This document shows positions 1 through 32,000 of a stretch of 32,000 nucleotides of DNA, one piece after another. Origin of the DNA: Haloferax volcanii DS2 (GTDB lineage: Archaea > Halobacteriota > Halobacteria > Halobacteriales > Haloferacaceae); the NCBI RefSeq assembly GCF_000025685.1, contig NC_013967.1, positions 600,001 through 632,000 on the forward strand. The letters are read 5' to 3'. Both the position numbers and the translations under genes were made by a program. The stretch's first letter is position 1. Every line of letters begins with the position of its first letter. The notes beneath the pieces were generated by a model. The model saw nothing but the letters and a program-made list of their open reading frames with translations, ran no database searches and was not told the DNA's origin.

Positions 1-53
1 CTCCCGTCGTCTCCCGCGACACGCTATTCGCGCTCGAAACGCTATCACTTCTC

Positions 54-1019
54 ATGGCAAGCCGCGCGACTCGCCTGACCCGCGCGCTCCGGCGGGTCGA
101 ACCGCCACCCCGAGCGGTCGACTGGTCCATCTTCGCGCTCGTCGTCTTCGAGACGCTCTCGGGCGTGCTGAGCCTCGGGGCCGGCCACCCGGCCAACGGC
201 CTCCTGTTCGTCGTCCACGGCGTCGCCGGCCTCTCGCTGGTCGTTCTCGTCGGCTTCAAACTCTATCGGGTCCGCCGGCGCGTCCTCGACGCGCGGCTCC
301 GCGACCGCCACACCGCGCTCTCGGTCCTCCTCGCGGTCGTCGCGCTCGCGTCCCTCGGCACCGGCATCGCGTGGGTGCTCGGCGTCGAGGTCCGAATCGG
401 CTTCTGGACGCTGCTCAACGTCCACATCGGCTTCGGCCTGCTCGTGGTTCCGGTGCTGTTTTTCCACCTCTGGGCGCGCTTCCGGCCGCCCCGCCGGGTC
501 GACTTCGCGGAGCGACGCCGGGCGCTCCAGTACGGCGCGATACTCGTCTTCAGCGCGGCGACCTACCGGGCGACCGAGACGGTCGGGGCGCTCCGGGGCG
601 TGGGCCGTCGGTTCACCGGGTCGCGGCCGCTTCCGCCCGGCGAGGGTAACGACGCCTTCCCGGTGACGAGCTGGGTCGCCGACGACCCCGACCCCGTCGA
701 CCCCGACTCGTGGTCGCTTTCGGTCACGGGGCTGGTCGACCGCTCGCTCGAACTCGACCGGGCCGACCTCGCGCCCGGCGAGACGCGGTCGGTCCTCTTG
801 GACTGCACGAGCGGGTGGTACACCGAGCAGCACTGGACCGGCGTCAGACTCGGCGATGCGCTCGATGCCGCCGGTGTTCACTCGTCGGCGCGGTGGGTGA
901 CGGTCCGGTCGGTGACGGGCTTTCGGTGGTCGTTTCCCATCGCGGAGGCCCGCGAGATGCTGCTTGCGACGCACGTCGGCGGCGACCCGCTCTCGCACGG
1001 CCACGGCGCTCCGCTCTGA
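54..1019 (+). CDS. Molybdopterin-dependent oxidoreductase (sulfite-oxidase/YedY-like catalytic domain fused to an N-terminal multi-TM domain), terminated prematurely by an in-frame TGA
   Basis: 966-nt ORF with GC3-rich codons. The N-terminal ~160 aa has 4-5 hydrophobic helices. The C-terminal part carries Mo-oxidoreductase-type motifs (FPVTSW, LLDCTSGW, WTGVRL, HGAPL). It stops at TGA 1017-1019, where the family motif GAPLRLVxP has Arg. Confidence 0.8.
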   Translation: MASRATRLTRALRRVEPPPRAVDWSIFALVVFETLSGVLSLGAGHPANGLLFVVHGVAGLSLVVLVGFKLYRVRRRVLDARLRDRHTALSVLLAVVALASLGTGIAWVLGVEVRIGFWTLLNVHIGFGLLVVPVLFFHLWARFRPPRRVDFAERRRALQYGAILVFSAATYRATETVGALRGVGRRFTGSRPLPPGEGNDAFPVTSWVADDPDPVDPDSWSLSVTGLVDRSLELDRADLAPGETRSVLLDCTSGWYTEQHWTGVRLGDALDAAGVHSSARWVTVRSVTGFRWSFPIAEAREMLLATHVGGDPLSHGHGAPL

Positions 1020-1127
1020 CTGGTCGCGCCGAACCGCCGCGGGTTCCAGTGGGTCGATGTGGTCGAGGTGCGCCGGCGGCGCGACCCGGCGCAGTGGCTC
1101 GCGGTGCTGGTGAGCGGGTTCGGATAA
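1020..1127 (+). other. In-frame post-stop continuation encoding the conserved C-terminus of the oxidoreductase (the gene is probably a nonsense pseudogene spanning 54..1127)
   Basis: Same frame as 54..1019. Translates LVAPNRRGFQWVDVVEVRRRRDPAQWLAVLVSGFG then TAA (1125-1127). The RRGFQWV segment is the expected continuation after GAPLR in this family. Confidence 0.6.
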
Positions 1128-1160
1128 TGGCTCGCAGTGCTGGTGAGCGGGCTCGGATAG
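1095..1160. repeat. 2 x 33-bp perfect-phase tandem duplication of the oxidoreductase terminal 10 codons plus stop
   Basis: 1095-1127 is tggctcgcggtgctggtgagcgggttcggataa. 1128-1160 is tggctcgcagtgctggtgagcgggctcggatag. They differ at 3 positions and encode WLAVLVSGFG-TAA and WLAVLVSGLG-TAG. Confidence 0.9.
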
Positions 1161-1169
1161 CGGCTCACC

Positions 1170-1301
1170 TCACCACGGAAGAATCCACAGCACGTCGACG
1201 AGGCGGTCCAGAATCGTCTTCTCGGCCTCGTCGGTCGTGTCGTCGGTCGAAGCGTTCGTCGCCTCGCCTTCGTCGGGCGCGCTCGAATCGGAGGTGGTCA
1301 T
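1170..1301 (-). CDS. Small hypothetical protein, 43 aa (MTTSDSSAPDEGEATNASTDDTTDEAEKTILDRLVDVLWILPW), acidic with a hydrophobic C-terminus; below the ORF-track cutoff
   Basis: ATG at 1301, TGA at 1172-1170, GC3-rich haloarchaeal codon usage. A TATA-like ATTTTC (1331-1326, minus strand) is centred ~27 nt upstream of the ATG. Confidence 0.45.
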   Translation of the reverse strand: MTTSDSSAPDEGEATNASTDDTTDEAEKTILDRLVDVLWILPW

Positions 1302-1325
1302 ACTGGCCGCTATTCTTGTCAACTT

Positions 1326-1331
1326 GAAAAT
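1326..1331 (-). promoter_or_regulatory. TATA-like box for the 43-aa gene (leaderless spacing)
   Basis: The minus strand reads ATTTTC, centred about 27 nt upstream of ATG 1301. Confidence 0.35.
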
Positions 1332-1349
1332 GCTTTCTGTGGGCGGGGT

Positions 1350-1409
1350 CGCTGGTCATCACTCATCGCGGAATCCCGCGAGATGCTGTTTTCGTCCCGC
1401 GTCGGTGAA
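1350..1409 (+). repeat. Diverged ghost copy of oxidoreductase segment 924-983 (gene-fragment remnant)
   Basis: Ungapped 60-nt alignment with 45/60 identities, including the 14-nt exact match cccgcgagatgctg. In the same codon phase it reads RWSSLIAESREMLFSSRVGE, against RWSFPIAEAREMLLATHVGG in the gene. Confidence 0.6.
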
Positions 1410-1848
1410 CGCTCGTACAGTCGCGGCGCGTTCGCCACGCGACGACGCCGGCACCGAGGAAGAGGAGGCCGCCGGCGACGAGCAAGAACGGCTCCGCCCC
1501 GAGGATAAGTCGTGTCGTCCCGTCGAACGTCTGGACCGTGGTGTAGAGTCCCGGCTCCCGGACGTAGTGGGACACGGCCACGAGCGAATAGCCGACTTCG
1601 ACTCCACCGACTGCTACGGGGAGAACCGCGGCGTACTTCCACCGGAATGCGGCCAGCGTCCCGACGACGCCGACGCCCCCGAGCCGCGCCAGCAGGTACT
1701 CCTCGTGGTTGAGTCGGCCGCCCCATCCCGTCGTTATCGTCCCGTCGTATCCGGGTGCGACGTGGAGCAGTTCCTGATGGATGCCGGCGACGACGGCTCC
1801 GAAACCGACGACCGCCATCACGACTGCGAGGGCTCGCTGACGGTCCAT
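1363..1848 (-). CDS. Hypothetical integral membrane protein (~4 TM), 161 aa
   Basis: The internal ATG at 1848 starts MDRQRALAVVMAVVGFGAVVAG, followed by strongly hydrophobic segments. The upstream part of the 256-aa ORF is Arg/Ser-rich and overlaps the PPS gene, so I trimmed it. The basic C-terminal tail is encoded antisense to the ghost fragment. Confidence 0.65.
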   Translation of the reverse strand: MDRQRALAVVMAVVGFGAVVAGIHQELLHVAPGYDGTITTGWGGRLNHEEYLLARLGGVGVVGTLAAFRWKYAAVLPVAVGGVEVGYSLVAVSHYVREPGLYTTVQTFDGTTRLILGAEPFLLVAGGLLFLGAGVVAWRTRRDCTSVHRRGTKTASRGIPR

Positions 1849-1894
1849 ATCGACACATCTCGTGTCGCTCAGCAAATAGCCTTGCTCCCAGTCT

Positions 1895-2647
1895 TCACTC
1901 GTCGCCGGCGCGAATCGCCCGCTCGGCCGCGTCGAGGGCGGCGTCGGCGTCGAAGTCAGCGACGATAGTTTCCAGTTCCTCGCGTGTCGCGCCGGAGCCC
2001 CGCAGGTCGCGCGCGTGAGCCGCGATGTTCGGAACCGCGCGCATGATGTTGTCCACGATGGGGACCGTGGCGACCTGCGCCGACCGCGACATCGGGTTGA
2101 GGTCGACGACGATCTCGACTTTGTCCATCGCACCGAGCGCCTCGGCCCGGTCGCCGTCCTCCAGCGGAACGACCACCACGTCGGCGCTCCCGATGCCGTC
2201 GGCGTCGACCTTCGCGCGCTCGTGGTCGATACCCGGAATCCGCCCGTCGCCGGTGAGCCCCTTCACCTCGTCCGCGCCGTGGTCGCGCAGGTGGGCCGCG
2301 ATGGCCCGCATGCGCTCGTCGGTGCGGTTGAACAGGTTCACCTCGATGTCGGCGTCGACGGCGGCGGCGAGGTCGACGACTTCGCCGGGGCAAAGCGCCG
2401 CGACGTTCCCGTTGACGGAGATGACCGGCTGGTCCGCGAGCAGAAGGTGCGCCGCGGCCGCCCGCGTCGCCTCGTCCGAGCTCGGAAGCGTCCGCTCGCC
2501 GAGGAGGTAGTCGAACGCCTCGCCGCGCCCCTGCGCGATGAGTCCCTGCCGGCTCGTGATACCCTTCTCGACGCCCTCCTCGATGCGGTGGCGGGTGAGA
2601 AGCGACTGGTATCTCGGGTGGCTCTCGGGAATCTCGATGTCGCTCAT
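1895..2647 (-). CDS. 4-phosphopantoate--beta-alanine ligase (archaeal phosphopantothenate synthetase, COG1701/DUF137)
   Basis: ATG at 2647 (MSDIEIPESHPRYQ). Family motifs GEAFDYLLGE, PVISVNGNVAAL, IEVNLFNRT, VVVPLEDGDR and VDLNPMSRSA. Lies adjacent to pantoate kinase, as is typical in archaea. Confidence 0.88.
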   Translation of the reverse strand: MSDIEIPESHPRYQSLLTRHRIEEGVEKGITSRQGLIAQGRGEAFDYLLGERTLPSSDEATRAAAAHLLLADQPVISVNGNVAALCPGEVVDLAAAVDADIEVNLFNRTDERMRAIAAHLRDHGADEVKGLTGDGRIPGIDHERAKVDADGIGSADVVVVPLEDGDRAEALGAMDKVEIVVDLNPMSRSAQVATVPIVDNIMRAVPNIAAHARDLRGSGATREELETIVADFDADAALDAAERAIRAGDE

Positions 2648-2702
2648 TGGTGGTGGGTCGTCGCCGCGGCAGTAACACGTTTTCTCATCTCCGACGCGGA
2701 AC

Positions 2703-3536
2703 TCACGCGGAGTCGAGCGTCGACCCCGCGGGGTGGATGCGGCATCGCTCGGTGTCGTACCCGGCGTCCGAAAGGCCCGTTCCGACGGCGAACACCGTCT
2801 CGCCGAGCATCGCCATCGCCGCGTCACCACCGGCGTCTCGCACGTCTGCGATGGCCGTCTCGACACGGTCGGTGAGCAGGCCGGCGTCGCGTGCGAACTG
2901 CCGTGACTCGGCGAGGAATCGCTCCACCGTCGGCTCTTCCGCGAGTGCGTCGAGTGCCGCCTCGCCGGCGGCGGTGAGCGTGCTCGTGTCGCCACCGATG
3001 ATGTCGGCCGTCGAGAGGCCACCGAAGGTGACGTACTCGATGTGTGGGCGTGCGGGAATCCCGTCCATGTATCCGTGTCGCGGTGCCCCGGGGTCGATGC
3101 GGAGAGGCATCCCACCACGGGCCTGCGCCACTACGTCGCCGAGGCCGGTCCCCGCGCGGACCTCGGCCACGTGCGCGAGGGTGATGAGTTCGTTTTCCGA
3201 CCGTCCGCAGGCGAACACCGCGTTCGCCGCGAGCGCGGTCCCGAGCGCCATCGCACCGGAGACGCCGAACCCCGCGCCGAGCGGTAATTCGCTCTCCGCG
3301 TCGACTGCGGCGGTCACACCGAGCGCTCGAAGCACGCCTACGACCGGCGGCATCTCGACCGCTTCGCCGTCGAGAGTGATCGCCGTCACCGGTGCCGGTT
3401 CGACCGTCACGGAGACGCCGTGGGAGAGTGTCAGCCCCGCCCCGCGAGAGCCGGCGACCGCCGGGTCGTCGTCGGGGTGGGCGCTGAAAAACCCCGTCAC
3501 GTGCCCGGGCACGAACGCCGTCGCGTCGTCGCTCAT
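2703..3536 (-). CDS. Pantoate kinase (archaeal CoA pathway, GHMP-kinase superfamily, COG1829)
   Basis: 277-aa ORF with FVPGHVTGFF at the N-terminus and the GHMP motif PLGAGFGVSGAMALG. Sits directly upstream of the phosphopantothenate synthetase gene. Confidence 0.88.
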   Translation of the reverse strand: MSDDATAFVPGHVTGFFSAHPDDDPAVAGSRGAGLTLSHGVSVTVEPAPVTAITLDGEAVEMPPVVGVLRALGVTAAVDAESELPLGAGFGVSGAMALGTALAANAVFACGRSENELITLAHVAEVRAGTGLGDVVAQARGGMPLRIDPGAPRHGYMDGIPARPHIEYVTFGGLSTADIIGGDTSTLTAAGEAALDALAEEPTVERFLAESRQFARDAGLLTDRVETAIADVRDAGGDAAMAMLGETVFAVGTGLSDAGYDTERCRIHPAGSTLDSA

Positions 3537-3590
3537 CGGTGTTTCTACGACGGGGGTCGGTTAACGGTGTTGCGTTTCGTCGCGTCCGCG

Positions 3591-4046
3591 TCAGTCGCGG
3601 TCGAACGCCGTCTCCCGCTCCGTCTCGCCCGCTTTGCCTTCGCGTCGCCGCGAGGCCGCCGACTCCCGGGCGTCCGCGACCGTCTCCGTCTCCAACAGTC
3701 GCTCGACTTTCGCCTCGAACTCCTCCTCTGAGAGTTCGCCTGTCGCGTAGCGCCGCCGGAGCGTTTCGAGCGCGTCTTCGGTCTCGGTCGTCATCGACTC
3801 GGACGCGTCGTAGCCGCGGCGGGACTCGTAGATGCGGACGAGGGCGAGTGCGGCGGGGAGCACGCCCGCAAAGCCGACCGGGAAGACGATCCAGAACCAC
3901 CACTCCCCGAGCGCGAGTAGGCCGAAGCCGACCAGAAAGATGAGCGCCACGACGACGCCGGCGACCAACTCTTGGAGCGGCGAATCGTCATCGTCGTCGC
4001 TCGCGTCCTCGACGGCGTCGTCGACGACGCGCTCCGCGTCGGTCAT
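3591..4046 (-). CDS. SHOCT-domain membrane protein (acidic N-terminus, 2 TM, C-terminal SHOCT motif)
   Basis: 151-aa ORF with two hydrophobic helices. LETLRRRYATGELSEEEFEAKVERLL matches the SHOCT short C-terminal domain pattern. Confidence 0.75.
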   Translation of the reverse strand: MTDAERVVDDAVEDASDDDDDSPLQELVAGVVVALIFLVGFGLLALGEWWFWIVFPVGFAGVLPAALALVRIYESRRGYDASESMTTETEDALETLRRRYATGELSEEEFEAKVERLLETETVADARESAASRRREGKAGETERETAFDRD

Positions 4047-4113
4047 CGGTCTCCTCCACGACGACGGTCGTACATAGTGCTCTAACGTGTCCGCGAGCTA
4101 ACGACTGTTTCGC

Positions 4114-4118
4114 AAAAA
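4114..4118 (-). terminator. Oligo-T tract (T5 on the minus strand), candidate aspS transcript terminator
   Basis: AAAAA on the plus strand at 4114-4118. It is the only T-run of 5 or more I saw between the aspS stop and the next gene. Archaeal terminators are oligo-T tracts. Confidence 0.3.
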
Positions 4119-4148
4119 TGGGGTCGCGTCGGTGGGGTGCGCCGTCGC

Positions 4149-4169
4149 CTCGGGCGACAGGCGCTGGCG
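4149..4169 (-). repeat. aspS 3'-end ghost copy D (partial: RQRLSP, with the stop replaced by GAG)
   Basis: The minus strand reads CGC CAG CGC CTG TCG CCC GAG. It is embedded in the 28-nt block 4139-4166, which matches block 4298-4325 with 1 mismatch. The block is itself an imperfect palindrome (hairpin). Confidence 0.6.
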
Positions 4170-4222
4170 GGCTGACGAGACTCGCGTGCGCTCGTCTCGT
4201 TGGCTCGCCAGGTCTTCGGCCC

Positions 4223-4255
4223 TTACGGGCTCAGACGCTGGCGATCACGCGGGAA
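4223..4255 (-). repeat. aspS 3'-end ghost copy C ([13 protein letters not shown])
   Basis: The minus strand reads TTC CCG CGT GAT CGC CAG CGT CTG AGC CCG TAA. This is the same 10 aa plus stop as the real aspS terminus, with 7 of 30 nt different and all differences synonymous. Confidence 0.7.
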
Positions 4256-4307
4256 CTCGGTCGCGGCAAAGCCGCTCCCGGCTCCCGCGCTCGTGTTGCG
4301 CCGTCGC

Positions 4308-4343
4308 CTAGGGCGACAGGCGCTGCCGGTCGCGCGGGAACAC
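4308..4343 (-). repeat. aspS 3'-end ghost copy B ([14 protein letters not shown])
   Basis: The minus strand reads GTG TTC CCG CGC GAC CGG CAG CGC CTG TCG CCC TAG. It has 8 of 30 nt different from the functional terminus, all synonymous, including AGT versus TCG for Ser and AGA versus CGG for Arg. Confidence 0.7.
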
Positions 4344-4397
4344 CGTCGGACTCACGTCGTTCGTCCGACGAGCACCCACTCGAAGAAACGCCTTCGT

Positions 4398-5702
4398 CTA
4401 CGGACTCAGGCGTTGTCTGTCTCGCGGGAACAGCACAGCTTCTCGGATGTTCTCCAGTCCGAGCATCGTCATGATGAGCCGCTCGCCGCCGAGCCCGAAG
4501 CCGGCGTGCGGGGGCATGCCGTACTTGAACATCTTCGTGTAGTACTCGAACGCGTCGGGGTCGAGCCCCTGCTGCTCAAAGCCGGCGACGAGGTGGTCGA
4601 AGCGGTGTTCACGCTGGCCGCCCGAGACGAGCTCCATGTTCGGGTGCATCATGTCGAAGCCCGTCGAGAGCGTCTCGTCGTCGTCGTGGTCCTTGATGTA
4701 GAACGGCTTGATTTCGCTGGGCCAGTCGGTGATGAAGTAGTGCTCGCCGACGTCCTCGCCGAGCGCCTTCTCGCCCTCGGTGGGGAGGTCGTCGCCCCAG
4801 ACGAGCTGTTCGTCGAGTTCGCCCGTGGCGTTGATGCGCTCGATGGCCTCCTCGTAGGTGAGCCGCGGGAACTCGCCGGACGGCGCTTCGAACTCCTCTT
4901 CGAGACCGAGCGCTTCGAGCTCGTCCTGGCAGTTCTCCTCGACGGCCTCGTAGGCGGCCGTGACGACGGCCTCACAGACGTCCATCGCTTCCGTGTGGTC
5001 GATGAACGCCGACTCGAAGTCGATGGAAGTCGCCTCGTTGAGGTGGCGGGGCGTGTTGTGCTCTTCGGCGCGGAAGATGGGGCCGACCTCGAAGACGCGT
5101 TCGAGTCCGGAGCCGACCATCAGCTGTTTGAACAGCTGCGGCGACTGGTTCATGAACGCTTCCTGGCCGAAGTAGGTGATGGGGAACAGCTCGGTGCCGC
5201 CCTCGGTCCCCGTGGCGACGATTTTCGGCGTGTTGATTTCGGTCGCGCGGAGGTCGCGGAACTTGTCGCGGACGGCGCGCTGGACCTCGGCGCGAATCTC
5301 GAAGATTGCCTTCACTTCGTCCTTGCGGAGGTCGAGCGTGCGGTTGTCGAGGCGCGTCGAGAGCTCGGCGTCGACCTTGCCGGAGGGGTCGAGCGGGAGC
5401 TGCGCCTCGGCCTCGGCGATGACGTCGAGGCTCTCGGGCGTGACTTCGACGCCCGTCGGCGCGCGCGGCTCTTCGTCGACCTCGCCGGTCACGGAGATGA
5501 CGCTCTCGCGGTGGACGCCCAGACCCGTCTCGACGAGGTCGTCGTCCATCTCGTCTTTCTCGAACTTGACCTGAATCTTGCCGGAGGTGTCCCGGAGAAT
5601 CAGAAACGCGATGCCGCCGAGGTCACGGACTTCGTGGACCCAGCCGGCGACGGTGACCGTGTCACCGGGCTCGGCGTCGGCCGTGTACGTTCGGTTTCGC
5701 AT
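4398..5702 (-). CDS. aspS: Aspartate--tRNA ligase, archaeal type (probably non-discriminating Asp-tRNA(Asp/Asn) synthetase)
   Basis: 434 aa from ATG 5702 ([38 protein letters not shown]). Class II motifs [21 protein letters not shown] and GFGLGGERL are present. A TATA-like TTTAAG sits 27 nt upstream of 5702, so the 34-codon ORF extension to 5804 was rejected. Confidence 0.93.
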
Positions 5703-5726
5703 ACGACGTGGTTCCCGACCGTTCGT

Positions 5727-5732
5727 CTTAAA
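5727..5732 (-). promoter_or_regulatory. TATA-like box for aspS (leaderless spacing)
   Basis: The minus strand reads TTTAAG, centred ~27 nt upstream of ATG 5702. Confidence 0.4.
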
Positions 5733-5861
5733 CATCGTGTCTTCGCCTCGCTCGGAGGCGTTCGACCGTCCACTCTCACGCGCGTCGGGGCGAAACAGAG
5801 CCACGAGTTCGCGTGGTAGTCGGCACCGCGGTACTTAGTCCGAGGCGCACGTCGCTCCGGT

Positions 5862-6410
5862 ATGGCTCCCGACCCACCCGACGCAGAATCGACGCCCGAC
5901 CCGGCACCGACCGCCGCTCGCGCCGCCGACCTCGACTGGGCCGAAACGGGCGCGGGGACCGCTTTGCGTTCCGCCGGAAGCGACTCGCGGACCGCGCCGG
6001 CGGCCGCGACCTCGGCTGTTCGCTCTACGAAGTGCCGCCCGACAAGCGGCCGTGGCCGACGCACTACCACGAGGGCAACGAGGAGGCGCTGTACGTCCTT
6101 TCGGGGTCGGGCACGCTCCGGACGCGCGAGGGCGCGGCCGACCTCGACCTCGAACCGGACACCTACGTCGCGCTCCCCGCGGGGGCCGACTACGCCAGGC
6201 AAATCGAGAACGACGGCGACGAACCGCTCCGGTATCTCGCGCTCTCGACGATGAGCCACCCCGACGTGACCGTCTATCCCGACTCCGACAGTCGGCGTGT
6301 TCTGCGGCACGCCGCCCGGCGGCGACGGCGACGCCCGAACGCTCCACGGTTACTTCCCGCGGGACGCCGCCGTAGACTACTGGGACGGCGAACCGACGAC
6401 CGGGGAGTGA
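5862..6410 (+). pseudogene. Cupin-domain protein gene disrupted by two compensating frameshifts (-1 near 5948-5957, +1 at 6290)
   Basis: Three segments together reproduce a haloarchaeal cupin family. The N-terminus is in phase 0 (MAPDPPDAES...AADLDWAETG). The cupin core is in phase 2 (RGDRFAFRRKRLADRAGGRDLGCSLYEVPP...THYHEGNEEALYVLSGSGTLR...PLRYLALSTMSHPDVTVYPDSD). The C-terminus is back in phase 0 (VGVFCGTPPGGDGDARTLHGYFPRDAAVDYWDGEPTTGE, stop 6408-6410). Phase 0 hits TGA at 6252-6254. Phase 2 runs on as Arg-rich junk to 6826. Confidence 0.7.
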
Positions 6411-6451
6411 ACCGGCCGCACGCGGTCGCGGCGACGGCTCCGGCGCTGAGG

Positions 6452-6458
6452 TTTATAT
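6452..6458 (+). promoter_or_regulatory. TATA box (TTTATAT) for the DUF4013-like membrane protein gene
   Basis: TTTATAT is centred ~32 nt upstream of ATG 6487. It overlaps the alternative ATG at 6457, which argues against that start. Confidence 0.45.
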
Positions 6459-6486
6459 GCGAACCCGCGACCATCTCGCTTCGGAC

Positions 6487-7254
6487 ATGGACGTTTCAGA
6501 CCTCGAAGCCGCGTTCGCACTCCCGCTCGCCGAAGACACCTCGGTCGATACGACCCTCCTCGGCGTCGTCTCGACGCTCGCGTCGCTCGCCACGCCGCTT
6601 GCGGGCATCTTGCTTGCGGGCTACGTCGTCCGCCTCGTTCGTGCCGGCGACCGCGAGGCGGCCGCGCTCCCCTCGTTCGACGACCTCACCGGTATGGCCG
6701 TCGACGGCGCTCGTCTCTCGGCCGCGCTCGTCGCGCTCCAACTCCCCGCAGTCGGCCTCGCGACCGTCTCCCTTCCGGGTTCCAGGCCGTCGATTGCGAT
6801 GCTCTCGTACGCGACCAACCCCGTGATGCTCGGGTCTTTCGGCGTCACCGCGCTCGACACCGCCGGCCTCGTCGCCGCCGGCCTCGCCTCGCTTTTGGGG
6901 TCGTATCTCTCGCTGGTGGCGACCGTCGCTCTCGCCCGCGAAGCGTCGCTCGCCGCGGCGATTCCGGCCACGCGCGACCTCGCGTCCGACCGCTCGTTCG
7001 TCCGCGTCGCCTCGGCCGTCGCGCTCGTCGTCTTCGTCGCCCGTCTGTTCGTCGCTCTCTGCGCCGCGGTTCCGGTCGCCGGAACCCTTCTCGCCGCGAC
7101 CGCGTCGTTCCTCCTTTTGGTCGTGTCGGCGACGCTCCTCGGTCGCGGCGCACCGGATGCGTCGTCGCCCGGTGCCGACGCGACCCGCGAGTCGCACGCC
7201 GACGGCGTGAACGCGGAGTCGGTGGAGTCAGCGGAGTCGGTACCGTCGGCGTAG
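6487..7254 (+). CDS. Haloarchaeal integral membrane protein (DUF4013-like), 255 aa
   Basis: ORF with several long hydrophobic segments and an acidic C-terminal tail. Start chosen at ATG 6487 (MDVSDLEAAF) from the TATA spacing. The family assignment is from memory and tentative. Confidence 0.7.
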   Translation: MDVSDLEAAFALPLAEDTSVDTTLLGVVSTLASLATPLAGILLAGYVVRLVRAGDREAAALPSFDDLTGMAVDGARLSAALVALQLPAVGLATVSLPGSRPSIAMLSYATNPVMLGSFGVTALDTAGLVAAGLASLLGSYLSLVATVALAREASLAAAIPATRDLASDRSFVRVASAVALVVFVARLFVALCAAVPVAGTLLAATASFLLLVVSATLLGRGAPDASSPGADATRESHADGVNAESVESAESVPSA

Positions 7255-7277
7255 AAACAGAAACCGCGCCCGTGGGA

Positions 7278-8000
7278 TTACTCTGCGACGAGTTCGGCCG
7301 TCGCGTCCTTCGCGCCCTCGACCGTCTCGCGCACCGCGTCGACGCCCTCGTCGTGCAGGAGGTTGCCGACGACGACCGCGTCCGCGTGCTGGCCCATCTC
7401 GTAGGCCGACTCGTAGTCGTGGATGCCACCGCCGTAGAACAGCGTCGCATCGTCGAGCGCGTCGTGCGCCGCGCCGACCTTCTCGGGGTCGCCGTAGGTG
7501 CCGGAGTACTCGACGTAGATGATTTTCTGGCCGAACATCTTCTCGGCGACGCGGGCGAACGACGCCACGTCCTCGGCGGACTGGTCGGTGTCGGCGTCGG
7601 TGTACTCGGCGACCGACGACTCGGGGTTCAACACGATGTACGCCTCGGTGTGGGTGCGGTCCCAGTCGAGGCCGTCTTCGATGCGGACCCACTCCTTGTG
7701 CGCGCCGGTGATCCAAAACGAGTCGCTCGCGTTGAACACCGTCGGGATGAGGTAACCGTCCAGCGCGTCGTCGTCGATGACGACGCCGGGGTTCGACGGC
7801 TCCTGGTAGATTGGCACGTCGTACTTCGAGGTGGCCTCGATGACGCGTTCCATCTTCTCCTCTGTGATGTCGAGCGTGCCGCCGATTTCGAGGGCGTCGG
7901 TGCCCGTCTCACACACGTCTTCGAACGTCTCGCCGTCGACGAGGTCCTTGTCCGGGTCGATTTTGGTGATATGGTCCCAGTCTTCCCACGGATAGCTCAT
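7278..8000 (-). CDS. Geranylgeranylglyceryl phosphate synthase (PcrB/GGGPS family; archaeal ether-lipid synthesis)
   Basis: 240 aa from ATG 8000 ([42 protein letters not shown]). Also [13 protein letters not shown] and LFYGGGI motifs. TATA-like TTTTTA sits ~28 nt upstream. Confidence 0.88.
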
Positions 8001-8025
8001 TGGTCGCTCTATGCTTGAGGGGGCG

Positions 8026-8031
8026 TAAAAA
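8026..8031 (-). promoter_or_regulatory. TATA-like box for the GGGPS gene
   Basis: The minus strand reads TTTTTA, centred ~28 nt upstream of ATG 8000. Confidence 0.4.
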
Positions 8032-8072
8032 GCGTGCGGATGGAACGGGTCACACGCATAGCCGGGAGTGAA

Positions 8073-8078
8073 TTTTAA
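8073..8078 (+). promoter_or_regulatory. TATA-like box for mrr
   Basis: TTTTAA centred ~30 nt upstream of ATG 8106. Confidence 0.4.
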
Positions 8079-8105
8079 CCCACCTGTCACCAAACCCGGT
8101 GTACG

Positions 8106-9110
8106 ATGGACGCTGCCGCCGCGACCGAGTATGTAGAAAGTCGAGCGATGACGCTGTCCCCGGAGGAGTTCGAATTACTCTGCGAGTCGGTACTCTCCGA
8201 GTCACTCCCCTCGGCGCGGTTCTCGGTGACGGCGTTTCGACAGGACGGCGGTATCGACATCGACGGACGCATCAGAAATTCGCTTTTGGACGTTTCGCTG
8301 GGCGTTCAGGCGAAGCAGTACGGCTCAAGCAACACGGTCGGTTCGCCCGAAATACAGCGATTTCAGGGGGCGCTGGCCGACACGGGATGTGACACCGGGA
8401 CGGTCATCACGGCGAGTTCGTTCACCACACCAGCCGTCGAAAGCGCCGAACGAGCTGGGATTCACTTGGTGAACGGTTCCGAACTGTTCGACTCGATGAT
8501 CAACCTTCGCGTCGGCGTTCGCCGGCAGAGTACTCGGTTCGAACCCGACGAAGAGTTCTGGAGCCTGTTCGGAGAGCCCGGTGAGGCGGGCGTGATACCA
8601 TCTAAGCGAGTCCCACTCGCCAACTCGTTCGAAACCCTCGACGCTGTTCTCTCGGCTATCGGCGACACCCGCGGCGAGAAAGACGATATCGTCGAGTCCG
8701 CGGGCGCGTCGCCCCGTCACGCGGACCTGTACGCGATTGCGGGCTGGGTTCTCGGGTTCGTTCACCAAGAGTGGCCGGACGAGGAATCCCACAGACAGCG
8801 CCGCTGGTCGCTCACCCGAAGCGGCGCTCGGTACGTCGCCTATCGAGCGGCGGGCCTCGACGACGAGGCCGAAATCCTCCTTCTCGACGGGATTCGAAAC
8901 GCAGAGATAATCGAACGGCTCGTAAACTCGCTCTCTGAGTCGGGGTCACTCGGACACAGTGATCTCGTTGACTTCGTCGCATCTGAGTCGGAGCTATCGC
9001 GGAGTAGCGCGAAACGCCGGGGCAGTTCGGTCGGCATTTGGCTCGCCCGACTCCCCGAAGTCTCGGTCGAAAACGGACGCGAAAAACGATACGTTTGGAA
9101 CGGGAGTTAA
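8106..9110 (+). CDS. mrr: Mrr-type (type IV, modification-dependent) restriction endonuclease-domain protein with an uncharacterised C-terminal region
   Basis: The N-terminal ~125 aa matches the Mrr_cat pattern: [57 protein letters not shown]. The C-terminal ~200 aa has two winged-helix-like stretches ([13 protein letters not shown] and [12 protein letters not shown]). By eye it has more A/T-ending codons than its neighbours. Confidence 0.82.
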
Positions 9111-11629
9111 TCCGCCGCCGTCTGCCACTTCCGAACCGTATCCGCACCAACGCCTTCGACTTTCGCCGCGATGTCGTCGGGTTCGGACGCCTTCAGCGTC
9201 TTCACGTCCTCGATGCCGGCGTCCTTCAGCTTCTCGGCGGTCTTCGCGCCGATGCCGTTGATGCTCTCTAACTCGGAACCGCCCTCGCCGTTCTGCTGGG
9301 CTTGGTACTCGCGGTAGTTGCAGATGGGACAGCCGAGTTCCCACGGCTCGCGGTCGCCCTCGTACGTAATCCGGAGTTCGGGCAGGTCGTGTTCCTCGCA
9401 GGACTCGTCCGTCACCTCGATGTCGCCGCGACGGGGTAGCGGCAGCGAGTAGTCGCAGTCGGGGTAGCGGGTACAGCCGACGAGCCGGGAGCCGGAGCGG
9501 AGGCGCTTGATGGCGAGTTCGCCGTCGTGTTCTTCGCCGCACTCGGGACACGTCCCGATGACGAGGTCGTCTTCCTCGTCGGCCTCCTCGGCCTTACAGA
9601 GCGGACAGCCGTGGACGAACGTCTTGCGCCCGGCGAGCATCTTGATGTGGTGGAGGTCGTGGTCCTCGCAGGACTCTTCCATGATGAGCGGCTTCCCCGT
9701 GGAAGGAAGCGGCAGCGTGTAAGTGCAGTCTGGGTAGGAGTCACAGCCGATGAAGTACGAGCCGCGACGGCTCTTTCTGACGACGAGGTCGCCGCCGCAG
9801 TCCGGGCAGGTGCCGACCGTCTTGTCGGCCTTCAGCGAGTCTTGGAGCTGCTTACCGAGTTCCTCGCGGGACTCCATCAGCCCCTCGAACACCTCTCCGA
9901 GCATCTCTTTGGACTCCTCGGTCACGTCTTCGAGGGTGGCTTCGCCGCGGGCGATAGCCAGCATATCGGATTCGAGTTGCGAGGTCATCTCCTCGCTGAC
10001 GATGAGCTTCGCGAAGTCCTCGGAGGCCTCCACGACGGCCCGCGCGAGGCGGGTCGGTCGCGGCGGGTCGCTCTCGATGTAGCCGCGGTCGTAGAGCTTC
10101 TGAATCACGTCGTGGCGGGTCGCCTTCGTCCCGATGCCCATCTGTTCCATCGTTTCGATGAGCCGCGACTGGCCGTAGCGCCGCGGGGGCTGGGTCTGCT
10201 TGGCGTCGAGGTGCGTGTCGGACAGCACGAGCGACTCGCCTTCCTCGACGTCCGGCACGAACGACTCGCTGGAGTTGAAGTACGGGTACACGTCGTGGTA
10301 GCCGGCTTCGAGCAGGCGCTTGCCGTTTGCCTTCAGCGAGAGCCCCTCGACCTCGGCGACGACGCGGAGGTGCTCCCAGACGGCGTCCTCGGCGACGGTG
10401 GCGAAGAAGCGCCGGACGACGAGTTCGTACACGTCCCACTCGTCGTCTGAGAGGTCGGACGCCGAGGGGAGTTCGCCGGTCGGGTGAATCGGCGGGTGGT
10501 CGGTCGTCTCGTTGTCGCCCTCGGTCGGCTCGATTTCCTCCTGTTCGAGGAGGGATTCGGCGTCTTCCTTGAACCGGCGGTCGCCCTCGAACGCGCCGAG
10601 CAGTTCGCGCGGGTCGAGGTCGTCGGGGTACACCGTGTTGTCGGTCCGCGGGTAGGTGATGTAACCGGCCGTGTAGAGGTCCTCGGCGATGCTCATCGCC
10701 CGCTGGGCGGAGTAGCCGATAGAGCCGGCGGCCCGGATGAACTGCGTGGTGTTGAACGGGGCGGGCGGCGTGTCGGTCCGCGTGCGGCGGTTGACCGACG
10801 AGACCTCGGCGGCCTCGACGCCGAGGAGCGTCTGGTAGGCTTCCTCCGCGTCGTCTTCGTCCCAGATGCGCTCGGCTTCGGTGCCGTCGTCGTCGAGATA
10901 GAAGTACTGCGCCTCGAACGACTCGGCGTCGCCGTCGGCGTCTTTCGTCAGTTTGGAGAACAGCTCCCAGTAGTCTTCGGGGTCGAACGCGTCGATTTCG
11001 CGCTCGCGGTCGACGATGAGTTTCAGCGTCGGCCCCTGCACGCGGCCGACCGAGATGAAGTCGTTGCCGAGCTGGCGGGCCGAAAGCGAGAGGAAGCGCG
11101 TGAGCGCCGCCCCCCAGACGAGGTCGATAATCTGTCGGGCCTCGCCCGCGGCGGCGAGGTCGAAGTCGAGGTCGTCGGGGTTCTCGAACGCCTCCGTCAC
11201 CTCGCGGTTCGTAATCGAGGAAAACCGAACGCGGTCGACGGGCACGTCCTCGTTGACGTCGCGGACGAGTTCGTACGCCTCCTTGCCGATGAGTTCGCCC
11301 TCGCGGTCGTAGTCGGTCGCAATGGTAACCTTTCCCGCGCGGCGGGCGAGGCGGCGGAGCGCGGCGACGATGTTCTCCTGCGTGGGGTGTTTCTCGACGG
11401 GCGCGCCGATGAGTTCGACCGGCTCCACGTCGCGCCAGTCGTTGTACTCCGGCGGGAAGTCCACGCCGACGACGTGGCCCGACAGCCCGATACAGCGCTT
11501 GCCGCCCCACTTGTAGACGTTCACGCCGTTCATTCGCTCCGCGGAGGCGGTCTCGCCGCTCAGGATGTCGGCGATGCGCCTCGCGGCGTTGTCCTTCTCC
11601 GTGATGATGAGTTCCGGACCCCTGCTCAT
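9107..11629 (-). CDS. topA: DNA topoisomerase I (type IA) with four C-terminal zinc ribbons and helix-hairpin-helix motifs
   Basis: 840 aa from ATG 11629 (MSRGPELIITEKDNAARRIA, Toprim). Also has the ITYPRTD active-site Tyr motif, four CxxC...CxxC units and a terminal GIGAKTAEKL HhH. The 22-codon upstream extension was rejected. Confidence 0.95.
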   Translation of the reverse strand: MSRGPELIITEKDNAARRIADILSGETASAERMNGVNVYKWGGKRCIGLSGHVVGVDFPPEYNDWRDVEPVELIGAPVEKHPTQENIVAALRRLARRAGKVTIATDYDREGELIGKEAYELVRDVNEDVPVDRVRFSSITNREVTEAFENPDDLDFDLAAAGEARQIIDLVWGAALTRFLSLSARQLGNDFISVGRVQGPTLKLIVDREREIDAFDPEDYWELFSKLTKDADGDAESFEAQYFYLDDDGTEAERIWDEDDAEEAYQTLLGVEAAEVSSVNRRTRTDTPPAPFNTTQFIRAAGSIGYSAQRAMSIAEDLYTAGYITYPRTDNTVYPDDLDPRELLGAFEGDRRFKEDAESLLEQEEIEPTEGDNETTDHPPIHPTGELPSASDLSDDEWDVYELVVRRFFATVAEDAVWEHLRVVAEVEGLSLKANGKRLLEAGYHDVYPYFNSSESFVPDVEEGESLVLSDTHLDAKQTQPPRRYGQSRLIETMEQMGIGTKATRHDVIQKLYDRGYIESDPPRPTRLARAVVEASEDFAKLIVSEEMTSQLESDMLAIARGEATLEDVTEESKEMLGEVFEGLMESREELGKQLQDSLKADKTVGTCPDCGGDLVVRKSRRGSYFIGCDSYPDCTYTLPLPSTGKPLIMEESCEDHDLHHIKMLAGRKTFVHGCPLCKAEEADEEDDLVIGTCPECGEEHDGELAIKRLRSGSRLVGCTRYPDCDYSLPLPRRGDIEVTDESCEEHDLPELRITYEGDREPWELGCPICNYREYQAQQNGEGGSELESINGIGAKTAEKLKDAGIEDVKTLKASEPDDIAAKVEGVGADTVRKWQTAAD

Positions 11630-11925
11630 TGAGCGGCGATATGTCGGGGGTTGTCCTAAACCTTTCGTGCCGAATTCGAAGCGTAGCGGCCTCAACGCGC
11701 GCGGATACGGGCGGGCGGGTGAGCGCCCTCGCGCGCGAAGGTGTGTGTCTGCCGACGCGTCCGCGACACGCCGCGTCTCCCGTCGGATTTCACCGACTCG
11801 CTCCGCCGACCCGACGCTAGGAGCGACGACGATACCCGAGACGACTGCGACACGGGAACCGATAACAGCCGCCCGCCGAACCTGACAGCAGAACGACTTT
11901 CTCCGACGGCTCGGAAGGGAGCGCC

Positions 11926-12621
11926 ATGCGACAGCCCTCCACCGAACACCTCCGCCTCGGCCTCGCGGTCCTCCTGATATTCACGCCGCTTTGGGGGCCG
12001 GCGCTCGGGCTCACCGGCCCGACGTACACCTACGAGTCCGCCGAAATCGGGGTCGAGGATAACCGTCTCGTCGTGCCCGACCGCGACGCTCGCTCGGAGT
12101 TGTGGCACGGCATCGACGGGTTCGCCTGCTCGGTCGGGTCGTCGGTGACGCGCTACTGCGCGCTGGAGGCCGCGACCCTGAACGGGACGCTCGCGGTCGA
12201 CCACCCGGACGTGCAATCGAGTTCTTCAGGGCATCTAGACGTCGAAGAACGGTACCTCGCCTACTACGACGGCCGGGTCTTCGAGCGCGAATCGACGTGG
12301 GAGGACGGCCGGTACGTCCTCTCGACGGCGCGCGTCCCGGCCGCGGCGGCGCTGGATGAGGTCGCTCGACCTCCCGACCGATACCCGACCGCGTGGACGG
12401 CTATCGAGAACGGGTCGGGGACCGCGGACCGCGAACTCTGGCCGACGGACGCGGGCGCGAGAGTGTTCGAAGTCGACGGCGACTACTACCTCGTCTACCG
12501 GACCGGCGTGGACCGCCCGCTTCCGTCGTCGCCGGCGGCGGAGGAGGCGCTGACGTGGTTCGCGGTCGTTCTCGGGTCGGCGATGCTGTTCGGCCGCGAC
12601 GATGACGACGACTGGTCGTAG
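11926..12621 (+). CDS. Hypothetical exported/membrane-anchored protein (N-terminal signal/TM, C-terminal TM, poly-Asp tail)
   Basis: 231-aa ORF with GC3-rich codons. N-terminal LRLGLAVLLIFTPLWGPALG, C-terminal WFAVVLGSAMLF followed by DDDDDWS. I recognise no family. Confidence 0.65.
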   Translation: MRQPSTEHLRLGLAVLLIFTPLWGPALGLTGPTYTYESAEIGVEDNRLVVPDRDARSELWHGIDGFACSVGSSVTRYCALEAATLNGTLAVDHPDVQSSSSGHLDVEERYLAYYDGRVFERESTWEDGRYVLSTARVPAAAALDEVARPPDRYPTAWTAIENGSGTADRELWPTDAGARVFEVDGDYYLVYRTGVDRPLPSSPAAEEALTWFAVVLGSAMLFGRDDDDDWS

Positions 12622-12686
12622 TCACGTTCTCCGGGGCTGACAGGAAACGGCCGTCGTCGCGGAGAAGCGAACCCGAAGTCGGTCGG

Positions 12687-14177
12687 TTATTCGTCCAGTC
12701 GCTCGCGGAGCAACTGGTTCACGGTGCCGGGGTCGGCGCTTCCCTGGGACTTCTGCATGACCTGCCCGACGAGGAAGTTCAGCGCGCCGCCCTCGCCGTT
12801 GTGGTAGTCCTCGACGGCGTCGGGGTTCTCGTCGATGGCTTCCTGGACGAAGCCGCCGATTTCGTCGTCGTCGGCCTTGCCCAGCCCCGCTTCGTTGACG
12901 ATGGTGTCGGGGTCCTTGCCCTCGTCGAGCATCTCGCGGAGGACGATTTCCTCGGCGTTCTTCGTCGTCACCTCGTCGGCGGCGACGAGTTCGACGAGCC
13001 GCGTGAACTCGTCGAGGCGGTCCGACACGTCCGTGATGTGCATATCGCGGTAGTTGAGTTCGCCGAGGAGGTTGTCGGCGACCCACGTCGCGGCGAGGTC
13101 GGCGTCGAACTCGGCGGCCACGTCCTCGAAGAAGTCCGCGACCTCCTTGGTCGAGGTGAGCTTCGAGGCGGACTCCTCGTCGATGCCGTACTCGGTACGG
13201 AAGCGCTCGCGGCGGGCGTCGGGGAGCTCCGGAATCGGAATCTCCTCCTTCCAGTGGGCGACCTGGAGCGGCGGGAGGTCGGCCTCGCGGAAGTAGCGGT
13301 AGTCCTTTTCTTCTTCCTTCGAGCGCATCGAGACGGTGATGCCGCGGGACTCGTCCCAGTGGCGCGTCTCCTGTTCGACGGCGCGGCCGCGCTGGATGGC
13401 GTTCTTCTGGCGGGTGACCTCGTAGGCCAGCGCCTTCTCCGCCCCCTTGTGGCTGGAGATGTTCTTGACCTCGGTGCGGTTGGCCGCTTCGAGCGCGTCG
13501 TCGGAAATCGCGCCGTCGTCGTCGACCTCGTCGGCGGGGACGAGCGAGATGTTGGCGTCGATGCGGAGCGAGCCGTCGCGGGTGGCGTCGAACACGCCGA
13601 GGTATTCGAGCACCTCTTCGAGCTTGGCGAGGAACGCGCGGGTCTCCTGCGGGCTTCGGAAGTCGGGTTCGGTGACGATTTCGACCAGCGGCGTGCCGGC
13701 GCGGTTGTAGTTGACGAGCGTGTAGTCCGCCGTGTCGATGCTGCCGCCTTTGTGCTGGAGGCTCCCGGGGTCCTCTTCGAGGTGGGCGCGCGTGATGCCG
13801 ATGTCGCGGCGGGTACCCTCGACGGACACTTCCAGCGTCCCGTCGGCGCAGATGGGCGCGTCGTACTGGGTTATCTGGAAGTTCTTGGGCAGGTCGGGGT
13901 AGTAGTAGTTCTTCCGGTGGAAGCGGGTGTCCTCGGCGATGTCGGCGTTCAGCGCCTTGCCGATTTTGACCGCCGACTCCACCGCCGCCTCGTTGAGCAC
14001 CGGGAGCGCGCCCGGCAGTCCGAGACAGACGGGGCACACGCGGGTGTTCGGCTCCTCGTCCTCGGCAGGCTCGGTCGAACAGCTACAGAAAATCTTCGTG
14101 GCCGTCTCGAGCTGAACGTGGACCTCCAACCCGATGACGACCGCGAGTTCGCGCTGTTCGAGCGCTTGCGCAGTCAT
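12687..14177 (-). CDS. gatB: Asp-tRNA(Asn)/Glu-tRNA(Gln) amidotransferase subunit B
   Basis: 496 aa with GLEVHVQL, KIFCSCS, VCPVCLGLPGALPVLN, NADIAEDTRFHRKNYYYPDLPKNFQITQ and the C-terminal YqeY-like tail. TATA-like CTTTAG sits 27 nt upstream of ATG 14177. Confidence 0.95.
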   Translation of the reverse strand: MTAQALEQRELAVVIGLEVHVQLETATKIFCSCSTEPAEDEEPNTRVCPVCLGLPGALPVLNEAAVESAVKIGKALNADIAEDTRFHRKNYYYPDLPKNFQITQYDAPICADGTLEVSVEGTRRDIGITRAHLEEDPGSLQHKGGSIDTADYTLVNYNRAGTPLVEIVTEPDFRSPQETRAFLAKLEEVLEYLGVFDATRDGSLRIDANISLVPADEVDDDGAISDDALEAANRTEVKNISSHKGAEKALAYEVTRQKNAIQRGRAVEQETRHWDESRGITVSMRSKEEEKDYRYFREADLPPLQVAHWKEEIPIPELPDARRERFRTEYGIDEESASKLTSTKEVADFFEDVAAEFDADLAATWVADNLLGELNYRDMHITDVSDRLDEFTRLVELVAADEVTTKNAEEIVLREMLDEGKDPDTIVNEAGLGKADDDEIGGFVQEAIDENPDAVEDYHNGEGGALNFLVGQVMQKSQGSADPGTVNQLLRERLDE

Positions 14178-14201
14178 TGGCCGGGCTTCGACGGCGGTGG
14201 G

Positions 14202-14207
14202 CTAAAG
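14202..14207 (-). promoter_or_regulatory. TATA-like box for gatB
   Basis: The minus strand reads CTTTAG, centred ~27 nt upstream of ATG 14177. Confidence 0.35.
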
Positions 14208-14297
14208 ACTAACGGGACTGGTCGCGGTGGACCCCGTTCGCGGGTCGGCGGCCCGACACCGAGCCCTGTGACACCCGACAGACAATCACTAACGAGG

Positions 14298-14306
14298 TTT
14301 TATATA
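14298..14306 (+). promoter_or_regulatory. TATA box (TTTTATATA) for the DUF3100 / membrane / M20 operon
   Basis: The strongest TATA-like element in the window, ~45 nt upstream of ATG 14347. This implies a short (~18 nt) leader. Confidence 0.45.
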
Positions 14307-14346
14307 CTGGCGTTTCATCACCACGATTTACGGAACTCGTTCACAT

Positions 14347-15231
14347 ATGACAAACGATACCACCTCGGATAGATGGGCACCGATTCGGACCGCCGGCCGA
14401 CTCTCGGCGCATCTCCGGACGCATCTGACGGTCCTTCTCATCGTCGTCGTCGCGGAACTCATCGGGACGATAACGTTCCCGCTCGGACCGGGCCAGGTCG
14501 TGCTCCTGCCGCTTCTGTACGCGGTCGTTCTCGGCCTCGCCCTCAGTTACAGCGTCCTCGGGTCGGTCATCGAACCGCTCCGGTCGGTCGTCGACGAGGA
14601 CGTGAGCCGCATCGCCTCGCCGCTTCTCGTCGTCGCGCTGATGCCGCTCGGCGTGAAATACGGGACGCTCGTCGCGCCCTCGTTCTACGACCTCGTGGCG
14701 GCCGGGCCGGCGTTCGTCCTCCAGGAGTTCGGGAACCTCGGCACGATTCTCATCGCGCTCCCGCTCGCCCTGCTGTTGGGCCTCAAACGCGAGTCCATCG
14801 GCGCGGCGGTCAGCATCGCCCGCGAACCGACCCTCGGCGTCATCACCGACAAGTACGGCATCGAGTCGCCCGAGGGCCGCGGCGTCCTCGGGACCTACAT
14901 GACCGGCACGGTCCTCGGAACCGTCTTCTTCGGCCTGCTCGGCGGCTTCGCGCCCGCGACGGGGCTGCACCCGCTCGCGCTCTCGATGGCCTGTGGCATG
15001 GGGTCGGCGAGCATGATGACCGCCTGTTCCACGTCGCTGGCGACCGCCGTCGGCGGTGCGGGCGTCGCCGAGGACCAGATTCTGAGCTTCGCCGCGACGA
15101 GCAACCTCCTGACCGGCATCACGGGGCTCTACATGGTCATCCTCGTCGGCCTCCCGGTCATCACGCGTCTGTACGCGGTCCTCGCGCCCGTGTTCGGCCG
15201 CGACACCGCCGCGGCCGACGGAGGTGAGTGA
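14347..15231 (+). CDS. DUF3100-family integral membrane protein (putative transporter component)
   Basis: 294-aa polytopic membrane ORF with motifs such as LGLKRESIGAAVSIAREPTLG and MACGMGSASMM. The family assignment is from memory. It is first in a tight three-gene cluster. Confidence 0.78.
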   Translation: MTNDTTSDRWAPIRTAGRLSAHLRTHLTVLLIVVVAELIGTITFPLGPGQVVLLPLLYAVVLGLALSYSVLGSVIEPLRSVVDEDVSRIASPLLVVALMPLGVKYGTLVAPSFYDLVAAGPAFVLQEFGNLGTILIALPLALLLGLKRESIGAAVSIAREPTLGVITDKYGIESPEGRGVLGTYMTGTVLGTVFFGLLGGFAPATGLHPLALSMACGMGSASMMTACSTSLATAVGGAGVAEDQILSFAATSNLLTGITGLYMVILVGLPVITRLYAVLAPVFGRDTAAADGGE

Positions 15232-15232
15232 G

Positions 15233-15697
15233 ATGTCGATGTCGACCCCGGAGTTCTCCGTCGAGTCGCTGAAGATGCTGCTCGTGGTGGCGTTCCTGAC
15301 GCTGACGGCCAACTTCATCGCCACCGGCACGGGCTTCGTCGCCGCGCTCCCCGGCACGGCGCTCATCGTCGTCCTCGGCCTCGTCGCCCTGCTCATGGGG
15401 CGGCTGATTCCGCTGGACCTGCCGGCGTTCGCCTACGCGATGGTGCTCGCGTTCGCGCTCGCACTGCCGTTTTCGCCGGTGCAAGCGCCGTTTCTCGCCG
15501 CGGTCGGAGAAATCGATTTCCTCGCCACGACGACGCCGATTCTCGCCTACGCGGGCCTCTCTATCGGCCTCCAGACCGGGAAGATGAAGGAGGTCAGCTG
15601 GAAGCTCGTCCTCGTGGCCGTGTTCGTCTTCTTCGGCACGTTCTTCGGCTCGGCGCTCATCTCGCAGGCCGTGCTGTCCGCACAGGGGATTATCTGA
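15233..15697 (+). CDS. Small integral membrane protein (4 TM) partnered with the DUF3100 protein
   Basis: ATG 15233 lies 1 nt after the upstream TGA and 6 nt after a strong SD-like GGAGGTGA (15219-15226). The GTG at 15224 is an alternative start. Hydrophobic throughout. Confidence 0.7.
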   Translation: MSMSTPEFSVESLKMLLVVAFLTLTANFIATGTGFVAALPGTALIVVLGLVALLMGRLIPLDLPAFAYAMVLAFALALPFSPVQAPFLAAVGEIDFLATTTPILAYAGLSIGLQTGKMKEVSWKLVLVAVFVFFGTFFGSALISQAVLSAQGII

Positions 15698-15743
15698 TGT
15701 CGCGCCTCACGACCGCCCGCCGTCCGCGCCGGGGTGAGACGCG

Positions 15744-17078
15744 ATGACCGACGACCGCGTCGCGGCCCTCAAAGCCCGCGTCTGCGACGCTATTGACGAC
15801 CGCGCGGACGAGATTATCGACTTCGCGAAGGACGTGCAGGCCGAACCGGAACTCGGCTACAAGGAGGTGAAGACGACCGAGAAGGTCGTCTCGCTGTTCG
15901 AAGACCTCGACCTCGACGTGGAGACGGAGCTGGCGATTACCGGCGCTCGCGCCCGCGCGGGGTCGGGCGACTTCGTCGCGGCCGTCCTCGGCGAACTCGA
16001 CGCGCTCGTCAACCCGGACCACCCGATGGCGGACCCCGAGACCGGCGCGGTCCACGCCTGCGGCCACAACGCCCAACTCGCAAACCTCGTGGGGACCGCC
16101 TTTGGCCTCGTCGGAAGCGGCGTCGTGGACGACCTCGACGGCGCGGTCGAGTTCGTCGCCGTGCCGGCCGAGGAGTACCTCGACCTCGACTACCGGCGCG
16201 GCCTGCTCGACGCCGGCGATATCGAGTTCTTCGGCGGCAAACAGGAGCTCATCCGCCGCGGCTACGTCGACGACTGGGACGCCGCCGCGATGATGCACGC
16301 CGGCAGCGACACGCCCGAGCGGACGATTACGAGCGACTTCTCGACCAACGGCTTCGTCGGTAAGTTCGTCACCTACCGCGGGACCGAGGCGCACGCCGGC
16401 GCGGCCCCCGAGGAGGGCGTCAACGCGCTCAACGCCGCGATGCTCGGGATGAACGCGGTCCACGCCCAGCGCGAGCGCTTCCGCGACGAGGACCACGTCC
16501 GCGTCCACCCCATCATCACCCGCGGCGGCGACGGCGTCAACGTCGTCCCCGCCGAGGTGACGATGGAGTCGTACGTCCGCGCGGCCTCGGTCGAAGCGGT
16601 CGCGGACGCCAACGAGTCGGTCAATCGGGCGCTCGCCTCGGGCGCGATGGGCGTCGGCGGCGACGTGGAAATCGAGGACTACCCAGGCTACATGCCGCTT
16701 CGGACCGACGAGACGATAGTCGCGTTCTACGACGAGAACGCCCGCGACATCGTCGGTCCCGACGCGGTCACGCCGGGGACGCCGCACCTCTCGGGGTCGA
16801 CCGACATGGGCGACATCACGCAACTCGTCCCCGGCATCCACCCGTGGACCGGCGGCTTCGAGGGCGCGGTCCACGCCCGCGACTTCCGCGTCGTCGACGA
16901 GGAGATGGCCTACGTCATCCCCGCGAAGCTCACCGCCTGCACGCTGGTCGACCTGCTCACCAGCCCCGAGGCGATGGCGGCGGTCCGCGAAGCGAAAGCC
17001 GAAAAGCGCAGTCGCGAAGAGTACCTCGACGCGGTCCGGTCGCTCCGGGCGACGACGACCGAGTCGTACCGGGACTGA
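15744..17078 (+). CDS. M20-family amidohydrolase/metallopeptidase (M20D-like)
   Basis: 444 aa with EPELGYKE, the AVHACGHN metal-binding motif and GTEAHAGAAPEEGVNAL. GGTGA (SD-like) lies 8 nt upstream of the ATG. Confidence 0.85.
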   Translation: MTDDRVAALKARVCDAIDDRADEIIDFAKDVQAEPELGYKEVKTTEKVVSLFEDLDLDVETELAITGARARAGSGDFVAAVLGELDALVNPDHPMADPETGAVHACGHNAQLANLVGTAFGLVGSGVVDDLDGAVEFVAVPAEEYLDLDYRRGLLDAGDIEFFGGKQELIRRGYVDDWDAAAMMHAGSDTPERTITSDFSTNGFVGKFVTYRGTEAHAGAAPEEGVNALNAAMLGMNAVHAQRERFRDEDHVRVHPIITRGGDGVNVVPAEVTMESYVRAASVEAVADANESVNRALASGAMGVGGDVEIEDYPGYMPLRTDETIVAFYDENARDIVGPDAVTPGTPHLSGSTDMGDITQLVPGIHPWTGGFEGAVHARDFRVVDEEMAYVIPAKLTACTLVDLLTSPEAMAAVREAKAEKRSREEYLDAVRSLRATTTESYRD

Positions 17079-17152
17079 GATGTCAGCGATGGGGGTTCCG
17101 CCCCGGAACTCTCCTCACACGTATCACATTTTCGGTGATTGTCTGACGCACA

Positions 17153-17157
17153 TTTAT
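17153..17157 (+). promoter_or_regulatory. TATA-like box for the coiled-coil protein / smc transcription unit
   Basis: TTTAT centred ~29 nt upstream of ATG 17184. Confidence 0.35.
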
Positions 17158-17183
17158 GTCTCACGCGCGGGGCTATGTTACCC

Positions 17184-17507
17184 ATGAGTAACCGGGTGGA
17201 GGAACTCGAATCCAAAGTCGCAGAACTTCAGGCCGCCGTCAACGGGCTCACCGAGGAGCTCGTCGAGACCAAAGAACGGCTCCGCCAGCTCGAAGACGCC
17301 AACGACGTGCAGGTCCCCTCGCGGGCCGCGACCCGTCGCGGCGACTGGGAGACCGAAGACCAGGCCGACGCGGAGGCCGCCGCCGCGGAGCCCGCCGACG
17401 CCGACGAGACCTCGCCGGCCGACGCCGACGAGACTAAACCGGACGAGGCCGACGAGACTGACGAAGGCGACGGCGAGGCGCCCGACGACGATATCATCGT
17501 CGCGTAA
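17184..17507 (+). CDS. Small coiled-coil protein with an acidic repeat tail, immediately upstream of smc
   Basis: 107 aa from ATG 17184 (MSNRVEELESKVAELQAAVNGLTEELVETKERLRQLEDAN, a heptad-like coiled coil). The tail is ADADETSP/ADADETKP/DEADETDE. Start chosen from the TATA spacing; the ORF-track start 17139 was rejected. Confidence 0.7.
   Translation: MSNRVEELESKVAELQAAVNGLTEELVETKERLRQLEDANDVQVPSRAATRRGDWETEDQADAEAAAAEPADADETSPADADETKPDEADETDEGDGEAPDDDIIVA
17394..17465 (+). repeat. 3 x 24-nt in-frame tandem repeat (acidic octapeptide repeats)
   Basis: gccgacgccgacgagacctcgccg / gccgacgccgacgagactaaaccg / gacgaggccgacgagactgacgaa. Confidence 0.7.
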
Positions 17508-17590
17508 TCGGGCGCGCCGTCCGAGCGAGCGCGCCCCGTGTTCATGCGGCGCGTTCCACCTGCGGGCGTCGCCCGCGTGAACACCAACCC

Positions 17591-20500
17591 ATGCACATCA
17601 AAGAGCTCGTCCTTGACGGTTTCAAGAGCTTCGGGCGGCCGACTCGCATCCCGTTCTACGAGGATTTCACGGTCGTTACGGGCCCGAACGGTTCCGGCAA
17701 ATCGAACATCATCGACGGCGTCCTCTTCGCGCTCGGCCTCGCCCGCACCCGCGGGATTCGCGCCGAGAAGCTGACGGACCTCATCTACAACCCCGGCCAC
17801 GCCGACGGCAGCGACGAGGCCCCCGACAAGCCCAAGGAGGCCAGCGTCACGGTCGTCCTCGACAACTCCGAGGGGACGCTCGACCGCTCGCAGGTCGTCA
17901 ACGCCGCCGGCACCGACAAAGTCGGCGGCGTCGAGGAGATAACTATCAAGCGCCGCGTCAAGGAGACGCCGGACAACTACTACTCGTACTACTACCTCAA
18001 CGAGCGCTCGGTCAACCTCTCGGACATCAAGGACCTGCTCGCGCAGGCGGGCATCACTCCCGAGGGTTACAACGTCGTCATGCAGGGCGACGTGACCGAG
18101 ATAATCAACATGACGCCCTACCAGCGGCGGGGCATCATCGACGAAATCGCGGGCGTCGCCGAGTTCGACGAGAAGAAAGACGCCGCCTTCGAGGAGTTGG
18201 AGGCGGTCGAAGAGCGCGTCGACGAGGCGGACCTCCGCATCGAGGAAAAGGAGGCGCGCCTCGACCAACTCGCCGACGAGCGCGAGACCGCCCTCACCTA
18301 CAAGGGACTCCGCGAAGAGAAAGAGGAGTACGAGGGCTACCTGAAGGCGGCGGAGCTCGAAGACAAGCGCGACGACCTCTCGCGGACCGAATCGCGCATC
18401 GAGTCCACCGAGGCAGACCTCGAAGACCTGCAGGCCGAACTCGACGAGCGACAGGGCAAGGTCACCCGTCTCGAAGCGGACCTCGAAGACCTCACCCGCG
18501 AGATAGAGCGCAAGGGCGAGGACGAACAGCTCCGCATCAAGTCGGAGATGGAGGAGATAAAGGGCGACATCTCCCGGCTCGAAAACGCCATCGACGCCGC
18601 CGAGGAAAAGCGCGACGACGCCGAGGCCGAGCGCCGAAAGGCGTTCGTCGACATCGACCGCAAGCAAGAACAGATCGACGACCTCGAAGACGACATCCGC
18701 GAGGTCAAAGTCGAGAAGGCGTCGGTCAAAAGCGACATCCAGTCCAAGCGGGTCGAACTCTCCGAGGTGCAGGCCGAAATCGACTCGGTGGACACCGAGT
18801 TCGACGAGCTGAAGTCCGAACTCGCGGAGCGAAAGGAGACGCTCGACGAGCTCAAAGACGAGAAGAACGACCGCCAGCGCGCCAAGGACCGCCTGCTCGA
18901 CGACGCGCGCCGCCGCTCGAACCAGATTTCGGAGACCCGGGACGAACTCGAACGCGCCCGCGAGCGCATCCCCGAACTGAAGGCGACCGTCTCCGACCTG
19001 CACAGCGAACTAGACACCGCCGAGAAGAACGAGGCGAAGATAGACGGCGTCATCGAGGACTTGCAGGCCGAGAAGGCCGACCTGAACGACGAACTTTCCG
19101 AGGTCACGGACGAACTCCAGACCAAGCAGTCCGAGTACGCCCGCCTCGAAGCCCGCGCTGGGAAGGACGGTGACAACTCGTGGCCCCGCGCCGTCACGAC
19201 CATCCTCAACGCCGGTATCTCCGGCGTCCACGGCGCGGTCGGCCAACTCGGCTCGGTCGACGGCGAGTACGCGAAGGCCTGTGAGACGGCCGCCGGCGGC
19301 CGCCTCGCCAACGTCGTCGTCGACGACGACGGCGTGGGGTCGTCCTGTATCGGCCACCTGAAGTCCCGTAAAGCGGGCCGCGCGACGTTCCTGCCCATCA
19401 CGAAGATGGACAACCGGAGCCTGCCGCGCGAGCCCGACAACCCCGGCGTCGTGGACTTCGCGCGCAACCTCGTCGACTACGATTCGCAGTACGAGTCGAT
19501 TTTCTCGTACGTCCTCGGGTCGACGCTCGTCGTCGAGGACATGGAGACCGCCCGCGACCTGATGGGTGACTACCGAATGGTCACCCTCGACGGCGACCTC
19601 GTGGAGCGCTCCGGCGCGATGACCGGCGGCTCCGGCGGCGGCTCTCGCTACTCGTTTTCGAAGTCCGGCGAGGGCAAACTCGACCGCCTCGCGAAAGAGA
19701 TTACGAAGCTCGAAGACCGCCGCCGCTCGCTCAACGAGGAGATTCGCGACATCGACGACGACCTCGACGACGCCCGCGGGCGGGCTTCCGACGCCGCCGA
19801 CCGCGTTCGGACCATCGAGCGCGAAATCGAGGACGCCGAGGAGGATATCGAGGAGGCCGAAGCCGAAATCGACCGGCTCGAAGACCGCCTCGACGAACTC
19901 CAGTCCGAACGCGAGTCGGTGGACGAACAGATGTCCGACCTCGACGACGAAATCGCCGACCTCGACGACGAAATCGAGACGGTCGAGGCCGAAATCGAGG
20001 ACATCGAAGCCGAACTCGCGGACTCCGAGATTCCGGAACTCACCGCCCGCGCCGACGATATTCGCGCGGACATCGACGACCTCGAAGACCGGATGTCCAC
20101 GCTCGACGGCCGGCTCAACGAGATTCAACTCGAAAAGCAGTACGCCGAGGACGCGGTCGACGACCTCCACGACACGATCGAGGCCGCCCAAAACCGCAAG
20201 GCCGAGGCTCGGGAGTCCATCTCCGAGGCGGAGTCGACAATCGAGGAGCGCGAGGACGACCTCGAAGCCAAGCGCGAGGCGGTCGCCGAACTCGAGGAGG
20301 AACTGGTCGACCTCAAGGAGGACCGCACGGAGCTCCAAGACGACCTCCGCGAAGCTCGGAGCGCCCGCGACGAGAAGAAAGACCGGGTGAATGCGGTCGA
20401 ATCCAAGCTCGAAAGCATGCGCTCGGCCGCCGAACGGCTCGAATGGGAAATCGACGAACTCCAGTCGCAGGTCGGAGACTACGACCCCGACGAGATTCCC

Positions 20501-21313
20501 GACCACGACACGGTCGAGTCGGAAATCGAGCGACTCACCGAGGAGATGGAGGAACTCGAACCGGTCAACATGCTCGCTATCGACGAGTACGACGACGTGA
20601 AAGCCGACCTCGAAGCCCTCCAAGAACGCCGCGACGTGCTGGTCGAAGAGCGGGACGCCATCGCCGACCGCATCGACCAGTACGAGTCCCAGAAGAAGGC
20701 GACGTTCATGGAGTCGTTCGACGCCATCGCCGAGAACTTCACGGACATCTTCGAGCGCCTGTCGAACGGGACGGGGCACCTCCAGTTAGAGAACCCCGAC
20801 GACCCCTTCGAGGAGGGCCTGACGATGAAGGCCCAGCCGGGCGACAAGCCAATCCAGCGCCTCGACGCCATGTCCGGCGGCGAGAAGTCGCTGACGGCGC
20901 TCGCGTTTATCTTCGCCATCCAGCGGCACAACCCCGCGCCGTTCTACGCGCTCGACGAGGTGGACGCCTTCCTCGACGCCGCGAACGCCGAGCGCGTCGG
21001 CCAGATGGTCGACGACCTCGCGGGCGACGCCCAGTTCGTCGTCGTCTCGCACCGCTCTGCGCTCCTCGAACGCGCCGAGCGCGCTATCGGCGTGACGATG
21101 CAGGGCGACAACGTCAGCGCGGTCACGGGTATCCAGTTCGGCGGCGACGGCGAGGCTGGAAGCGACGGCGGTGACGGCCGCGACGCGGACGGTCCGGGCG
21201 GAGACGACGGCGGAAGCGGCGACGGCAGCGACGACGACGGTGACGACGCGGACGGTGGTGACGGCGGCGAGGCCGACGCGGACGTGGAAGCGGAGGTTCC
21301 GGCGGATGACTGA
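17591..21313 (+). CDS. smc: Chromosome segregation protein SMC
   Basis: 1240 aa. Walker A GPNGSGKSNIID at the N-terminus, long Glu/Asp/Leu-rich coiled coils, the hinge (GVHGAVGQLGSVDGEYAKACETAAGGRL), signature LSGGEKSLTALAFIFA and Walker B FYALDEVDAFLD. It also has a ~55-aa Gly/Asp tail. Confidence 0.97.
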   Translation: MHIKELVLDGFKSFGRPTRIPFYEDFTVVTGPNGSGKSNIIDGVLFALGLARTRGIRAEKLTDLIYNPGHADGSDEAPDKPKEASVTVVLDNSEGTLDRSQVVNAAGTDKVGGVEEITIKRRVKETPDNYYSYYYLNERSVNLSDIKDLLAQAGITPEGYNVVMQGDVTEIINMTPYQRRGIIDEIAGVAEFDEKKDAAFEELEAVEERVDEADLRIEEKEARLDQLADERETALTYKGLREEKEEYEGYLKAAELEDKRDDLSRTESRIESTEADLEDLQAELDERQGKVTRLEADLEDLTREIERKGEDEQLRIKSEMEEIKGDISRLENAIDAAEEKRDDAEAERRKAFVDIDRKQEQIDDLEDDIREVKVEKASVKSDIQSKRVELSEVQAEIDSVDTEFDELKSELAERKETLDELKDEKNDRQRAKDRLLDDARRRSNQISETRDELERARERIPELKATVSDLHSELDTAEKNEAKIDGVIEDLQAEKADLNDELSEVTDELQTKQSEYARLEARAGKDGDNSWPRAVTTILNAGISGVHGAVGQLGSVDGEYAKACETAAGGRLANVVVDDDGVGSSCIGHLKSRKAGRATFLPITKMDNRSLPREPDNPGVVDFARNLVDYDSQYESIFSYVLGSTLVVEDMETARDLMGDYRMVTLDGDLVERSGAMTGGSGGGSRYSFSKSGEGKLDRLAKEITKLEDRRRSLNEEIRDIDDDLDDARGRASDAADRVRTIEREIEDAEEDIEEAEAEIDRLEDRLDELQSERESVDEQMSDLDDEIADLDDEIETVEAEIEDIEAELADSEIPELTARADDIRADIDDLEDRMSTLDGRLNEIQLEKQYAEDAVDDLHDTIEAAQNRKAEARESISEAESTIEEREDDLEAKREAVAELEEELVDLKEDRTELQDDLREARSARDEKKDRVNAVESKLESMRSAAERLEWEIDELQSQVGDYDPDEIPDHDTVESEIERLTEEMEELEPVNMLAIDEYDDVKADLEALQERRDVLVEERDAIADRIDQYESQKKATFMESFDAIAENFTDIFERLSNGTGHLQLENPDDPFEEGLTMKAQPGDKPIQRLDAMSGGEKSLTALAFIFAIQRHNPAPFYALDEVDAFLDAANAERVGQMVDDLAGDAQFVVVSHRSALLERAERAIGVTMQGDNVSAVTGIQFGGDGEAGSDGGDGRDADGPGGDDGGSGDGSDDDGDDADGGDGGEADADVEAEVPADD

Positions 21314-22433
21314 CGACATCCCCGAACTGAACCTCTCTCGCGGGCGCGGCGAGCGAGACGGAAGCGACGGCGACGACGATGACGACGGGGTCTTCTCGTT
21401 CGCCGGCGACGACGCCGCGCCCGACTCCGAGGCAGACGCCGCCCCCGCCGAACCCGACGCGATGGACGAGGTCCTCCCGGAGGACGTCTCCGAGTCGGAC
21501 GACGACGAGGTCGAACCGGTCGAACTCCTCGTCCAACTCGCCAAGGAGGGAACCATCGACCCGTGGGACATCGACATCGTGGAGGTCACGGACGCGTTCC
21601 TGAACCGCCTCGACGCGATGGACCTCCGGACGACCGGCCGGGCGCTGTTCTACGCGAGCGTCCTCCTGCGCATGAAGTCGGACGAACTCCTCGCCCCGGA
21701 CGAACCCGACGAGGAGGAACTCGAACCGTGGGAACTCGCCTTGGAGAGCGGCGGCGACGAGGGCCACCCCGGCGACGACGGCGAGGGGCCTCCCGGGTTC
21801 GACCCAATCGACGCGCTGGAAGACGAGATGGACCGTCGGCTCGAACGCAAGCACGCCCGCGGGTCGCCCGAAACGCTGGACGAACTCGTGCGCGAACTCC
21901 GGGAGGTCGAACGCGGGTCGTGGTGGAAGCGCCGCCGAGAGTACGACACCTCCGAGTCGCCCCGCGGCTTCTCCCGCGGGACGCAGACGCTCGACTACCA
22001 CACGCCCGGCGAGATGCGCGGCGCGGGCGAACCCACCGAAGACGACGTGACCGGGACCGCCCACAACGAGGACATCGAGGCGGTCGTCGAAGCCGTCGGC
22101 GACGTGCTCGCCACCCACTACGAGAAGGGCCGCGACGAGGTGCTGTTCGCCGAGATACGCGACGTGGCCGACACCGTGATGACGACCTATCTCGCGCTCC
22201 TGTTTCTGTCCCACCGGAGCACGGTCTACCTCAAGCAGGACGACCTGTTCGGCGACCTCTGGATTCGGAACCCCGAGGTGTTCGACGCCGACCCCGGCGC
22301 GGGGTCGGACGCGGATGCAGACGCTGAGGTTGCCGACGATGCGGACGCCGAGGTGGCTGACGGCGGTGACGACGCCGACGACGCCGACAGCGACGACCCC
22401 GAACTCGAAGCCGAGGCCATCGCGGACGACTAG
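21306..22433 (+). CDS. scpA: Segregation and condensation protein A (kleisin ScpA)
   Basis: ATG 21306 overlaps the smc stop (ATGACTGA) and is preceded by GGAGGT at 21292-21297. The core reads VEPVELLVQLAKEGTIDPWDIDIVEVTDAFL...TGRALFYASVLLRMKS, with acidic N- and C-terminal extensions. Confidence 0.9.
   Translation: MTDDIPELNLSRGRGERDGSDGDDDDDGVFSFAGDDAAPDSEADAAPAEPDAMDEVLPEDVSESDDDEVEPVELLVQLAKEGTIDPWDIDIVEVTDAFLNRLDAMDLRTTGRALFYASVLLRMKSDELLAPDEPDEEELEPWELALESGGDEGHPGDDGEGPPGFDPIDALEDEMDRRLERKHARGSPETLDELVRELREVERGSWWKRRREYDTSESPRGFSRGTQTLDYHTPGEMRGAGEPTEDDVTGTAHNEDIEAVVEAVGDVLATHYEKGRDEVLFAEIRDVADTVMTTYLALLFLSHRSTVYLKQDDLFGDLWIRNPEVFDADPGAGSDADADAEVADDADAEVADGGDDADDADSDDPELEAEAIADD
22314..22361 (+). 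repeat. 2 x 24-nt in-frame tandem repeat (DADAEVAD x2) in the scpA acidic tail
   Basis: gatgcagacgctgaggttgccgac / gatgcggacgccgaggtggctgac. Confidence 0.7.
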
Positions 22434-22435
22434 CT

Positions 22436-22442
22436 ATTTTAT
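22436..22442 (+). promoter_or_regulatory. TATA-like box (ATTTTAT) for the 22466 gene
   Basis: Centred 27 nt upstream of GTG 22466, consistent with a leaderless GTG-initiated mRNA. Confidence 0.4.
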
Positions 22443-22465
22443 CGGGCCCGCCGTCACTCTCGGAC

Positions 22466-22942
22466 GTGCCCCATCCGACCCTGCTCTCCAGCACGCTCCG
22501 ACGACTGACGGTCGCGGTCTCGCTCGTCACGTCGACGCTGTTCGCGGCGCTCGCGGCGGCTATTTTGTTCCCCCAGTCGGCCATTTGGACGTGGGCGCTC
22601 CTGTTTTTCGTCCCCATCTTCTGGCTGCACTGCTACTTTCCCGGCTACGTCTCGTACAGTCCGACCGCGTTCGGTCGCGTCCGCGAGGTGGTCACGTCGC
22701 CGCGGGCGGTCCGCGAGTGCGTCGTCTGCGGCGAGGCCGACGACCGGGGCGTCGCCCGGGCGTTCAGCACGCAGTTCGTCGTCGCGGGCATCCCGCTTTC
22801 GACGACCGACCGCGGGGAAAACGAGTACTGCACGCGCTGTCACGGGGTCGAGTTCTCACCGACCGATGAAGCGGCGCGTGGCGAACGCGAGGCCGGGGAG
22901 TCGGAAGGCGACTCGGGCAAATCCGCAGAACTGAACGACTGA
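22466..22942 (+). CDS. Hypothetical membrane protein with 2 TM and a cytoplasmic CxxC...CxxC zinc-ribbon-like domain
   Basis: 158-aa ORF with a GTG start and no internal Met. Two hydrophobic helices, then CVVCGE...CTRCHG and an acidic tail. TATA sits at -27. Confidence 0.6.
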   Translation: MPHPTLLSSTLRRLTVAVSLVTSTLFAALAAAILFPQSAIWTWALLFFVPIFWLHCYFPGYVSYSPTAFGRVREVVTSPRAVRECVVCGEADDRGVARAFSTQFVVAGIPLSTTDRGENEYCTRCHGVEFSPTDEAARGEREAGESEGDSGKSAELND

Positions 22943-22949
22943 GACCGGC

Positions 22950-23810
22950 TCAGTCGACGTATTCGTCGATGAGTGGCGCGAGCTTTGCTTTCGTCTCGGC
23001 GGGGATGGCCTCGTCGGGCGTGTTGATGGTCCCTTCGAGCGCGGAGTGACTGTCGGTCTCGTGGCCGTCGGGAATCTTGTGGATGGCGGCCTCGACGGTC
23101 TCCTTGATGGCCTCCTCGTTGGCGGCGGCGTTCTTCAGCACCTCGTCGAGGGTGACTTCGCTGTCGTCCTTCCAGACGTCGTAGTCGGTGACGCCGGTGA
23201 TGGTCGCGTAGGCCATCTCGGCCTCGCGGGCGAGTTTGGCCTCGGGGATGGTCGTCATGCCGATGACGTCCCAGCCCTGCGCGCGGTAGTGTTCGCTTTC
23301 GGCCTTCGTGGAGTACGACGGCCCCTCGATGCAGACGTAGGTGCCGCCCTCCTGGACCTGGGCGTCGGTCGCCTCCTCGGCGGCCTCGGCGAGGATGGAG
23401 ACGAGTTCCTCGTCGTACGGCATCGCGAAGGGCTGGTGGACGACGATGCCCTCGTCGAAGAACGTCAAGGGGCGGTGTTTCGTGCGGTCGTAAATCTGGT
23501 CGGGGACGACGAGCGTCTGCGGCGGCAGGTCCTCTTTGAGGCTGCCGACGGCGTTGCTGGCGAGGACGTGGGTGACGCCGAGCTGCTTCAGCGCGAAGAT
23601 GTTCGCGCGGTAGGGGAGCGTCGTCGGCGAGTGCTGGTGGTCCGGGCCGTGTCGCGGGAGGAAGACGACCTCGCGGCCGGTGTCACCGAACTCGCCGACG
23701 ACGGGCGTCGTCGAGGGTTCGCCGAACGGCGTCTCGACGGGTTCCTCGCGGGTGTTCTCCAGCGGGAGCGCCTCGTAGATACCGCTGCCACCGATGAATC
23801 CGATTTTCAT
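22950..23810 (-). CDS. mtnP: S-methyl-5'-thioadenosine phosphorylase (MTAP / purine nucleoside phosphorylase family)
   Basis: 286 aa from ATG 23810 (MKIGFIGGSGIYE...FLPRHGPDHQHSPTTLPYRANIFALKQLGVTHVLASNAVGSL...GMTTIPEAKLAREAEMAYA). TATA-like ATTTTG sits ~27 nt upstream. Confidence 0.88.
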   Translation of the reverse strand: MKIGFIGGSGIYEALPLENTREEPVETPFGEPSTTPVVGEFGDTGREVVFLPRHGPDHQHSPTTLPYRANIFALKQLGVTHVLASNAVGSLKEDLPPQTLVVPDQIYDRTKHRPLTFFDEGIVVHQPFAMPYDEELVSILAEAAEEATDAQVQEGGTYVCIEGPSYSTKAESEHYRAQGWDVIGMTTIPEAKLAREAEMAYATITGVTDYDVWKDDSEVTLDEVLKNAAANEEAIKETVEAAIHKIPDGHETDSHSALEGTINTPDEAIPAETKAKLAPLIDEYVD

Positions 23811-23833
23811 ACTCGAAGGTCGGGGAGGGCGCA

Positions 23834-23839
23834 CAAAAT
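23834..23839 (-). promoter_or_regulatory. TATA-like box for the MTA phosphorylase gene
   Basis: The minus strand reads ATTTTG, centred ~27 nt upstream of ATG 23810. Confidence 0.35.
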
Positions 23840-23855
23840 CGTGGCGAAACGGGCG

Positions 23856-24830
23856 CTACACCACGAAGCCGTGGTTCAAGAGGTAGATGAGCACCGAGAG
23901 CGCGGGCACGCTGAGGAGCGTCGTCGCGAAGACGGCCGCGGAGACGAACTCGGCGAGCGAAGTGGCCGACCCGGCCCCCGAGGCGTCACCGAACTCCGCG
24001 ACGAGGATGAGCGGCGTGACCGCGGCGGGCATCGCGGATTCGAGGACGAACGTCCGCGCGACCGTCGGGTCACCGAAGCCGGCGACGAGCGCGACGCCGA
24101 CCGCGACCGCGGGCGCGACGACCATCTTGAGCGCGGCGACGACGCCGACCTCCGAGAGCGTCGAGCCGAGGTCGGCCCCCGCGAGTTGGATGCCGAGGAT
24201 GAGGAGCATCATCGGAATCGACGAGTCGCCGACGAGCCTGAGCGTCTCCATCGCGGGGACGCCCGTCGGCGGGACGACGCCGAGCCAGCGTGCCGCGAGC
24301 GCGGCGACGACGGCGTAGACGAGCGGGATTCGGACGATGCGTTCGAGGCCGACGCGCCACCCCGGCGGGGCGTCGTCGCGGTCGTCTCCGCGTCCGGCGA
24401 TATACACGCCCAGCGTGTAGATGAGGACGCTCTGGACGGCGAGGTAGACGACGGCCGTCGAGCGGCCGGTATCGCCGAAGGCAAAGGAGCTGACGGGGAT
24501 GCCGTAGTTCCCCGAGTTCGGGAAGGCGGCGACGAGGACGAGCGCGCCGAGGAGGGGGTCGGAAATCCCCGCGAGTCGGGCGACGCCGCCCGCGACGAGG
24601 AGCATGGCGACGTGGTAGGCGACGACGCCGGCGGTGAGGGCGGCCAGCGTCTCGCCGGCGAGTTCGGTCGTTGCGAGGCTGTAAAACACGAGGACCGGCG
24701 CGAGGACGTACACCGTGACCGTGTTGAGCGGTTCGGGGTCCACGTCGCGGACGCGACCGAGGAGAAAGCCCACCGCGCCGATGGCGAGAATCGGCAGGAG
24801 CGCGCCGGCGAAGATAGAAAACAGCGACAT
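23856..24830 (-). CDS. AEC-family (auxin efflux carrier-like) transporter
   Basis: 324 aa from ATG 24830 (MSLFSIFAGALLPILAIGAVGFLLGR). About 10 TM with the typical two-halves architecture and NSGNYGIP and ESAMPAAV motifs. Confidence 0.82.
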   Translation of the reverse strand: MSLFSIFAGALLPILAIGAVGFLLGRVRDVDPEPLNTVTVYVLAPVLVFYSLATTELAGETLAALTAGVVAYHVAMLLVAGGVARLAGISDPLLGALVLVAAFPNSGNYGIPVSSFAFGDTGRSTAVVYLAVQSVLIYTLGVYIAGRGDDRDDAPPGWRVGLERIVRIPLVYAVVAALAARWLGVVPPTGVPAMETLRLVGDSSIPMMLLILGIQLAGADLGSTLSEVGVVAALKMVVAPAVAVGVALVAGFGDPTVARTFVLESAMPAAVTPLILVAEFGDASGAGSATSLAEFVSAAVFATTLLSVPALSVLIYLLNHGFVV

Positions 24831-24992
24831 GCGCGTGCCGAAGCGCGTCACGCAAACGAACGTTTCGCTTCGAGCGAGTCCCGACGGAACTCGGACGCAG
24901 GCGGCCGGAGAGACAGCCGAAACTGGGTGTCGAAGCGGACCCGAGAAGGAGCGCGAGATCGAACGAAGCCGGGCGGACCGAAAGCGCCGGTT

Positions 24993-25706
24993 TCAGGCCC
25001 CAACACCGTCGTTTTCGAGGAGGCGCCACGCGCCGTCGCCGGTGGACTCGACGTAGCCGCGGCGCTCCATCTCGGACATGACTTCCGGCATCCGGTCGGG
25101 TTGGGCGATTTCCATCTCGATGCGGTCCACGTCGTGGAACTCCGCGAGGTAGTGGCGGATGTCTTCGAGTTCGAACGTGTCGTCGTCGGCTTTCGCCATG
25201 ACGCCCGAGGTGAGGTCTATCATGTCCTCGATGAAGTTCCACGGGTAGACGACCCACGCCCACTCTTCGAGGCGCTCGCCGACGTAGTCGGGTTCGAACT
25301 CGCTGGTCTGGAGGAGTTGGAGCGTCGCGGTCCGGACCTCGCCCGCGTTGCGCTCGTTGACGTACTCGTGTGCGCGCTTGATGGAACCGCCGGTGTCGGC
25401 GATGTCGTCGATGATGAGCACGTCCTTGCCCTCGACGCTGCCTTCCGGCATCGGGTAGCGGACCTCCGGCTCGTTCGACTTCTGGGCCGTCCCGACGTAG
25501 TGTTCCATCTTCAGGCTCGTCAGGTCGTCCAGCCCGAGGAAATCGCAGATACACCGGCCCGCGAACCAGCCGCCGCGGGCCAACGCGACGATGACGTCGG
25601 GTTCGAACTCGGACGTTTTGACCTCGTCGGAAACGTCGCGGCAGAGGCCGTAGATGTACTCCCAGTTCGTGATAGTACAGTTAAACTCGTCGGGGAGGTC
25701 GCCCAT
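24993..25706 (-). CDS. Phosphoribosyltransferase (hypoxanthine/guanine PRT-like) with a C-terminal extension
   Basis: 237 aa with the PRPP-binding loop VLIIDDIADTGGS and the archaeal HPRT-like N-terminus WEYIYGLCRDV...VIVALARGGWFAGR. The C-terminal ~70 aa is winged-helix-like (MERRGYVESTGDGAWRL). Confidence 0.82.
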   Translation of the reverse strand: MGDLPDEFNCTITNWEYIYGLCRDVSDEVKTSEFEPDVIVALARGGWFAGRCICDFLGLDDLTSLKMEHYVGTAQKSNEPEVRYPMPEGSVEGKDVLIIDDIADTGGSIKRAHEYVNERNAGEVRTATLQLLQTSEFEPDYVGERLEEWAWVVYPWNFIEDMIDLTSGVMAKADDDTFELEDIRHYLAEFHDVDRIEMEIAQPDRMPEVMSEMERRGYVESTGDGAWRLLENDGVGA

Positions 25707-25873
25707 ATCTTCCGTTCACCGTGCGTACTGCCGCGCCTGACGCCCTTTAATCTGTACGACTCGCCCCGCCCGTGTGTCGGCGTGCCAAAACCGCCCGAAC
25801 CGACGTTATTCGGTGACTAACCGGAGAACCAGACGTTCAGGCGGATACTAACGCATGTTAACAAGGAACATAG

Positions 25874-25879
25874 TTATAT
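25874..25879 (+). promoter_or_regulatory. TATA-like box (TTATAT) for the small zinc-finger gene
   Basis: About 40 nt upstream of ATG 25917. An SD-like GGTGA at 25906-25910 lies between them. Confidence 0.35.
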
Positions 25880-25916
25880 CGAGTGCCGGAGTATGCGGAT
25901 TTGTAGGTGAAACAGA

Positions 25917-26087
25917 ATGCACACGTGTGGTAACTGTGGTGAGTTCGTCTCCCGCGATTTCGTCCGCGTCTTCGGCAACGACATGGACGAGGTCGTCGGG
26001 TGTCCAGCCTGTATGAACATGCGCGAAGTGATGCAGGGCGACGGCGCAGCTCAAACGAGCGGCCGCGTCCGGTGGACCCGCGCGTGA
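25917..26087 (+). CDS. Zinc-finger micro-protein, 56 aa (MHTCGNCGEFVSRDFVRVFGNDMDEVVGCPACMNMREVMQGDGAAQTSGRVRWTRA); below the ORF-track cutoff
   Basis: ATG 25917, TGA 26085-26087, GC3-rich codons. The CGNCG...CPAC pair resembles the C(P)XCG zinc-finger micro-proteins known from Haloferax. TATA and SD-like elements lie upstream. The listed 68-aa ORF on the opposite strand (25848..26054) is His/Thr/Val-rich and was rejected. Confidence 0.6.
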   Translation: MHTCGNCGEFVSRDFVRVFGNDMDEVVGCPACMNMREVMQGDGAAQTSGRVRWTRA

Positions 26088-26163
26088 ATCGGCCGATATC
26101 GACCGGCCCGCGCTCCTCTCCTTTTCTCCAACTTCTCGCGTAATCCGGCGGCCGACCCGCTGG

Positions 26164-26170
26164 TTTGATA
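26164..26170 (+). promoter_or_regulatory. TATA-like box for the PhzF-family gene
   Basis: TTTGATA centred ~28 nt upstream of ATG 26195. This supports the internal start over 26165. Confidence 0.35.
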
Positions 26171-26194
26171 CATCGCCGTGTAGTGCGCCTTTCC

Positions 26195-27094
26195 ATGGAT
26201 AGCCGACGCGCCCTCCTCGTCGACGCCTTCACGACCGAACCGCTGTCCGGTAACGCGGCCGGAGTCGTCCCCGACGCCGACGGACTCGACGCGGAACAGA
26301 TGCGCGCCCTCGCCGCCGAACTCGGCGCGAGCGAGACGGCGTTCGTCTGCTCGTCGGCCGCCGCGGACCGCCGCATCCGCTATTTCACGCCCCAACAGGA
26401 AGTCGACCTCTGCGGCCACGCGACTATCGCGGCCCACGCCCACCTCGCGGCCGAACGCGACCTCGAACCGGGCACGCACACCTTGGAGACGAACGTCGGC
26501 ACCCTCGACATCGAACTCGGTGACCTCGGCGAGGTGTGGATGACGCAGGACGCCCCGACGGTCCGGCCCTTGGAGGTCGACTACGACCGCCTCGCGGCGG
26601 CGCTCGGCGTCGACGACGCCGCCCTCCGCGACGTGGGCGCTGACCTCCCCGTCGCGGTCGCCTCCACCGGGCTTCCCTTCCTCGTCGTCCCGGTCAACTT
26701 CCTCGAACACCTCTCGGCTGCGGACCCAGACGACGCCGCCATCGCAGACCTCGCCGCCGAACACGACGCGGCGGGCTTCTACGCCTACACCTTCGACGCC
26801 ATCGACGGCGACTCCACGCTTCACGCGCGGTGTTTCGCTCCCGGCATCGGCATCTCCGAGGACCCCGCGACCGGAACCGCCGCCGGCGCGTGCGGCGCGT
26901 ACCTCCGGCAGGTCGGCGCGTTCGACTCGATGCCCGACGAACTCCGATTCGAACAGGGCCACTTCGTGGACCGACCGGGAACCGTCCGCGTGCAGGTCGG
27001 CGCTGAGATACGCGTCGGTGGCCGCGCGGTGCAGTCGTTCGACGGCGAAATCGTCGTCCCGGAGTTCGCGGACGACGACATCATCGAAGCCTGA
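26195..27094 (+). CDS. PhzF-family isomerase (phenazine biosynthesis-like protein)
   Basis: 299 aa (MDSRRALLVDAFTTEPLSGNAAGVV...SETAFV...IRYFTPQQEVDLCGHATIAA...RCFAPGIGISEDPATGTAAGA), a typical PhzF/DAP-epimerase-like fold signature. Confidence 0.87.
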   Translation: MDSRRALLVDAFTTEPLSGNAAGVVPDADGLDAEQMRALAAELGASETAFVCSSAAADRRIRYFTPQQEVDLCGHATIAAHAHLAAERDLEPGTHTLETNVGTLDIELGDLGEVWMTQDAPTVRPLEVDYDRLAAALGVDDAALRDVGADLPVAVASTGLPFLVVPVNFLEHLSAADPDDAAIADLAAEHDAAGFYAYTFDAIDGDSTLHARCFAPGIGISEDPATGTAAGACGAYLRQVGAFDSMPDELRFEQGHFVDRPGTVRVQVGAEIRVGGRAVQSFDGEIVVPEFADDDIIEA

Positions 27095-27139
27095 ACGTCC
27101 GGTCTGAAAACGAGACGGTCCACGACGGCCGGAGCGGCC

Positions 27140-27907
27140 TCAGCCGATGTACCGGAGGTCGTCGTCGCTGGCGATGCTCCCCTGCTGTTGCTGTTGCATC
27201 TCCTGAATCTTCGCGGCGACTTCCTTCATCTCCTCTGCGCGCTCTTCGAGCGACTCGAAGTCGACGCTGAACTGGAGGAGGTCCTGTAAGACTTCGATGA
27301 CGACTTGCGCGCTCTGGGGGTCGACGAGGTAGCCGCTCGTCTCGCCCATCAGGCAGGTCGCGTCGAGGCCGCGGCGGCCGCCGAGGCCGAGAAGGAGGCC
27401 GGAGACGCCGACGACGCCGCCGGCGGGTTCGCCCTCGCGGAACTCGATGCCCGCCTCGTCGAGTTCGTCGAGGCGGGACTCGTCGGCGACGGCTCCGAGG
27501 ACCGACGGCTCGTCGACGAGTTCGCCGGTCGGGACGCCGCCCAGCGCGAACAGGCGCTCGACGCCGAACTCCTCGCCGATGTCGAGGAAGGTGTCGGTGA
27601 GGTGGTAGTGGCCCTCGTTCGACTGCGCCTGGTGGTCGCCCGTGAGAAGCAGCAGGTCCGGTCCCTCGCCGGGCGTCTCGACGGCGTGAATCGCGACGTG
27701 GGTCAGCTCGGCGACGCCCTCGTCGATGCTCACCTGCGGCGGGAACGCGTCGGCGTAGACGCGGCGGACCAGCGTGGCCTCCTCGAACTCCTCCAGCAGG
27801 TGCTCGACGGCGAGTTTGCCGACGTTGCCGACGCCCGGCAGCCCCTCGATGAGGACCGGGTCGGTGAGGTCGACCTCCTCGACAGCCTCGATTTCGATGT
27901 CGTCCAT
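27140..27907 (-). CDS. Proteasome assembly chaperone (PAC2) family protein
   Basis: 255 aa with LIEGLPGVGNVGKLAVEHL at the N-terminus, a GETSGYLVDP motif and a coiled/poly-Q C-terminus. It is the last gene of the rpl44e-nop10 cluster. Confidence 0.82.
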   Translation of the reverse strand: MDDIEIEAVEEVDLTDPVLIEGLPGVGNVGKLAVEHLLEEFEEATLVRRVYADAFPPQVSIDEGVAELTHVAIHAVETPGEGPDLLLLTGDHQAQSNEGHYHLTDTFLDIGEEFGVERLFALGGVPTGELVDEPSVLGAVADESRLDELDEAGIEFREGEPAGGVVGVSGLLLGLGGRRGLDATCLMGETSGYLVDPQSAQVVIEVLQDLLQFSVDFESLEERAEEMKEVAAKIQEMQQQQQGSIASDDDLRYIG

Positions 27908-27961
27908 GCACGTAGTGGCGGCCGCGCCGGTTAAGAGAGCGTCGGTAGCCGAAGACGGAGG

Positions 27962-28153
27962 CTACTCCGGCTCCTCGGCGAGGCGGCGCTTCCGCGCGCG
28001 GCGGTACTCGCCGTGGGGGTCCTCGGGATTGTAGGGTGCGGGCGCGCTGTTCTCGGTGGCGGCGCCGCACTCCGGACAGGTCTCAGAAAGCGAGTACACC
28101 GGGCGGTCGTGGCGGTCGCGCCACGCGCTGCACACCCGGATGTCTGATTTCAT
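27962..28153 (-). CDS. nop10: H/ACA RNP pseudouridylation complex subunit Nop10
   Basis: 63 aa, MKSDIRVC...YSLSETCPECGAATENSAPAPYNPEDPHGEYRR, showing the classic Nop10 zinc ribbon and tail. Confidence 0.9.
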   Translation of the reverse strand: MKSDIRVCSAWRDRHDRPVYSLSETCPECGAATENSAPAPYNPEDPHGEYRRARKRRLAEEPE

Positions 28154-28157
28154 TCGA

Positions 28158-28958
28158 TTACTCTTCGTCGCCGCTGCGTTCGCGGTGGTACTCCGCGGTG
28201 CCGCCCGCGGCCTCGATGGCTTCGCGGGCCCGCGCGACGCTCGATTCGAGCTCCGTCTCGGCGGTCTTGTAGTCGGGCGCTTTGACCTTGACGCGGTACT
28301 CGGGCGCGCCGACGTACGTGACCGACAGTTCGATTTCGTCGCCGATTTCGCCGTCGCCCTCGGCGGCCTTGAGGGCCTCCTTCACGTCGTCGACGCCGTC
28401 GCCAGCGGGCGAGCGCAGGTCGACGTAGCCGGTGACGTTGACGTAGGGGACCGACACGTTCTGACGCGCGGTCTCGACGATGGTTTCGAGTTCGTCGTCG
28501 TCGAGTTCGACGCCGTCGAGCGCCTCGATACCGTGAATCGCGGCCTGCTCGAAGCCGTCGTACAGCGACTCGAACTCCGCGAGCAGGGCGTTGGCGATGG
28601 ACTGGTAGCGGTCGTCGGCGATGTCCTCGCCGAACGCCAGCGCCATCCACTTGTCGGCCTTCTGCTCGTTTTTCCACTCCTGAATCTTCTCTTTGCGCTG
28701 GTGCTCGTTGACGTCCTTAATCGAGAGGTCTATCTGCTGGGAACTCTCGTTGACTTCGAGCACTTTAGCGACGACTGTCTGTCCCTCGCGGACGTGGTCG
28801 CGAACGTTCTTGATCCATCCGCTGGCGACCTCGCTGATGTGGCAGAGGCCGCGTTTGTCTTCGTACTCTTCGAGGTCGACGAAGACGCCGAAGTCCGCGA
28901 TGTCGTCTACCTTTCCGACGACGAGTTCGCCGGGGTCAGGCCATCCGCTGTACTTCAT
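28158..28958 (-). CDS. eif2a: Translation initiation factor aIF-2 alpha subunit
   Basis: 266 aa. The S1 domain reads [66 protein letters not shown] lies upstream of the ATG. Confidence 0.95.
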
Positions 28959-28976
28959 ACGAGGTCCTCCAGGGAG

Positions 28977-29171
28977 TTACGCCTCAAGTTCGTCGCTGTC
29001 GCGACGCTCGACCGTCTCGACGACCTCGCCGTGGAACTCGGCGTTGCCGCCGGTCGGCGTGGCGAGGGTCGTCCCGCAGACGGCGCAGTTGACGACCGAG
29101 GAGGCTTTTCCGAAGACGACCTGTTCGTTCTCGCAGTCGCTGCACGCGACCTTGTAGAAGTTTCCTGCCAT
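28977..29171 (-). CDS. rps27e: 30S ribosomal protein S27e
   Basis: 64 aa, FYKVACSDCENEQVVFGKASSVVNCAVCGTTLATPTGG, a C4 zinc ribbon typical of eS27. AGGAG lies upstream. Confidence 0.93.
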   Translation of the reverse strand: MAGNFYKVACSDCENEQVVFGKASSVVNCAVCGTTLATPTGGNAEFHGEVVETVERRDSDELEA

Positions 29172-29174
29172 GAT

Positions 29175-29456
29175 TTACTCCTGGAACTCCAGGCGACCGG
29201 CGCGCCAGCCCTCGCGCATGTGGGCCTTGCCGCAGTCGGAACAGATGTACTTCAGGTGGGTCTTCTTCGTCGGCTTGTCGCCACCGGGCACCTTGGAGAA
29301 CTTACCGGCGTTACCGATAGTGGCTTTGCCGCGTCGCGTCTGACGGGCGTTCCACTTCATTCCGGTCGGGCGTCCCGTCCGGACCTTCTCCACTTCGTGC
29401 TCGTGGTGACCCTTGCAGTTCGGGCAGTACGTGTTGAAACGGCGTGGCATCTGCAT
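29175..29456 (-). CDS. rpl44e: 50S ribosomal protein L44e
   Basis: 93 aa, [22 protein letters not shown]...[11 protein letters not shown], matching the eL42/L44e zinc-binding pattern. Confidence 0.93.
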
Positions 29457-29628
29457 AGATATCGACCTTGTGGTGGGTTTTGGTGTGGCCCGTTAAAACC
29501 CGTTTGGTTCGACGCGGCCCCTGAACCCGCCGTGACCGGGCGTTCGCCGTGTTACGTGTGGGCAGCCCACGGTGACTGCACCGTCCGCGGTCTCCCCCGT
29601 CGCACACCGCACGCCGGAAGCCGAAGCG

Positions 29629-29634
29629 ATTAAG
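29629..29634 (+). promoter_or_regulatory. TATA-like box for the 29659 gene
   Basis: ATTAAG centred ~27 nt upstream of ATG 29659. Confidence 0.3.
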
Positions 29635-29658
29635 CGGTGACTGTGCCAATCCCGGCAC

Positions 29659-29919
29659 ATGAAGAAGCTCATCATCCACGGCGACCCCGGCGTCCGGCGC
29701 GACGGCGTCATCGAGTACGACGGCGAGGAGTACGTCCTGTTTTCGGTCGACCGACAGGGCGACTGGCACGGTCCCGACCGCGTCCAGCTGTGGTGTACCG
29801 CCGGCACGGAAGACGAGCGCGAGACGTTCGAAAAGCGCGAGTTCGTCCCGCACTGGCTCGAAACCGAGGGCGTCGACGCCGAGGCCGTCGAGGTCGTCCG
29901 CGAGCGCGGCGCGGCCTAA
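29659..29919 (+). CDS. Small conserved-looking hypothetical protein, 86 aa
   Basis: MKKLIIHGDPGVRRDGVIEYDGEEYVLFSVDRQGDWHGPDRVQLWCTAGTEDERETFEKREFVPHWLE. Acidic with GC3-rich codons and leaderless TATA spacing. I recognise no family. Confidence 0.62.
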   Translation: MKKLIIHGDPGVRRDGVIEYDGEEYVLFSVDRQGDWHGPDRVQLWCTAGTEDERETFEKREFVPHWLETEGVDAEAVEVVRERGAA

Positions 29920-32000
29920 GGTAGTCTCGCTTCTTCTACCTCGTAGACCGCGACCGACCCCGACCGGTGGACCGGCGTCAGCCACGCCACGTCCGTCTCT
30001 ATCTCCCCGTAGCGGGCGCGCTCGCCCGGCCCGACCCACACGTACTGCACGTCGTAGCGCTCGACGAGCCGCGCCCGCGTCGACTCGTTGCCGACGTACA
30101 TCGCGTCCACGTCGCGCACGCGGTCGTAGTACGCGTCGGGGCCGCGGTAGCCGACTTCGTGCGCCCAGCCGGCGACCGTCGGGACGCCCGTCAGGCTCGA
30201 TTCGGGATTCCCGCGCCAGTCGTACATGACGTCCTCGCGTTTGTCTGTCACCGCCTCGGACCACTTCGTCCCCGGCGCGGTGAGCATCGTCGGGTTGCCC
30301 TCGACGGTCTCGTCGAGCCACGCGATGGCCGTCGACTCGTTTTCGTGCCGCCAGTCTGCGAAGGCCGTCGCGTCCAGCGTCGCCTCTTCTCTGGCCGAGC
30401 CGGTGTGTTCGACGACGGCCAGCCCGCCGTACACCGACGTGGAGGCCACGAGGAGAGCGACGAAGCCGACGCCGACGGCGCTGACCGCGCCTCCGCGGAC
30501 GCCGAGGTCGACCCTCGGGAGCGACACGTCGCTCGCGGCGACCGCGTCGCCGACGAAGCCGGCCAACACGGCCCCCATTACGCTCCCCCAGAGCACCCAC
30601 ACCTGCATGTACGTCTTGAACACCGTGTTCATCCGCCCGGGCCCGGCCTGCTCGTTCACGTAGACGAGTTCGACGAGCATCACGAGGCCCGCGCCGGCGA
30701 CGACGAGCACCGTCTCGAACCGCGGGTCGTCGGCGAACCGGAGGAGCACCCAGCCGACGGCGACGAGGGGCGCGACGAGCGCGAGCGCGGCGAACGACTG
30801 GGCGGCCGCGACGACGGTCAGCGCCGCGAAGCTCCCGACGAGGACGGCCCACTCGCGCCCGCCGAGTCCGTCCTGCGCGCCGAGGCGGCGGACGTAGTAG
30901 CCCGCGAACGCCGCGAGGAACGCCCCGTGGACGAGCGCCAGCGCGCCGAACCCGCTTCGCTGGTCGGGCGACAGAAGCTCGACCGTCCGGGCGCTTCCCC
31001 CGCCCGCGACCGCGCCGAGGAGGAACGGACTGGCGAGGACGGTGGCGGCGACCCCCGCGAGTCCGACCGCCGCGACCGTGCCGCCGAGGCGGGCGAGTTC
31101 GCCCGCGACCGCCGAGCCGCCGACGGCCGAGCGAACGCGCTCTCGCCCCGAAAATAACGTCCACGGGCGTGCGGGCGCGAAGACTATCCCGAGAAACAGC
31201 ACGCCGAACACCGACGGGAAACTCCACGTGTCGACGACGACTTGGAACGCGCCGACGAGCGTCGTCGCGGCGACGAGGCGTCGGCGCTCACCGACCGCCT
31301 CTTCAGGCGTCCGGAAGTACGCGAAGGCGAGGCCGGCCGCGAGGAGCAGAAACGGCGTGCCCATCATGTGGGCGTGGAGGTCGCCGTTGAGCCACGCGAA
31401 GAGCGGGAACTCGTTGATGGTGCCCGGAATCACGCGGCTCGCGCTCCAGTACGAGAAGTTCGAGGCCCCGGCGAGCACCTGCTCGACGGTGTATTGCGAC
31501 CGCTCGGCGACGGCCCGCGCGACGGGCCGGCGCAACCCCTCGGGGAGCGCGGCGAGGAGAAACCGCCCCGCGGTGACGAGGTTGCTGGCGAAGCCGACGA
31601 AGAACGCCGACAGCAGGCCGCCGAGCCGACCGTTCGCGCCCGCGGCAGTTGCGACGCCGCGCCCGAGTTCGAACGCCGCAGTGACGAGGACCCCGAAGAA
31701 GCCGGCGAGCGCGAGGTTGTAGGCGAACGACGGGTCGGTGGCGGTGAGCCGCGCGAGGAGAATCGACGCGAGGTGACCGCCGTAGTAGTAGCGGACCGGC
31801 TCGCCGGCGAACCACATATCCTCCGGCGGGAGGACCGACGCGCGGGCGAGCGACTGGAGGAGGCCGAAGTCGAGGAACTTCTCGCCGCCGCCGGCGTGGA
31901 CCGCCGGGTCGAGCGCGCGGAGCGCCACGGCGAACAGGAAGGCGACGAGGAACACCGCGGCCGCGTCGGCGACGGCGCGTCGGTCGATGTCGAGGCCGGG
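29916..32000 (-). CDS. DUF2298 / Chlor_Arch_YYY-family large polytopic membrane protein (partial; N-terminus lies beyond the window)
   Basis: The reading frame is open from the stop (29916-29918) to the window edge. The GTG at 31955 is only the first listed start, and 15 further in-frame sense codons precede it. It has the hallmark PVRYYYGGH motif, more than 12 TM and a C-terminal soluble domain. Confidence 0.85.
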   Translation of the reverse strand, partial: PGLDIDRRAVADAAAVFLVAFLFAVALRALDPAVHAGGGEKFLDFGLLQSLARASVLPPEDMWFAGEPVRYYYGGHLASILLARLTATDPSFAYNLALAGFFGVLVTAAFELGRGVATAAGANGRLGGLLSAFFVGFASNLVTAGRFLLAALPEGLRRPVARAVAERSQYTVEQVLAGASNFSYWSASRVIPGTINEFPLFAWLNGDLHAHMMGTPFLLLAAGLAFAYFRTPEEAVGERRRLVAATTLVGAFQVVVDTWSFPSVFGVLFLGIVFAPARPWTLFSGRERVRSAVGGSAVAGELARLGGTVAAVGLAGVAATVLASPFLLGAVAGGGSARTVELLSPDQRSGFGALALVHGAFLAAFAGYYVRRLGAQDGLGGREWAVLVGSFAALTVVAAAQSFAALALVAPLVAVGWVLLRFADDPRFETVLVVAGAGLVMLVELVYVNEQAGPGRMNTVFKTYMQVWVLWGSVMGAVLAGFVGDAVAASDVSLPRVDLGVRGGAVSAVGVGFVALLVASTSVYGGLAVVEHTGSAREEATLDATAFADWRHENESTAIAWLDETVEGNPTMLTAPGTKWSEAVTDKREDVMYDWRGNPESSLTGVPTVAGWAHEVGYRGPDAYYDRVRDVDAMYVGNESTRARLVERYDVQYVWVGPGERARYGEIETDVAWLTPVHRSGSVAVYEVEEARLP

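Follow-up and report, generated by a model that had tools for sequence, protein, structure and literature searches.

Silent copies of the aspS gene end form hairpin arrays in the 3′ untranslated region of Haloferax volcanii and other haloarchaea

The window, the whole stretch of 32,000 nt analysed here, represents positions 600001-632000 of the Haloferax volcanii DS2 chromosome. It carries aspS (HVO_0677), whose published coordinates, 604398..605702, equal the window coordinates plus 600000. Behind aspS are found two perfect silent copies of its last codons and one truncated copy. The term ghost is used here for a silent downstream copy of the last aspS codons, and the term cassette for any copy of the end, in use or silent. 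The genes and copies are as follows.

4398..5702, minus strand: aspS (HVO_0677), aspartate-tRNA(Asp/Asn) ligase, 434 aa (open reading frame translation; published name)
4398..4430, minus strand: cassette A, the end in current use, with the A-rich rare codons CGA, AGA, CAA and AGT (translation)
4308..4340, minus strand: ghost cassette B, with a perfect peptide and typical GC3 codons (translation)
4223..4255, minus strand: ghost cassette C, with a perfect peptide and the stop UAA (translation)
4149..4181, minus strand: ghost D, a terminal 'V-type' unit that reads VSSARQRLSPE, the full unit of the truncated copy
3591..4046, minus strand: HVO_0676, SHOCT-domain membrane protein, the downstream neighbour (Pfam SHOCT, 2.1e-9)

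HVO_0676 forms a conserved right border of the array and is transcribed separately, with its own transcript at 603541-604009.

The terminal peptide of aspS is encoded, all on the minus strand, by 4430-4398, 4340-4308 and 4255-4223. Copies A and B differ at 8/33 nt, A and C at 8/33 and B and C at 9/33, which amounts to 7-8 of the 30 coding nt, but the translations of the three copies are identical, i.e., every difference is synonymous, as had been noted in a sequence-only reading of this DNA. Ghost D has the head GUCUCG in place of the FPR codons, followed by a tail that reads ARQRLSP and a stop mutated to GAG. The repeat of an upstream block by D, put in that reading at 28 nt, extends over 33 nt (4138-4170 versus 4297-4329) with 94% identity. 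The probability that a random 33-mer of the same composition encodes the peptide plus stop is 4.4e-14, and among 5000 dinucleotide shuffles of the 297-nt downstream region none exceeded 7/11 matches. The copy array is real and chance is excluded; the three extra copies of the sequence-only reading stand where it had placed them. AGR codons, one of which is in cassette A, are nearly missing from most other conserved Arg columns of aspS. A diversity-generating retroelement with template and variable repeats was considered and rejected: the differences between A and B include G-to-C and T-to-G changes and are not adenine-specific, and either copy is functional in different species.

The phenomenon is class-wide in Halobacteria. 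In a sample of one genome per species, 98 ghosts were detected in 61 of 81 haloarchaeal aspS loci, from approximately 25 genera and at 1-4 per array, with 20/81 arrays having none. Related aspS loci had been named in the sequence-only reading as the place to look for copy-number differences, and both copy number and unit order do vary. Functional ends served as detection probes, with third-position variation tolerated somewhat better than other variation, and control regions yielded 0 false positives. Among 8513 open reading frame ends in 1.7 Mb, aspS alone stands out, plus one Rieske gene. A spacer profile scanned over the same 1.7 Mb gave 61 matches inside aspS arrays and 0 outside.

Units of the arrays have common features. 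All heads share an 8-nt core, TTCCCGCG, and core plus end cassette is repeated 1-4 times; direct repeats of the gene 3′ end with an identical core are thus present. The spacers are 17-60 nt in length and have a conserved, co-varying hairpin architecture. GTAG, which like CGTC is a tag of REP sequences, is present in many units, where it is simply CCG-TAG. Tandem near-identical units occur as 50-nt repeats at two loci (L038, L046) and as two-unit block duplications at two others (L006, L014). In many genera the array is closed by a V-type unit. Of 30 distinct V-type-like sequences, 17 keep DRQRLSP followed by a stop, and V-type units from different orders are 94% identical at first plus second codon positions at a third-position identity of 0.48, which is saturated. 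Such recurrence is not easily accounted for unless constraint has been long-lasting or exchange very frequent.

Other repeated structures were observed besides the aspS units. The Rieske gene of Halosimplex and Haloarcula has a ghost end of 14-58 codons. It follows a related, dispersed terminator module that is a T5..A5 palindrome. Hairpins with the loop motif GARCGnAGYGA are present at 37 other sites, and shuffled versions of the same loci have 9 altogether.

The ghosts display a coding-like signature. Over columns 10-33, the period-3 variability of ghosts, measured as entropy, matches that of functional ends, and constrained positions are violated in only 3.8% of cases. First and second positions are 94-96% conserved, and third positions are saturated. 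In Haloferax the minimum numbers of changes at codon positions 1/2/3 are 5/4/15 and 1/1/6. Ghosts alternate between AGY and TCN for Ser, CGN and AGR for Arg, and TAG, TAA and TGA for stop, as the genetic code allows. The exact terminal peptide is encoded by 30 of 91 distinct ghosts; the remainder are decayed versions rather than alternative designs, and some have frameshifts, lost stops or missense changes. Decay increases with depth in the array: intact tails number 40/61, 16/25, 4/9 and 0/3 at array positions 2 to 5.

Ghosts do not resemble the gene that they follow any more than they resemble other aspS genes. A ghost tail matches its own functional end at 17.9/24 nt and foreign ends at 17.6/24 (p = 0.59), with exact identity to the own end in only 3/98 ghosts. 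Given this equal similarity, both concerted evolution and gene conversion by the functional end were rejected. There is also no general relation of frame between ghost and gene. Copies A and B in the window are in the same frame at a 90-nt spacing without a stop between them, but this is not general: the 98 ghosts are spread uniformly over the three phases (33/31/34), the first ghost is in frame in 17/61 arrays, and stop-to-ghost spacings vary from 49 to 188 nt.

Comparisons between genomes indicate that the end in use has been switched. Ghost B is identical at 33/33 nt to the functional end of both Haloferax gibbonsii and Haloferax denitrificans, and the functional cassette A of the window is present as a ghost in H. 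denitrificans. Together with the period-3 variability, these identities support the earlier suggestion that the copies are once-functional ends that diverged elsewhere. The closest functional end to ghost C is from Haloprofundus (31/33), but a best match to the end of another genome is inflated by taking the maximum over 80 comparisons, and only the within-genus 33/33 matches are used here. Some aspS bodies are 99.1% identical, and yet 9/33 nt of their ends are different. The codon for the terminal Ser flips among AGT, TCG, AGC, TCT and TCA within a set of 16 Haloferax genomes, with four other Ser columns fixed, and pairwise end differences are bimodal, at 0-1 or at 4-10 nt, mostly 6-10. Ser mixing is informative only within Haloferax; across the class, AGY and TCN are mixed in four other conserved Ser columns too, and such mixing alone is therefore not proof of swaps. 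On the genus tree at least 8 end switches are needed. Cassette order differs as well, being A-B-C-D in H. volcanii versus B-A-E-F-V in H. denitrificans.

Exchange between genera is indicated by inserted modules. In Halobellus rufus, a Halobellus-type gene body is followed by a 92-nt Haloferax-type A module and then by a ghost that differs from the functional ends of its congeners by two or three synonymous changes only. Comparison of Halogeometricum pallidum with H. limi reveals the same inserted A module ahead of the native end. In two genera, then, a Haloferax-type module of 85-92 nt is located exactly ahead of the native end. Copies of the A module from three genera are near-identical and have sharp borders. 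The sequences were inspected directly, because indels make sliding-window identity beyond the stop codon unreliable. Serial replacement of the 3′ end had been proposed to proceed either by recombination with foreign alleles or by way of integrative elements. The first route is supported by the 99.1% identical bodies with different ends and by the A insertions; the second is not supported, with no integrase or displaced copy found within 10 kb in 80 genomes and no match to the cassette pattern in IMG/VR.

The 346-nt region folds with a z-score of -7.0 relative to shuffles, and local hairpin folds range from about -14 to -34 kcal/mol. As expected from the sequence-only reading, the copies overlap hairpins. 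Each ghost supplies a hairpin with its 5′ arm, and the stop codon falls within or beside the loop. Predicted hairpins and RNA ends are listed in the direction of transcription.

4373..4427, minus strand: hairpin H1_A, local fold -24.6 kcal/mol
4366, minus strand: proximal aspS mRNA 3′ end, giving a 32-nt 3′ UTR (Term-seq TTS CHR 604366, U motif flagged, mean coverage 906)
4341..4372, minus strand: spacer hairpin H2_a (CGUCGGAC / GUCCGACG), fold -15.9 kcal/mol
4283..4337, minus strand: hairpin H1_B, stop UAG in the loop, fold -34.1 kcal/mol
4256..4282, minus strand: spacer hairpin H2_d (GCGGC UUU GCCGC), fold -16.0 kcal/mol
4203..4246, minus strand: hairpin H1_C, CGCCAG-GUCU-GA-GCCC GUAA GGGC-GA-AGAC-CUGGCG, fold -26.7 kcal/mol
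4175..4200, minus strand: hairpin H2′ (ACGAGAC / GUCUCGU), fold -13.9 kcal/mol
4136..4169, minus strand: hairpin H1_D, the last hairpin before the terminator, fold -20.9 kcal/mol; repeats 4297-4329 at 94%
4112..4118, minus strand: T5 tract (4118-4114) and distal RNA 3′ end at 4112, giving a 286-nt 3′ UTR (Term-seq TTS CHR 604112)

H1_A has codons 2-10 of cassette A as its 5′ arm, the stop within its loop region and GUUUCUU (4388-4382) in its 3′ arm; in Halobellus rufus the H1_A module is a perfect 21-bp palindrome. The H2_a stem co-varies among species, with the unit architecture conserved. H2_d has an alternative longer pairing of CGCGGGA with UCCCGCG (4246-4292, fold -36.8 kcal/mol). Aligned homologues of H1_C display compensatory changes, and the H2′ stem, whose 3′ arm is the head of copy D, has double (compensatory) changes in 5/7 pairs across genera. 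Compensatory changes were found in 10/16 predicted pairs. The 3′ arm of the hairpins co-varies with the synonymous codon choices, and a 5′ arm pairs better with its cognate 3′ arm than with non-cognate ones (p = 2.6e-13 in functional units, 2e-7 in ghosts). Selection acts on the structure of the hairpins.

The array is transcribed. Published RNA-seq data place the aspS transcript at 604118-605693, and the published Term-seq site 604112, with a coverage of 1026 and a flagged U motif, has complete 3′ UTR coverage. It lies next to the sole T5 tract of the array. The whole array is the aspS 3′ UTR, with two RNA ends at +32 and +286, in agreement with the structured 3′ UTR ending at T5 that had been predicted; processing rather than termination could account for the +32 end. 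The array probably acts as a terminator and as a set of stability hairpins. The A-rich codons of cassette A pair with a U-rich 3′ arm beside the proximal RNA end, and this pairing may account for the odd codon choice. The pairing, the co-variation of the 3′ arms and the class-wide spread are what the sequence-only reading had missed.

An Rfam search of 3800-4800 at E <= 10 gave a best E-value of 0.86, with all hits far below gathering scores, and ARAGORN detected no tRNA, tmRNA or tRNA-like gene in the window. A scan for sigma-70 promoters and intrinsic terminators was uninformative for an archaeon. Several motifs were looked for by eye and discarded as inconsistent across unit types: bulge-helix-bulge splicing motifs, a K-turn reading of the tandem G-A internal loop, a mimic of the tRNA-Asp anticodon, and a T-loop-like GGTTCGAGACC in the 50-nt units.

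It is proposed, with a probability of roughly 0.6 and largely on comparative grounds, that hairpin modules have been stacked and shuffled by recombination, partly horizontal, and that the ghosts are former or foreign functional ends, because the differences between copies arose under coding selection. In the primary hairpin the last 8-10 codons of the gene form the 5′ arm, with the stop in or beside the loop and a complementary 3′ arm following. Any duplicate of the hairpin carries a spare gene end because the codons of the gene themselves make up the 5′ arm. Comparative patterns suggest that recombination at the short conserved heads (..TG TTCCCGCG) and at cassette bodies leads to gain, loss and re-ordering of modules, both within a genome and with DNA of other haloarchaea. 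The cassette fused to the gene would be the functional end and the others demoted ends in slow decay, any of which might be promoted again through deletion of one unit. The synonymous differences would therefore have arisen during use, in this or another lineage. As to the first duplications, the sequence at the hairpin base, CCCGCG(G/C)G, comes close to being self-complementary; the flanks of a hairpin would thus be short direct repeats favouring duplication or deletion of a unit. Duplication through this base predicts a second unit with the head GTC-CCG-CGG-GAC, and the V-type head, which is widespread, is similar to it. At the RNA level, the array provides the aspS mRNA with two alternative 3′ ends. 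The minimum switch rate, approximately 7 per third-position substitution per site, is below the expected neutral decay of a ghost tail (~16-20 destructive sites); with approximately 60% of ghosts intact, there must therefore be either much faster hidden turnover or an additional constraint on ghosts.

Such a constraint might consist of direct selection of ghosts as extra sites to which a factor specific for the aspS stop-codon hairpin, such as AspRS itself or an RNA-binding protein, would bind. A factor relying on nucleotides frozen by coding selection would produce period-3 variability in sites that had never been gene ends. Ghost conservation does mirror functional ends column by column, V-type tails are intact across orders even though their heads cannot encode FPR, intactness is above the simple neutral-turnover estimate, and structural selection on the hairpins is as expected. 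This explanation is nevertheless unlikely: it accounts neither for block switching among near-identical genes nor for ghosts that equal the functional ends of sister species, the code-like alternation of Ser, Arg and stop codons would be an odd tolerance for a binding protein, and one would not expect 20/81 arrays to lack a ghost. A history in which the terminator hairpin was only duplicated locally in tandem and then drifted, with neither exchange nor function, agrees with the tandem identical or near-identical units at the four loci mentioned above and with the frameshifts, lost stops and missense changes of some ghosts. But drift would affect all codon positions equally, whereas third positions are saturated and first and second positions are 94-96% kept, and the equal similarity to own and foreign ends, with 3/98 ghosts identical to their own end, also contradicts it. 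As a general account it has very little probability, being contradicted for most ghosts, yet it is the likely origin of the youngest units. Translation of ghosts through readthrough, as tiny open reading frames, or by ribosomes that bypass the hairpinned stop and land on a matching ghost codon would explain a period-3 conservation that includes the stop codon and would suit the open frame from A to B in the window. In phage T4 gene 60 a hairpin with a stop codon at the take-off site is a known bypass signal, which the aspS hairpin resembles. However, ghost frames are evenly distributed, first ghosts are in frame in only 17/61 arrays and no conserved start codon is found ahead of ghosts. A benefit of translation is not apparent because the product would be identical to normal AspRS. 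Programmed readthrough or bypass was rejected on the grounds that there is no fixed frame or stop-to-copy relation (offsets 33/31/34; 49 to 188 nt), and translation in any form is exceedingly improbable.

Mobile DNA offers two further explanations. Stacked copies of a gene 3′ end are the classic signature of serial integration, and viruses, plasmids or ICE-like elements could have entered the aspS 3′ end, brought a substitute end and later been deleted to att-like copies. The ssrA islands of Dehalococcoides are an example of serial integration at a gene 3′ end (PMC3146451), and a review treats the accretion of IMEs and CIMEs as well as cis-mobilizable elements (PMC5704250). The 8-nt core common to all heads and the discrete, sharp-bordered module of Halobellus rufus would fit such scars; the short co-varying spacers, however, are unlike random deletion remnants, and in 80 genomes the downstream interval from 400 nt to 10 kb contained no cassette copy. 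A Pfam search downstream of one locus with a synteny break (L011) did not find an integrase, the genes there being PIN, SHOCT, pantoate kinase (GHMP kinase) and PPS. Two degenerate cassette patterns gave 0 matches in 2.9 million IMG/VR contigs. With blastn, the 346-nt region (4100-4445) had no match in phage records and, in plasmid records, one 51-nt match inside an acyl-CoA ligase gene that was judged to be chance, in searches that a 33-nt attP could escape. Integrative scars are therefore very improbable. Somewhat less remote, but still improbable, is a dedicated mobile element, a 50-92 nt non-autonomous hairpin comparable to REP, PATE or MITE sequences that is moved by a trans-acting hairpin-DNA enzyme, targets the aspS end and carries a replacement end. 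The near-identity of the A module in three genera with sharp borders speaks for it, as do the GARCGnAGYGA loop-motif hairpins (37 other sites versus 9 in shuffled copies) and the dispersed T5..A5 palindrome tied to the second ghost end, that of the Rieske gene. The unit profile, however, is without a match outside aspS arrays in 1.7 Mb, the units have neither terminal inverted repeats nor a target duplication of fixed length, no transposase is linked to the array, and homologous recombination through conserved flanks suffices for the Halobellus rufus insertion.

Stacking and shuffling of modules by recombination remains the preferred explanation. A bolder reading, doubtful but worth stating, is that the modules, above all A with its U-rich terminator arm, may be self-propagating 'gene-end replacement' elements of 50-92 nt and of a new kind. 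These would be integrase-less and would use recombination, in haloarchaea that are polyploid and mate, to home to an essential gene at its conserved terminus, spread between genera and act on other genes too (Rieske), with spare ends kept translatable by recurrent promotion. An element of this type would be hard to lose because it carries the stop codon.

A literature search found no prior description of haloarchaeal aspS gene-end arrays. HVO_0677 provides an experimentally tractable case in a model archaeon, H. volcanii. The array is untranslated, non-coding DNA with a clear coding signature, which may serve as a record, finer than the gene level, of recombination and horizontal exchange. It appears that an essential gene can exchange its last codons, stop, terminator hairpin and 3′ UTR length as one block with no change in the protein. 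This bears on the evolution of archaeal 3′ UTRs and terminators, on the limits that RNA structure sets on synonymous sites and on haloarchaeal exchange of very short DNA. In annotation, ghost ends call for caution because they will mislead pseudogene callers and dN/dS scans. Should the modules be mobile, they would represent a new persistence route for a minimal element, that of becoming the end of an essential gene.

Among known systems, serial site-specific integration is similar in several respects. In att arrays at tRNA, tmRNA and protein genes, as in ICE/IME/CIME accretion and the Dehalococcoides ssrA islands, the newcomer brings a substitute 3′ end and the gene, which is essential and conserved, keeps its function (PMC3146451, PMC5704250). 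Older ends are displaced downstream as direct repeats, and the array records its own history. The aspS arrays differ in that no integrase, element body or extrachromosomal counterpart was detected. Their units, each with a conserved hairpin, measure only 50-92 nt, and identity common to all copies is restricted to the 8-nt core. Ordinary homologous or microhomology recombination appears to be the means of exchange.

REP/BIME arrays in bacterial 3′ UTRs are likewise tandem imperfect palindromes situated right after a stop codon and co-transcribed with the upstream gene, and they are thought to act in termination and mRNA stability (PMC2817692, PMC3733652, PMC12306157). REPs, however, are dispersed in hundreds of copies, are located outside genes and are tied to RAYT transposases, whereas the aspS units overlap the coding end, have a codon-constrained arm and occur only at aspS in the 1.7 Mb tested; the one feature of theirs that is dispersed is the loop motif GARCGnAGYGA. 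Berkemer et al. 2020 (PMC7237163) described termination at U tracts in archaea, with alternative isoforms of the 3′ UTR. Both HVO_0677 RNA ends are flagged with a U-stretch motif and the distal one follows the T5 tract, but a 286-nt 3′ UTR of repeated gene-end hairpins corresponds to no described terminator type.

The silent-cassette systems pilE/pilS, vlsE and VSG consist of one expressed copy plus a store of promoterless partial silent copies, and recombination picks the expressed sequence. The aspS arrays resemble these in having an adjacent store of silent copies that stay translatable. The difference is that aspS cassettes encode one peptide and generate no protein variation; only the RNA hairpin and terminator context changes. 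For aspS cassettes no dedicated recombination machinery is known. In haloarchaeal mating, species barriers are low and homology-facilitated illegitimate recombination takes place. Reviews of this subject are available (PMC7776575, PMC12186497). The aspS case, known from sequence comparison, is distinguished by joins that recur at the same 8-12 nt head. The likeness would be in the products: foreign DNA anchored in a conserved gene and joined by short homology would leave a donor end, donor downstream DNA and a displaced recipient end.

The copies of the aspS end that lie behind the gene are the 5′ arms of a transcribed hairpin array, in which the arms co-vary, the functional end switches as a block and modules have been inserted across genera. 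In the window, the end in use and the spare, non-translated copies (ghosts) are:

4430-4398, minus strand: cassette A, the end in use; translates to the aspS terminal peptide
4340-4308, minus strand: ghost cassette B; translation identical to A
4255-4223, minus strand: ghost cassette C; translation identical to A
4181-4149, minus strand: ghost D, a shortened fourth unit; translates to VSSARQRLSPE

The sequence-only reading had described A, B and C as encoding one peptide with synonymous differences and D as repeating part of the B region, and all of this is borne out: A, B and C differ mutually at 8, 8 and 9 of 33 nt with unchanged translations, and block 4297-4329 recurs in the D block at 94% identity. 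The shuffling test that it had proposed excludes chance. None of 5000 dinucleotide shuffles of the 297 nt downstream of aspS scored above 7 of 11 matches, and the probability of obtaining the terminal peptide and stop from a random 33-mer of like composition is 4.4e-14. The A-B spacing is exactly 90 nt (4308-4400, minus strand) with no stop codon between, so that reading through the aspS UAG would extend the protein by 30 residues, again up to the terminal peptide. Long antisense open reading frames (4200-5819 and 4118-4474, plus strand) face aspS and the array; these are typical high-GC artefacts, and in the available part of the published transcript table nothing antisense appears from 604009 to 604398.

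HVO_0677 (AspS) is published at 604398-605702 on the minus strand (window 4398-5702). Term-seq maps two RNA 3′ ends for it, at 604366 (32-nt 3′ UTR, mean coverage 906) and 604112 (286-nt 3′ UTR, mean coverage 1026), both intergenic, flagged with a U-stretch motif and with complete 3′ UTR coverage (Berkemer et al., 2020, PMC7237163, Supplementary Table 1). Mixed RNA-seq gives a single aspS transcript, 604118-605693, with HVO_0676, the SHOCT gene that follows, on a transcript of its own (Laass et al., 2019, PMC6490895). The entire ghost array is therefore aspS 3′ UTR, as had been predicted from its structure and from the T5 tract beyond the last copy (4118-4114), which is the site of the distal RNA end. 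The proximal end lies shortly past the first hairpin and may be a processing site. The array region folds more stably than its shuffles (z = -7.0) and has no Rfam or tRNA match. The published transcript start, 605693 (dRNA-seq and RNA-seq), is 9 nt inside the annotated aspS start at 605702 (window 5693-5702, minus strand), and either the start codon or the transcription start call may need revising.

A codon-blind, nucleotide-level search of 81 haloarchaeal aspS loci (the window and 80 others, one genome per species) found 98 ghost ends, in arrays at 61 of the loci, with zero false positives in control regions; the detection is probe-based and slightly favours third-position variation. Ghosts are present in 16 of 16 Haloferax, and also in Haloarcula, Halosimplex, Halorussus, Halobellus, Natrialba, Natronococcus and others. 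Among 91 distinct ghost sequences, 30 encode the aspS terminal peptide exactly. The signature is confined to aspS, plus one Rieske gene, among 8513 open reading frame ends (1.7 Mb), and a spacer profile matched 61 times inside arrays and 0 times outside. Literature searches found no earlier publication on these arrays. The Haloarcula japonica array (L035, about 11306-11435) contains one N and an exact ∼80-nt repeat of the first spacer, which reflects a very recent duplication or else a faulty assembly.

The ghosts had been taken for once-functional ends, and their variability agrees. Per column, the last eight codons (the tail) vary in ghosts as in functional ends: third positions hold 0.8-2.0 bits, and first and second positions mostly at most about 0.3 bits (outliers to 0.7), synonymous Ser, Arg and Leu classes excepted. 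Only 3.8% of constrained positions are violated, and one-type ghosts within Haloferax require minimum changes at codon positions 1/2/3 of 5/4/15 and 1/1/6. Translation by readthrough is excluded, since ghost frames relative to aspS are uniform (33/31/34) and the spacing varies between 49 and 188 nt; with frames random elsewhere, the in-frame A-B spacing in the window is probably coincidence. Nor do the ghosts stem mainly from recent duplication in place or from gene conversion by the functional end, because ghost tails are as similar to ends of other genomes (17.6/24) as to their own (17.9/24; p = 0.59), and just 3 of the 98 match their own functional end exactly. Intact tails fall with array depth (40/61, 16/25, 4/9, 0/3), the pattern that would be expected if older ends lie further back.

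The arrays are built from a small number of units, of which A and B in the window are type I, C is type II and D is V-type (a terminal unit with an altered cassette start, or head, that reads VSxDRQRLSP-stop as a whole):

Type I module, 85-92 nt: end cassette; complementary 3′ arm (hairpin H1, stop in or near the loop); linker, e.g. GAGCGGGAGC; small hairpin H2; ..G(T/A)G; next TTCCCGCG
Type II module, about 70 nt: Ser-AGY cassette; arm GGCGAAGACnTGG; hairpin H2′ (CCAGCGAGAC-loop-GTCTCGCnGG); V-type unit; T run
50-nt units: Haloarcula and Halosimplex

The H2 stem is variable and co-varying, and the 3′ arm of H2′ is itself the head of the terminal V-type unit (GTCTCGnnnGAC..). That the copies overlap hairpins, as first noted by eye, is upheld by local folds of -14 to -34 kcal/mol in the window array. 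Among the 16 pairs predicted for type II, 10 have undergone compensatory double changes across 22 aligned units. A 5′ arm pairs better with the 3′ arm of its own unit than with those of other units (p = 2.6e-13 for functional units, 2e-7 for ghosts), an advantage that persists inside one Ser-codon class. Synonymous choices at the gene end are mirrored downstream: CAA CGT CTG with GACGTTG, CAA CGA TTG with AATCGTTG and CAG AGA CTG with AGTCTCTG. These patterns show the array hairpins to be under selection. The 50-nt tandem units (L046, L038, L029, L023) start with GCGGTTCGAGACCG, a possible 4-bp stem with a 7-nt TTCGAGA loop that is tRNA T-arm-like.

Serial end replacement, or recombination with foreign alleles, had been suggested, and the comparison of related loci supports it. 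Across 16 Haloferax genomes the terminal Ser is AGT, TCG, AGC, TCT or TCA, against no variation in four further conserved Ser columns. Any two ends differ either by 0-1 nt or by 4-10 nt (mostly 6-10), a bimodal distribution. Between H. prahovense and H. gibbonsii the aspS bodies share 99.1% identity (97.6% at third positions), yet 9 of 33 nt are different in the end. Cassettes have switched at least 8 times on a genus tree with a total length of 1.13 third-position substitutions per site. Ghost B of the window is identical (33/33) to the end that H. gibbonsii and H. denitrificans use, and functional A stands second in the H. denitrificans array (order B-A-E-F-V). Copy number differs between species as well: a clean 90-nt indel of the A module, with (C/G)TGTTCCC repeats on its flanks, separates H. 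prahovense from H. gibbonsii. In Halobellus rufus the aspS body is typical of Halobellus until about 6-10 nt ahead of the head. A 92-nt module near-identical to the Haloferax A module follows, with H1 a perfect 21-bp palindrome, then a ghost in which just two or three synonymous sites depart from the ends used by H. clavatus and a Halobellus MAG, after which Halobellus-type sequence resumes. Halogeometricum pallidum has an A module ahead of a ghost 32/33 identical to the H. limi functional end. Judged from this arrangement, both are direct examples of a foreign module demoting a native end, for which homologous recombination would suffice, its left join falling in the conserved gene end and its right one in a cassette. 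Haloarchaea are known to mate, to be polyploid and to have low species barriers (reviewed in PMC7776575, PMC12186497).

The other proposed route, integrative elements carrying substitute ends, was not substantiated. No cassette was found beyond the compact array within 10 kb at any examined locus, no integrase was present among the downstream genes, and synteny is kept (aspS, SHOCT gene, pantoate kinase, phosphopantothenate synthetase). The cassette patterns had zero matches in IMG/VR, and blastn of the 346-nt region 4100-4445 gave no phage-record match and no meaningful plasmid-record match. Some Haloferax species carry an inserted PIN-domain gene, in convergent orientation, that parts the array from the SHOCT gene (L011, 11414-11938, minus strand), and sequence resembling this insert follows the arrays of L012 and L019; the right border of the array is therefore a synteny break point.

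Turnover of hairpin units could instead proceed as follows. The CCCGCG(G/C)G hairpin base is nearly self-complementary and would therefore create short direct repeats flanking each hairpin, through which slippage or unequal recombination could duplicate or delete whole units. Duplication through the base predicts a second-unit head GTC-CCG-CGG-GAC, which the observed V-type heads (GTCTCGCGGGAC, GTCCCGCCGGAT, GTTCCGCAGGAC) resemble. Cassettes would diverge synonymously only during fusion to the gene, and recombination inside arrays and between lineages would then stack them. Ghost-promoting deletions would be viable only with an intact ghost, giving apparent purifying selection on cassette lineages. 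The atypical codons pointed out in A also find a place here: AGR is nearly absent from most other aspS Arg columns, and a U-rich arm adjoining the +32 RNA end, GUUUCUU (4388-4382), is the pairing partner of the rare A-rich codons (AGA, CAA), so that module A may be optimised for termination. The case for array turnover is wholly comparative, and the minimum switch rate, at about 7 for each unit of neutral divergence, falls short of the rate at which ghost tails should decay. The ∼60% of ghosts that are intact thus need faster hidden turnover or added constraint, which leaves selection of ghosts as binding sites a live rival explanation. That the arrays constitute a new type of integrase-less gene-end replacement module is tentative, with a probability of roughly one in four.

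Halosimplex and Haloarcula amylovorans have, at a distance of ∼6-8 kb from aspS, a Rieske-type gene with a ferredoxin-like product (...CPKHGSMFDACSGDCDNG...GPSSTSHVGF-stop) that is followed by a ghost of its last 14-58 codons. Differences are mostly synonymous (3/3 at third positions in L025). Between gene and ghost is a palindromic module of 130-190 nt that contains hairpins and runs of T5-6 and A5-6; neither module nor ghost is present in L020 and L026, two congeners. One hairpin of the module has the loop GAGCGnAGCGA, also found in aspS H2 hairpins. Across the 81 loci, both strands, GARCGnAGYGA-loop hairpins with variable stems occur at 37 sites outside aspS arrays, against 9 in total when these loci are shuffled; the loop includes the GCGAAGC mini-hairpin motif, and several sites lie just upstream of Haloarcula aspS. 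The palindromic module is itself dispersed: at ∼100 nt (hairpin, T5-6, T5-6, GGTTCCCnCAGG-hairpin-CGAGGAAACCCGA, A5-6), it was observed between gene ends in several genera, and looks like a bidirectional terminator or MITE-like element. Locations are:

Rieske ghosts: L016 2426-3740, plus strand; L025 4597-5458; L038; L027 8270-8864
Dispersed palindromic module, minus strand: L016 18627; L018 2759; L038 17275; L078 5221 and 6537
Related palindromic copies: L061 19181, plus strand; L069 16688, plus strand, and 4658, minus strand

The Rieske ghost and the dispersed modules hint at a more general gene-end process.

The aspS arrays share their layout with expression-site/silent-cassette systems, but give no protein variation. 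In position and shape they are like REP/BIME arrays (PMC2817692, PMC3733652), from which they differ in that the units are not dispersed and overlap the coding end. Serial integration at gene 3′ ends (PMC3146451, PMC5704250) is defined by an integrase and element that are absent here, but its logic is matched by that of the aspS arrays.
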